From a bacterium (GTDB taxonomy: Bacteria; Patescibacteriota; Saccharimonadia; Saccharimonadales; AWTP1-31): a stretch of 52,011 bases of DNA. This document shows, in pieces, positions 1 to 52,011 of the stretch (position 1 is its first letter; every line of letters starts with the position of its first letter). The stretch is from positions 1 through 52,011 of the forward strand of contig JAUHZB010000006.1 in the NCBI GenBank assembly GCA_030426125.1, read 5' to 3'. The notes under the pieces were generated by a model. The model was given only the letters and a program-made list of their open reading frames with translations, had not been told where the DNA came from and did no database searches. Made by a program: the position numbers and the translations under genes.

Positions 1-93
1 TTCTCTTAAAGTTATGTTATATTGTTATGCTTATCTGTTTGTATTGTAACATGTAGCTACTCATAAACGGGAGCAACTTCAGCTATACGCAGA

Positions 94-1377
94 TCATTTG
101 TCAGTTAGGGCTTCTACACCTGGTAATTTATTGCCAGACATAAGATCAAGACTAGCCCCACCGCCTGACGATACGTGATCAAAAGAGGAAACCAAACCTT
201 CGTTTTCGATGTAGCCGACCGTATCACCGCCACCTACCAGCGTATATGGCCTGTTGCCAAACTTACCAAGCAATGCATCTACTAATGTATCTGTGCCGTG
301 AGCAAAAGGCCCAACAGGACCTTGCAAGGAATCAACTTCTGTAACTCCCATGGCGCCGTTCCAGACTACTGTTCTGCTTAGCTGAGTTACTCCGGCAACA
401 AAGGCTCCACTAAACGGACCAATATCGAGAATCATTTCGTTGTCAGCAATTTCTGAAAAAGATTTTGCCGGTTTCTTGGGATAGCTTTCTACTTCAGCTA
501 TCACGTGAGCATCCCAGTCAACTATTCTTGTACTAGCAGTCTTATCCATCTTAGTGGCTACTACGCCGTCTTGGGGTATGTAGAATATAAAGCCGCGTTT
601 TTTGTTCTCAGCTTTGGCCTTTTCAATAATCTGCCTAGCGAAAGGAACGTCATCTTTGTCTACTAAGCTTTTACCCATTTTTATCCCCTTAGCACTAAGG
701 AATGTATTAGCCATAGCCCCACCGACTACCAACACATCAGCTAGTTTTATAAAGCGATTTAACACAGCAATTTTATCAGCTATTTTAGCCCCACCGACCA
801 CGGCCATCATCGGACGCTGTGGTTTATCCATGACCGCCTCAATAGTAGTAACTTCTTTGGCCAACAATAGGCCGGCTAAACTGGTAAGGTGTTTAGTAAC
901 AGCATCCGTTGAGGCGTGAGCCCTGTGAACCACACCAAACCCATCCTGAACAAAAACATCCCCGTAGCTAGCTAGTTGTTTAGCGAACTCTTTATCATTG
1001 GCCTTTTCCTGCTTGTAGTAGCGCAAGTTTTCCAGCAACATCACTTCACCAGGCTTCAGCTGATCGACTTGCTGTTTGGTATCCTCACCAATACAGTCAT
1101 CGACGAATTTAACTTCCTGGTCTAGTAATTTGCCGAGACGCTTGGCTACTGGACGCAGGCTAAATCGCTGATCTTTGTTAGCCTCCGGTCGGCCAAGATG
1201 CGATATTATTACTACCGCGCATTTTTGCTTTAACAGATATTCAATGGTTGGCAGTGACTGTTCAATCCGGTAATCATCGGTGATTTTACCGTTTTCTACA
1301 GGCACGTTATAGTCAGCTCTGAGTAATACTTTTTTTCCTTTTAGGTTATAGTCTTTTATTGTCTTTTTGCTAAACAT
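94..1377 (-). CDS. pgk: phosphoglycerate kinase
   Basis: Motifs RADYNVP, SHLGRP, LLENLRY, DGFGVVHRAHAS, GGAKIADK, VGGGDT, SSGGGASL. Confidence 0.98.
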   Translation of the reverse strand: MFSKKTIKDYNLKGKKVLLRADYNVPVENGKITDDYRIEQSLPTIEYLLKQKCAVVIISHLGRPEANKDQRFSLRPVAKRLGKLLDQEVKFVDDCIGEDTKQQVDQLKPGEVMLLENLRYYKQEKANDKEFAKQLASYGDVFVQDGFGVVHRAHASTDAVTKHLTSLAGLLLAKEVTTIEAVMDKPQRPMMAVVGGAKIADKIAVLNRFIKLADVLVVGGAMANTFLSAKGIKMGKSLVDKDDVPFARQIIEKAKAENKKRGFIFYIPQDGVVATKMDKTASTRIVDWDAHVIAEVESYPKKPAKSFSEIADNEMILDIGPFSGAFVAGVTQLSRTVVWNGAMGVTEVDSLQGPVGPFAHGTDTLVDALLGKFGNRPYTLVGGGDTVGYIENEGLVSSFDHVSSGGGASLDLMSGNKLPGVEALTDK

Positions 1378-1404
1378 TTGCCACCCGCTTTTATTTAAAT
1401 AAAG

Positions 1405-2838
1405 TTAAAGAACTCGTACCTTTATTGTATCAGTAGTACCGACGACTCCTGGGTACTTACCAGAAACAGTCACCACAATATCGTGTTTTTTGAGCACCTT
1501 GTTACTATGCAACCAGTTGGTAAGTTTAGTAGCCGCTAATTTATCTGCCGGACGGTTGTAGCTTTTAACACCGTATACTACTGCCAATTGCTGAGCAGTA
1601 TGACTATTTGCGGTAACCGCAATTAGTGGGATATCTGAGCGACCAGCAGCTATCTGTAGCGCCGTATTACCGCTCTGGGTTTCAGCCACTATAGCTCGAG
1701 CATCTAGGTCGTTAGCCAACTTAATAACTACGTCACAAATTGCTGAGCTTAGAGGAGTTTCAGGGTTTAGGTTGTCGAAACTAACCGATACTGGATTTTC
1801 CCGCTGAACATGCAAAATGACCCGCTTCATAATCTCTACTGATTGAATGGGATATTTTCCACTAGCAGTCTCGTCGCTTAGCATCACACAGTCAGCCCCT
1901 AGCACTACTGCTGTAGCAATGTCCGATACTTCGGCTCTAGTCGGTTCTGGTACTTCGGTCATGCTGGCGAGCATCTGGGTAGCCACAATAGACGGAGTGT
2001 CATACTTTATGCCCAGCCCAATAATTTTTCTTTGCATTACCGGCACTGATTCTGGCTGAGTCTCAATAGCTAAATCTCCCCTAGCGACCATCACCATGTC
2101 GGCCTCTTCAATAATACCCTCGACATTCTCCACCGCTGACTTAGTCTCGATCTTAGCAATTACCTTAGCCTTGCTACCTAGGCTTTTAAGAATATTTCGG
2201 ATCTTTGTAATGTCTGAGGAATGTTGTACAAAACTTAGAGCAACGTAATCTAAATCCATATCCACGCCAGCGGTAATATCGCTACGGTCTTTTTTGGTAA
2301 TAATATCGCCCTTAAAATCGGTATCCGGTAGGTTGATGCCTTTTCTTTTTACTAATACTCCATCGTTTTGAGCTCTAACGTGCACAACCCCGTCTTTAAC
2401 AGAAGTAATAACAGTCCTAATTCGACCGTCGAATAACAGTAACTGTTCGCCTCTTTTTACCTTTTTGGAAATATCGTACTGCAGAGGTATGATGTCATCT
2501 CGTAGGTAGTCGGCGCCTTTTTTAAAGCGAAAGCTTTGCCCAGTTCGAATATTAATAATACCGTCAAAGTCACCAACTCTAATTTTTGGACCTTGCAAGT
2601 CCTGAATTATAGCTACTGGCTTTCCATATTCTTTACTGGCTTTTCTAATCCATTTAACAAACTTTGCATGGCTTTGATGATCACCATGGCTAAAGTTTAG
2701 TCTAAAGCCATTGGCGCCTGCCTTTAGCATCGCTAGCACCGACTTATAGCTATCGGTTGATGGCCCAACAGTTACTATGATCTTGGTTCGCTTAAAATCT
2801 TTAATCGGCACATTTGGCGTGCGTCCAGTTATATCCAT
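1405..2838 (-). CDS. pyk: pyruvate kinase
   Basis: Motifs RTKIIVTVGP, RLNFSHG, DLQGPKIR, AKIE, MVARGDL, ATQML, PTRAEVSD, MLSDETASGKYP. Confidence 0.98.
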   Translation of the reverse strand: MDITGRTPNVPIKDFKRTKIIVTVGPSTDSYKSVLAMLKAGANGFRLNFSHGDHQSHAKFVKWIRKASKEYGKPVAIIQDLQGPKIRVGDFDGIINIRTGQSFRFKKGADYLRDDIIPLQYDISKKVKRGEQLLLFDGRIRTVITSVKDGVVHVRAQNDGVLVKRKGINLPDTDFKGDIITKKDRSDITAGVDMDLDYVALSFVQHSSDITKIRNILKSLGSKAKVIAKIETKSAVENVEGIIEEADMVMVARGDLAIETQPESVPVMQRKIIGLGIKYDTPSIVATQMLASMTEVPEPTRAEVSDIATAVVLGADCVMLSDETASGKYPIQSVEIMKRVILHVQRENPVSVSFDNLNPETPLSSAICDVVIKLANDLDARAIVAETQSGNTALQIAAGRSDIPLIAVTANSHTAQQLAVVYGVKSYNRPADKLAATKLTNWLHSNKVLKKHDIVVTVSGKYPGVVGTTDTIKVRVL

Positions 2839-2959
2839 ATCATATATATTCTAAATGATTATGCTTAGATTAACCAACTCTAAATGACCAACCAGCACTA
2901 TCAGCAATATGCGCTGAACAACATCGCCGCTAAACTATCGACCGCCAGATCCTTAGGCT

Positions 2960-4111
2960 TTAGCTTTTTTTGGGCTTTTTAGCTGCCTTTTTCGAGTTTG
3001 GAGTTGGAGGTTGTAAACCGAACATTTCACTTAGCAAGGCACCAAGACCAAATATTCCAGATAATACTACTACAAAGAAACCGATAATTGGCAGAACACT
3101 AAGTACAACAAGTAGTAAAGCACCGACTAACATTACTAGCATCTGTGATTGACCCTTGCTCCAGACTTTTCTACCGATTGAGTAGGCAAATGTTGGGCCA
3201 GACAACATTAACAGCACTAACCAGGCCAGTATGCCTAGAATTGCTAGTGGAATACCAACTACAGTTGCAAGTAACACACCAATAAGAACCGGGCCTAGGA
3301 ATATTCCAGCCAGACCAATAAGGAAGGTTTTGCCAGGATTAATTGCAATCCGACTATCTGTCGCTGAAAACAACCCTGGGAATAGCAAGACTAATACTAA
3401 GGCTAATATGGTCACCGCGAATAGCAGGTAAAGAACACCTATTGGCATAAATGCATTATTTACGTCTTTGTTTACTTCCGGTTGCAATCTGGTAATTTCG
3501 CCGTTAACCTCTGCTCGGTCTTGACGATCTAAGTCATTAGCACTAGTAAACTCAATGTCTCCGCCGACTCTTGCATCGGAGGTAAGTCTAAGATTCTCGA
3601 CATCACCGTTAATATTTCGTTTAACTTCACTGCTAAGCGTTACATTCTGACCAGCTACGGCTAAGTCTCTGCCGATAGGGCCATTTAGACTAATATCCTG
3701 TCCAGCAAGAAGAGCGTCCTGCTCGACTTTGGTCTGACTGTCGATTGTAAGGCTTTGACCAACAGCTCCAACCTTTTCAAGCATTGGGCTATCTATATTA
3801 ACCGTTTGACCAGCTAGCTTAACACTGCCCTCAACCTCCCCGGAGACGCGCAGCGTTTGGGCAGCGCAGAAAATATCGCCATTTACTGTACCCGACACTG
3901 AAACATTCATTCCGGCGCAATATACATCACCGTTAACTGTTCCAGCAATATCTATATTTCGACCAGCAGTAAACAATACTGAGTCAACCGTTTCGCCCTT
4001 AGCTACCGTTATATTGTCTCCCGATCGCACCGACTCAGCTAAACCACTGGCTGACACAAATATAAGTGAGCCGATAACCAGCAGTCCGGCTATTAATAAA
4101 TTCTTTCGCAC
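2960..4111 (-). CDS. membrane protein with N-terminal beta-helix (polymer-forming cytoskeletal/bactofilin-like) repeats and C-terminal multi-TM domain
   Basis: Repeated 'I.GTVNGDV..AG' units followed by about 5 hydrophobic helices; start moved to GTG at 4111, preceded by a GGAGGG SD. Confidence 0.75.
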   Translation of the reverse strand: MRKNLLIAGLLVIGSLIFVSASGLAESVRSGDNITVAKGETVDSVLFTAGRNIDIAGTVNGDVYCAGMNVSVSGTVNGDIFCAAQTLRVSGEVEGSVKLAGQTVNIDSPMLEKVGAVGQSLTIDSQTKVEQDALLAGQDISLNGPIGRDLAVAGQNVTLSSEVKRNINGDVENLRLTSDARVGGDIEFTSANDLDRQDRAEVNGEITRLQPEVNKDVNNAFMPIGVLYLLFAVTILALVLVLLFPGLFSATDSRIAINPGKTFLIGLAGIFLGPVLIGVLLATVVGIPLAILGILAWLVLLMLSGPTFAYSIGRKVWSKGQSQMLVMLVGALLLVVLSVLPIIGFFVVVLSGIFGLGALLSEMFGLQPPTPNSKKAAKKPKKS

Positions 4112-4244
4112 GAAAACCCTCCACGTTTTATTACTAAATATACTAAAATTATACACCATCGAATGCAGCCAGTCGAAAAGGATAAAAATCATACTAAGAA
4201 ACATATTCATAGCTATATATACACTTACCTGATAATATTAAACT

Positions 4245-4553
4245 ATGGATGTAAATAGAGGCATTGAAGTTGGGCTAGAAAATATCCCGAGAACGAAAGT
4301 AGACCGCCTTGAAGAATTAACCGAAACACGGTGGCAAGAGCTGGCAAACTGCGTTGAATCCGATCCAAATATATTTTTTCCAGAAAATAAAAAAGATGAT
4401 AGAGAAGCTAAAGAAATTTGTAAACAGTGTGATGTTCGTACCGAATGCTTAGAATTTTCTTTACAAACCAATCAGGAGGTTGGTATTTGGGGTGGCAAAA
4501 ATGAGGATGAGAGACGTAGAATGCGTAGGCAACTAAGGGTCAGTGGTATTTAA
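4245..4553 (+). CDS. whiB: WhiB family Fe-S transcriptional regulator
   Basis: Four Cys (C..DPNIFFP..ICKQCDVRTEC), GIWGG turn, basic C-terminus. Confidence 0.92.
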   Translation: MDVNRGIEVGLENIPRTKVDRLEELTETRWQELANCVESDPNIFFPENKKDDREAKEICKQCDVRTECLEFSLQTNQEVGIWGGKNEDERRRMRRQLRVSGI

Positions 4554-4626
4554 TCGCTATTTATTTTCATATGAGTTCAATTCACGAAGTGTTCTTCTGC
4601 GCTATGCGACAATTATGAAATATTGA

Positions 4627-5034
4627 TTAATCTAATGCATATGCTGTGATCAAGAATTCACCATCAGTTTTTTCGATGCTTATTGAGAGTAATTTAGATT
4701 TTTCACTAACTTCCTCGATAAATTCCTGAGTTGTAATATAGCTATTTCCAGACTGATAGGTTTGAACTACCCCTGGTTGAAGATTAAGTTCATCAATTAT
4801 CTCTAACTCTTCACTAAAATCAGATAAAGGTTTCGCGTCCTGTAAAGCCTTAGGTAGCTGTTGATGTGCCTCTTTAATGTTATCTTCAGCTATTAATGAA
4901 CTAAACTCGATACTTTTTGAAAGGGCTTGTTCTCGGTCCTTATTAGTGAAATATCTATTTAGGTACCAACCAGCAGCAAACATTCCTACTAGTATTGATA
5001 TTGTGACTATTATGTATATTGTTTTTTTTAGCAT
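4627..5034 (-). CDS. hypothetical protein with N-terminal membrane anchor
   Basis: 135-aa ORF with a hydrophobic N-terminal helix; follows 5064..6884 on the same strand. Confidence 0.7.
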   Translation of the reverse strand: MLKKTIYIIVTISILVGMFAAGWYLNRYFTNKDREQALSKSIEFSSLIAEDNIKEAHQQLPKALQDAKPLSDFSEELEIIDELNLQPGVVQTYQSGNSYITTQEFIEEVSEKSKLLSISIEKTDGEFLITAYALD

Positions 5035-5063
5035 TTGTTAGCTCTCTTTCATTAATTATTATG

Positions 5064-6884
5064 TTATTCATTACGGATTCGATGAATTCTTTTAATCTTA
5101 TTGGGAGGATCAAATGTATATACAGAAATAGTTGGGATATCTCTCATGTAGTCTGACTTTGAAATAATGTCTTGGAAAGTCCATTTAATGTATAACCACC
5201 TTGATCTGGCTGCTACGGAAAAATACGCTATGTTGCAATGACCTTTTGATATACGCTTATCAAAAGACCATCCGGGTGTAAAGCCATTATTTTCGCCAGC
5301 CCGGAGAAGTTGACATTTCCCAACTCTCACAGTCTTACGTAATTGATCTGACTTTGCCTGTAGTGTAGCATTCGCTAACCATCTCTGTTGTGCTTGTACC
5401 GTGTTATTATGAGCATTCATTTTTTGCTGCAAAGCTTCTAGTAAATCGTTGCCTCTTTGAGCATAGAAAAATGCACAATCTTTCTGTCCATTTGCTACCA
5501 TTTCGCGATCTAATCTTGCTTTATTCTGAACATAGTAAACATCGTTTGCATGGGCAGTTGGCTTCCATACAGGACAACCTTTAATTGATTGCGATGCAAC
5601 ATCTCTAACGTTCCTAAAAGCATTATTTATTCTTTGCTTCGATGAGGCGTATGCTAACCAAAATTTATGACAGTCAGCAGGATACTTTTTTCCTTGATTG
5701 TTTACACCATTCTTGTATTGATTCATTCCGGCGTCACCGGAAGCTGTAGGGCAAGCATCATTACCAATAACACCATCAGATCCTGAAATTGCTACTGCTG
5801 TTTGTATTGGCTTGGAATTTGTACTGGGTTTATTCTTATTCATGGCATAGCCAATCCACTTCTCGTGACAAGATTTTGGATATTTCTTACCTTGGTTATT
5901 TACACCATTCTTGTATTGATTTAAGCCAGCGTCACCGGCAGCTGTTGGACAAGCATCATTACCGATTTTATCATTTGCGCTACTACTAGGTGCAGTCGTT
6001 GTTTGCTTAGCCGCATCCTGGTGTTTCTTTATTTGTTCTTGTTGAGTTTTAGCTGTTTCCTGTTTCTGTTGTTCTGTTTGTTGCTGGTTGATTGTTTTTT
6101 CTAGGTTTTCTCTTTGAATCTTACACCTATCACTAATAAAATTGGCCTCAATTGAACAATCATATGGATTAGGAGTAGTTACTGTTTTATCACCCTCTTT
6201 GTTAACAACTTGGTAATTTGGCTTATAGGCGTAGAAAGCTACGTACGGTGCCAGGTCATCCTTCTTCCAGCCGTTAGCTTTGCCTTTATCTTGGGCTAGT
6301 ACTCTTAATACCCATGCTCCATCGGTCGAGAAAATCGGCTGAGTATGATTTCCAGCCCTGGTCAATCGATAAACTGGCACCGTACCACCCGGCCTGGTGT
6401 CTTTAGTCCAAGCGTAAAATGCTACCCCTCCACTTTTTACCTTGCCTTTGTACTTGGCTTCTTTAGTGCTCTTCTGCTTCGGTGTAACCCAATCGTGATA
6501 GGTAGCTTCGGCGTTATGGACACGAGTTATGGGGACTGCTTTTTTGTAAGCATGCGCTGGTGCTCTAAATACTGTTCCATAATATACCCCCCACCCTCTA
6601 GAGCCTAAGTCCTTAGGTTCTGAGCCACGCGAGAGAATAGTGTCAGTACTACTTGCAACCTGATCTACATCACATATAGGAACGCCATCTTGTTTTTGAC
6701 AGTTATTAGGTGCTGCCTGACTGAAAACTAGAACACTAGCGCCAACTACGGATATAGCTAGTATTACTAATAAGCTTAGTAAAGGTTTCCTTTTGCTAAC
6801 CAGCAAGAAACTGAGTTTTTTGTTTTTTGCTTGGTTTACCCCACTTCGGGAACCTTGTTTGTTGTTTTGTTTTGTTTTTGGCAT
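5064..6884 (-). CDS. large secreted/surface protein with duplicated Cys-containing repeat
   Basis: Basic N-terminus MPKTK, hydrophobic segment ending FSQAA, Gln-rich linker, two IGNDACP..GDAG.NQYKNGVNNQGKKYP..CH..W repeats. Confidence 0.8.
   Translation of the reverse strand: MPKTKQNNKQGSRSGVNQAKNKKLSFLLVSKRKPLLSLLVILAISVVGASVLVFSQAAPNNCQKQDGVPICDVDQVASSTDTILSRGSEPKDLGSRGWGVYYGTVFRAPAHAYKKAVPITRVHNAEATYHDWVTPKQKSTKEAKYKGKVKSGGVAFYAWTKDTRPGGTVPVYRLTRAGNHTQPIFSTDGAWVLRVLAQDKGKANGWKKDDLAPYVAFYAYKPNYQVVNKEGDKTVTTPNPYDCSIEANFISDRCKIQRENLEKTINQQQTEQQKQETAKTQQEQIKKHQDAAKQTTTAPSSSANDKIGNDACPTAAGDAGLNQYKNGVNNQGKKYPKSCHEKWIGYAMNKNKPSTNSKPIQTAVAISGSDGVIGNDACPTASGDAGMNQYKNGVNNQGKKYPADCHKFWLAYASSKQRINNAFRNVRDVASQSIKGCPVWKPTAHANDVYYVQNKARLDREMVANGQKDCAFFYAQRGNDLLEALQQKMNAHNNTVQAQQRWLANATLQAKSDQLRKTVRVGKCQLLRAGENNGFTPGWSFDKRISKGHCNIAYFSVAARSRWLYIKWTFQDIISKSDYMRDIPTISVYTFDPPNKIKRIHRIRNE
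5681..5963 (-). repeat. intragenic direct repeat, 2 copies of about 85 nt, 198 nt apart
   Basis: 5681-5765 and 5879-5963 share e.g. tttacaccattcttgtattgatt, gcgtcaccgg and caagcatcattacc. Confidence 0.9.
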
Positions 6885-6980
6885 TATTTATTTTGCCTTT
6901 GTTTAATTGATTATGCTTAGGATTGTATTAGCATGTAATGCTAATGTCAAATAACACAACAATTTAATTTATTATCATCT

Positions 6981-8471
6981 TTATAGTGCAAGACTAAATT
7001 CAAGTACTTGAGTGTCTTGTCCTTGACTAGCCGACAGAGTATATCCCTTAGAATTAATTACGTAGCTCTGCCCGCTCCTACTAGCTTGGATAAACGGCCT
7101 AGCGTTTCTAACCGCTTGAAATACTGCCATTCTTTTGGCTAGTAAATGGTAATTACTTTCAGATTTAAGCAAGGATAATGACGCTGGGTTTAATAATATA
7201 TCTGCACCATTATCTACAAGCTGTTTGTAGCTAGCGGTAGTAATAACCCCACTGCATGGCAGTGCACCATAACTGATACTTTTATCCTCAAAATTTCTTA
7301 TTGGTGTATTGCCTGGTTCTAGCTTGTATGAATATTTATAGAGATCATTGTATTCTTGCTTTCCGATCAAGCTAAACAAACTTGAAGTTACATAAGGCAA
7401 ATATTCGCCACCTGGTACCAATCTGCGCTTGGCTACTGAATATACCTCCGTTCCGGTTTTGTCGATAAATACTAAAATATTTTGTGCATCGGGGGATTTA
7501 CCTTCTAGTTTGGTAGTCACTATTAGACCCCTATCACTTAATTTGCCTAGCACCTGCTGGTATCTATTGTTCTGTTGAAGCTCGGAATACTCAGGCAGGA
7601 CTAATAAATCTATGTCCTTAGGCAATGAATCAACATTGGCTGGATTAGCCATAGTATCCTGTTCATTTAAATGGATGGCTGCCATATTAATCTTGCTTAA
7701 TCCGGAGGTTTGCTTGTTTAGATCAATACCATAACCTAGCCCAACAACCAACAAGAATATGGCAAATAATGTGCCGGCGAATATATACTGCTTTCTTATA
7801 GCAACTAAATATACTGCTAAGGCGCCGAAACAGACAATCAGACTTAGCCCGTAAAAGCCGAGTAGGCGTGAAGAAAATACCATCGACGTACTACTAGCAA
7901 TACTGCAGATCCCAGCAAAATTGTTCTGGTACCCAATACTACCACCTGGACCATAGCTAATTACCGAAAAGAACCAACCATTGACTATCTCGCAGGCGAC
8001 CCATAAAAAAGGAAAAGCCAGCAACCTGTAGTCTGGCTTCTTTATCCAAAAACCCATAAGTGGCAACAACATAAACCCGAGTGATGTAAACATACTGGTT
8101 ATCATCCAAGCACTTACTACTGCATATGAAGAAAACCAACCTGATACTAGGAACTGCCAGTTAGCAGGCTCAATACTTAAGAAAAATGAGTAAGCGAACA
8201 AGCTAATAACCAGTCCGCTTAGATAGAAATCAAGAAGTGCCCTCTTTTTATTTACCTTATATATATTGTGAAGATAGTAAATAAAAGGAAGTAGTCCGAC
8301 CAGTATCGACCATTCCAGCCCTGGAACTATAAAATTCAACCCAATGACTAAACTCCCCCCATATAACAGATAGCTTTGAAGGTGAGTGCAACCAACAAAC
8401 ATCTTCAATCCAATTTGGAGCCTAGAACCTATTGTATTTAGTCTATCCATATTGTCGGTATTGTATATCAC
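6981..8471 (-). CDS. apolipoprotein N-acyltransferase (Lnt)-like protein, nitrilase/CN-hydrolase fold, copy 2
   Basis: Multi-TM N-half; catalytic triad E (LVLPEY), K (KRRLVPGGEYLP), C (ALPCSG); C-terminal ASRSGQSYVINSKG. Start codon uncertain. Confidence 0.85.
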   Translation of the reverse strand: MIYNTDNMDRLNTIGSRLQIGLKMFVGCTHLQSYLLYGGSLVIGLNFIVPGLEWSILVGLLPFIYYLHNIYKVNKKRALLDFYLSGLVISLFAYSFFLSIEPANWQFLVSGWFSSYAVVSAWMITSMFTSLGFMLLPLMGFWIKKPDYRLLAFPFLWVACEIVNGWFFSVISYGPGGSIGYQNNFAGICSIASSTSMVFSSRLLGFYGLSLIVCFGALAVYLVAIRKQYIFAGTLFAIFLLVVGLGYGIDLNKQTSGLSKINMAAIHLNEQDTMANPANVDSLPKDIDLLVLPEYSELQQNNRYQQVLGKLSDRGLIVTTKLEGKSPDAQNILVFIDKTGTEVYSVAKRRLVPGGEYLPYVTSSLFSLIGKQEYNDLYKYSYKLEPGNTPIRNFEDKSISYGALPCSGVITTASYKQLVDNGADILLNPASLSLLKSESNYHLLAKRMAVFQAVRNARPFIQASRSGQSYVINSKGYTLSASQGQDTQVLEFSLAL

Positions 8472-8559
8472 CCATTGAAAGTACTACAAATAGCTAATGT
8501 TTCATTAATGTGGTACAATAGTTGCAATAATTCGTATTAAATAGTATAATATAGTTATT

Positions 8560-8868
8560 ATGTCAATCTACACAATGTCGTGCGAACAGCATACTGAACA
8601 TCGCATCCATAGCGATGATACTACTCTAGTTGTCGTTCAACCCCCTATCGATCCTGAAAATGTCGTCACGCACCCAGAATATGGCGAAGGCACAGCTTAC
8701 ATAACTGCGAAATGCCCGGGATCAAATGATGAGATATTGCAAAGAATCGTAGAATCACAAGTTATGTTTGAAGTACTAAAAGTTACTGAAGTAGACATTC
8801 AATTCATCCATCTTGATAAAATCATTGACTTCCCAAAGATAGAAGTTGGGCAGCACCAAGTAAATTAA
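8560..8868 (+). CDS. hypothetical protein
   Basis: 102-aa ORF with a TATAAT -10 box just upstream; no recognisable motif. Confidence 0.55.
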   Translation: MSIYTMSCEQHTEHRIHSDDTTLVVVQPPIDPENVVTHPEYGEGTAYITAKCPGSNDEILQRIVESQVMFEVLKVTEVDIQFIHLDKIIDFPKIEVGQHQVN

Positions 8869-8934
8869 TCTAGATTGATTTCTGTGAAGAATATAATAGG
8901 TGAAGCTCACTTGCCTTCGAATAAAATTAGCAGA

Positions 8935-9753
8935 TCAGTAATTTAACGTATAGTCAACGACTTCCCAGGAATTGTTTTGCTTATTGAAATAAAGCAAACC
9001 ATAGAAATCTTGATCTGAATAGTTGGCTGTGTAGCTAATGGTTCCTTGATCTGGGTTGCTCGACTTCCATGTATCTCTTTTGATATTTATCGTGGCTTCA
9101 GGGGGCACAACACTAGTATCAGTCGCAATGTACTGATTATTATAAATACCTTCACTTTCGATCGATTTTATAGCCGTACAAACGCCTTGAGGCATATTCT
9201 CAACCCCACAATGTTTTGACTTGGTGGCCGACGGGGAACTTGAGTTGTTATTATTCTTTGGCCCATCCGATGACTTATTCTGAGTCTGAGAAAGTCCACT
9301 ATTGTCATTATTATTTGCCTCTTCGGACAATGGCGCCTTATTCGAGTCAACTTTTTCAGTTAACTCATTTGTTTCGGACGAAACTGAGCCGGAATCTTCC
9401 GAGTTACGATCTTTTAAAGCCATCCCTGCAACAATTAAGACTACAGCTAGCAATATAGCAACGAAAATAATAAGCATGCGTTTGCGTAATTTTTGACGCT
9501 TTTGATTTTTTTCAACGCTTGTTGCGGATATTATCGGTTGCTGAGATACATCAACAGATGGTTGATTATTCTTTGAGTCAACTAGATGACTATTATTAAT
9601 ATTATCTGGAGGTTGTTCAGGATTATTAGGCATGGGACTATTTGCTGTAGGTGCGCTCTGATTATTCGCTAAATTTTGCCCCAAGCTTGATTCAACACCC
9701 GGAGATATCGTATGATCAGTGTCTTTTGGACTAAAGTTTTCAGAATTACTCAT
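8935..9753 (-). CDS. single-pass membrane protein with disordered N/P/S-rich regions
   Basis: Low-complexity N-terminus, one TM (MLIIFVAILLAVVLIVAGMAL), C-terminal domain with 2 Cys. Confidence 0.75.
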   Translation of the reverse strand: MSNSENFSPKDTDHTISPGVESSLGQNLANNQSAPTANSPMPNNPEQPPDNINNSHLVDSKNNQPSVDVSQQPIISATSVEKNQKRQKLRKRMLIIFVAILLAVVLIVAGMALKDRNSEDSGSVSSETNELTEKVDSNKAPLSEEANNNDNSGLSQTQNKSSDGPKNNNNSSSPSATKSKHCGVENMPQGVCTAIKSIESEGIYNNQYIATDTSVVPPEATINIKRDTWKSSNPDQGTISYTANYSDQDFYGLLYFNKQNNSWEVVDYTLNY

Positions 9754-9798
9754 ACGGCAATACTGTTACCTTTATCTACAAGATACCGGCTTACGTGT

Positions 9799-10440
9799 TT
9801 ACTTACCACCGCCAGATGGAGCTGGTGCTTGAGGAGCCTGTTCTTCAGCCCACAATGAACTGACATTGACTAGTGCACTGCTGCCATTCTGCTGCTGGGC
9901 ATCAATAATTAACGATGGATAGCTATTTGACGGAGCATTTGATTTGGCTTGTTGAAAACCACTACATATAGTTTCATATGAGCTTTTACTAAACTTTAAT
10001 GTTGCTTTAGAAATGCCAACTGCTTCTATGATAGCCTTTCCTTTTCCTTTTACACTTGCACAGGTTCGATATAAATAATTCTTCTTTACAACAAAAGCAC
10101 TAGCCGTGTCATACCCACCCTGGACAGCGGCCGATGCATAGCCAGCTCCTGAAGGACATGCTAAAACCGCAACTTTAGTATTATTTTTTGAAGCATCAGA
10201 AACAGCTTTTGCTGAACATGGTGAGTTAGCTGTTAGCCTCATCTGCCCATTAGCAATGGTAGCTGAACCCAGACTTGTGGCAGCAAAACTTTGGTAAGTA
10301 AAATAAGTACCAACCCCAGTCAATACTAGTACTGTTATAATCAAACTTTTTTTTCGAATAGAAAGCGAATTAAATCTACTGATCAGGCTTTTTTTAGTCT
10401 TACTAGTGGCACTTTTTGTGACTTTTTTAGTTTTTGGCAT
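9799..10440 (-). CDS. secreted protein (MPKTK N-terminus, QSFAA signal end)
   Basis: Basic N-terminus, hydrophobic helix, AxA-type site, 4 Cys in the mature part. Confidence 0.8.
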   Translation of the reverse strand: MPKTKKVTKSATSKTKKSLISRFNSLSIRKKSLIITVLVLTGVGTYFTYQSFAATSLGSATIANGQMRLTANSPCSAKAVSDASKNNTKVAVLACPSGAGYASAAVQGGYDTASAFVVKKNYLYRTCASVKGKGKAIIEAVGISKATLKFSKSSYETICSGFQQAKSNAPSNSYPSLIIDAQQQNGSSALVNVSSLWAEEQAPQAPAPSGGGK

Positions 10441-10521
10441 AGTGAGTTTTTTCCTTTTTTGTTATATTAGTTACATTGTAACGCATATGGTTATTATATC
10501 AAATATCAGATTACGCAAGAC

Positions 10522-11919
10522 TCATCTGCGGAGGATTAACTTTTTTAGTTTTGTTCGAAAAATTAATGCCAACAGTAATAATATGATTACGCCCAAGCTT
10601 ACTAACCATTCTCCGACAAGCGTATATACCGTCTTATCTGAGTTTGTTTTTATATTAGTATCAACTGCTCCTAATTCATTTATCTCAACTAACGTATTAC
10701 CATTATTATCTAGAGCATATGCTCGAGCAGAATTAGCCGATTGCAAAAAATAACGACTGTTTGCAACAGCCATAAATTTCGCCAAAGATTTTTGTTGCCA
10801 AGCAAATAGCACAGAGCCCTTAAAAATAGTCAAAGACGCGGAGTTACTCAGAACAGTTGCGTTGTTGTTACTAAATTCACGATAATCTTGAGGCGATATA
10901 ATACTGGAGCAAACTGCTGCCCCGATAATAACATCTTCCTTTACCTCAAATGGTTGCAGTTGTTCACTACTTCTTATAACGCTTTTAACGTTACTAAAAT
11001 AATCCAACGTACCCTTCTGGTTAGACGCCCGGAGCGCTGTTCTCAATATATAAGGCAGATCTTCACCCCCTGGAATCAGACGAAACTTATCCTGGTACCA
11101 CGTAATGCCGTCTTGACTATTACCATATACCATTCTATTCAAGTGGCCTGTTTCTCCCTCAGGATTAACTTCGAGCGAGCCTAAGAAATATGTAGTAGCT
11201 TGATCACTTTCAGTTCTTTCCAGCCGTTTATGTAGATTCCTACTATTAATTTCATCTAACCCGTATTCAGGATAAACAACCAAATCGCTATTTTCTTTGT
11301 TAACAGGTGGGACTTTGTGGTTTATAGTTTCACTTATTATGGTTGCTTTAAACTCTACTCCATTTACTTTTTTATAAAAATGCCACCCCCATAAAGACAG
11401 CAGCGTCAAAAAAAGGAACGGGAAAACAGCTAAACGCCTCCTATCTTTATCTACTAAGAGTATTAAGAAAAGCCATAAAAAACCCGCAAAACCAAAAAAC
11501 CCGATTATTCTAGTAGCGTAAATAAATGGTGTCTGAATAAACAATAGAGTCGCTGAACCAAGCGGTAATAGGCTATCCAATCTACCCTGTGGCCCTATCC
11601 AAAATACAGAAGGAATCCAAGCCACCAGGTAATCAAAGAGGGCCAGCAGTGGAATAAGGGCTATCATAATCCAATTTGGATAAATACTTAATAACCATCT
11701 GCACAGACGAATAGCCTGCCACATTATTAATGAGCTAATAGCCACATTGATAGTCAAAACAAAAGAAGCAATAATAAAGCCTTGGATCGAATTACCAGCT
11801 AAGTCAAGCGTGTCTGTAAATAATACCCAAGACCAGGCTATAGTGTACCAGCAGACCAACAGCAATAATAGAGGGCTAGCAGTTAATTTACGGTAGAAAC
11901 GAACCACATACTTACGCAT
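10522..11919 (-). CDS. apolipoprotein N-acyltransferase (Lnt)-like protein, copy 1
   Basis: Multi-TM N-half; triad E (VVYPEY), K (DKFRLIPGGEDLP), C (AAVCSS); C-terminal TM. Start moved to ATG 11919 because the longer ORF overlaps tRNA-Glu. Confidence 0.85.
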   Translation of the reverse strand: MRKYVVRFYRKLTASPLLLLLVCWYTIAWSWVLFTDTLDLAGNSIQGFIIASFVLTINVAISSLIMWQAIRLCRWLLSIYPNWIMIALIPLLALFDYLVAWIPSVFWIGPQGRLDSLLPLGSATLLFIQTPFIYATRIIGFFGFAGFLWLFLILLVDKDRRRLAVFPFLFLTLLSLWGWHFYKKVNGVEFKATIISETINHKVPPVNKENSDLVVYPEYGLDEINSRNLHKRLERTESDQATTYFLGSLEVNPEGETGHLNRMVYGNSQDGITWYQDKFRLIPGGEDLPYILRTALRASNQKGTLDYFSNVKSVIRSSEQLQPFEVKEDVIIGAAVCSSIISPQDYREFSNNNATVLSNSASLTIFKGSVLFAWQQKSLAKFMAVANSRYFLQSANSARAYALDNNGNTLVEINELGAVDTNIKTNSDKTVYTLVGEWLVSLGVIILLLLALIFRTKLKKLILRR

Positions 11920-11994
11920 ATTATCAAGCAAAACGTATATTTGTTTTCGATTTTTGGCACTCACTTTATCAAGTATAACAAACGGAAGTTGGGA

Positions 11995-12069
11995 TGGTGA
12001 CCTCAAGGGGAATCGAACCCCTATTGCCAGGATGAAAACCTGGTGTCCTAGCCGTTAGACGATGAGGCC
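11995..12069 (-). tRNA. tRNA-Glu (TTC)
   Basis: Reverse complement GGCCTCATCGTCTAACGG...CCAGG-TT-TTC-AT-CCTGG...GGTTCGATTCC...ACCA. Confidence 0.97.
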
Positions 12070-12142
12070 TTGGTTTAGCGTCGACTTCTTCTGTGTTTTT
12101 ACTCGAGGAAAAGACTACAAAAGTATACCATAACAGATAGAG

Positions 12143-12175
12143 AAATAAAAGACTCCCCAGTTTCCTGGAGAGTCT
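12143..12175 (-). terminator. probable intrinsic terminator after the LPXTG gene
   Basis: Imperfect hairpin agactc-cccag/ctgg-agagtct followed by a T-run on the minus strand. Confidence 0.6.
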
Positions 12176-12260
12176 AGTATAAGAATGAGCGGTCAGTCAA
12201 ACTACTCGTGTTTACCCACTCACCTTAGCATAGATTTTTAATCTATGCAATCTTATTCTC

Positions 12261-13373
12261 TTAAACTGATAGTTTTCGAGCTTTGTATGCCTTGTGCAAG
12301 AAAGCACCGATCATACTTACTGTAGCAAAGATGCCGAAGACATTTGCACCAGTATCTGGAAGTGTGCCAGAAGGTGGAACAACTACAGATGGAGGTGTTG
12401 GAGGAACTACTGGAGGCTGGTTGTCTTTAAAGACTACTGTCTTTGCACAGTCTTCACCGTTCACCCATTTAACAGTACCGTCAGCTAGTTTCACCTGAAC
12501 TCTAGCTTGAATAGTATATGTACCATCTTTATCTGTAGGATACTGATGAGTATCAGTCTGTTTGGTGCTTACTTCAGATCCATCACCCCAGTTAATTTCA
12601 TATCCAACTACAGTTGCGTTTTCAGTAACACCGTTAACTTTTACAGTTACTTTACGGTCATCTGTTACAACAAATGCACCTTCGTCTAGCTTACATGCAG
12701 CTGTGCTGATTACTGGTTTTGGTTGTTCTTTAACTTCAACTGTTAGAGTAACGTAAACTCGTTGTTCCCAGCAGCCCCAAACATCTCCATTTGGTGCGTC
12801 AGTACCGATAGCAGCACCAGTAGTTACAATTGAATCACTAAGTGCCTTTGATCCTGCTCGAGTGTATTGCTTGGCAGTTCCAGCTACGTAATTTAATTTT
12901 ACGGTCTTGCCGTCAGTACAAGCAATAGTCATACCATCATTAACGCTAGCTGCATTAGAGGCACTAATAGTAGCATTTGGATTAAAGGCAGAACTTGCAG
13001 TCGCGTTCTTTAGATCAACTATTACTTTAGAGTTCTTGGCAACACTAGGACCGTTTCCATTTCCGTTTTCGTATTGGCTAGCGCCATTGTGTACGTATAC
13101 ACGGAGTGTGAACCTTTTTCCTGTTTCACAAGTACTTCTAACGTCATTAACTGATGCGTTTGTGTCGCCTTCTACCTTACCTCTAAAGAAGTCGGCTTCA
13201 TTACCTTCAGATGGAACACCGGTATAGACATTGAAAGCCGGTGCAGGTGCTGGAGGTGTGCTATCTCCTGTATATGGGATTGCTGCAGTTACAGCTGGAG
13301 CAGAAGTAGCAATGGCCATTAATGTAGCTATTGTTAGAACTGATCCTTTTACGAAATTTTTTAGTAAATTCAT
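12261..13373 (-). CDS. LPXTG-anchored surface protein with PKD-like domain
   Basis: Signal peptide; PKD core YEINWGDG..H.Y...GTYTI; Pro-rich stalk; LPDTG plus hydrophobic helix plus basic tail KAYKARK. Confidence 0.88.
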   Translation of the reverse strand: MNLLKNFVKGSVLTIATLMAIATSAPAVTAAIPYTGDSTPPAPAPAFNVYTGVPSEGNEADFFRGKVEGDTNASVNDVRSTCETGKRFTLRVYVHNGASQYENGNGNGPSVAKNSKVIVDLKNATASSAFNPNATISASNAASVNDGMTIACTDGKTVKLNYVAGTAKQYTRAGSKALSDSIVTTGAAIGTDAPNGDVWGCWEQRVYVTLTVEVKEQPKPVISTAACKLDEGAFVVTDDRKVTVKVNGVTENATVVGYEINWGDGSEVSTKQTDTHQYPTDKDGTYTIQARVQVKLADGTVKWVNGEDCAKTVVFKDNQPPVVPPTPPSVVVPPSGTLPDTGANVFGIFATVSMIGAFLHKAYKARKLSV

Positions 13374-13403
13374 TATATTATTCTCCTTAAATAGCTTCTT
13401 AAT

Positions 13404-14726
13404 TTAGTTTGGTGCACCTGGAATAGTTACTTCAGGACCTTTTTCGGTAGTTGTTGTAGTAGGCCGTTGGGTAGTTGTTGTAGTAGGCCGTTGGGTAGTT
13501 GTTGGGGTTGGGGGTTGAGTCGGAGTTGGAGTTGGGGGTTGAGTCGGAGTTGGAGTTGGGGGTTGAGTCGGAGTTGGAGTTGGGGTTGTTCCAGTGCCTG
13601 TTGGGGTTGTTCCAGTGGTGCCTGTTGGGGTTGTTCCAGTGGTGCCTGTTGGGGTTGTTCCAGTGCCTGCTGGGGTTTCACCAGTAGTTACTATTGAGGT
13701 TCCACCATTTGCAGGAGTTGTAGTTATTGTAGTTTCACCACTTGGAGTACGTACTTCAACAACTAAATCACCGTTGGCGTTTGTTCCAGTTGTAGTAACA
13801 TTTCCAGTTTCTTGATCAACAGTTGTATCTAATATTTCACCGCCTGCAAAAGGAGTGTCACCTTGTGGTACAGGACTATTAGTTGGATCAGTCTCTTCTG
13901 GCTCAAGATCACTTAGATCAAGACTTCCACCTTCACCTTCAGTTAGTCCAGTAAAGTAAATTTGACCTTCCTTACTAATTAATACTTCGTTATATCCAGT
14001 TTCACCTTCTCCACCATATTTAGATGTTTCGCGTCGTTTTAGTTCTAGCCCACCTAGATCGTTAGGAAGCACTACTCGCTCAAGTGATACGCCTGTAATA
14101 TTGAAGTCTTCATCCCTTTCAGCAACTAGTTGAGTAACTATAGCACCTTTAGCATTCCATAAATCAGTGTATTCAGCATCCTGGTTTAAAGTTTCAAGAA
14201 CTTTCTGACAGTCTTCAGCAGCAGCTTTATCGCCACCTTCAGCTGAATAGGCTGCGTATCGATCTGCGTATGTATTAAGGACTGAGTAGTTTGGGTTTAC
14301 AGCTTCACCATCATGAGAAGGAGCTCCAAAAGCAGCCATAGCTGCAGCCATTGAGGCTCGATCACCTTCATTTGCTAATGGACCATTTTCATTGAATAGG
14401 TTAGAAACATATTCTTTAACATCATCGCCATTACTTAGCTTTTCAGTAAACGGAAGGAAAGCAAAATCGTTATATTTTCCAGAGTTAGAAGCAGCATCTG
14501 CTTCTGTGAAATCTTCACAAGTTAATTCAGCAGGTGTTTTATCGTCAGCTGGTCCATCTCCACCGTCTCTATCAATGCAAGATACTACACCGAAACCAGC
14601 TCCAGCTACTAAAGCTACACCAGCTACACCAGCTACTATTTTGCTACGCAATGATAAAGAATTTCTTTCGTTCTGATCAGCCTCTTGATTAGCTGGCACT
14701 GCTCCTACGGGTTGTTGTTCACTCAT
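13404..14726 (-). CDS. putative lipoprotein with acidic domain and Thr/Pro-rich repeat tail
   Basis: Hydrophobic stretch ending in lipobox-like VVSC; C-terminal GTTPTGTT, PTQPPTPT and TTTQRPTT repeats. Confidence 0.75.
   Translation of the reverse strand: MSEQQPVGAVPANQEADQNERNSLSLRSKIVAGVAGVALVAGAGFGVVSCIDRDGGDGPADDKTPAELTCEDFTEADAASNSGKYNDFAFLPFTEKLSNGDDVKEYVSNLFNENGPLANEGDRASMAAAMAAFGAPSHDGEAVNPNYSVLNTYADRYAAYSAEGGDKAAAEDCQKVLETLNQDAEYTDLWNAKGAIVTQLVAERDEDFNITGVSLERVVLPNDLGGLELKRRETSKYGGEGETGYNEVLISKEGQIYFTGLTEGEGGSLDLSDLEPEETDPTNSPVPQGDTPFAGGEILDTTVDQETGNVTTTGTNANGDLVVEVRTPSGETTITTTPANGGTSIVTTGETPAGTGTTPTGTTGTTPTGTTGTTPTGTGTTPTPTPTQPPTPTPTQPPTPTPTQPPTPTTTQRPTTTTTQRPTTTTTEKGPEVTIPGAPN
13447..13690 (-). 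repeat. coding tandem repeats (24-nt units) forming a mucin-like stalk
   Basis: gttgggggttgagtcggagttgga x3, gtagttgttgtagtaggccgttgg x2, gttggggttgttccagt-type units. Confidence 0.9.
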
Positions 14727-14842
14727 CTATACTCTCCTTAACTCCTTTACCTACTGCCTCTCAATGCAAGTAGGAATTAGTTAATAATTTATACTCATAA
14801 ATAATAGCACGCATTATCTTATTTGTCAATATTATTCTTATG

Positions 14843-15673
14843 CTAGTTTAGCGTAAGCGTATTAACTCCTTGAGCTATTACATCATCGGCAATATTTAGG
14901 TCAATTCCGGCTTCCGAACTAGGCAGACTGACCAAACTAACAACGGTCATTCCCGCTGATTGCAATCGATCTACAACTAAGTTATGTCGTGCATCAAGCA
15001 TTTCATTGGCTTTAGCTAGATTTTTTGGCTTATCGGTGTCGATTTCTAGGTCACCGCCCAAGCCAATAACACCTACGTTGGCTGGAATTCGCCTCTCTAA
15101 TGGGTGATTAAGCTTAATTGCTAACGTTGAACTATAATCAGCTTGAACTTCGTGTAGAGGTAGCTTATGGAAATCACTCAACACTAAAGCTAAGCCACCC
15201 ATACACCGCATAGCCACCGACTGAGCCCTATATTCTTCGCTATTCTCTAAAGACTCTAGCTCAATATCACCTATATCTGCAGGTACAAGGCCGTCTACTC
15301 CTGTTGCATATCTATACAACTTATCGCCGACTCCAAGAGCTGACTCTAAACCAACGGCAATAGCAAGAGCTGCTCTTCGCTTAGACGAAGAAATTGCATC
15401 AATATCTGTCCTATTTCCATAGTCGTTGATCAGCGTGACTTCTGTTGGTCGCTTAGGTAGTACCTGATCTACATGGGGGCCACCAACAACCTCTTCCATA
15501 AAAGAGAAGGGTTTAATAGCCTCCGGATCATGAATAACAGGGTTAAATGGAACCTCACCGACAGCCAAACCAGGAACTCCTGATCTGACTCTTTCTTCTA
15601 TATGGCCACCCATACCAACCTTTAGGTTGGCTGCGACTTCGCTAATTGCAGCTTCGGTTCGTGAAAAACTCAT
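14843..15673 (-). CDS. divergent DUF58-like protein (MoxR-associated)
   Basis: Directly downstream of MoxR; LALVLSDF motif and P.E..IP..G region typical of the DUF58 C-terminus. Confidence 0.55.
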   Translation of the reverse strand: MSFSRTEAAISEVAANLKVGMGGHIEERVRSGVPGLAVGEVPFNPVIHDPEAIKPFSFMEEVVGGPHVDQVLPKRPTEVTLINDYGNRTDIDAISSSKRRAALAIAVGLESALGVGDKLYRYATGVDGLVPADIGDIELESLENSEEYRAQSVAMRCMGGLALVLSDFHKLPLHEVQADYSSTLAIKLNHPLERRIPANVGVIGLGGDLEIDTDKPKNLAKANEMLDARHNLVVDRLQSAGMTVVSLVSLPSSEAGIDLNIADDVIAQGVNTLTLN

Positions 15674-15722
15674 TACTCTTTATACCTATATATCTCAATT
15701 TATCGTAGAACTAAGAGCCCAA

Positions 15723-16787
15723 TTACTGAACGATTGCCTCGACAACGCCAGGAATTTGCTGGTAAGCAGATGTTGAAAGTGCACCTAAACGACCTGTAAC
15801 CATGTACCTAGTAGCCTCAACTAGTTGCTCTTCGTTAACGACCTGTTCACCACCTAAGAATGCCAAAGCCTGGGATAGCTGAATATGCTGTTTAGCAACA
15901 CGTCCCAGTGATTCTTCAATTTTTGGACTATTTAACTGCATTAGCGTATCAACTGTTGCACGCTCCATATTTTTAGCTCTTCCCTTTAAATGATCTGGGA
16001 TAGGCACACCCTTGTAGTCACGACGCATCTGCATTAGCTGGTCTCTAGTAGTAACAGGTTGAACCTGTTCAGGGGTGGGTACGAATCCATTATGGATTTC
16101 ATCTAGCATAGCCTCTTCTTCAACTGAATCCTGTTTTCCGACTCCAGCACCAATAGGAATTCGTGAAGCTAGGGCATGTGGCACTCTAAAAGTTGATTGG
16201 TGAGCCTCACCAGGGTTCATAGTTAGTACAGAATACAACAAGTCATCCATATTAATAGAGCCTGATGGGGTATTGATCATGCCATTCTCTAGGGCTTCTA
16301 GTAGCGTGTTAACGACGTAAGGGTTTGTTCGGTTGATTTCGTTTCCGTAAATAACCTTTGTTGTAGAGCTAAGTATAGAATCCACCTCAGTAACTCGGTC
16401 TTCACGCTCACTAACATCACCACGAGTAGTAGTTACTGAAGATTTTACCTCATCTCCAACTAATCGCTGAGGGGTAAGATCGGCATTTGGTGGTATTTCA
16501 CCAATGTCGTCTTGGCTTAGGCCTGCTATTAAACGGTAGCTATCGCCAGCTAGTGTGGTCTTACCTCCACCTGGCACACCAATATAAAGAACATTTTCTC
16601 CCATTACCATACCTGCTATTATGGCTGCTTTAGCTCGTTTTTCACCGATTAATAGATTATCCAACTGATGGATTGCTTCACTGTTAAATTCGGCAGCCAT
16701 ACCTGGTGTCACTAACCTAGGTTGCTGCTCATAGCCATTGAATGGTGGGGGCGTAGTTCCTTGAATAGTTCCTTGTGATACTGTCAT
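15723..16787 (-). CDS. moxR: MoxR family AAA+ ATPase
   Basis: Walker A GVPGGGKT, ADLTP..LVG, NEINR (Walker B variant), LLEALE, TMNP.E..TFR.P.AL..R. Confidence 0.9.
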   Translation of the reverse strand: MTVSQGTIQGTTPPPFNGYEQQPRLVTPGMAAEFNSEAIHQLDNLLIGEKRAKAAIIAGMVMGENVLYIGVPGGGKTTLAGDSYRLIAGLSQDDIGEIPPNADLTPQRLVGDEVKSSVTTTRGDVSEREDRVTEVDSILSSTTKVIYGNEINRTNPYVVNTLLEALENGMINTPSGSINMDDLLYSVLTMNPGEAHQSTFRVPHALASRIPIGAGVGKQDSVEEEAMLDEIHNGFVPTPEQVQPVTTRDQLMQMRRDYKGVPIPDHLKGRAKNMERATVDTLMQLNSPKIEESLGRVAKQHIQLSQALAFLGGEQVVNEEQLVEATRYMVTGRLGALSTSAYQQIPGVVEAIVQ

Positions 16788-16798
16788 AATTTTACTCC

Positions 16799-17725
16799 TT
16801 ATCTTCCTATACTATTACTATCTAATGTCATACTTGATCGCTTCTTCCGATACAGCCCAAAAGTTGCAACAGTTAAAGCTCCTGCTAGAATTCGTTTCGG
16901 CCAATCATTGGGAGCTGGATTTTTCAAACGACTTTCTTCGAGACTATCGCTAATTTGATCTACCATTTCTTCTACATTTGCTTCTTCAACGTCAAAATAT
17001 TCACCATTAGTTTGCTTGGTAACCTCTTTAAATCCTTCGACTGAACTTGGATTAGTAGTCTCACCTTCAACATTGGCTACAAATACAGGAATATTCTCGG
17101 CTTCAGTCCGAGCTAAAATATCCGCATTATTACCAAACGTATTTCCATTAGTAATAACTAACACACCCGATGCACTCTGGTTACCGATTTCTTTCCTGCG
17201 TGTTTCTTCGATCTTATCTACTGCTTGGTTAAAACCATCAGCTAATGGTGCATTACCAAATGGCTCATCTTCACCAACCTCAGTTGGCTGGGCAGTCTCT
17301 ACTGCGCCAGAACCAGCTACGTATGCTGTAGCCTCTACTTCATTTGGGTTGTCAAACGAAGCTGTCAATAGGTTGATACTACCAATAGCTGGCTGATCAC
17401 CCATTTCTGTTGCTCCAGAGTGATCGACAACAATACCAAGCTTCGGTGATTGAGCTTCAATATCGTTTGGTTCCCACACTTCGTTGTTTAGAAGACCAAG
17501 TGATGCACCAGCAAACACGATTGGTGTTAGCGCAAGAGCACCAACTCTACGTAATCTAGATACTTCTGGTTCCTGCAAGGCTATACCGATTTCACCAGAT
17601 AGTTGACTTCTATTATTAGAAACATTTCTACTGGCAATATATTCAGTAGCTAGACCAGCACCAGCGCCAGCCATAACACCTACATATTCAGAGTAGTTAC
17701 CAATGGTCTCAATAATTTGACTCAT
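16799..17725 (-). CDS. membrane-anchored vWA domain protein (BatA-like)
   Basis: IVVDHSG MIDAS-like motif, VLVITNG, NIPVF, TNGEYF, C-terminal TM; upstream of MoxR. Start moved to ATG 17725. Confidence 0.75.
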   Translation of the reverse strand: MSQIIETIGNYSEYVGVMAGAGAGLATEYIASRNVSNNRSQLSGEIGIALQEPEVSRLRRVGALALTPIVFAGASLGLLNNEVWEPNDIEAQSPKLGIVVDHSGATEMGDQPAIGSINLLTASFDNPNEVEATAYVAGSGAVETAQPTEVGEDEPFGNAPLADGFNQAVDKIEETRRKEIGNQSASGVLVITNGNTFGNNADILARTEAENIPVFVANVEGETTNPSSVEGFKEVTKQTNGEYFDVEEANVEEMVDQISDSLEESRLKNPAPNDWPKRILAGALTVATFGLYRKKRSSMTLDSNSIGR

Positions 17726-17778
17726 GTCATATACAATACACCAAAAGTGTAATTTTGTCAATAATATTCTAGTAATGT

Positions 17779-19962
17779 TTATCTGCTGGTCTCAGTAGTT
17801 TTTTCAGCTAAGTGACCCTTCTTCGGCATAGTAAAACCAAAAGTAGATCCTTTGTTCTCTTCGCTCTTAAATATTATCGCCCCACCTTGAGCAATTATGA
17901 CCTTTTTAGCCATAAATAGTCCTAGTCCAGTACCATCGGGACGGGCTTTCTTGGCATTTCCTGCTCTATAGAACTTGCTAAACAGATGATGTTGTTCGTT
18001 TTTCGGTACTCCTAGACCATCGTCAACAACTGTAAACTGGATACTATTACCTAGGTCCTCTAACTTCACTTCAATATGTCCGTCTTTAGGGGTGTAGTGG
18101 AGGGCATTATCTGTGAAGTTCATTATAACCTGCCGAATCTTGGTTTCATCTAGTGACATTACAGGGAATTTAGCTGGCTTTTTGTAAGTTAGCGTCTGAT
18201 TCTTACTATTAGCTACTTCTTGGAGTTGAGCCATTTCAGCCTCAATTACGTCAGCTAGCTGAGTTGGCTTATTCTCTATGACAAATTTACCAGTTCTAAG
18301 TCTAGAAACATTCAATAGGTCGGCTATAAGGTAAACCATCCTTTGACTACTTGAAAAGGCCTGATTAAGTAAGTCTTTTTGTTGCTTAGATATCTTGCCA
18401 ACGTCACCCTCAACGACCATGGATAGATAGCCTTTAACAGAGGTAAGCGGGGTTCTAAGCTGGTGAGAGGCCATACTGATGAATTCATCTTTAGTCTCAT
18501 CTAGTGCCTTTAGTTTTTCGTTGGCTTTACGGAGATCACGGGTAGCTTCATTTACTTTATCTTGCAAGGTAACTGTAAATTCTTGGATCTCTTCAAAACG
18601 TAGGGCGTTCTGGATGGCGATAACCAGCTCATTACTAATAATTTCAATAACCCGAATATCCTCTTTGCTGTAAGGATTTCCGCTTTTTTTACCCCCGAAG
18701 ATTAAGTAACCAATCTCTTGATGTGTAGAGCCAGTTGTGTACATCCTTTTTGCAACTGTAATATTTGACTCCAATAACTTCTTCTTTAATTTAGAATTCA
18801 CAGATTCAATTTCATCTGTGACGATTAACTTATGTCTTTGTTTATCCACTACATTAACCACCTCTACAATATCCTCCTGGTTTAACTCGATGTTACCGCT
18901 TCCAATGATTCTTTGTGGTATTTTCTTTGAGCCTTGAATACTAAACGCGCAAAACTCACACTTCATGGTTTCCTCAATTAACTCAGCGCTCTCCTGTAAC
19001 AAACTTTTTAATTCAATATTTCCTACTAGAACATTGTTTAGTGAGTTTAAAAATTGCTGAGGATCATAAGCATCTTGATAGAAAAGCTTATTGGAGACAC
19101 GATTGAAAAATTGTTTAATTTTTTCAAAACTAAATATTAATGGCACAACTAGTACAACAGATAGCACCTGTCTGGTTAATTCCTGATCAGGGGCATCAAA
19201 GATGTTATTCACCAAACCGAATAAACTTATACTGTAAATAAAAGCAAGTGTACCGATGATGAGAATATAGGCGACTGACCTTGCCACAGCAGCTTTAATA
19301 TCGAACATCTTTTTTGCAACAATAGCATATGCTATCAATCCTGAAAAAATTACTGAATACAACGGACTTAAAGTAACAAAGAACCTACTATCAAAAAATA
19401 TTGGAACAATAAAATTGCCCAATGGACCAATTGTGTACATCAAAATAACACCAAACAGGAAATACTGAAGCTGCACCCTCACACCCCCCTTAGCATTGAG
19501 GGTCCGTTTAATTAATAACACCAACCCGCCAAGAGCAAATATTAATGCGTGTGGAATAAAAAGAATCATGGCAGGACCGGGAACTGGTGAATTATTCTTA
19601 AAGTCAACAAATAAGAAAGAAGTTAATGCTGATATAGCAGTGATGATGGAATATGTTATCGCTATTATGTATCGTTTTTTCTTAAACAATCTGGATGATC
19701 CAGAGGGAAATACTCTTGACAATAAAAAGAAAAAAGTATTTTGTAAAACCACAAAAAGCATAATCCATCTTATCCAAACAAGAGTTGCCCCATCGTTAAC
19801 TGTATGTAATGAAAAATAAGTAGTTATAGACCAAAGCACTAAACTAACCGTTAAGCCTGCGAATAATTTACTTACTATACTTTTACTGTTCTTAATTAAT
19901 ACAACTAATGCTATTAGTGAGGTGGCAACTGTGCCAATAATCAAGATTCCGAATTCAATCAT
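17779..19962 (-). CDS. sensor histidine kinase with N-terminal 7TM-type sensor, GAF-like domain, HisKA and HATPase
   Basis: About 9 TM helices; H-box FISMASHQLRTP, N-box NFTDNALHY, G1 DDGLG, G2 GTGLGL. Confidence 0.95.
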   Translation of the reverse strand: MIEFGILIIGTVATSLIALVVLIKNSKSIVSKLFAGLTVSLVLWSITTYFSLHTVNDGATLVWIRWIMLFVVLQNTFFFLLSRVFPSGSSRLFKKKRYIIAITYSIITAISALTSFLFVDFKNNSPVPGPAMILFIPHALIFALGGLVLLIKRTLNAKGGVRVQLQYFLFGVILMYTIGPLGNFIVPIFFDSRFFVTLSPLYSVIFSGLIAYAIVAKKMFDIKAAVARSVAYILIIGTLAFIYSISLFGLVNNIFDAPDQELTRQVLSVVLVVPLIFSFEKIKQFFNRVSNKLFYQDAYDPQQFLNSLNNVLVGNIELKSLLQESAELIEETMKCEFCAFSIQGSKKIPQRIIGSGNIELNQEDIVEVVNVVDKQRHKLIVTDEIESVNSKLKKKLLESNITVAKRMYTTGSTHQEIGYLIFGGKKSGNPYSKEDIRVIEIISNELVIAIQNALRFEEIQEFTVTLQDKVNEATRDLRKANEKLKALDETKDEFISMASHQLRTPLTSVKGYLSMVVEGDVGKISKQQKDLLNQAFSSSQRMVYLIADLLNVSRLRTGKFVIENKPTQLADVIEAEMAQLQEVANSKNQTLTYKKPAKFPVMSLDETKIRQVIMNFTDNALHYTPKDGHIEVKLEDLGNSIQFTVVDDGLGVPKNEQHHLFSKFYRAGNAKKARPDGTGLGLFMAKKVIIAQGGAIIFKSEENKGSTFGFTMPKKGHLAEKTTETSR

Positions 19963-20008
19963 TAGATATATTATAGTGTTAATGCTTGTTTTTAGAAAAA
20001 GTATTTTA

Positions 20009-21145
20009 TCAGGAATTAATTAACTTTTTAAAAAACTTATCTCTCGCTTCTTGAGTATCACCGTGATTAGGCTGTATATTTAATACTTCGTTGAATTTTA
20101 TATGCTTCCTTAAGCTTGGCATATCTTCAGATAATGCAATTCTTTTTGTTATATATGCAGCCAAACCACAAACGATATTTACTGTGCCGTACAGGTGAGG
20201 TCTTGAAACTAAAGTATTGCCGACTTCTGACAACGATTTAAAATTTCTGAAGGATATATGCTCTGGTCCCACTATTTTCATAGCATACTTGGCTTTATCA
20301 GATTCACTCATCTTTTTATGTAAAAGATCGTCTGTAATATCTCCCAACAAACCATGGAAAATATCAGCTTCTGGATGCAAGTCAAATCTTTCAATATCAA
20401 CTAAAATACTATCTTCCAAGCTAGTTAACATGACTACTGGTATTTTCGCTTTTTTGGCCTCAAGTCGTAATTTCACCTTCATAGAAAAGTCATCTACTAC
20501 ATCAAAAACGATATCAAGTTTGTTCATGCCAAAAATAAAATCGTTCAAATTATCGTCATTTAATCCCTTATCGAAAATTGACACTTCAGCATAGGGGTCT
20601 ATCTCATATATTTCCTGGGCAGTAACAACAGTTTTTTTCAATTCCACACTTGGAAGACCTACTCTTACTCTATTTAAATTGGTGGTTTCAAAAATATCCG
20701 TGTCAGCGACTTTTATGTTGCTTGAAATTCCACTATATATCAACGCTAGCGCTATTCCATTCCCAAATGATAATCCTGCTATTCCGGCATTAAAGTTTTT
20801 TAATATTTCTTTTTCCTTTTCCGTTATTAGGTGACTCGTGCGATTTGTCCTAAGATCGTAATACTCAGCATGAGGAAGCATGTGAAATAGTAAACCACTC
20901 CAAGGAAAATAAACATAATTACCGCACAAACCATCTGGACTTACTCTAGAATTCACAAATTCATCTAGTGCAAGCGGGTATTGTTCACTATTAATTAATC
21001 CGGGATTTTTTATTTCAAATGTTTCTCTAAGCTGAGATTTATAAATATCTCTAAAACCCCATAATTTCATGCTTTTTAATTTATCTAGTTGTTCTAAAGT
21101 GTACTTACCTTCTTCTAATATAAGCGGTTGAACTCTATCCTGCAT
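20009..21145 (-). CDS. ThiF/E1-like adenylyltransferase (Rv1355c-like N-terminal region)
   Basis: VYFPW, LRTNR..LIT..E, GIAGLSFG, ADTD.FE.TNLNR, EIDPY, DVVDDF..K. Confidence 0.88.
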   Translation of the reverse strand: MQDRVQPLILEEGKYTLEQLDKLKSMKLWGFRDIYKSQLRETFEIKNPGLINSEQYPLALDEFVNSRVSPDGLCGNYVYFPWSGLLFHMLPHAEYYDLRTNRTSHLITEKEKEILKNFNAGIAGLSFGNGIALALIYSGISSNIKVADTDIFETTNLNRVRVGLPSVELKKTVVTAQEIYEIDPYAEVSIFDKGLNDDNLNDFIFGMNKLDIVFDVVDDFSMKVKLRLEAKKAKIPVVMLTSLEDSILVDIERFDLHPEADIFHGLLGDITDDLLHKKMSESDKAKYAMKIVGPEHISFRNFKSLSEVGNTLVSRPHLYGTVNIVCGLAAYITKRIALSEDMPSLRKHIKFNEVLNIQPNHGDTQEARDKFFKKLINS

Positions 21146-21146
21146 C

Positions 21147-22679
21147 CTATTTTTCCTTTCTTACCCATTTCTGTTTAGTCCCCGGCCTAAAATACTCCGG
21201 GCTTTCGTATTCCCACAAAACAACATCTGGCTTTGCCTCATCGCCAATCATACCAAAGGTCTCCCTATATTCTGAACTCTCACTTAATAAAGCTTCGTGT
21301 AAGATTTTTTGTAACTTTTTAGTTAATTCTTCCGTTACTTTTTGGCCATACTTCATCTCTGCATGGATATTTAACTTTTGTCTACCTTTGTCTGTATAGT
21401 CAACATACATAGTGAATTTACCTGTGACAAGTTCCTCCAAATGACCGGCTTGTAACCCGCGTCGGATTGTATCTGGATAGATTAAGAAAGCATAATAGCT
21501 CACACTAAAGTCGTTTCTTTCATATACGTATACATAAGGTAGATTCCAGAGGGTTTCATTGAAGCTATACTTCTTAGACGCTTGATCGATGTCATAACCC
21601 AACTCTTTCATCGTTCTCTTTACCTGACTCCTATCGATGACTCCCCCATAATCTTTAAGATCGTATCTAACTAAAGGGATTCCACTATATGCACTACATA
21701 TCAGATTATCTCCGTCCTGCTCAAAGAAAAACAATTCAGGGTTATATTGAGTTAAAGTCGGCTGTTTAATAGGGTCTGGAAGTAAAGTCTTTAGCTTATT
21801 ATCGGATATTAAGGACCGCCTTACATATATACTCTCAGGGGTCTCATGCGACATAGTCCCTAAATCTACTGTTCCATAGTGATTTAAAGAGCTCTTATAT
21901 GGATCTTTTACGGATGTTTTCTTCAATACATAATCTCTGAAAGTTTCTGTAAATGCTTCCGCAGAATATACAACTCCTAAGTGATAATCTTCCCACTTAA
22001 TACCCTGTCTCTCGCCATCATCCAAAATATCTTTCAAAAACGGAGCATAAGCCCCGATTATCACTTGATCAAAACTACTGCCTAGTTGTTTTACTGCATT
22101 GATGACCTCTTGCTTGTGAATCCCTGGGGTAATCAAACTAAGATCATAGCCCCCATTTTCAGACACTATCTTCAGTGCTTCATATGTAAACAGTCCACCG
22201 ATCCACGCCCCCATCGGAAACGCTACAATGTACAAAGTACTCTTCTTGTTTATCTGAAAATTTGACCTTAAATATAACTCGGCCATCATTGCGTATTGCC
22301 AATCTTGTGATGTCTCCCTAGGAAAATAATATGGCTCACCTGTAGATCCAGACGTAGTGGATATCACCCACTGCCCATGATCAAATTCACCGTTCCAGCA
22401 TAATTCTTCTTTAGGGTACTTTCTTAAATAGTTATTTTTGTCTATTGTAGGTACTTTTTTAAAATCCTTAATACTGCGGATTTCTTGGTGTTTAATATTA
22501 TGATTCTTTAAGAAATCTTTATAAGCTGGGACGTTTTCGGCCATTTCATGAAACAGCTTTAAGGCTCTTCTTTCGCCCCTTTTTTGCCACAACTCTTCGG
22601 ACTCCGTAGCTAATCGATTATGTAATAATTCTGCACTTCTATAACCACGGGGCAAGAGTAATTTCGTCATATAAACCAA
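21147..22679 (-). CDS. phenylacetate-CoA ligase (PaaK)/F390-synthetase-like adenylate-forming enzyme
   Basis: NVPAY..F, VP.IDK..Y, AMP-binding loop TTSGSTGEP, NHYGTVD, PLVRYDLKD. Confidence 0.88.
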   Translation of the reverse strand: MVYMTKLLLPRGYRSAELLHNRLATESEELWQKRGERRALKLFHEMAENVPAYKDFLKNHNIKHQEIRSIKDFKKVPTIDKNNYLRKYPKEELCWNGEFDHGQWVISTTSGSTGEPYYFPRETSQDWQYAMMAELYLRSNFQINKKSTLYIVAFPMGAWIGGLFTYEALKIVSENGGYDLSLITPGIHKQEVINAVKQLGSSFDQVIIGAYAPFLKDILDDGERQGIKWEDYHLGVVYSAEAFTETFRDYVLKKTSVKDPYKSSLNHYGTVDLGTMSHETPESIYVRRSLISDNKLKTLLPDPIKQPTLTQYNPELFFFEQDGDNLICSAYSGIPLVRYDLKDYGGVIDRSQVKRTMKELGYDIDQASKKYSFNETLWNLPYVYVYERNDFSVSYYAFLIYPDTIRRGLQAGHLEELVTGKFTMYVDYTDKGRQKLNIHAEMKYGQKVTEELTKKLQKILHEALLSESSEYRETFGMIGDEAKPDVVLWEYESPEYFRPGTKQKWVRKEK

Positions 22680-22811
22680 TTATACCTAGAATTATCAATA
22701 TGTCAGTTGTATATTACTCAACTACTTATGAAAACCCTCATACTTTACATGTTATTGTTTTAGTTGTATAATTCACAAATACTCGAATAATAATGATTTT
22801 CAAAAGTAAAC

Positions 22812-23951
22812 ATGTCTTTAATATCAAACAGACTAAATAATTTCGATAGTAGTGACTTCAGAGATGTCTTTTTAAGACAGCAATCAATAATTGATCCCAT
22901 CGATCTCAGCATAGGTCTCCCAGAGGATCTAACCCCTACCCCAATAAAAGAAGCTGGCATCAATGCGATAATGCAAGACAAGACCATATACACCCCTAGC
23001 AATGGTATACCTGAGCTAAGAGAAGCCCTATCTAACAAATTTAAGACTAAAAATAATATAAACGTAAGTCCAGAGCAGGTTGCGGTTGTCCCTGGGCTAA
23101 CAACTGGTCTGCTGCTTGTATATTTAGCTATTCTAGATCCTGGTGACGAAGTTATCGTTATGGAGCCAGCCTACCCACCATATACTTCGTTGGTTACTGC
23201 TATAGGCGGTAGGGTTGTAACCATCCCTACCTTTCCCTCTTTTCAGCCAGACATTCCATTAATTGAAGCAAGTATTACATCAAAAACTAAGGCTATAGTA
23301 GTTAACTCCCCTAACAACCCCACTGGTGCAGTTTACAGTAAAGAAACTCTGATAAAACTAGCTAAGATAGCTGATGAACACAATATATTGATTATCTCTG
23401 ATGAGATTTATGAACATTTTGTTTACGAAGGGGAACACTTCAGTATCGGAAGCATATACCCCAACACCATAACAATGAATGGTTTCTCGAAAGAATATGC
23501 AATGACTGGCTGGAGATTAGGCTACGTCGCTGGACCGCTTAAGATAATAGAAGCAATAAACGAACTTCAACAGTATATGGTCATGTCATCATCTTCTATA
23601 GCTCAATATGCAGCACTGGAAGCAATCAAGCAACCAGGCGGGCAGATGCGTAATAAATACCTAAAGAAACGTAACTATTTATTAAAAAGATTGACAGAAA
23701 TGGGTTATTCAGTTGAAGGAGCCCAGGGCGCATTTTATATGTTTATCCAAGCTCCGGCCGATATGGTCGATTTAGACTTTGTTGAAAAGGCCGCCGACCA
23801 TGATGTCCTAATCGTGCCCGGTAGGGCTTTTGCTAGCAGGCATGGTTATTTCAGAATTTCATATGGTAGCAGTATGGAAACGCTAGAAAAAGGTCTTGAC
23901 CAGATAGAGATAATTACCAGAGAGTTAAATAGCCGAAAAACTACTCTTTGA
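22812..23951 (+). CDS. PLP-dependent class I/II aminotransferase
   Basis: DLSIG.P, GIPELR, NSPNNPTG, SDEIY, GFSKEYAMTGWRLG (PLP lysine). Confidence 0.95.
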   Translation: MSLISNRLNNFDSSDFRDVFLRQQSIIDPIDLSIGLPEDLTPTPIKEAGINAIMQDKTIYTPSNGIPELREALSNKFKTKNNINVSPEQVAVVPGLTTGLLLVYLAILDPGDEVIVMEPAYPPYTSLVTAIGGRVVTIPTFPSFQPDIPLIEASITSKTKAIVVNSPNNPTGAVYSKETLIKLAKIADEHNILIISDEIYEHFVYEGEHFSIGSIYPNTITMNGFSKEYAMTGWRLGYVAGPLKIIEAINELQQYMVMSSSSIAQYAALEAIKQPGGQMRNKYLKKRNYLLKRLTEMGYSVEGAQGAFYMFIQAPADMVDLDFVEKAADHDVLIVPGRAFASRHGYFRISYGSSMETLEKGLDQIEIITRELNSRKTTL

Positions 23952-24038
23952 TGTAAACCAGACACTCAACCATATTCAATTTAACTATAGAGACCTACAA
24001 AGATTGTCTTTAAAGACATTTTACTTTACTATTTATTT

Positions 24039-24407
24039 ATGGCTAAAAAAATCGCAATAGTCGAAGATGACCTAGCTATCAGTACAATGTATCGGATTAA
24101 ATTCCAGCAAGAAGGCTATGATGTCGAATCTGCGGACAACGGTAAGGTCGGCTTAGAACTGTGCGGAAAAATGAACCCGGATATCGTCCTACTAGATTTA
24201 ATGATGCCCGAAATGACCGGTGAAGAAATGCTAACCGCAATGCGAAAAACCTCTTGGGGTAAAAACATAAAAGTAATCATCCTAACAAACATGGGTGAAC
24301 AAGAAATCCCTGAAAAAGTAAAACAACTAGATGTCACTTCGGTAATCCTTAAAGCCGATATGACCCCTAGGCAAGTAGCTGACGTAGTAAAAGGCGTAAT
24401 TAAGTAA
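24039..24407 (+). CDS. single-domain response regulator (receiver)
   Basis: IVEDD, LLDLMMP phospho-acceptor Asp, ILT, ILKA; no output domain. Confidence 0.95.
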   Translation: MAKKIAIVEDDLAISTMYRIKFQQEGYDVESADNGKVGLELCGKMNPDIVLLDLMMPEMTGEEMLTAMRKTSWGKNIKVIILTNMGEQEIPEKVKQLDVTSVILKADMTPRQVADVVKGVIK

Positions 24408-24417
24408 CTCCTCTACA

Positions 24418-25743
24418 ATGAAAGTCGCCATATTAGGATACGGTACCCAGGGTAGATCTGCATACCAATATTGGAACAAAGGTAATGACATTACCATATG
24501 TGATCAGAATACAGACATAGATTTACCTAGTGACGTAGCAAAACAACTAGGCAATAATTACTTAGATAATCTTGAAAATTTCGACCTTATTGTCCGCTCC
24601 CCTTCAGTTCATCCCAAAGATATCATTAAAGCTAACGGCCAACGAATCAGCCGAAAAGTAACTACGGTAACTGAGGAATTCTTTAGAAACTGCCCAGCTA
24701 AAATAATTGGTGTTACCGGCACCAAGGGTAAAGGTACCACCTCTAGCCTAATCACTACAATCCTAAAAACAGCTGGCAAGACAGTTCACCTTGGTGGAAA
24801 TATTGGGGTACCACCGCTAGATATGCTAGATTATGAGATTCAATCTTCAGATTATGTAGTGCTAGAGCTAGCCAACTTCCAATTAATTGATCTAGGTGTA
24901 TCGCCTAGTATTGCAGTTTGCCTAATGGTAGTACCAGAGCATTTAGACTGGCATCGCGATATCGATGAATACATAGAGGCAAAACAGAATTTATTCCGAC
25001 ATCAAAGATCTAAAGATCTAGCAATTTACAACCGTCTAAATGTCCTATCCTGCGAGGTCGCCGAAGTATCGCCAGCTATGAAGATGTCATACGCCGTCCC
25101 GAATGAAGACCAAACAGGTGATGATCATAATGGCTGCTACGTAGAAGGCGACTCGATCTATATTGATGACCAAAAAGTGTGTCAAACTTCTGACGTTGCC
25201 CTCCTAGGAAGACATAACCTGGAAAATGCCTGCGCCGCTATTATGGCCACCTGGGAAATTATTGATCATGATCCAGAAATAATAATGAAAGCTCTGAGAT
25301 CATTCAAAGGAATGGAGTACCGACTTGAGCTCATAAGGGAACATCGGGGGGTGAAATACTATAATGATTCATTCGGTACAACCCCTGAAACTGCAATTGT
25401 GGCTATCAAAGCCATTCCTGGCCCCAAGATACTAATTGTTGGTGGCTCAGATAAAAAATCTAGCTATGACCAACTAGCCGAAGTTATTAAGCAAGAAAAT
25501 GTCAAAAAAGTAATTCAAATAGGAAAGATGGGACCGGTTATTGAAAAAGAGCTCCAGAGCATTGGTTTTACAGATGTTATTCCTGGCGGTACCTCAATGA
25601 AAGATATCGTGGAGACTGCCAGCCAACAAGCAGACGAAGGTGACACTGTGTTACTATCGACAGCTTGTGCCAGCTTTGACATGTTCAAAAACTACAAAGA
25701 TCGTGGCGATCAGTATAACCAAGCAGTCAGAAATTTAGCCTAA
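24418..25743 (+). CDS. murD: UDP-N-acetylmuramoyl-L-alanine--D-glutamate ligase
   Basis: GVTGTKGKGTT, GGNIG, VLEL..FQL, EHLDWH, YYNDSFGT, LLSTACASFD.F.NY..RG. Confidence 0.96.
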   Translation: MKVAILGYGTQGRSAYQYWNKGNDITICDQNTDIDLPSDVAKQLGNNYLDNLENFDLIVRSPSVHPKDIIKANGQRISRKVTTVTEEFFRNCPAKIIGVTGTKGKGTTSSLITTILKTAGKTVHLGGNIGVPPLDMLDYEIQSSDYVVLELANFQLIDLGVSPSIAVCLMVVPEHLDWHRDIDEYIEAKQNLFRHQRSKDLAIYNRLNVLSCEVAEVSPAMKMSYAVPNEDQTGDDHNGCYVEGDSIYIDDQKVCQTSDVALLGRHNLENACAAIMATWEIIDHDPEIIMKALRSFKGMEYRLELIREHRGVKYYNDSFGTTPETAIVAIKAIPGPKILIVGGSDKKSSYDQLAEVIKQENVKKVIQIGKMGPVIEKELQSIGFTDVIPGGTSMKDIVETASQQADEGDTVLLSTACASFDMFKNYKDRGDQYNQAVRNLA

Positions 25744-25748
25744 TCTAC

Positions 25749-26417
25749 CTAATCTAACCCTGCCATTATCCGTTTAAGTTGCTTAGCAACCGGTAGTACC
25801 GGTTGAAGTACTGTAGCCTTGCCCGCTACAGTTTTCTGTATTTCTTCCTCGATCCAGTGGTAATGGGTACAGCCGAGCACAATAACATCGGCACCCTTTT
25901 GACAGGCATCCTTCATCTGCTTCTTAATAAGCTGATGCTCTACTTGGTTAGCTTCTATCATAGAAGACCATCTACTGCAGTCTGGCTCTAGAATATCTAC
26001 CTTCGATGCAAACTTTTCTTTGAGCCACTTATACCTATCGCTATCTAATGTTGCTGGAGTTGCACAAACCGCTATACAGTTATTCTTAGTTTGCTCAGCA
26101 GCCGTTTTTACCATCGGTTCCATGCCAATTAAGGGCACAGAAATAACCTTCCTTAGATGACTAATAATATTTGTGGTAACTGTATTACAAGCTATAACAA
26201 TAACTTCGCAGCCATCCTCTACCATTCTATGCAGTAATGGGGTTACTAGCTCTATCAACAGGTCTGGAGACTTGTTACCGTAGGGTATATTCTGAGTATC
26301 TTGAACAAGTTGTATTTGTATATTTTCCAAGTGTTCTTCTAAATAATTGGCAACGGATAAACCGCCAACTCCTGAATCAAAAACCCCAACCTGTATATTT
26401 TTCTTTTTAGGCTTCAC
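25749..26417 (-). CDS. murI: glutamate racemase
   Basis: GVFDSGVGGLSV, PYG.KS, IACNT and LGCTHY catalytic cysteines; GTG start overlaps the upstream TAG. Confidence 0.96.
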   Translation of the reverse strand: MKPKKKNIQVGVFDSGVGGLSVANYLEEHLENIQIQLVQDTQNIPYGNKSPDLLIELVTPLLHRMVEDGCEVIVIACNTVTTNIISHLRKVISVPLIGMEPMVKTAAEQTKNNCIAVCATPATLDSDRYKWLKEKFASKVDILEPDCSRWSSMIEANQVEHQLIKKQMKDACQKGADVIVLGCTHYHWIEEEIQKTVAGKATVLQPVLPVAKQLKRIMAGLD

Positions 26418-26722
26418 TATTGTTTAGTATATTTTAGTTGACGAAAAACAGCCAGTAGCACACCAAGTACCAACCAAAACAAAGCATAATATACCAAGCC
26501 TTGATCAAAATTTAGTCCAGCACTAAACTCCCCATTACCAGCAGGTACTCTGTACATCTCGAATAATCTAAATGGACCAAACCTTGCAGTTTGTATACCT
26601 TGCTCACTAGCCAACCTTGAGGCCAGACCTATGATTAAAGCAGCGAAGGTTAAAGCGCCAATTACAAGCATTGTTAAAATACTGGTAGCAAACCTACTTT
26701 TATTGTTCCTAAGCACCGCCAT
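26417..26722 (-). CDS. small two-TM membrane protein (candidate immunity/accessory protein)
   Basis: 101 aa, two hydrophobic helices, overlaps the permease stop; role inferred from position. Confidence 0.65.
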   Translation of the reverse strand: MAVLRNNKSRFATSILTMLVIGALTFAALIIGLASRLASEQGIQTARFGPFRLFEMYRVPAGNGEFSAGLNFDQGLVYYALFWLVLGVLLAVFRQLKYTKQ

Positions 26723-28046
26723 ATTTTCGTCTCCTATTTAACTCAATAATATAAATTAGAACCATAGCCAAAGCTGAAACTACTAACCAATTGATAAGCT
26801 GCTCAACAGCATTCTTGTCGGAGAAGCTAGCAACTCTAGGCAATAAAAAAATACTCGAAATAGCCAGCGCTGCCGACATAAATTGACTAGCCGTATCACT
26901 AACTCTAGGCACCAGTATGGTGCTCATCATGAGGCCAACGACTGAAGCAAATAGTTGAATAGAAAAATACATAACTATAAAAGTTATCGGGCTAACTGCG
27001 TAGCTAATTAAAGCTAGCAGTAAAGGCGCCCCAATAACTAACCCTAGCGTCGTTACGGCTATAAGTTCAGATTTAACTAAACCGCCTACCCCAGATAATT
27101 GAATAATTTCTGGGGGACAATAGCGAGCTATTACCCCACGAACATCGCAGGCGAAAGTCGCTGATAATATTGCAGTAAAAAATAGTAACTGGTAGGGATC
27201 TATGACCGCTTTACCTCGAGCAATAATAACCAGTGCACTAGAAAAACTAAGAGTTAAAGCTATCAGCAGTGATCCTTTAGTCCTCTTGTTACGCCACAAC
27301 TTCACAAGATACCAGCCCCAATATGGTATAACATTAGGAATAACAGATCTCGTTAAATGTCTAGGTGCCGACTCACCAATGCTCAGCCCACGCCTATACA
27401 ACTGCCAATGACCCAGAATTGGAGCTAGCAATATCAGACAGATAACCATAATAGTTCTGTTATTTTGATCAACTGTGGCCTGAAGTAAATTATCAAATAG
27501 CATACCAGTGGAGATAACAATAGAAATAAATAGCATATAACTAACATTCCTTTTCTTAAGCCTAATCAATAGACAGCCATAGCCAGAAAATAAGCCTAGC
27601 AACCAACCGCTTATTGCAATCACATTGGAAGCTAACATTACTGTAGCTGCTGAATTGATCACCAGTGACCCGAATACACCTACAAAGCTCAAGATAATTA
27701 TTATCGGGATCTCCATAGCCATCCAGCGGGAAAATTTTGTTATTCCCAGCATCTTTAGTATCCCACTATAGCCATAAACACTAGACTGATTACCGATAGA
27801 ATTCATGGCCATTACTACGAATCCGCCTATAATAAATCCAATCGCCAAAGACAAGCAAAAAATTACAGTATCAGGAAATCCAAATGGAAGTATTGCTCCT
27901 CTTACGGCTTTAGCTAAAACTGAGCCGAAGAAAATTGCAATAAACCCTCCGACTAGCAACTTCTTAACTACCGAAAACAACGGAGATAAACTTTGAGATG
28001 AAAAATGGACAATTAATACCGTTCTTATTATCGGCCAATTAAGCAT
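26709..28046 (-). CDS. ABC exporter permease (about 12 TM)
   Basis: Highly hydrophobic with two halves; overlaps the ABC ATPase gene. Confidence 0.75.
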   Translation of the reverse strand: MLNWPIIRTVLIVHFSSQSLSPLFSVVKKLLVGGFIAIFFGSVLAKAVRGAILPFGFPDTVIFCLSLAIGFIIGGFVVMAMNSIGNQSSVYGYSGILKMLGITKFSRWMAMEIPIIIILSFVGVFGSLVINSAATVMLASNVIAISGWLLGLFSGYGCLLIRLKKRNVSYMLFISIVISTGMLFDNLLQATVDQNNRTIMVICLILLAPILGHWQLYRRGLSIGESAPRHLTRSVIPNVIPYWGWYLVKLWRNKRTKGSLLIALTLSFSSALVIIARGKAVIDPYQLLFFTAILSATFACDVRGVIARYCPPEIIQLSGVGGLVKSELIAVTTLGLVIGAPLLLALISYAVSPITFIVMYFSIQLFASVVGLMMSTILVPRVSDTASQFMSAALAISSIFLLPRVASFSDKNAVEQLINWLVVSALAMVLIYIIELNRRRKYGGA

Positions 28047-28773
28047 TGTAGACCTCCATAAACCTATTAGATAGGCTACCTGATCGATCTATAATATTCT
28101 CTATATAGTCGTTGAATACAATAGATCCTCTGGCGATCATCACAATCTCTTGTCCTAATCTCTCAGCCCAGTACAAATCATGTGTAGCTGCTATAATGCA
28201 ACTTCCTCCGTACATTTTGCGCCTCAATAACCTCTCGGCTCTATCTATAGCTACCGGATCTAGACCATTTCTAAGCTCATCAACAACTATAAAAAACGGA
28301 TCATGAATCAAGCCAGCAATGATCTGGACTTTCTTTTTATTTCCATGACTTAAGTCACCTAGCTGTTGATTGAAGCTATCAAATAACAAATCCTGTGCTA
28401 ATTCCTCAAGTCGTTTATTTGCGATTTTGGGGTCAATAGTTTTATAAATAGAAATTAATAAGGAGAAATATTCCTTAGCGGTTAGCTCTGGAATTATCCA
28501 ATCTTCATTATCCGGAATGAAACCAACCAATCTCTTAACCTCAACAGACTCTTTACTACTATCATATCCGCAGATATCAACCACTCCACTACTCGGCTTT
28601 ATTAAGCCAACTAAGCTTTCCATAAAAGTGGTCTTTCCGCTACCATTAGCTCCGACGATACAAGTCATACCGCCTGGTAAAAAACGAAGATATGGAATAT
28701 ATAGCTGGAATTTTTGACTACGCCTAACTTTCAGCTCATCAATAGTTAACTTTATTCTACGTCTTCGTCGCAT
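28039..28773 (-). CDS. ABC transporter ATP-binding protein
   Basis: Walker A GANGSGKTT, signature LSHGNKKK, Walker B VVDE, ATH; start ATG 28773 after an AGGAGG SD. Confidence 0.95.
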   Translation of the reverse strand: MRRRRRIKLTIDELKVRRSQKFQLYIPYLRFLPGGMTCIVGANGSGKTTFMESLVGLIKPSSGVVDICGYDSSKESVEVKRLVGFIPDNEDWIIPELTAKEYFSLLISIYKTIDPKIANKRLEELAQDLLFDSFNQQLGDLSHGNKKKVQIIAGLIHDPFFIVVDELRNGLDPVAIDRAERLLRRKMYGGSCIIAATHDLYWAERLGQEIVMIARGSIVFNDYIENIIDRSGSLSNRFMEVYNA

Positions 28774-29617
28774 AACGAGCCTCCTGAATAAACCCCCAAA
28801 TAACACGACCATCACTAAAACCAGGCATCCAGCTACACAGATGAAATATTGCTACACTTATTCCAATAATCCAGCTGAACCACAATGTGGCAAGCAGCGA
28901 TAGTGGCAAAATAAGAATCGAGACTAATGCCCCCGCGACTGGTCCGGACACGGCACTAAGCAGTTCATCCTTATGATCTAACGTTGGATGTAGCACCCCT
29001 ATCCTTGAGCCTCTAATCAGTAAAGCTGGTTTATATAAACAATGCCTTGGCTCTCTGGTCACAAAATAGATGTGCACTAATTCATGAACAACTGTACTGA
29101 TCAGCAGACAACCATAGAACGTGATTGTCACCCAAACTATAGTACTAACAGAGATATTTAGCCCGTAAGCAATGATAGCTGTGAATAGCATCAATATATT
29201 AGTCAACCTCATTGCCCTAATAACTGCCTGTATAGCTCCTGTAATATCTCCTTCGAATCGCTGTGACGGTTTATCTACTTTGACAAAATGAAGCTTCATA
29301 TTTGCCCTATAATACAAGTCATTTAGCGCAGAGCGCCTAGTCCTATCAACCTGCAGACCTCCTATACTATCCAAGAAATTAAATACAGTCTGTATAGTCT
29401 CGGTAGCTAAGTATCTATTTTGAAGCCTCCTACGAAGCTGCCACCAATATATTGGCTCAACTAGACCCTCGATGATATACACAGCAAACCTCGAAAGTTG
29501 ATGGCTAGCTCCATTGGCCCGGTCATAAATGTAACTACCCTTATGGATTAAACCTGACGACAAGCGCAGTTTGTCATCATCAGAAATTAATCCGGCATTA
29601 TAGGCGATAGCACTCAT
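28757..29617 (-). CDS. site-2 protease (M50)-like intramembrane metalloprotease with putative N-terminal RRE/PqqD-like domain
   Basis: HELVH zinc motif, SGP, P...SDG third-ligand motif; N-terminal YDRANGASHQLS..A..I then helices resembles a PqqD/RRE pattern; TGATG coupling to the upstream peptide gene. Confidence 0.75.
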   Translation of the reverse strand: MSAIAYNAGLISDDDKLRLSSGLIHKGSYIYDRANGASHQLSRFAVYIIEGLVEPIYWWQLRRRLQNRYLATETIQTVFNFLDSIGGLQVDRTRRSALNDLYYRANMKLHFVKVDKPSQRFEGDITGAIQAVIRAMRLTNILMLFTAIIAYGLNISVSTIVWVTITFYGCLLISTVVHELVHIYFVTREPRHCLYKPALLIRGSRIGVLHPTLDHKDELLSAVSGPVAGALVSILILPLSLLATLWFSWIIGISVAIFHLCSWMPGFSDGRVIWGFIQEARYATKT

Positions 29618-29814
29618 CACCTACACTTAAATGTTGCCTTGGCATTTTTCCAGTCCAACTCTATGCTTTTGGCACCCCGCCATCCGCAGATAATTATGGC
29701 CGCCAACCCGGTAGACCCGACTATAATCACCCAAGCTAGTGCTGCCACTATAACAGCAGATTCTTTAGTTTCATATCGATGAAATGGATCAGCGATAATT
29801 ATTGAATTATTCAT
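29617..29814 (-). CDS. 65-aa candidate precursor peptide (leader, hydrophobic helix, Cys43-Cys64 cationic tail)
   Basis: AGAGGG SD before ATG 29814; MNNSIIIADPFHRYETKESAVIVAALAWVIIVGSTGLAAIIICGWRGAKSIELDWKNAKATFKCR. Confidence 0.75.
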   Translation of the reverse strand: MNNSIIIADPFHRYETKESAVIVAALAWVIIVGSTGLAAIIICGWRGAKSIELDWKNAKATFKCR

Positions 29815-30108
29815 ACACCCTCTTTTCTTTATGTGACTTTGCGGACAGCTGTGCCTGTATCCATTTGTAGTTCTATGGAAATTTATTGTCAATTTATCAA
29901 AATGGTTAATAATAACCATCATAATTTTGAGAAAATGCTATCTATCAAGAAAAATGGTGCAATTATTACACTGAATTTTTTGTAGTAAAAAAATGTTAAT
30001 CAAATGATTTACAGTCAATTAAATGTTACACACACAAAACATTGAGTTATAATATAAAGTATTAAGACGAAAAGAGCCCCGAACGGTTAACTACCTAAGG
30101 CTCTCTTT

Positions 30109-30921
30109 TCATTTATGGACCTGCGGATTTCTTGCTGAACGAATAACATTATCGAACAAAGCACAAACTGTCAGTGGCCCTACTCCACCCTTAAGCGGAG
30201 TGATAGTAATGTCTGGAAGCTCACGGACGGTGTTATCAACGTCGCCGATCAGGCCATTGCTGTCAGTCGCAACACCAGCATCAACAATTACAGCGTCTTC
30301 TTTTATCATGTCTTTTGTTATCAATCCTGGTACTCCAGTAGCTGAGATAATGATATCGGCTGACTTGCATTGCTCGCTTAGATCTCCGCTTTTTTTATCA
30401 ACCACAGAAACATCTAGATCTGATGTTTTCAGTAATTTCAAAAGAGGCTTACCGACTAAGCGTCCATGGCCAACTATCACAATTTTCCTGCCTGGTAAGT
30501 TTATGTTATAGCCCGCTAATAGCCATGAAATAGCGAGCGGTGTAGGTGCATCAAATTTCGTCCCTACTCCGAGACCGTCAACATCTTTACTCTTATCTAC
30601 TAGATTAAGTACCTTGTCAGTCTGAGATCTATCTGGGAGTGGAATCTGGACAATTACTCCGTGCACTGATTGATCCTGATTTAATGACTTTATTCTATCC
30701 TCGGCCTCAGCTTGCTCTATAGTATGAACATCGACAGTAATACCAATATCTGATCCATACTTCTGCTTTAATTTCATATAGCTATCTACAACTGGATCTG
30801 GGTTAGTACGAATAATAGCCAGCTTTGGCGTGACTCCTTTAGATTGAACCAAGGAGCGCACTTCAGTGGCCTGACGTTGTTTGATATAGCCAGCTAAGCT
30901 ACTGCCATCTAATATTTTCAT
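30109..30921 (-). CDS. folD: bifunctional methylenetetrahydrofolate dehydrogenase/cyclohydrolase
   Basis: VHGVIVQIPLP, KDVDG, GRLVGKP, ADIIISATG, ITPLKGGVGPLT. Confidence 0.96.
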   Translation of the reverse strand: MKILDGSSLAGYIKQRQATEVRSLVQSKGVTPKLAIIRTNPDPVVDSYMKLKQKYGSDIGITVDVHTIEQAEAEDRIKSLNQDQSVHGVIVQIPLPDRSQTDKVLNLVDKSKDVDGLGVGTKFDAPTPLAISWLLAGYNINLPGRKIVIVGHGRLVGKPLLKLLKTSDLDVSVVDKKSGDLSEQCKSADIIISATGVPGLITKDMIKEDAVIVDAGVATDSNGLIGDVDNTVRELPDITITPLKGGVGPLTVCALFDNVIRSARNPQVHK

Positions 30922-30981
30922 ATCTGTTATTTAACCATACATATTCGGTCTACAGAAATAAATGGAATTCTTTAGCAACTA

Positions 30982-31629
30982 TTAGAGTATTTCTTTAAGC
31001 TTTCTAATATCTTGTATATAGATCAAAGACCTAGAGACACGGATCAAGCCTTTTTTCTCTAGCCCATTAAGTTCTCGCCCTGTCGTCTCCCTTGTCGCGT
31101 TTATCGAGCTGGCGATGTCTTGATGCCTAAGAGGGACGTCAATTACTATCTCATTATCTATAACGTGGCCGAATCTAGGTTCTAAAGAAAGGATAAAAGC
31201 CACCAGCCTTTCTCTTACTGTCCGATACTCCAGCCCGATTATTCTCTCCGAATGAACCCGGTACATTTCTACTGCCATATCTAGAATAGGTGCTAACAAC
31301 TCCGGATCAGCTTCAATATTCTTTAAAAAGTCTTTACGGCTGATCCGCCACAACACCACATCATTTAATACTTGGTAGATTACACTTCTCTCCTGGCCAG
31401 TGACCGCCCAAATAAGCGGGAATACTTCGTCTTGTTGCCTTATCACTAGTAAGTTCTCTTCGCCGTACTTAGTGATATCGAAAGCCTTGACGGTACCAGA
31501 TTCAATGTAGAAAACCGCGTTATTGTGCTCTCCGGGGCGAACAACATACTCCCCTTTAGAATAAGAAAGCCGATTACCTTTCTTGAAGATATCGACTAAT
31601 TTAGCATTTTGTTCTTTTGAGCCCAACAT
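30982..31629 (-). CDS. Crp/Fnr family transcriptional regulator
   Basis: Cyclic-nucleotide-binding barrel (FYIESG.VK), C-terminal HTH HQDIAS.INATRETTGR; start probably ATG 31629. Confidence 0.93.
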   Translation of the reverse strand: MLGSKEQNAKLVDIFKKGNRLSYSKGEYVVRPGEHNNAVFYIESGTVKAFDITKYGEENLLVIRQQDEVFPLIWAVTGQERSVIYQVLNDVVLWRISRKDFLKNIEADPELLAPILDMAVEMYRVHSERIIGLEYRTVRERLVAFILSLEPRFGHVIDNEIVIDVPLRHQDIASSINATRETTGRELNGLEKKGLIRVSRSLIYIQDIRKLKEIL

Positions 31630-31675
31630 GTATAGATTATACAATATTTTAAATAATCCTGCATCCGTATCGCAA

Positions 31676-31691
31676 AGTGAGGTTAATCACA
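31676..31691. promoter_or_regulatory. CRP/GlxR-type operator
   Basis: AGTGA-GGTTAA-TCACA, a 9/10 match to TGTGA-N6-TCACA, between the divergent crp and PH-domain genes. Confidence 0.7.
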
Positions 31692-31762
31692 TAGACTTGG
31701 TGATTATGTTAGCTGTCACCCTGCATGGCGCTATATATAGTAATAGTTGAGAGGAGGGAGAC

Positions 31763-32365
31763 ATGGTGAGAGCAATAACAGTTCAAAAACAATTAAAGGC
31801 AATTGGTGCTTCATTTCCGTTTTTTGGGAGACCGGAAATAGATGAGCTACCAAAAATTATGGTTGATGGCGAGGTAATTCAACATATAATCTTTGGGCGT
31901 TATGAGGGGGGTTATGCCGTTCTTTGTGCAACCAACTTCAGAATACTATTAATAGACAAAAAACTACTGTTTTTAACAGTTGAAGACGTCCGTTACGACA
32001 TGATAGCTGAACTAGATTATGGTCATCAGTTCTTAGGAGCCACCATTCACATCCGAAGCTTTAGTAAGGACTTAAAATTCCAGTGCTTCAATAAACAAAA
32101 ACTACGTGACTTCACTAGTTTTATTCAGCAAAGAGTTATGGAGCTCCGTCAACACCACATCCAGCCACTCAATCAAGAAGAATCTACTATGCCAATACCT
32201 ATTCAGACTTTTAACGAACCAGACAACCAACTAACCCCCCAACAAGCTGCTTCTTTAATCCCGCTAAACCGCGAAAAATGGCATAAGGCCAACCCGGTCC
32301 CAAAAGCAAACAATCCATACGTGCAATCTCCACTACTTACCAGAAAACGAGTCGGGCGCTACTAG
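31763..32365 (+). CDS. bacterial PH-domain protein
   Basis: E.I.....G.Y.GG..VL.ATN.RILLIDK pattern of bacterial PH (bPH_3-like) domains; GGAGGG SD. Confidence 0.8.
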   Translation: MVRAITVQKQLKAIGASFPFFGRPEIDELPKIMVDGEVIQHIIFGRYEGGYAVLCATNFRILLIDKKLLFLTVEDVRYDMIAELDYGHQFLGATIHIRSFSKDLKFQCFNKQKLRDFTSFIQQRVMELRQHHIQPLNQEESTMPIPIQTFNEPDNQLTPQQAASLIPLNREKWHKANPVPKANNPYVQSPLLTRKRVGRY

Positions 32366-32427
32366 ACTCAACAGAGGGCTAGCTAACAGATAGATTAGTT
32401 GTTATAATACATCCGTTGTAAATGCAA

Positions 32428-32502
32428 GCGGGTGTCGTACAACGGCTAGTATATGAGTTTTCCAAACTCAGGACGAGGGTTCGATTCCCTCCACCCGCAC
32501 CA
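32428..32502 (+). tRNA. tRNA-Gly (TCC)
   Basis: GCGGGTG acceptor, TGAGT-TT-TCC-AA-ACTCA anticodon arm, GGTTCGATTCC, CCA end. Confidence 0.97.
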
Positions 32503-32509
32503 AAAATAC

Positions 32510-32586
32510 GCCCCCGTAGCTCAGCTGGATAGAGCAGGAGACTTCTAAGCTCAAGGTCGCATGTTCGAATCATGCCGGGGGTACCA
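32510..32586 (+). tRNA. tRNA-Arg (TCT)
   Basis: GCCCCCG acceptor, TAGCTCAGCTGGATAGAGC D-arm, CT-TCT-AA loop, GTTCGAATC, CCA end. Confidence 0.93.
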
Positions 32587-32644
32587 ACAGCATCTTAAAT
32601 CTGAATATTTTCAATCCAACAACTGTAAAGTACAACCAACGAGC

Positions 32645-32872
32645 CTATTTAATGAGATCTATCTGCTTGGCTAAATCCCGATCTTTGTTGGTGACTTTTT
32701 TCTCTGAGTGAGTCGTTAAACTAACTTTAACTTTACCCCAGCTAAGCTCAATGTCTGGGTGATGGTTTACTAGCTCAGCTAACTCCCCTACTTTATTAAC
32801 AAAGCTAAGAGCCGATTTAAAATCTTTAAACGAAAATTCTTTAGTTAAACTGTTATTTTCTTCATTCCACAC
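32645..32872 (-). CDS. pterin-4-alpha-carbinolamine dehydratase
   Basis: F.F.DF..A..F, AE..NHHPDI, LTTH, VT.KD..LA. Confidence 0.93.
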   Translation of the reverse strand: MWNEENNSLTKEFSFKDFKSALSFVNKVGELAELVNHHPDIELSWGKVKVSLTTHSEKKVTNKDRDLAKQIDLIK

Positions 32873-32903
32873 AGCAAACTCCTATATACTCTTAAATTAA
32901 TAG

Positions 32904-33758
32904 TTACCCTACAGGATTGGCATACCGCCGACTGTATCTTATGTCTACTGCGTGAGATAGATCTCTTTGCATATTGGCGTGAAGCATCTCATTAAATTCA
33001 CCCGGGTCAGCAGTATCGGTAATTAGTGGCATCCCAAAAACCATATCGGCGTGTTTTGTGTCATAACCCAGGTCTTCATCCCCGATAAACAAACCAACAG
33101 ACAGAACCGCTACTCGCCTGTTGCCAATTAGTTCACTATGTATCTGTTGAAATCCAGACTTCAGTTCTCTAACTTTGTGATGGTGTTGTCCTTCTTGTAG
33201 TCTTTCACCCTCCGGGAAGCCAGCAACATCTAACCGATCCCGAACAGCTTTATTGACGCCAAGACGCCTAGATAATACTGAAGCCTCGACTCTGGCCTCA
33301 GCCAAGTCCTCACTAATTTCTTCACCATCCTTAGCGCGTACAACCGGGTAAGCTCCTAGTGCATCAATGGCATAACGTTGAGCTAAACCAACAATCCCCG
33401 GCTGATTAAATAACGATTGTTTGCCCATTATTGTAAAATTACCTCTCCGATTGCGCAGTGTGGGCACACGTTGGACTGCAGTGGCTAGGTTGTATTGATC
33501 AGTCTCACTTTTGGTATGATTAGATACCAATAAGAGCTGTGTACCGTCACGAACTTCAGCGTCAATCTGCTCCTCGGCACCTCTACCAAAAAATACATGA
33601 GGTCGAAAAATTTGTGATAACGCAAAATGAGCTACCTTGGCAAATGATTTATTAGGACCCCTATGATCATAATATTCAAAGACTTCGGGGTAATTTTCGA
33701 TTGAAACTTCGGGTCTGCTTGCTAAACGCTTCATTGCAAGGATTATACCAATATTCAC
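32904..33758 (-). CDS. PlsC-like lysophospholipid acyltransferase
   Basis: LLVSNH.....D, K.SLF, GAYPVVR, FPEG.R; start may be ATG 33734. Confidence 0.8.
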   Translation of the reverse strand: MNIGIILAMKRLASRPEVSIENYPEVFEYYDHRGPNKSFAKVAHFALSQIFRPHVFFGRGAEEQIDAEVRDGTQLLLVSNHTKSETDQYNLATAVQRVPTLRNRRGNFTIMGKQSLFNQPGIVGLAQRYAIDALGAYPVVRAKDGEEISEDLAEARVEASVLSRRLGVNKAVRDRLDVAGFPEGERLQEGQHHHKVRELKSGFQQIHSELIGNRRVAVLSVGLFIGDEDLGYDTKHADMVFGMPLITDTADPGEFNEMLHANMQRDLSHAVDIRYSRRYANPVG

Positions 33759-33827
33759 TGCCTACACCCAAAACCAAGACTCCTCTGTTGATACTTTAAC
33801 CCTTAACAGATATAATACAGAGGTTGT

Positions 33828-33905
33828 GGTGCCTATAGCTCAGCTGGTTAGAGCGTCGGGTTGTGGTTCCGAAGGCCGTGGGTTCAAGTCCCATTAGGCA
33901 CCCCA
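33828..33905 (+). tRNA. tRNA-His (GTG)
   Basis: G-1 then GTGCCTA acceptor, TCGGG-TT-GTG-GT-TCCGA arm, GGTTCAAGTCC, C discriminator plus CCA. Confidence 0.97.
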
Positions 33906-34048
33906 GATTATCTATTAGCATTTTTCCTTTTATTACATATCGCTTTTTTTAACATATATTTTTTCAGCTAACTTTCAATTAAACCTCCTACTATGTAGTT
34001 GTTGCTAGGATCCAGCAATACAACACAAACTAAAAAAGGAGGATAACT

Positions 34049-34537
34049 ATTAAAGAACTAATTAAACGAACTTTAATCATTGGTGGAGTCGCCTCTACTA
34101 TCGGTTTAGCCGGTATCGGTGGAGCAGGTATAGCCAGTGCCGCAACGCCTAGCGACAGCGAGAGCCTAGTAGATAAGATTGCCAGCACTTTTAATCTAGA
34201 TAAATCCGAGGTTCAACAGGTATTTACCGAGAATCGTGAAGCTAGACAGCAGGAGCGTCAAGCCAAACTTAGCGAGACCCTTGATCAAGCCGTAGAAGAC
34301 GGTAAAATATCCCAAGATCAAGCAGACAAACTACTCGCCAAAATGGAAGAACAACGTTCTGAGCGTCAAGCTAATAGAGAATCCAATAAGGATTTATCTA
34401 AAGAAGAAAGACGCGAACAACACCAAGCTAATCGTGAAGAATTTAAACAATGGTTAAGTGACAACGACATCCCGGAAGATATTCTTCCAGGACCTGGCGC
34501 TGGACACGGACACCATGGTCACGGAATGGGGGTATAG
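34049..34537 (+). CDS. secreted helical protein with Gly/His-rich tail; apparent ATT start
   Basis: Frame is open 98 codons upstream of the tracked ATG 34343; AAGGAGG SD at 34036-34042; signal peptide KELIKRTLIIGGVASTIGLAGIGGAGIASA. Confidence 0.8.
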   Translation: MKELIKRTLIIGGVASTIGLAGIGGAGIASAATPSDSESLVDKIASTFNLDKSEVQQVFTENREARQQERQAKLSETLDQAVEDGKISQDQADKLLAKMEEQRSERQANRESNKDLSKEERREQHQANREEFKQWLSDNDIPEDILPGPGAGHGHHGHGMGV

Positions 34538-34585
34538 CATAACAAATATTAAATAGATGCCTTAACAGCCAAATCGCATTACCGT

Positions 34586-34619
34586 CAGACTGCTGGAGAA
34601 ATCCGGCAGTCTGTTTTTT
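34586..34619 (+). terminator. intrinsic terminator
   Basis: CAGACTGCTGGA-GAAA-TCCGGCAGTCTG followed by TTTTTT. Confidence 0.9.
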
Positions 34620-34711
34620 GTTACCTACAACCATTTACTACTAATATAAGCTTGGACAGCTCTAATCTGTTATAATGTAAGCAAACAGTTAAGATAAATA
34701 AGGGGAGAATA

Positions 34712-36589
34712 GTGCTTAGAAAAGTGTCTAATTTTTTTACAGAATACAAACAATTTGGACTGGTTGTAATCAGCCTAATAGCCGCTGCTGGATTATACCT
34801 AGCTGGCCTATACACTGCAGCTAATTGGCTGCTAGCTATCGCAGCCCTACTAAATCTAATTCCACTAGTTTGGGGTATGATCCAAGATATTCGAGTTGGC
34901 ACTTATGGTGTAGATATTCTAGCGGCTACAGCCATACTGGCTGCCGTTCTCTACGGTGAATATCTAACAGCTATGGTTATAGTTCTAATGTTAACCGGTG
35001 GTGAATCTTTAGAAGATTACGCCGAAAAAAGAGCCCAGACTGAACTTACTGATCTACTCAAAAGGGCACCAACTAAAGCTCACCTACTTAAAGCAGGTAA
35101 ACAAAAAGATATTAAAGTTAGCGAAGTAAAAGTTAACGACAAGCTAATAATAAAGCCGGGAGAAGTTGTACCAGTTGACGCCATCATAATTAGTGGAACA
35201 ACTAGCCTTGATGAATCAAGTATCACTGGTGAAAGCTTACCAGTAACAAAAAATGAGAATGATCAAATCCTTAGCGGCTCAGTAAATATTGACGGTGTGC
35301 TAACCGTTAAGGCTACTCAAACTGCCAAAAACAGCCAGTACCAGCAAATAGTCCAACTGGTAAAAACAGCCACCGCTTCTAAGTCACCTTTCGTGAGAGT
35401 AGCCGACCGCTACAGCGTGCCTTTCACCCTATTTGCTTTTACTGTAGCTATAGGTGCTTGGGCTATATCTGGAGACAGTTTAAGGTTCCTGCAGGTATTA
35501 GTAGTAGCCACCCCCTGCCCGCTAATTTTAGCTGCACCTATTGCTCTTATCTCTGGGATGAGTCGTGCTGCTAAGAACGGAATTATTGCTAAGAAATCTT
35601 CAGCACTAGAGAAGTTGGCAGAAATAAAAACTATTGGTTTTGACAAAACTGGCACCTTAACTAAAGGTCAACCAGTGGTTAGTAAAATAACCAGCTATGG
35701 AAAGTATAAGAATGACGACATTATCCAATACGCAGCGACTCTAGAAAGCAAATCTAACCATATTCTAGCTAAAGCCATAACCGATGAAGCTACTAAACGA
35801 AACCTAAAAACCAAGAAGACTAAGCACATATCTGAACTAGCTGGCCTTGGCCTAAAAGCCAGTATTTCTGGACAGTCAGTCTTAGTTGGTCGATACAACC
35901 TACTAGAGCAAGAACATGTAAATTTTCCAGCTAAATTCAATCGATCTAGCATACAAAGTACTTCTGCCTTAGTAGCCATCAACGGACAACTAGCTGGTGT
36001 GATTAACTTCGAGGACGAAATACGCAGTGAGGCCAAGACAACGCTAAGACTTCTAAAAAACCTTGGTATAAAAAACTTACTCATGGTCACCGGCGATAAC
36101 AGTAAGACCGCTCAGAAAATAGCTAGCAAATTAGGAATTACAGATGTAGTCTCCGAAGCTCTACCAGCTGACAAAATTCGAGCTATTGAGGACGTCAAAC
36201 ATCCCCCAGTAGCCTTTGTTGGTGACGGAGTTAACGATGCACCGGTACTAGCTAGTGCTGACGTTGGTATTGCCCTAGGGGCCAAAGGTTCAACCGCAGC
36301 CAGCGAGTCAGCCGATGTTGTAATCATGGTTGATGATGTTAGTAAAGTGGAGTCAGCCGTCCATATATCCAAGCGGACGCTATACATTGCCAAGCAAAGT
36401 ATATTTATTGGTATTGGACTAAGCGTCGTTCTAATGGCCATCTTTGCTACTGGTAGATTCAAACCTGTGTATGGAGCTGCTCTTCAAGAAGTTGTAGATA
36501 TTGTAGTTATCTTAAACGCCCTCAGGGCTCATGGATCCTGGAAGAAACCGAAAATTAAAACGGCTAAACCACAGCCAGCTACTGCTTAA
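34712..36589 (+). CDS. heavy-metal P-type ATPase, P1B-5 subclass
   Basis: TGES, TPCP, DKTGT, GDGVND; QX4GX3SX3M and PX6QEX2DX5N membrane motifs. Confidence 0.93.
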   Translation: MLRKVSNFFTEYKQFGLVVISLIAAAGLYLAGLYTAANWLLAIAALLNLIPLVWGMIQDIRVGTYGVDILAATAILAAVLYGEYLTAMVIVLMLTGGESLEDYAEKRAQTELTDLLKRAPTKAHLLKAGKQKDIKVSEVKVNDKLIIKPGEVVPVDAIIISGTTSLDESSITGESLPVTKNENDQILSGSVNIDGVLTVKATQTAKNSQYQQIVQLVKTATASKSPFVRVADRYSVPFTLFAFTVAIGAWAISGDSLRFLQVLVVATPCPLILAAPIALISGMSRAAKNGIIAKKSSALEKLAEIKTIGFDKTGTLTKGQPVVSKITSYGKYKNDDIIQYAATLESKSNHILAKAITDEATKRNLKTKKTKHISELAGLGLKASISGQSVLVGRYNLLEQEHVNFPAKFNRSSIQSTSALVAINGQLAGVINFEDEIRSEAKTTLRLLKNLGIKNLLMVTGDNSKTAQKIASKLGITDVVSEALPADKIRAIEDVKHPPVAFVGDGVNDAPVLASADVGIALGAKGSTAASESADVVIMVDDVSKVESAVHISKRTLYIAKQSIFIGIGLSVVLMAIFATGRFKPVYGAALQEVVDIVVILNALRAHGSWKKPKIKTAKPQPATA

Positions 36590-37218
36590 GCGATAATATT
36601 TAGTAGATAAACTAAGGCAAGTGGCACCATCAAATTGTCGGTGCCATATACCCCGATACTTTCAATCAGGGTGGCAACGATGGGAATGAAGATAATATAA
36701 CTACCCAGACTAGGTAGTAAGTTTCCTGGCACCAAAATGGATAGCACAGCAAAAGAAGCCACCATAAAAACCAAACTACCCAGCCAACTCTTCGGTTGAC
36801 CTAAGATAGTGTAGCGGCTCTTTTTACCAAACTGACTACCGATTAGCCCCGCCAACCCATCGCATAGGCTCATGTGCAGTATGGCAATTGCAAAAATCCA
36901 AGGCTGGTCGGTCAGTGTAGCAGTCAGCCCAATACCAATGGCGTAAAGAATATCTCCCCAAGTAGCCCGCTTAATATCTATAATGGCATGGAAGATTTTT
37001 AGGTGGCGAGACAGCAACACTACTACTAGCAGAGCTGCACTAATTAACTGAATCTCACTAAAAGATATATAGAAGGGCCAAGTAGCTACATAACTACCAA
37101 TAACAATGTGTAGGCTTTTTCGAGCAGCCTCACCTCTTAATATCTTTGCTCTCCATAGAGCTTCGGAGGTGACTAGGGCAATAAATATAGGTAAAAGTGC
37201 AAGGCCAATCTTTAACAT
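36586..37218 (-). CDS. phytol/dolichol kinase-like (SEC59/DGK1/VTE5) CTP-dependent membrane kinase
   Basis: RKSLHI, CDGLAGLIG..FG, KSW.GS, E.......DNL.VP. Confidence 0.85.
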   Translation of the reverse strand: MLKIGLALLPIFIALVTSEALWRAKILRGEAARKSLHIVIGSYVATWPFYISFSEIQLISAALLVVVLLSRHLKIFHAIIDIKRATWGDILYAIGIGLTATLTDQPWIFAIAILHMSLCDGLAGLIGSQFGKKSRYTILGQPKSWLGSLVFMVASFAVLSILVPGNLLPSLGSYIIFIPIVATLIESIGVYGTDNLMVPLALVYLLNIIA

Positions 37219-37314
37219 ATACTCTATTGTATACCCTAGCCCCCACCTAGGCCAAAGGACAAATTCAAAATTACCTGTAAAGCATTAAACTATCTAACTA
37301 GTTCAATTGTAAAG

Positions 37315-37800
37315 CTATTGCTCTTCGCCAACGCTGTTGGTATTAAAGTCTACACCAACGTTGTATGCTTCCCAAGCTGCTTGCTCTGATTCACTAAGTT
37401 CACTGGCTGCAGTTGCTTGAGTCTTAACGTCTGATCGATTTATCTCAACAACCTGGCCAACTGTTAGACTAGGTGATCCAGCGTTTACAGTTAGATTGGT
37501 TTCAGCTGCAATAATTTGGGCTTCACTAAGGTTTACTTCATTTTCGATACCATAAATCTGGACTGCTTTTCTGGCCATCTGGGTATAGGTGTCGCCTGGT
37601 TGAGCTACAAAACGATATACTTCTTTGTCTTTTTCGTCTGAAGTTTCTTCCTTGGCTTGGTCATCAGATTCTTCCTTTTGTTCTGCTTGACCTTCCTCTG
37701 CCGCATGGGCCTGAGCTGGGTTACTAAGTATCATTGCTCCGCCGAATAATAGTGCAAAGGCTAGCAAAGCTGATGCACTAAAGGTTAATAGTTTTTTCAT
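37315..37800 (-). CDS. secreted protein with LysM-like segment
   Basis: Signal peptide ending AHA; YRFVAQPGDTY..MAR...L.VGQ.V.I pattern; AGGAGG SD. Confidence 0.7.
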   Translation of the reverse strand: MKKLLTFSASALLAFALLFGGAMILSNPAQAHAAEEGQAEQKEESDDQAKEETSDEKDKEVYRFVAQPGDTYTQMARKAVQIYGIENEVNLSEAQIIAAETNLTVNAGSPSLTVGQVVEINRSDVKTQATAASELSESEQAAWEAYNVGVDFNTNSVGEEQ

Positions 37801-38044
37801 TTACCCTCCTGATTTTGCCCACCACAATTATTAATATGTACTTAATATTTTACATAATAATTTGAATATAGCTAATGGTTTATGTTGTAATATGATTAAC
37901 AACCATAAGCTAGGCAAAAAAGTCAGATATCCAACAAATTAGATGTCATCCTTTAGCCAAAATATGAGTTCCCAAGCAGACTGCTACAAAGCCCCAAGTT
38001 TCATAAAATGAAACTAAGCTGGAAAGTCAGCAGAAGGGGGAAAT

Positions 38045-38191
38045 ATGGAGCTAGAAATAAATCGATCATTCCTTGAATCAAAAAGTAGGAATGAAATATT
38101 TTTATATAGATTCTACATGTCAATTGGCCAAGCTATCATGCAGCTAGCGTTAAGTAAAAAGAAAAATGCCCAAAGGCTAAAAAGCGCTTAA
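38045..38191 (+). CDS. possible 48-aa small basic protein
   Basis: AAGGGGG SD; MELEINRSFLESKSRNEIFLYRFYMSIGQAIMQLALSKKKNAQRLKSA; no homology recognised. Confidence 0.35.
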   Translation: MELEINRSFLESKSRNEIFLYRFYMSIGQAIMQLALSKKKNAQRLKSA

Positions 38192-38220
38192 AAAATATAC
38201 CTATGTACGGCTACTACTGG

Positions 38221-38751
38221 TTATTTTTCTGATGGATCAAATAACTGCCCTTGAGGGCTTCTAATTTCAACTATACACTCTCCGGCAGTGCCTGGGATCT
38301 GATCTTCGCTAACACCTGCCGATAGTCCACAATCTATCTTAGGGCAATAGTTACCACCTGGGAAGCCCTCACATGTATTCATTATCTCGCGATAAAGCAA
38401 TCTGCCCTCATCGACACTAGGAGCCTCATCAACGGCTTGAAAGGCTTGTCTTAAACAATAATCAGCCGCTTTACAGGAGCCAACGGTCTGCCTTTCACCT
38501 TCTTTAGTATCCTCAATGACAGCCGTGTTGCAATTACCCATAGAGCATGCAAGCACGTGTCTTGTCTGCCCCTTGTAATACCGCTCGTCTCGCATTTCCT
38601 CAATTAAGCTTCTTTGTTTGGCGGTTATCTCAGGGTCGTCAGATTAGTAGCCCATAACCCCAAGAAGACAAAATCTGCTGACTCTATCATTGCCGAATAT
38701 ATCACAATCCGCTGTGTACCTTGCAATGTTTTTATCTGCTTCTGGGCTCAT
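38221..38751 (-). pseudogene. Cys-rich hypothetical gene interrupted by one in-frame TAA
   Basis: GGAGA SD plus ATG 38751 is in frame with the 38221..38595 ORF; single TAA at 38644-38646. Confidence 0.6.
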
Positions 38752-38858
38752 GGTGTCTCCTGTAGATTAAATAGTTTTATCAGTTACTTATATACTAATT
38801 CTTATTTATCTATATCCTAATGACAAACGCAAGCATAAGCTTAGCACCAATTAACTAT

Positions 38859-39563
38859 CTAAGACCTGGTCAACATCGAGTCCTTTGCCCGATCATTGAC
38901 TGTAGCTAATCCTGCCCCAATAATATCCTGGTATATTTTCCTTGGAGTAGACCTGATCAACCGAAGTCCCGGTCTGACAGCTGTCCTGGCAATCCTTATC
39001 TGATTGGCTCTAGTTGGTTCTACTAAAGTAAGTTGGTTACTATAGTCTTGTTCTAAGTCCACTGTTGCATCAATTACTACCCCAAACTGCATGAAATCAT
39101 GCAACCAGTCATTAAATCTACGGTCTTCTTCATTTGCCTCATCTATCTCTAAGAACCGAGCAGTCTCGGAACCTTCGATCAGAGCCAATGAACCAAGAAA
39201 AGTTGCACTATCAGTAGTTCTTTTAGCTAAAGCAATTTCTTTTACTCTACTAGCAGCGCTAACTATTCGTTGCACTTTCTGATACTCCCAACTTTCAGTA
39301 ATTTGTTGGGCATCAAAGCCATACCTATCTGTTGACAGTTCACCAGCAACAACTTCATCTAATAACTGATCAAAAGCAGTTGAGTTATCCGAAAATAGTC
39401 TAGTAGTATCATCAATCACGTTATCTAAGGCGTAAGCTGAAGATATTAAATATCGCCACTCAACAAATTGTTGTGGCTCAACATCAACACCCATGGCTGT
39501 GGCCGCGTCATACAGTATCTTACTGCCTCTTTCGTATTTATGTTCTGGATTACTTTCACTCAT
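38859..39563 (-). CDS. class I isoprenoid synthase-fold-like protein
   Basis: All-helical with two Asp-rich motifs, LDNVIDD and IDATVDLEQD. Confidence 0.5.
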   Translation of the reverse strand: MSESNPEHKYERGSKILYDAATAMGVDVEPQQFVEWRYLISSAYALDNVIDDTTRLFSDNSTAFDQLLDEVVAGELSTDRYGFDAQQITESWEYQKVQRIVSAASRVKEIALAKRTTDSATFLGSLALIEGSETARFLEIDEANEEDRRFNDWLHDFMQFGVVIDATVDLEQDYSNQLTLVEPTRANQIRIARTAVRPGLRLIRSTPRKIYQDIIGAGLATVNDRAKDSMLTRS

Positions 39564-39565
39564 AA

Positions 39566-40315
39566 CTAATAGGCCTCCTGTTCTTGTTTAGCCGACATCC
39601 TTAAGCGCCCGGTTACTGTTTTGCCCAGTAAAGAAAATGTATCCATTAAAATACGCGTATCTTCAGCAAAGGATGCTTTCTCCAAAATATATTCAGACTC
39701 AGTATCTATTCTCTGACTTAGGCGCTGGGCATCATCACCCTCAATCTCATAACCATGATGCATGACGGCGAAATTATCAAAAATACCAGGTAAAGCTAAG
39801 GCTCTAATCTTCAGCCATTCATCGGCATGTTTTGGACCAACTAATCTTCTAGCATTATCTGTGACTTCAGCAATTAATGGCCTAGGGCCAATTATTGCCA
39901 TTTCTCTACGGGCTACATTAATTAACTGTGGAGCCTCATCAATCCTCAGTAAACTCAATATCCTGCCGAGTTTACTCCTCCGGGGATCGTAATGTCGTCC
40001 ATTACTATGTGTTAAATCAGTTACACCCGGCATGGTTCTCAATTTGTTAATAACATATGGCTCCATCATATGACCCTGGCGTTCTTGGCGCAGTAACGGT
40101 TTCTCTTTGTCGATAAGACGCACACCAGCTGCGCCAGCAACTGTGGGCCCAATTGCAAACGGTAACACTGCAGCAGTCCAGACGAAGTCAAAAAGGTCTT
40201 TTCCTGGACCATGTAAATATGGCTGGCCAATTGGCATGTCTTCAGGGGAGAACAATTCTGGCTCGGCGAGTCGCTCTATTAGGTGGCTGTAATCAGGAGG
40301 TTGGTTATTGGGCAT
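39566..40315 (-). CDS. monotopic phosphoglycosyl transferase (bacterial sugar transferase family)
   Basis: K..FD, Q.R.G, KLRTM, D.R....G..L....IDEAPQLINV...EM.IIGPRP, PGI. Confidence 0.9.
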   Translation of the reverse strand: MPNNQPPDYSHLIERLAEPELFSPEDMPIGQPYLHGPGKDLFDFVWTAAVLPFAIGPTVAGAAGVRLIDKEKPLLRQERQGHMMEPYVINKLRTMPGVTDLTHSNGRHYDPRRSKLGRILSLLRIDEAPQLINVARREMAIIGPRPLIAEVTDNARRLVGPKHADEWLKIRALALPGIFDNFAVMHHGYEIEGDDAQRLSQRIDTESEYILEKASFAEDTRILMDTFSLLGKTVTGRLRMSAKQEQEAY

Positions 40316-40550
40316 TTATGGATATTTCTAAAACCGGTCAATATGTTTAGTAGATTATATACACCTCTGTTGTGCACATTGCAAGCATAAGAGTGTTGAG
40401 AACCAATATCATCTAATGGTCCGACCAACAAAACGCTAGATATCTACTATCTACAAAGATACCAAGGATCTACACCATCCTCGTCGACCTGTCCAATAAG
40501 TTCTGGGCGCCGTACGGATATATCTGACTTATCTACAAGTTGAGACATGA

Positions 40551-40823
40551 GAGAATAGGCTACAAAAATCTCCTCGTCTACCTCCTTGTAGTAATCGCGA
40601 TCGTCGACTGTTTTTCGTATTAGCGATACCGTCAGGTCAGGGCATAGGAACGAGGACTACTCAAGAGATATTCGATATTGCCAGAGAGCAACTCCAAGCT
40701 AAAGGCATGGTTGCCTATGTGTATGATGATAACCTCGCAAGTCAGGCAGTCGTTAATAAGCATAGCTTTGAGAGACTCGATGAATTCGATGATGGCGATA
40801 GACGCTACGAACTGGAATTCTAA
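40551..40823 (+). pseudogene. GNAT acetyltransferase remnant
   Basis: Frame reads ...GQGIGTRTTQEIFDIAREQLQAKGMVAYVYDDNLASQAVVNKHSF...*; a TGA at 40548 blocks it and there is no proper upstream start. Confidence 0.55.
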
Positions 40824-40991
40824 TTATATTACTGTAAGTTAGTGGACATGGTGTCCAAAACATGTCGCACATTGTGCATTCAGCGACGTGCCCTAACAGG
40901 GGTAGAGCCATTTATTTAGCGACAAAAGGCTTTGTCAAGGGCTACTGCTTGCAACCCCCACCCCTGCTAAAAAGCATATTATACAATGTCG

Positions 40992-41915
40992 CTAATTTTG
41001 CATTAAATCCTTGTCGAATAATGGCAGAATGTCGGATTTGAGCTGGTCCATTAGCGGGTTATTATCTTGAGTATTTGTGATTGTCCTAAAAGTGAGATTC
41101 AGCATAGAAACATCGGTACTTGATTTAACTATCGTAGAGTAATGGAGTATCATTGCTGGGAGCCTCTTGCCTGGAAGTCTACTTTTCTTCTTCCATATTT
41201 CTTTATGTCTATATATTAGTTGTTCGAGCTGTTCGGATATATATGCGTACGCCGTTTGTGGTGAATACGATGCAAGTAAGTATTCAGGGTCATTGATAAG
41301 CCTATTAACCGAGATAGCAACTACTCCAATGTATGATTGCTCTTTATTGCTAAGTGTTTTCTTAACTTGTTTCATCGCATCTTTTACATTTGCATTCAGC
41401 TTCTTCGCCGAACTCAGTCTTTTACATTCAATAACGTAATGTCTCCCGTCAACTATAAGTAGAATATCTGGATTAGGCTCCTGAAGGTAAGCCTCTAATC
41501 CTACATTCAAAAAGTCACATAGCAAGGACAGCTCAAACTGTACATTTCTTGATTCATTATTTGTAACGCTCTCGCTAACGGGGCTTAGCGATCCGCTTGA
41601 TAGCACTTTTATTTTCATAGCAAGCACTTCATCATCCTGCTTGCACTTATCTATGTTGTCTAGAATGTATTTCAATTCCAACATTTCACTCAACGCATAA
41701 TCTAGCTCAGCATTCTTGTTATACGTTTTAATGAACTGTTCGCTTTTAACCTTGTCTTGATACACAGGAATAAAACGCTCAATAAGGTCAAATGCCTGAT
41801 ATATACGATTGTGAGGACTTATAGAACCCTCAATGCCTAGCCTTTTTACTAATGCTTCGTAATCTTCTCTTGATTCAAGAATATCTCGATATGAAGTTAG
41901 GGGTATATTTTTCAT
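40992..41915 (-). CDS. PD-(D/E)xK nuclease-fold hypothetical protein
   Basis: FEL...E..NPDILLIVDGRHYVIECKRL motif. Confidence 0.6.
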   Translation of the reverse strand: MKNIPLTSYRDILESREDYEALVKRLGIEGSISPHNRIYQAFDLIERFIPVYQDKVKSEQFIKTYNKNAELDYALSEMLELKYILDNIDKCKQDDEVLAMKIKVLSSGSLSPVSESVTNNESRNVQFELSLLCDFLNVGLEAYLQEPNPDILLIVDGRHYVIECKRLSSAKKLNANVKDAMKQVKKTLSNKEQSYIGVVAISVNRLINDPEYLLASYSPQTAYAYISEQLEQLIYRHKEIWKKKSRLPGKRLPAMILHYSTIVKSSTDVSMLNLTFRTITNTQDNNPLMDQLKSDILPLFDKDLMQN

Positions 41916-41936
41916 GACTAGTCATCACCTCAATCC

Positions 41937-42419
41937 CTACTTCTTATTCTTTTCCATTTCATTACGAACTACAACTGCAACCAAAGATGTAATGATAGTT
42001 GTTACTGGTAAGGTACTCCAAAACTTGTCCCACTTTTGGTCGCTAGTAGATTCAAAGCCGTTATCTGCATAGGTTATACAACTACCTCGTGGATCGTCAT
42101 CGTATTCTTCGCACGAGGGTCTTCCAAGGTTAATAGCCAGGAACCCACTAATTACTATTGCTGCGATAAATCCAACTATCAAAAATGGCAACAACTTTCC
42201 TTTTTCGGCATCCCTCTTTATCCATTCCCAGCCGAATGCGCCAACCAACAGCACTACACATATTACAGCTCCGATACCAAGCCCCCACAGAAACCCAGAT
42301 ATGGGGCTAGAATCACCTAAGAACTCCAGAATCGCACCCATGACACCGAACATAAACACGGGGATCAACATTAGCAGATAAAGTGCCTTCGGCATTTCTT
42401 TGTTTTTGTTTTCTGGCAT
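41937..42419 (-). CDS. four-TM membrane protein
   Basis: Four hydrophobic helices; loop with 2 Cys. Confidence 0.7.
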   Translation of the reverse strand: MPENKNKEMPKALYLLMLIPVFMFGVMGAILEFLGDSSPISGFLWGLGIGAVICVVLLVGAFGWEWIKRDAEKGKLLPFLIVGFIAAIVISGFLAINLGRPSCEEYDDDPRGSCITYADNGFESTSDQKWDKFWSTLPVTTIITSLVAVVVRNEMEKNKK

Positions 42420-43078
42420 TAGCTAGCAGACTTTCGGTTAATGATTATCTCCGTAACTTCCATACTCTTTGGCAATTCGGTAATTTGCTTAACAAAGGTG
42501 GCTATATCAGATGGATTCATCCAGTTCTCTGGGTCTGAGATGTCTTTGCCAGTAACCTTCTTAGCAATATCTGAATTAAAACCACCGACACACAAACTCA
42601 CAACACGATTAGTGTCTTTAAGCTCAATTTGCAAGTTCTGACTGAAGCCTCGCATAGCCCACTTTGAAGCACCATAGGCAGCTTGGTCAGGATATGCCTT
42701 CAGTCCAACTGTAGATGCAACATTAACAATATCTGTACGATCATTCTTTAGCCGTTCTGCAAGGCCTGAAACAAGCAACATGGCAGCTCTTACATTAACC
42801 CCAAAAGTTCGGTCAATCTCACTAGCGGAAATACTATCTAATGACTCAAGACTCATTACACCTGCACAATTTACAAGTAACTCAATCGGCTCCCCCATTG
42901 CCAAAATCCGCTCAACCGTCTTTGTAATTTCTTGTTCCAGCAATAAGTCAGTCAGCAAATTATCATCAGCATACTCGCTTTTTCGACGTGATACATTGAC
43001 TACTTTCTTACCTGATTCTTTGTATGTTTTCGCAAGCTCAAGACCCAGTCCATCACTTGCCCCTGTAATAATTATCAT
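42419..43078 (-). CDS. short-chain dehydrogenase/reductase
   Basis: ITGASDGLG, VNCAG, VNVAS, YGASK. Confidence 0.95.
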   Translation of the reverse strand: MIIITGASDGLGLELAKTYKESGKKVVNVSRRKSEYADDNLLTDLLLEQEITKTVERILAMGEPIELLVNCAGVMSLESLDSISASEIDRTFGVNVRAAMLLVSGLAERLKNDRTDIVNVASTVGLKAYPDQAAYGASKWAMRGFSQNLQIELKDTNRVVSLCVGGFNSDIAKKVTGKDISDPENWMNPSDIATFVKQITELPKSMEVTEIIINRKSAS

Positions 43079-43174
43079 AAATTAATGATAACAGCGAAAA
43101 TTAGTAATTTCCAGATACAACATATTTATCTTGCACACAAATTACTATTGATGGGCAAAACTACAGCTCAAATT

Positions 43175-43196
43175 AAAAGAACCCTAGAAAGGGTTC
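43175..43196 (-). terminator. probable terminator after tRNA-Pro
   Basis: GAACCCT-AGAA-AGGGTTC hairpin followed by TTTT on the minus strand. Confidence 0.6.
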
Positions 43197-43218
43197 GTAA
43201 ATCGAATAATTTCATTCA

Positions 43219-43295
43219 TGGTCGGGGTGAAAGGACTTGAACCTTCGACCTCCGCGTCCCAAACGCGGCGCGCTAGCCAACTGCGCCACACCCCG
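43219..43295 (-). tRNA. tRNA-Pro (TGG)
   Basis: Reverse complement CGGGGTGTGGCGCAG...CCGCG-TT-TGG-GA-CGCGG...GGTTCAAGTCC...CGACCA. Confidence 0.97.
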
Positions 43296-43388
43296 ATAGG
43301 TGTGATAATAAAATAACTCCGACATTATAGCAGAGTTAACAGCGGTCAGTACAGCCCTCGTCTATTTTCTCCAAATATTGTTTAAAAT

Positions 43389-44027
43389 CTAAAGATCAAT
43401 ATCTACCGGCTTATTGTTTTCAATCACAATAAACTTGGTGTTTTTTTGAGACAAACTATCCGCAAACCTACTGTATACGCTATCCTTCCACTGCTGATTC
43501 CACATCCAATCGTGCACTGGAATAACGTATTTAGGCGCTAATTGTAATGCCTTATCTAATGCCATTACAGTTGTACCCCAAGGTGCTTGTACCGGGAGCA
43601 GTAGAATATCTTTAGATGCGGATATATCTAGAGTGTCACCAACTATACTAAGTTTATCTTGGTAGTCTACTCTTAGGTTCTTACAGTTATTACCAAATGG
43701 TTCAACTTCAGCATGGTCCATCTCAGTAACTGTAAAGCCATCAACTGATTCATTAGTCAGTTTAGCTACTCCATAGGCACGTAAGGCCTCATGAGCGTCA
43801 GAAGCTGCGATCCATTGAGCATCCGGGAATTTACCTACTAAGGCTTCAACGAACGGCTTAGCTAAATGATCGCCGTGCTTATGAGTAGCAATAACTGCAT
43901 CTAGTTTTGGTAGGTTACTAAGCTCAATCCCCCCGAAATTCCAAGCCTGAATGCCGGGATCAATTAAAAAACAAAACTGCCCGTCTTCTACTAAAACGCA
44001 GGAATGCTCAAATTTTGTTATCTTCAT
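43389..44027 (-). CDS. MBL-fold metallo-hydrolase (UlaG-like)
   Basis: HSC, LIDP, THKHGDH, GDT, VIPVHD. Confidence 0.9.
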   Translation of the reverse strand: MKITKFEHSCVLVEDGQFCFLIDPGIQAWNFGGIELSNLPKLDAVIATHKHGDHLAKPFVEALVGKFPDAQWIAASDAHEALRAYGVAKLTNESVDGFTVTEMDHAEVEPFGNNCKNLRVDYQDKLSIVGDTLDISASKDILLLPVQAPWGTTVMALDKALQLAPKYVIPVHDWMWNQQWKDSVYSRFADSLSQKNTKFIVIENNKPVDIDL

Positions 44028-44091
44028 GTATACCCCTTTTCTAATATATTATCTTTACTTATGTACTGAGTTTACTGAGCATGCTATAAAG

Positions 44092-44274
44092 TCAGAACTT
44101 ATTCTTATAGTTCTGGCCGAAGGCCCCAGTAATAGCGGCTAGTAAGAAAATGATGAAGGCGATTAGAAATTTAGCTAGTATAGCTAAGACAATTGATACG
44201 GCTATCATGACCAGGGCTATAGTAATTAACTGGTGCTGTAGCTTAGGTTCTGGTGGTATATCTATATCTGACAT
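44092..44274 (-). CDS. small two-TM membrane protein
   Basis: 60 aa, hydrophobic hairpin, GAGG SD. Confidence 0.6.
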   Translation of the reverse strand: MSDIDIPPEPKLQHQLITIALVMIAVSIVLAILAKFLIAFIIFLLAAITGAFGQNYKNKF

Positions 44275-44342
44275 ATATCCTCTATAAGATATTATACACC
44301 CTTAAAACCGATTCAATCTCGGAGACTAAAATTGTTGCCTAA

Positions 44343-45857
44343 CTACTTAGCGAATTCTATAGCTCGAGTTTCCCGAATTACATTAACTTTAATCGTTCCT
44401 GGATACTGCATAGTACTTTCGATCTTAGTAGCTATATCTCTAGCTAGCTTTATGGCTGAAAGATCATCTACGTTATTTGGTTTTACGAAAACTCGCACTT
44501 CACGTCCAGCACTAATAGCGTATGACTTATCTATACCATTAAATCCATTAGCAATGTTTTCTAGTTCTTTCATACGCTCTGCGAAGTTCTCAGCCGAGAT
44601 ATTCCTTGCCCCCGGGCGAGCCGCACTTATAGCATCTACTACTCGAACAATAACGGCTTCAGTACTAGTGGTATCAACATCATCGTGGTGCTGTTCAGCA
44701 GCCAGAGCAACTGCTTCCGGTGCTCCATACTTACGAAGCATTTCACCACTAATGTGATGGTGCTTGCCTTCCATCTTGTGAGTTAGGGCTTTTCCAAGAT
44801 CATGGACTAGGGCTGCATACTTAGTGACCTTAACGTCAGCACCAACCTCTTCAGCTATGATACCGGCTATATGGGCCATTTCAGTGGAGTGTTTTAGGAC
44901 GTTTTGCCCATAACTAGTTCTAAACTTAAGTTCTCCTAATAGCTGTAATACTTCTTTTGGAATTCCAAGTACTCCAACTTCCCTGGCTGCATCTTCACCA
45001 GCTCTAGTAATTTCTTTTTGAACATTAGTCTGTGCTTTGGCGACCACTTCTTCGATTCTACCCGGGTGAATACGACCATCTTTCATTAGCATTTCTAGAG
45101 CTACCTTGGCTACCTCACGGCGAACCGGGTCAAAAGAACTAAGGATAATCATACCAGGAGTATCATCTACCATGATATCTACTCCAGTAGCTCGCTGAAG
45201 GGCTTGGATGTTGCGTCCTTCTTTTCCAATTATTCGACCCTTCATTTCTTCGTCTTCTAACTTAACAGCTGATACTGTCCGTTCAGTTGTTACATCACTA
45301 GCCATTCGTTCCATGGCTGCTGTGATAATAACGGCGGCTTTTTCTTCAGCAGCGTCTTGAGCTTCGTTCTGTAGCTTGGCTACAAGTCCAGTTAGATCAC
45401 TCTTAATGTCTCTCTCTGTCATTTTCATTAGCTTGTCAGCAGCGTCTTCTTTAGTTAGTTTTGCAACTTTCTCTAGCTTCTCTTGCTGTTTCTTACGAAT
45501 TTCACGAATTTCGTTTTTCAGTTCTTCAACTTCGTCTTCACCTTTACGAAGCTTTTCATTACGCTTATCTAGCTGATCTAGCTTTTTGTCCAAAGTTTCT
45601 TGGCGCTCTAGAATTTTATCTTCTAGAACTTTTAGTTCTTTTCGGCGACTTTGCTCATCTTTTCTAGCATCATCGGCTAACTTCTTAGCTTCATCTCTCG
45701 CATCCTGTATTTGTTTGTCTGCCTCTTTCTTAGCTTTCTTCAGCTCTTTGTTAGCAGCCTCTTGAGCGCTACCTAATTTCTTTTTTGTTACTACTGTGCT
45801 GGTACCAAAACCAACACCAAGGCCAACCAAAGCTAGGCCAATGGTTATAGGATCCAT
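44343..45857 (-). CDS. rny: ribonuclease Y
   Basis: N-terminal TM, coiled coil, KH domain (KGRIIGKEGRNI), HD domain (LVHDLGK), SAARPGAR, IRETRA. Confidence 0.98.
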   Translation of the reverse strand: MDPITIGLALVGLGVGFGTSTVVTKKKLGSAQEAANKELKKAKKEADKQIQDARDEAKKLADDARKDEQSRRKELKVLEDKILERQETLDKKLDQLDKRNEKLRKGEDEVEELKNEIREIRKKQQEKLEKVAKLTKEDAADKLMKMTERDIKSDLTGLVAKLQNEAQDAAEEKAAVIITAAMERMASDVTTERTVSAVKLEDEEMKGRIIGKEGRNIQALQRATGVDIMVDDTPGMIILSSFDPVRREVAKVALEMLMKDGRIHPGRIEEVVAKAQTNVQKEITRAGEDAAREVGVLGIPKEVLQLLGELKFRTSYGQNVLKHSTEMAHIAGIIAEEVGADVKVTKYAALVHDLGKALTHKMEGKHHHISGEMLRKYGAPEAVALAAEQHHDDVDTTSTEAVIVRVVDAISAARPGARNISAENFAERMKELENIANGFNGIDKSYAISAGREVRVFVKPNNVDDLSAIKLARDIATKIESTMQYPGTIKVNVIRETRAIEFAK

Positions 45858-46069
45858 AGAATTCCTTTCATGATTCAGATAACAAAGACATCACTATCAC
45901 ATCTTTAGTCTTATTGATATCTGTTAGTTCAGTTTAATAAATATCACACGTGGACGCTAGAATAAGTCTCTTGTCCTGTGCTTAATTATAGATCAAGATT
46001 AATACATCGACAAACGATAACTATTTTCTAGCATTTGATAGCCTAGTACTACAGGCCTATTGTTAGCTG

Positions 46070-47590
46070 CTAGTTTGCTTCAATGCGACGTAAAGCTGCA
46101 TTAATTACAAAGTCTGGCTCAAAGCCAATTCCAACGGTTCGCTCAACTCGCCCGCCAACTGCTGATGCGCGATAATTAACTAGTTGTCCACTGGGAATTT
46201 CTTTAGATAACTGAACCGATCCGCCATCTGTCCCAAGATCTTTGTGATAATACGCTTTCACTAAAGATGGCCTATGAACTTCGTTATCTAAGCTAGAGAG
46301 CTTTTCTCCTGCTGGTAATATTTCAGCCTCCTCTAATAGAATTTCTAAAGCTTGATCACTTAAAACAGGCTGTAAGCCCCCGGCCTTTTCTATTTGAGCA
46401 CTACGCTCAGATTGTTCCGGTAATTCATATCTAGTACCGGCTCGGTCCTCGCGTTTGCCGTTCCCTAAATCAATAGACAAAGGCACACTATAAACTAAGT
46501 CACGATCAGTCCCACCTTGTAGTCCTATTAAATATCGCAAGCGATTTGCGTCTGGCTCTCCAGGGCGTTTAAACAATGGCAATTCGGTTGGATCTTTAAT
46601 AATATCAGTAGCTTGATCGATCAATTTATGCAGTCTCTGTGTCTGTTCAGCTACCAACTCAGCGTCTTCATTAAGTCCAGCCTCTTCTAATCTAGTTTTA
46701 ATGGCATCAAGTTTTTTGAAAACTAGTGCTTCAGGCGATTTTTCTTTATCTGCCAAAGCCTCTTCTTCAGCAGTATTTCGAACTCTTTCACTAATTGTGT
46801 CTATAGTCTTTTGCTCCTCAGGACTCAATTCTTTTGGCATACCGTGCATTAGTTTCGCAACGGCCTTATCACCAGCCCTAGTTACTTCTTTGTCGAGCTC
46901 ATCAATAGCTTCAGAGGAAGAAGAATCGGTTTCCGGGGAGATGTTGCCGCTAGCCATTTCTGAAATAGAGTCTTCAGCCTGCTCTGGCTCACCTTCAGAA
47001 GTAAGCATCGGTCTGTTTCCTTCACCAAGGTCGATAACTTCTTCATCTGATGCTGGCTTGTCGGGTTCTTGCTCATTATCAACACCGAGTGCGACGTCAC
47101 CAATCTCTTCAGCTGTCTCAGGGTCCGACGGTAGACTATCGGTTACCTGTCTTTCAGGGGTAGGATTACCGTCAACTCCAGGTTGTGGCGGTACCGATAT
47201 CTCATCAGCTCCTGGTTGAGGCGGTATAGATATTCTATCAGTAGCTACCTCCGGAGTTGTTATACCTATTTGCCTGGCATTTCCTGTAGACGAATCAGTT
47301 TCTTCTGTTTCTGGCGCCGGTGGAATTGATACTTCAGCTTTAGATTCCGGCATATCAACTACATGTGGTTCATCCATAGCATCACCAACAGTAGGTTGAT
47401 GGTGTCCTAAACCACCACTGCTCTCTATGGTTACTGGAGATTCAGATCGATCCAAATCAGGGTCAACTGGAGAAGATGCTATTAAATCAATTTCTTCAGG
47501 ATTTGGCACACCGGCACCTGCTGATGGTTGTGGTGGTATATTAGCTGATGGCGCAATAACATCGTCCATCCTTATATTTCCGTCATTCAT
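46070..47590 (-). CDS. hypothetical protein with long acidic/Pro-rich disordered N-terminus
   Basis: 506-aa ORF; repeated IPPQP motifs; globular-looking C-half. Confidence 0.7.
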   Translation of the reverse strand: MNDGNIRMDDVIAPSANIPPQPSAGAGVPNPEEIDLIASSPVDPDLDRSESPVTIESSGGLGHHQPTVGDAMDEPHVVDMPESKAEVSIPPAPETEETDSSTGNARQIGITTPEVATDRISIPPQPGADEISVPPQPGVDGNPTPERQVTDSLPSDPETAEEIGDVALGVDNEQEPDKPASDEEVIDLGEGNRPMLTSEGEPEQAEDSISEMASGNISPETDSSSSEAIDELDKEVTRAGDKAVAKLMHGMPKELSPEEQKTIDTISERVRNTAEEEALADKEKSPEALVFKKLDAIKTRLEEAGLNEDAELVAEQTQRLHKLIDQATDIIKDPTELPLFKRPGEPDANRLRYLIGLQGGTDRDLVYSVPLSIDLGNGKREDRAGTRYELPEQSERSAQIEKAGGLQPVLSDQALEILLEEAEILPAGEKLSSLDNEVHRPSLVKAYYHKDLGTDGGSVQLSKEIPSGQLVNYRASAVGGRVERTVGIGFEPDFVINAALRRIEAN

Positions 47591-47653
47591 CTGTTTATTT
47601 CCTGTTTAGCTTAAGCATATACTATGAAAATTAAGCAAATCTGTCAATTTCGC

Positions 47654-48544
47654 TCAGATCTGTGATGCATATATCACTAATCTTTCCGGATAGTCGTTAC
47701 TGGTTGAATTTAGCTCACCAGTGCAGGTTATTAGATTTAATCCTGGCTTTCCTTCTTCGATTGGAAGCATAGCTTTGGCCATATCAGTCTCCTCAGTAGG
47801 TGTTACAGCGCTACTAACCACCTCGTACTTGAAAGTCTTGCCATCTCCGCGTTCAACTTCAATAATGTCACCAATAGCTAAAGTCTTTAGGCCGAAAAAT
47901 GCACCCTCAGTGGTTGGACCATGGACATGCCCATCAATTAGCATCGCGCCGGCTTGACCAGGTTTACTACTTTGGTTATACCAGCCTGTGTCATAAACAT
48001 TTCCTGGAGCCATTAGAGTTCCTTTATTGTCGAGGCCCATATTTATTATCCTAGATTTAACGCCTAGCTTATCTATGGATAAAATTCTAGGCATATCTGG
48101 GGCGACTTGGTAGCTAGCTAGATCATCATCGCTGGGCTTTTGTTCGACCGGTATCTCTCCATCCTCCTGGTTAGCTACTGCTTGAACCTGAGCTTCAACA
48201 TTCTTATTGGTTCTAAAGCCCATAAAGGCCACACCCAGACCAGCCATAAAGACAATTACAGCCATAGCGGTTATTACTCTAGGCATAGTTAGTAGTCGCT
48301 GCTTTTGCTTGGCAGCAACAGGACGAGCGGTAATGTTGCGTTGAATAACCTGAGATTGGCTAACCCGCTTAACTGGCGGTCGTACTGGAGCTGATGCCAC
48401 TGGAGTGGTTTTCATTTCTTGAATATCACTAATTAACTGCCTTGCCACCACACTAGGTTTAGTGGACATGTACGAACCCCGTCCGAATTGTTTAAATCGG
48501 CCATTGAACGTGGGATTGTCTAAACCTATTTTTTCTTGTGACAT
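47654..48544 (-). CDS. class F sortase
   Basis: TM anchor; P..L.I..LGV, GWY, PG..G...I.GHV, LNLITC, catalytic Arg in ERLVIYA. Confidence 0.9.
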   Translation of the reverse strand: MSQEKIGLDNPTFNGRFKQFGRGSYMSTKPSVVARQLISDIQEMKTTPVASAPVRPPVKRVSQSQVIQRNITARPVAAKQKQRLLTMPRVITAMAVIVFMAGLGVAFMGFRTNKNVEAQVQAVANQEDGEIPVEQKPSDDDLASYQVAPDMPRILSIDKLGVKSRIINMGLDNKGTLMAPGNVYDTGWYNQSSKPGQAGAMLIDGHVHGPTTEGAFFGLKTLAIGDIIEVERGDGKTFKYEVVSSAVTPTEETDMAKAMLPIEEGKPGLNLITCTGELNSTSNDYPERLVIYASQI

Positions 48545-48624
48545 TTTTGTTTTCTAGCTTATGCTTAGACACATAATACTTAATTAATTACAGCGTTGTC
48601 AAGGTGAAAGAAAATCCAGGAAGA

Positions 48625-49068
48625 TTATTTTTTCTGCTGTGTAATGTGAACTGGCTGACCATAAAGCGGAGATACAAAACTACCACTTCTACTTCTTTGG
48701 GAGTCAGAGCTGTTCTTGGTTAATTTATCTATCCCGTCTTTAGCCCACTCTGACGTAACAGTAGAAGCATTGTCGCTAGGAGTGCCGCCAACAGAAACAA
48801 CCGGTATATCTAAACCACTTGCCAGAGAGTTAGCTAGGCTAGCTCCTATACGTAGCCCGGTAAAGCTTCCTGGTCCTTCAAAAAATACTATTCCTTCAAT
48901 GTCTGCCCAAGCCTTATTCTCTGCTTTGAGCAACTCTTCTAACTGTTTGTGAATAGTTTCAGCCAACTTACGATGCGCCTGCCAGCGAATAGTCTTAATT
49001 TCCGTAGTATCTTCAAACAGACCGATCTCAGCCTGCGGATTATCTGTCTTAAGAGTCAAAATTAACAT
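48625..49068 (-). CDS. tsaB: tRNA threonylcarbamoyladenosine biosynthesis protein TsaB (short form)
   Basis: GPGSFTGLRIG motif; near tsaE. Confidence 0.9.
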   Translation of the reverse strand: MLILTLKTDNPQAEIGLFEDTTEIKTIRWQAHRKLAETIHKQLEELLKAENKAWADIEGIVFFEGPGSFTGLRIGASLANSLASGLDIPVVSVGGTPSDNASTVTSEWAKDGIDKLTKNSSDSQRSRSGSFVSPLYGQPVHITQQKK

Positions 49069-49142
49069 AGGGAAGATTATACACCTACAAGCCAGACCAA
49101 ACCATTTAATCTAACAATTGAACTAATAAACAAATGGTTAAC

Positions 49143-49496
49143 CTATAGGGCTTGGTATATAATGAATATCACTACCAATACGGCTACTACTGAAATAACA
49201 GCAACTATCGGCATCATCATATTTTTCTTAGGTCCGCTACTACTAGCGGAATTCATTGGCATGCTTCCCGAGGCCGGAGAAGCTGGCGCTTCTGGAGCTT
49301 TTGGTTCATCCATCTTTGGTGGCATCGCTGGTCCACCGCTTACTGGATTTGGGCCTGCTGGTTTGGGAGCCGGATCAGCTGGCATACTGCCTGCTGGTAC
49401 TTCTGGAGCTTTTGGTCCTTCTGGCGCTGGAGGCATTGCTGGCCGTCCGTTTGCTGGGCTAGGATTCGGGCTAGGGTTTGCTGATGATGGGTCCAT
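49143..49496 (-). CDS. Pro-rich protein with C-terminal membrane anchor
   Basis: Low-complexity P/A/S region and a terminal hydrophobic helix. Confidence 0.65.
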   Translation of the reverse strand: MDPSSANPSPNPSPANGRPAMPPAPEGPKAPEVPAGSMPADPAPKPAGPNPVSGGPAMPPKMDEPKAPEAPASPASGSMPMNSASSSGPKKNMMMPIVAVISVVAVLVVIFIIYQAL

Positions 49497-49551
49497 AAAA
49501 ATTTTCTTCCTTGTTATGTTTATCTATATAACTAAAGTATAGCAAGGAATG

Positions 49552-50034
49552 TCAATCTGCAAAAACATAAGCTAGGGCAGACGGATATTTAATGCTTAAT
49601 CGACGATCATTGTCGGCTTCGCCACCACTAATTTCAATAAATATTCGCTCTTCTGGTAATACCTGCTTGACCACTTCGGCCCACTCTACAATTACCACCG
49701 TGTCTTTATCTTCCAGAGCCTCAGCTATTTCGTGTTGCATAATGCCGGCGTCTGACAAGCGGTAAAAATCATAGTGGAATATCTGCTTACTGGGCTTACT
49801 CTCGGAGACGTAGACCTTACTAACAGTAAAAGTTGGACTACTGACCCTGTCTTTACTACCCAAACCTTCAGCAATCCCTCTTACCAGGGTTGTTTTTCCG
49901 CCACCAAGGTCGCTGACCAACTCAATAACTTCACCGCCTTTAAGTTTACTTCCGATCTTTTTGCCGATTCGAACGGTTTCCTCGGAGTCGGCTGAAGAGA
50001 TTTCCAATGTCTGTACGGTACTCATATAACCCAT
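49552..50034 (-). CDS. tsaE: tRNA threonylcarbamoyladenosine biosynthesis ATPase TsaE
   Basis: SDLGGGKTT, VSSPTF, HYDFYRL, IVEW. Confidence 0.96.
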   Translation of the reverse strand: MGYMSTVQTLEISSADSEETVRIGKKIGSKLKGGEVIELVSDLGGGKTTLVRGIAEGLGSKDRVSSPTFTVSKVYVSESKPSKQIFHYDFYRLSDAGIMQHEIAEALEDKDTVVIVEWAEVVKQVLPEERIFIEISGGEADNDRRLSIKYPSALAYVFAD

Positions 50035-51277
50035 ATACTATCCCAAGACCGCCCACTCCGGCAATAATACCGGAATTTATTGGTCTAGACTGAGATTCAT
50101 CTTCGGAATCATCTTTATCTGCATCTTCTGATTCGCTAACATCGTCAACACTACCCAGAACGGCAGACTGATCACTGCCTTGTTCTGTATTTTCTTCACT
50201 ATCGGTTGAAAATAGATTCTTAGCATTTGGCGTAGGTCTTGCACTCCAACGCCACTTACTACCGTCGCTTGCAAAAGATAAGCCATCATCAGCTTTGCTA
50301 TAGCTGGCGCTATTATCTATAACTTGACCACTGGGAGCTAGCAGCTGTGCCTGACCCTCGCTATTAGATAGAATCAACCTGGTCTTTGACACATAAAAAG
50401 CTTGATACTGTCCAGGCCTCATCACTCCAGTTTTAAAAGTGTAGCTATAGTTTAGCTTACTGCCAGTGGATAGTTTCAACCCAACTAGTGAAATACTCCT
50501 ACTACTAGAATTGTGTAACTCAACGAATTCATGTTCCGAGTCAGTTAACGGTTTTGCCGGATTAGGCATCAGTTCGCTTATCTTTAGTCCTGAATAATCC
50601 TGCTTTGAATTGCTAGGCTTTGGTACTGGGACCGCCCTTTTAGCTCCACTCTTTAGCGTAGCTGTCTTCTTTGTTTTAGCGGAAACGACTCCCTCACCCT
50701 CAACAATAAAATCAGCTTTGTTATTGTTGCTATAAAGATACTTTCCCTGTTTATCCTTCTTGCGGATTATTTTCTTACCAGCCGGTGGAGCTTTTACTGC
50801 CTCACCAGCTGGATGCTTAGCACTACCCCAACCTACTAAATCATAAACACTAGGATTGGTCAGCGGTCCAGATACTAATTTTAAGTGTCCGCCACTAGCG
50901 GCTAATGTCGGGCTGTAATGCAGATCAGCTTTTGAGACCAAATAGTCCTTACTAGTAAGTAAGTAACTTTTATTGCCGGCTAACTCACCAACTAATGCAA
51001 TTTTCCGACTAGCTATAGTGAAGCTTTTAGGATTAGCCGAAAAGTATTCTATCCGAAACTCACTTAAGTCAATGGTTTTGCTAGTAGTGTTATATATTTT
51101 AATTTGCTCCTGACCGGCAGCCTGCTTACTACCGGTCTGAATTTCAGTAATCAGTATATCTGGTAGGCTAGCTGAACTTACCTTACTAGTAGGAATTAGG
51201 GTAAACCAAACCAATAGCGTACCAGCTAATAGCAAAGATAGTAGTTTCTTTGAGTAGAGCCAACAAAATTCATTCAT
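49946..51277 (-). CDS. secreted protein with two lamin-tail domains and C-terminal TM
   Basis: ILITEIQ..EQIKIYN and LKISELMPNP...EFVELHN; PTP.A.N; C-terminal hydrophobic segment. Confidence 0.85.
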   Translation of the reverse strand: MNEFCWLYSKKLLSLLLAGTLLVWFTLIPTSKVSSASLPDILITEIQTGSKQAAGQEQIKIYNTTSKTIDLSEFRIEYFSANPKSFTIASRKIALVGELAGNKSYLLTSKDYLVSKADLHYSPTLAASGGHLKLVSGPLTNPSVYDLVGWGSAKHPAGEAVKAPPAGKKIIRKKDKQGKYLYSNNNKADFIVEGEGVVSAKTKKTATLKSGAKRAVPVPKPSNSKQDYSGLKISELMPNPAKPLTDSEHEFVELHNSSSRSISLVGLKLSTGSKLNYSYTFKTGVMRPGQYQAFYVSKTRLILSNSEGQAQLLAPSGQVIDNSASYSKADDGLSFASDGSKWRWSARPTPNAKNLFSTDSEENTEQGSDQSAVLGSVDDVSESEDADKDDSEDESQSRPINSGIIAGVGGLGIVYGLYEYRTDIGNLFSRLRGNRSNRQKDRK

Positions 51278-51402
51278 AAAGTCAGCATACTACCGAAAAA
51301 TACTATTACAAAACATAAGCCACCTTAGCACAAGCTCTGCGATATTGCTTCCATTTTTATCCTTCCAGGGTGCTTTGCGCTTCCTGTATACTAATAATTA
51401 CA

Positions 51403-51936
51403 ATGTTGTTATTAACAAAATCTATCCTAGAACAACCAGTCATGAGTCTAAGGACAGGTGGTCAAGTAGCCCTGTCTACTAAAGCAATCATTGACCCCAA
51501 TAACCTAAAAATTGAAGCTTTCTACTGCAACGACTCCATTGAAAAAAAGAAAACTCTAGTTCTGGTTTACCGAGATATCCGTGATGTACTGCCAGCCGGT
51601 CTGGTTGTAGATGACCACAGCGTTCTAACCGAACCGGATGAACTGGTAAGGTTAAAAAAGACCATGAATCTTGACTTCGAATTAATTGGAAAGTCAGTGG
51701 TGACAGTTAATAAGCGAAAACTAGGTAAAGTAAACGACTATGCTGTTGAGCCAAAAAGCATGATGATCAAGAAATTATACGTCGGCCAATCACTAATTAA
51801 AAACTTCACCGGGGGAAGTCTGTCGGTCGATCGAAACAGAATAGTCGAGATAAATAACCGCCGAATAATTATTAAAGAACCACTTCAGCCTATAAAATCT
51901 GGAGCCCAAAAATCACCGGTATTTGAAGCGGCCTAA
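51403..51936 (+). CDS. PRC-barrel domain protein
   Basis: PVMSL.TG..V, IIDP..LKI; second barrel LIGK.V.T....KLGKV.D; start ATG 51403. Confidence 0.8.
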   Translation: MLLLTKSILEQPVMSLRTGGQVALSTKAIIDPNNLKIEAFYCNDSIEKKKTLVLVYRDIRDVLPAGLVVDDHSVLTEPDELVRLKKTMNLDFELIGKSVVTVNKRKLGKVNDYAVEPKSMMIKKLYVGQSLIKNFTGGSLSVDRNRIVEINNRRIIIKEPLQPIKSGAQKSPVFEAA

Positions 51937-52011
51937 TTTTTAGATTGATCATTACTACTAAGTGCTAACTTAACATCATCGTAGTTATAGCCTTGTCTCA
52001 ATAGGTAGGCC
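51933..52011 (-). CDS. recX: 3' end of probable RecX regulator (partial)
   Basis: Reads AYLLRQGYNYDDVKLAL...*, matching the RecX C-terminal YL.R.G[FY] motif. Confidence 0.65.
   Translation of the reverse strand, partial: AYLLRQGYNYDDVKLALSSNDQSKN

Follow-up and report, generated by a model that had tools for sequence, protein, structure and literature searches.

In several quorum-sensing systems, such as LuxM/LuxN, AinS/AinR, CqsA/CqsS and the ComQXPA pherotypes, the gene of the signal synthase lies beside that of a polytopic membrane histidine kinase. In these pairs, a variable synthase travels with a variable sensor domain. The locus described here has both the synthase-kinase adjacency and the co-variation, the latter with taxonomy as a partial confounder. 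However, its synthases are not homologous to LuxM, AinS, CqsA or ComQ-type enzymes, and its receiver lacks an output domain. The analogy to CqsA/CqsS and agr drawn in the original prediction for this DNA holds for the layout and for nothing beyond it.

The chemistry of the locus can be compared with that of oxazolone lipids, which were discovered between 2020 and 2025 and whose function is called the major open question by their authors (PMC12856293). In the TrzA/TrzS pathway of Mycobacterium tuberculosis, M. smegmatis and Rhodococcus jostii, as described there, TrzA (Rv1356c) is an acyl-CoA-dependent acyltransferase and TrzS (Rv1355c) is a ThiF cyclase fused to a flavin oxidase, which makes N-acyl tryptazolone. 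Cyclisation comes first, and a saturated cyclised intermediate was observed when the oxidase was disabled (PMC12856293). Like the present cassette, this pathway has a link to aromatic amino acids and adjoins signalling genes, which are c-di-GMP genes in that case and a kinase in this one. TyzA/TyzB/TyzC (Rv2336-Rv2338c; PMC10404671) and OxzA/OxzB of Pseudoalteromonas rubra (10.1101/2020.06.11.147165) have a split ThiF cyclase and nitroreductase-superfamily oxidase, as do relatives of our locus. In both systems an N-acyl amino acid is reported as the intermediate, as is proposed below. Neither is reported to be associated with a kinase, and the term "histidine kinase" has 0 occurrences in the main text of the OxzA/OxzB preprint.

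A further comparison is offered by NatL2, AjiA1 and ClxA of benzoxazole biosynthesis (PDB 6siw, 6wuq and 9s3l), described as CoA-independent ester- or amide-forming members of the PaaK family (PMC7204872). They share the PaaK fold with the ligase of the present locus and set a precedent for CoA-free coupling of an aryl acyl-adenylate to a further substrate. They differ from it in partner enzyme, an amidohydrolase rather than a ThiF protein, and in sequence (12-15% identity, our ligase being about 75 residues longer). A search outside subscription journals for earlier literature linking these genes in Saccharibacteria or Patescibacteria returned nothing relevant.

Layout of the locus

The window, meaning the whole 52,011-nt stretch of DNA analysed, contains the following features.

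17779..19962, minus strand: sensor histidine kinase with HisKA_7TM, GAF-like linker, HisKA and HATPase_c (Pfam, hydropathy, orthologs beside the cassette)
20009..21145, minus strand: ThiF-like adenylating enzyme of the Rv1355c/TrzS kind, cyclase half only, without the oxidase half (NF005901)
21147..22670, minus strand: PaaK-family adenylate-forming ligase, proposed to be CoA-independent and N-acylating (NCBIfam, PDB profile match, AlphaFold model, Foldseek)
22671..22811, no strand: divergent intergenic region (promoter-like consensus matches)
22812..23951, plus strand: class I/II PLP aminotransferase, cassette accessory gene (Pfam; adjacency in ligase loci)
24039..24407, plus strand: single-domain CheY-like response regulator (Response_reg; divergent partner of the kinase locus)
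24418..25743, plus strand: MurD (TIGR01087, E 1.2e-98, above cut-off)

The ligase, ThiF and kinase genes form one minus-strand unit, from which the aminotransferase and the lone receiver diverge. The ThiF start lies 1 nt from the ligase stop, and 46 nt separate ThiF from the kinase. The reading frames and their order are those originally predicted, including the divergent class I aminotransferase (Aminotran_1_2, E 4.1e-70) followed by a receiver of 122 aa. The ligase starts either at TTG 22679 (510 aa, as given by the ORF lister) or at ATG 22670 (507 aa), the latter being likelier. Consequently, the predicted divergent gap of 132 nt applies if the TTG is used and becomes 141 nt from the ATG. 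The two best promoter-like matches of a 9.5-kb scan fall in this gap (minus strand 22706-22679 and plus strand 22744-22772; 11/12 each), although the promoter and terminator scans report consensus matches only and the total of promoter matches is not above that of shuffles.

MurD is probably a housekeeping neighbour outside the module; its adjacency to the receiver is conserved in many loci, and a racemase gene also neighbours the locus. A 320-aa reading frame downstream of the kinase (16799-17761) was considered as an oxidase and rejected, being without any family match; its counterpart in the related genome G261 is a VWA protein. The predicted lack of paa, thiamine, Moco and sulfur-carrier (ThiS/MoaD) genes was borne out by a Pfam scan of 50 ORFs in the window. 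In a single study, contigs of three metatranscriptome runs match a relative about 96% identical and span its ligase, aminotransferase, receiver and MurD genes. They are a weak sign of expression, since RNA libraries of this kind may contain DNA. ThiF and the kinase are not covered, which has no bearing either way, and transcript ends cannot be read from contigs.

The ThiF enzyme, the ligase and their counterparts

The ThiF protein has 378 aa and matches Pfam ThiF (E 1.1e-14), but its best description is given by the NCBIfam "Rv1355c family" (NF005901, E 9.6e-81, profile positions 11-341 of 722), to which TrzS also belongs. The score of 272 bits falls short of the cut-off of 476, which is set for the full-length family, since the protein has the cyclase half alone. 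The next family reaches E 1e-15, and the ThiF/MoeB/TcdA models reach E 4e-15 to 4e-3, far below their cut-offs. An N-terminal extension of about 100 residues precedes the Pfam domain, and the Rv1355c profile extends over it, its match beginning at position 11. Residues G124, S126, G128, D148, N156, N158, R159, K171 and D218, which are nucleotide-binding and Mg residues and include the glycine-rich loop, show conservation of at least 90% across 42 ThiFs of Saccharimonadia; D218 is the presumed counterpart of TrzS D217. By these matches, the enzyme is of the same kind as the oxazolone cyclases TrzS, TyzB and OxzB (cf. PMC12856293, PMC10404671). A TcdA/ct6A role, considered in view of TsaB-like and TsaE genes at 48.6-50.0 kb, was rejected (TcdA E 1e-7 against 1e-80 for Rv1355c).

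In contrast to fused TrzS, the window ThiF is unfused. In most relatives, an adjoining gene of 320-356 aa encodes an Acg-family FMN oxidoreductase (NF047509, E 1e-47 to 4e-62), which also matches positions of about 357-650 of the Rv1355c profile; ThiF and oxidoreductase together thus look like a split TrzS. No flavin oxidase (NF047509, PF00881) was found in the window, in this 98%-complete genome, or in the five other genomes that make up the oxidase-less subtype with it. The six oxidase-less ThiFs form one clade (support 100).

The ligase has no Pfam match. It is PaaK-like by a partial NCBIfam match (E 8.2e-11), with 41 bits against a cut-off of 700 and 30 against 646. The ligase-family profile retrieves PaaK from the PDB (2y4o, E 5.4e-12). 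The AlphaFold model (pLDDT 89.6) matches PaaK1 in Foldseek (2y27, E 1.4e-21, target TM 0.75-0.78) and also NatL2, AjiA1 and ClxA (E 1e-16 to 2e-14). The model thus indicates the two-domain adenylate-forming fold of PaaK type. S107-G108-S109 and K499, which we take to be the phosphate-binding loop and the C-terminal catalytic lysine, are invariant in 41 family members. The ligase most likely forms an N-acyl amino acid without CoA, which would then be activated or cyclised by ThiF. Searches of this 98%-complete genome for CoaE and for PP-binding and AMP-binding families found none. The host, a CPR bacterium of the Saccharibacteria with a tiny genome, and the co-oriented 7TM kinase set the cassette apart from TrzA/TrzS as reported, and the ligase stands where that pathway has its acyl-CoA-dependent acyltransferase.

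Acyltransferases like those of FeeM and AHL synthases, comparable to OxzA and TyzA, fill the place of the ligase in other Saccharimonadia. Among 49 kinase loci picked by kinase score alone, a FeeM-like GNAT is the co-oriented gene before the kinase in 24, with or without ThiF and sometimes fused to it. Because the same slot holds this acyltransferase, the ligase is most likely its replacement. The acyltransferase assignment itself is suggested by fold, ESM features (0.94) and two weak-to-moderate Pfam matches, namely Acetyltransf_5 (E 6.6e-7) and Autoind_synth (E 5.5e-4, on one acyltransferase-ThiF fusion). Its AlphaFold model (pLDDT 83) matches BjaI, EsaI and FeeM (2g0b). Against the PDB, the A1 profile of these proteins gave nothing meaningful, A2 gave no match and A4 gave LasI at E 0.017; A1 members have no Pfam match, and hhalign of A1 with A2 (E 0.13) or with the fusion N-terminus (E 0.039) was not significant. 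With a family HMM, built from domain envelopes since fusion proteins were present, no member turned up in this genome even at E values as high as 10.

The aminotransferase belongs to the ligase cassette, as had been predicted. It is a neighbouring gene in about 19 of the 31 ligase loci of the class Saccharimonadia, and an ortholog is absent from all five genomes with acyltransferase-type cassettes. Other accessory genes of ligase loci are a ScyB-like amino-acid dehydrogenase (E 7e-87), a prephenate dehydratase, an FkbO-like chorismatase and an FAD hydroxylase; with the aminotransferase, all of them point to aromatic acids.

The kinase and its association with the cassette

The kinase (727 aa) carries HisKA_7TM (PF16927) at residues 7-222 (E 1.1e-9, 38.9 bits against a cut-off of 28.6), HisKA (E 9.5e-16) and HATPase_c (E 4.6e-25), with about 8-9 hydrophobic segments in residues 1-280 by hydropathy. 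The GAF domain that had been predicted is only a weak match here (GAF_3, residues 318-452, E 0.017) but is clear in long kinases adjoining the same cassette in other classes (E 1.7e-10 and 5.6e-12). The receiver (Response_reg, E 2.8e-20) has D10/D11, D53, T83 and K105 and lacks an output domain. It is 66-73% identical across families and is a conserved divergent partner of the kinase locus.

A lack of co-conservation of enzymes and kinase had been named beforehand as refuting the prediction; instead, co-conservation was found phylum-wide. Within the class, ThiF adjoins the ligase in 29 of 31 loci and the kinase does so in 28, all misses being at contig ends. Outside the class, the figures are 18 and 17 of 20 loci, with gene order shuffled, and HisKA_7TM is found in 14 of those 17 kinases. 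This arrangement is far beyond chance. Inherited synteny without functional coupling would fit the many loci that are kin from one class; it is already disfavoured and scarcely credible, since membership is kept while order and strand vary, and the cassette is patchy (29/401), with different cassettes in the remaining members of the same families.

Sensor domains appear to follow cassette type rather than taxonomy, which is a partial confounder. In a tree of 84 loci (28 with cassettes typed as "other"), clustering by cassette type required 24 changes against 47.8 with shuffled labels (0/200 shuffles), a test that overstates the effect, since kin share labels and the f43 and f7 clades mix cassette types and are partly taxonomic. 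The window sensor is 50% identical to those of genomes G261 and G219, which belong to other families and have the same cassette, versus 33-38% to same-family sensors with other cassettes; for MurD, the corresponding values are 54-57% and 56-61%.

The expectation that the kinase is tied to these particular enzymes was not upheld. Its family occurs in 273 of 401 class genomes, about seven times more commonly than the enzymes (29-39/401), and is therefore not a dedicated receptor; the same slot also carries other cassettes in other class genomes.

Proposed mechanism and competing readings

The locus is a good candidate for a chemical signalling system, and its reading as signal and receptor is plausible. 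The main reading, which we regard as evenly balanced between right and wrong, is that ligase and ThiF, as one biosynthetic cassette, make a compound of the N-acyl-amino-acid/oxazolone type, that they are transcribed together with the 7TM-GAF kinase, and that this kinase senses the product. The ligase would adenylate a carboxylic acid, probably an aromatic acid or a 2-oxo acid from the aminotransferase, and couple it straight to an amino acid with no need for CoA, doing the job of the OxzA/TyzA/TrzA acyltransferase. The TrzS-type ThiF, by homology, would adenylate the carboxylate of the N-acyl amino acid and close a 5(4H)-oxazolone. Since no flavin oxidase is found in this genome, the product would be a saturated, reactive oxazolone or a derivative, not one of the desaturated tyrazolone/tryptazolone type. 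We infer that the kinase reads this product: the HisKA_7TM domain may detect the lipophilic compound, or a relative's version, within the membrane. The kinase would then phosphorylate the receiver at D53, with output by protein contact and not DNA binding. The original guess of an amino-acid-derived acyl or amide product is supported and made specific by the kind of ThiF present, as described for its homologues (PMC12856293, PMC10404671); the chemistry, called undescribed at that time, is a variant of the described oxazolone pathway. Against the main reading, two of the three defining enzymes of that pathway, oxidase and acyltransferase, are absent here, the ligase stays far short of the PaaK cut-offs, and amide formation over CoA ligation is a prediction.

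A broader, tentative extension, well short of an even chance, is a phylum-wide, pherotype-like locus in which one conserved 7TM kinase and CheY-like receiver are combined with interchangeable synthase cassettes and co-evolving sensor domains. The cassettes would comprise FeeM-like acyltransferase alone, acyltransferase with ThiF, ligase with ThiF with or without oxidase, and arginine-decarboxylase-type sets.

The strongest rival, a possible one that also falls clearly short of even, is that kinase and receiver respond to an external cue, such as the surface of the host, the state of the membrane or a host metabolite. The cassette would then simply be expressed along with the kinase, and its product would serve as a membrane lipid, as a protective agent or antimicrobial, or as a reactive acyl donor for envelope modification. 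The near-universal kinase family (273/401) with cassettes that differ or are unrecognisable (28/84), the neighbouring MurD and racemase genes, and the unknown physiological role of oxazolones, for which stress and lipid roles are discussed (PMC12856293; 10.1101/2020.06.11.147165), suit this view. It accounts poorly for sensor domains that follow cassette type across GTDB families, for a synthase-before-kinase layout kept over phylum-level divergence despite shuffling, and for a receiver that cannot directly control cassette transcription.

Salvage or catabolism of aromatic acids or amino acids, with a true aryl-CoA ligase and aminotransferase and with ThiF and kinase unrelated, is improbable. 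Phenylacetate-CoA ligases are indeed the best named ligase matches, and aminotransferase, dehydrogenase and prephenate dehydratase accompany the ligase; nevertheless, the match is 41 bits against 700, the 50 window ORFs scanned include no paa or indolepyruvate/2-oxoacid oxidoreductase families, CoaE and carrier protein were not found in the genome, and ThiF is bound to the ligase in 29/31 and 18/20 loci. Still less probable is modification of a small protein or ribosomal peptide by ThiF as an E1/MccB-like enzyme with the ligase tailoring: ThiF enzymes commonly adenylate protein C-termini and this one has the N-terminal extension, but the Rv1355c profile covers that part, the ThiF/MoeB/TcdA models score 1e-15 or worse, and no ThiS/MoaD/ubiquitin-like gene or conserved small ORF is repeatedly seen in the cassette when loci are compared.

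The association of ThiF oxazolone chemistry with a membrane kinase over phylum-level distances yields a testable ligand-receptor hypothesis. The exchange of an acyl-CoA-dependent acyltransferase for a PaaK-family ligase would be a non-orthologous swap suited to organisms in which CoA-synthesis and carrier-protein genes are not found, and the ligase would add to the few known CoA-independent PaaK-type ligases. If the broader, phylum-wide reading is true, the locus would provide the first receptor and physiological role for oxazolones and N-acyl amino acids, with a saturated, chemically reactive oxazolone as the signal of the oxidase-less subtype. CPR bacteria would also gain their first known self-made signalling system, whether between cells or between episymbiont and host. 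A conserved synthase-kinase-receiver locus with swappable cassettes may offer a handle on how Saccharibacteria and other CPR bacteria sense each other or their hosts.

Gene layout and flanking genes

The genome that carries the locus (G000) measures 0.90 Mb and is 98% complete, and the window is one of its contigs. The genes concerned are the following:

17779-19962, minus strand, sensor kinase, 727 aa (Pfam HisKA_7TM, HisKA, HATPase_c)
20009-21145, minus strand, ThiF protein, 378 aa
21147-22670, minus strand, ligase, 507 aa counted from the ATG
22812-23951, plus strand, class I/II aminotransferase
24039-24407, plus strand, receiver, 122 aa (D10/D11, D53, T83, K105), without an output domain
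downstream of the receiver, plus strand, MurD

The layout described in the original prediction, with ligase, ThiF and kinase on the minus strand and aminotransferase and receiver divergent from them, stands according to ORF and Pfam analysis. The claimed absence of paa, thiamine, Moco and sulfur-carrier genes is also upheld, none being found among 50 window ORFs scanned against Pfam. Regarding its domain calls, the ligase is PaaK-like but has no Pfam hit, and the GAF match of the kinase is weak in the window copy (GAF_3, residues 318-452). The first 280 kinase residues hold about 8-9 hydrophobic segments.

The minus-strand genes are arranged in an operon-like manner: 1 nt separates the ligase stop from the ThiF start and 46 nt separate ThiF from the kinase, with no terminator-like site in either gap. 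The region's two best promoter-like matches (11/12 each, consensus matches only) lie in the 141-nt divergent gap and point apart. The -10-like hexamer in the minus-strand match stops 9 nt upstream of the ligase ATG (window 22670-22684), no Shine-Dalgarno-like sequence is visible there, and the ligase may be translated from a leaderless or almost leaderless mRNA.

Several neighboring genes deserve mention. Downstream of the kinase, the minus-strand run at 13404-17761 comprises a 320-aa ORF, a MoxR-like AAA ATPase (AAA_3/AAA_5), and two more ORFs, of 276 aa (faint match to DUF58) and 440 aa. The genes resemble a MoxR/DUF58/VWA (Bat-like) set and may share the kinase transcript; the same run follows the kinase in relatives G330, G003 and G384 (loci L076, L088, L091), and a VWA protein occupies this place in G261. 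An Asp/Glu racemase (25749-26417, minus) is convergent with MurD, and several relatives have the same pair next to the receiver (L047, L075, L083, L116, L119). Relatives also possess a second receiver paralog. A WhiB-family transcription factor is encoded at 4245-4553 (plus, E 1.1e-23); this family is characteristic of Actinobacteria, which usually serve as hosts to Saccharibacteria.

Identity of the ligase and ThiF

Three tests identify the ligase as PaaK-like: NCBIfam (E 8.2e-11), a 41-sequence family profile searched against the PDB (PaaK 2y4o, E 5.4e-12), and the fold, for which the AlphaFold model (pLDDT 89.6) matches PaaK1 best in Foldseek (E 1.4e-21), followed by BT_0428, NatL2, AjiA1, ClxA, HCL and GH3.15. 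PMC7204872 describes NatL2 as a PaaK-family enzyme by which CoA is not used. Residues S107-G108-S109 and K499 are invariant across the 41 ligase sequences, and close homologs bear the label Candidatus Saccharimonadales. A distant paralog (25-30% identity, about 510 aa) occurs in relatives' loci L009, L010 and L068-L073. In every case an Acg-family FMN oxidoreductase-like gene precedes it, ThiF is absent and the kinase is mostly absent; G084 and G199 carry ligases of both kinds. This constitutes a second, unexplained ligase-oxidase pairing.

The window ThiF matches the NCBIfam "Rv1355c family" (NF005901; Rv1355c is TrzS, a ThiF cyclase and flavin oxidase) at E 9.6e-81, limited to profile positions 11-341 of 722, and all other NCBIfam ThiF, MoeB and TcdA models reach E 1e-15 or worse. 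According to PMC12856293, the acyltransferase TrzA makes N-acyl-tryptophan, which TrzS turns into N-acyl tryptazolone; cyclisation comes first, and disabling the oxidase reveals a saturated cyclised intermediate. PMC10404671 describes the cyclase and the oxidase of the related TyzA/B/C system as two distinct proteins and likens TyzA to FeeM and AHL synthases. By homology, the window ThiF would adenylate and cyclise an N-acyl amino acid.

Phylum-wide linkage of the enzymes and the kinase

The ligase is present in 34 of 401 class genomes, 29 at E 1e-58 or better and five with the distant paralog only. ThiF is found in 39 of the 401, including 28 of those 29; the remaining genome, G181, has its ligase at a contig end. 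The unpublished genomes G279 and G373 are counted solely in the 401-genome tallies of ligase, ThiF and kinase. The class comparison covers 31 ligase loci (30 fetched plus the window, G279 left out). ThiF adjoins the ligase in 29 of them and the kinase lies within the cassette in 28, every locus missing either gene being cut by a contig end. An extra gene, of variable orientation, separates ThiF from the kinase in most ligase loci and encodes a 320-356-aa Acg-family FMN oxidoreductase (NF047509, E 5.7e-47 to 3.7e-62). Because this protein also matches Rv1355c profile positions of about 357-650, ThiF and the Acg-family gene together correspond to a split TrzS.

On the divergent side, about 19 of the 31 loci have the aminotransferase (including G250, whose copy was missed by the gene caller), three have a ScyB-like amino-acid dehydrogenase (two were scanned, with E 7e-87 and 3e-79), and a prephenate dehydratase, an FkbO-like chorismatase and an FAD aromatic-hydroxylase-like gene occur in one each. 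These mutually unrelated enzymes share a role in making or handling aromatic (oxo)acids. The aminotransferase ortholog is absent from all five of five genomes with other cassette types.

The linkage extends across the phylum, in a sample of which 43 of 401 genomes have the ligase. Of 20 loci fetched from outside the class, 18 have ThiF next to the ligase, 13 have the oxidase and seven the dehydrogenase, and gene order is shuffled from locus to locus. A polytopic kinase belongs to the cassette in 17 and lies five genes off in one more; of these 17, 14 score E 0.01 or better against HisKA_7TM, 12 of the 14 also reach the Pfam cut-off, and the long forms have clear GAF domains. One 8.3-kb contig filed under Candidatus Adlerbacteria (L011, MEWX01000018.1) holds a full cassette of MurD, receiver, aminotransferase, ligase (62% identity), ThiF, oxidase and kinase; it is either a mis-binned Saccharimonadia contig or a case of cassette transfer.

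G000 has no Acg-family or other nitroreductase-family gene, and the same absence applies to five further genomes with an oxidase-less cassette (G219, G250, G261, G193, G147). Because the six ThiFs form one supported clade (SH-aLRT 100; 62-66% mutual identity) across GTDB families f1, f19, f18, f22 and f43, and all nucleotide-binding and Mg residues are kept, the oxidase-less form is a maintained variant, not decay. The clade is nested among oxidase-associated ThiFs. Separately, a 2647-nt contig from RNA-library run X3 matches the ligase at about 96% over 1313 nt and departs from the window exactly at the ligase 3' end (window 21163), its continuation being unlike the window ThiF. In a close relative the ligase may be followed by another ThiF or another downstream module, a pattern that would be compatible with module swapping at the ligase-ThiF junction.

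Alternative cassettes, proposed chemistry and sensing

Homologs of the sensor part of the kinase (residues 1-470) occur in 273 of 401 class genomes, far above the enzyme counts. Eleven genomes have ThiF without the ligase. In nine of them ThiF is still the gene immediately before the kinase, and a 277-383-aa protein either precedes ThiF or is fused to it; G125, a tenth, has the fusion a few genes upstream of the kinase. Within the window's own family, G010 and G011 hold a 295-301-aa protein in the ligase slot, and G003 has the same domain fused to ThiF. Iterative, domain-wise HMM searches unite these slot proteins into one family. ESM features (0.94) place it nearest the FeeM, Acetyltransf_5 and Autoind_synth clusters, and its AlphaFold model (pLDDT 83) matches BjaI, EsaI, MesI and FeeM 2g0b, the same structural neighbors as reported for TyzA. 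The G003 fusion matches Autoind_synth (E 5.5e-4), and another member matches Acetyltransf_5 (E 6.6e-7) and FeeM (E 6.4e-4). ESM features, predicted fold and profile matches together characterize the family as a putative FeeM/AHL-synthase-like GNAT.

This acyltransferase family lies directly upstream of the kinase and co-oriented in 24 of 49 kinase loci, which were picked by kinase score alone; they represent the better-scoring hits, and the sample is not random. Other genes fill the slot elsewhere, such as pyruvoyl arginine decarboxylase sets and methyltransferases. In other Saccharimonadia, loci L096, L099, L102 and similar ones place a pyruvoyl-dependent arginine decarboxylase (E about 1e-27) before the same kinase, together with proteins of 380-630 aa and about 240 aa that belong to no known family; this set may be a third cassette type. 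G000 contains no member of the acyltransferase family, and CoaE, PP-binding and classical AMP-binding families are likewise absent from it. Most simply, this would be non-orthologous displacement of the acyltransferase by the ligase, which would perform N-acylation by direct ATP-driven coupling.

In the proposed pathway, the ligase would use an aromatic or oxo acid, tied to the aminotransferase, for CoA-independent synthesis of an N-acyl amino acid, and ThiF would adenylate this compound and cyclise it to a saturated oxazolone or derivative. This chemistry is considered somewhat probable. The product would then be sensed by the 7TM kinase and the signal passed to the CheY-like receiver.

Sensor identity tracks cassette type while MurD identity does not. 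Relative to G000, G261 and G219 (other families, same cassette) show 50% identity in the sensor and 54-57% in MurD, and G010, G011 and G003 (same family, other cassettes) show 33-38% and 56-61%. Cassette type requires 24 changes on a tree built from 84 sensor domains, versus 47.8 with shuffled labels (0/200 shuffles as low). The window kinase falls in a six-member clade (support 97) whose loci are all ligase-type and belong to families f1, f19, f18, f22, f22 and f5, and the kinases of G010, G011 and G003 fall elsewhere. On the contrary side, clades f43 and f7 mix cassette types, and kin share labels in the shuffle test. These comparisons are suggestive, not proof, that the sensor domain travels with the cassette. 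The link between kinase and product is put at slightly under even chances. The main rival, in which the cassette would be co-expressed cargo of a kinase that responds to another cue, is judged rather unlikely. An oxazolone-type cassette coupled to a sensing kinase, taken as a whole, stands at about an even chance.

A literature search, with subscription journals outside its coverage, found no paper linking an oxazolone-type cassette to a kinase, and "histidine kinase" occurs 0 times in the main text of the de Rond preprint. Oxazolone pathways of this kind are already known. What is new is the exchange of an acyltransferase for a ligase, the oxidase-less subtype, and a fixed link to the HisKA_7TM kinase with swappable cassettes.
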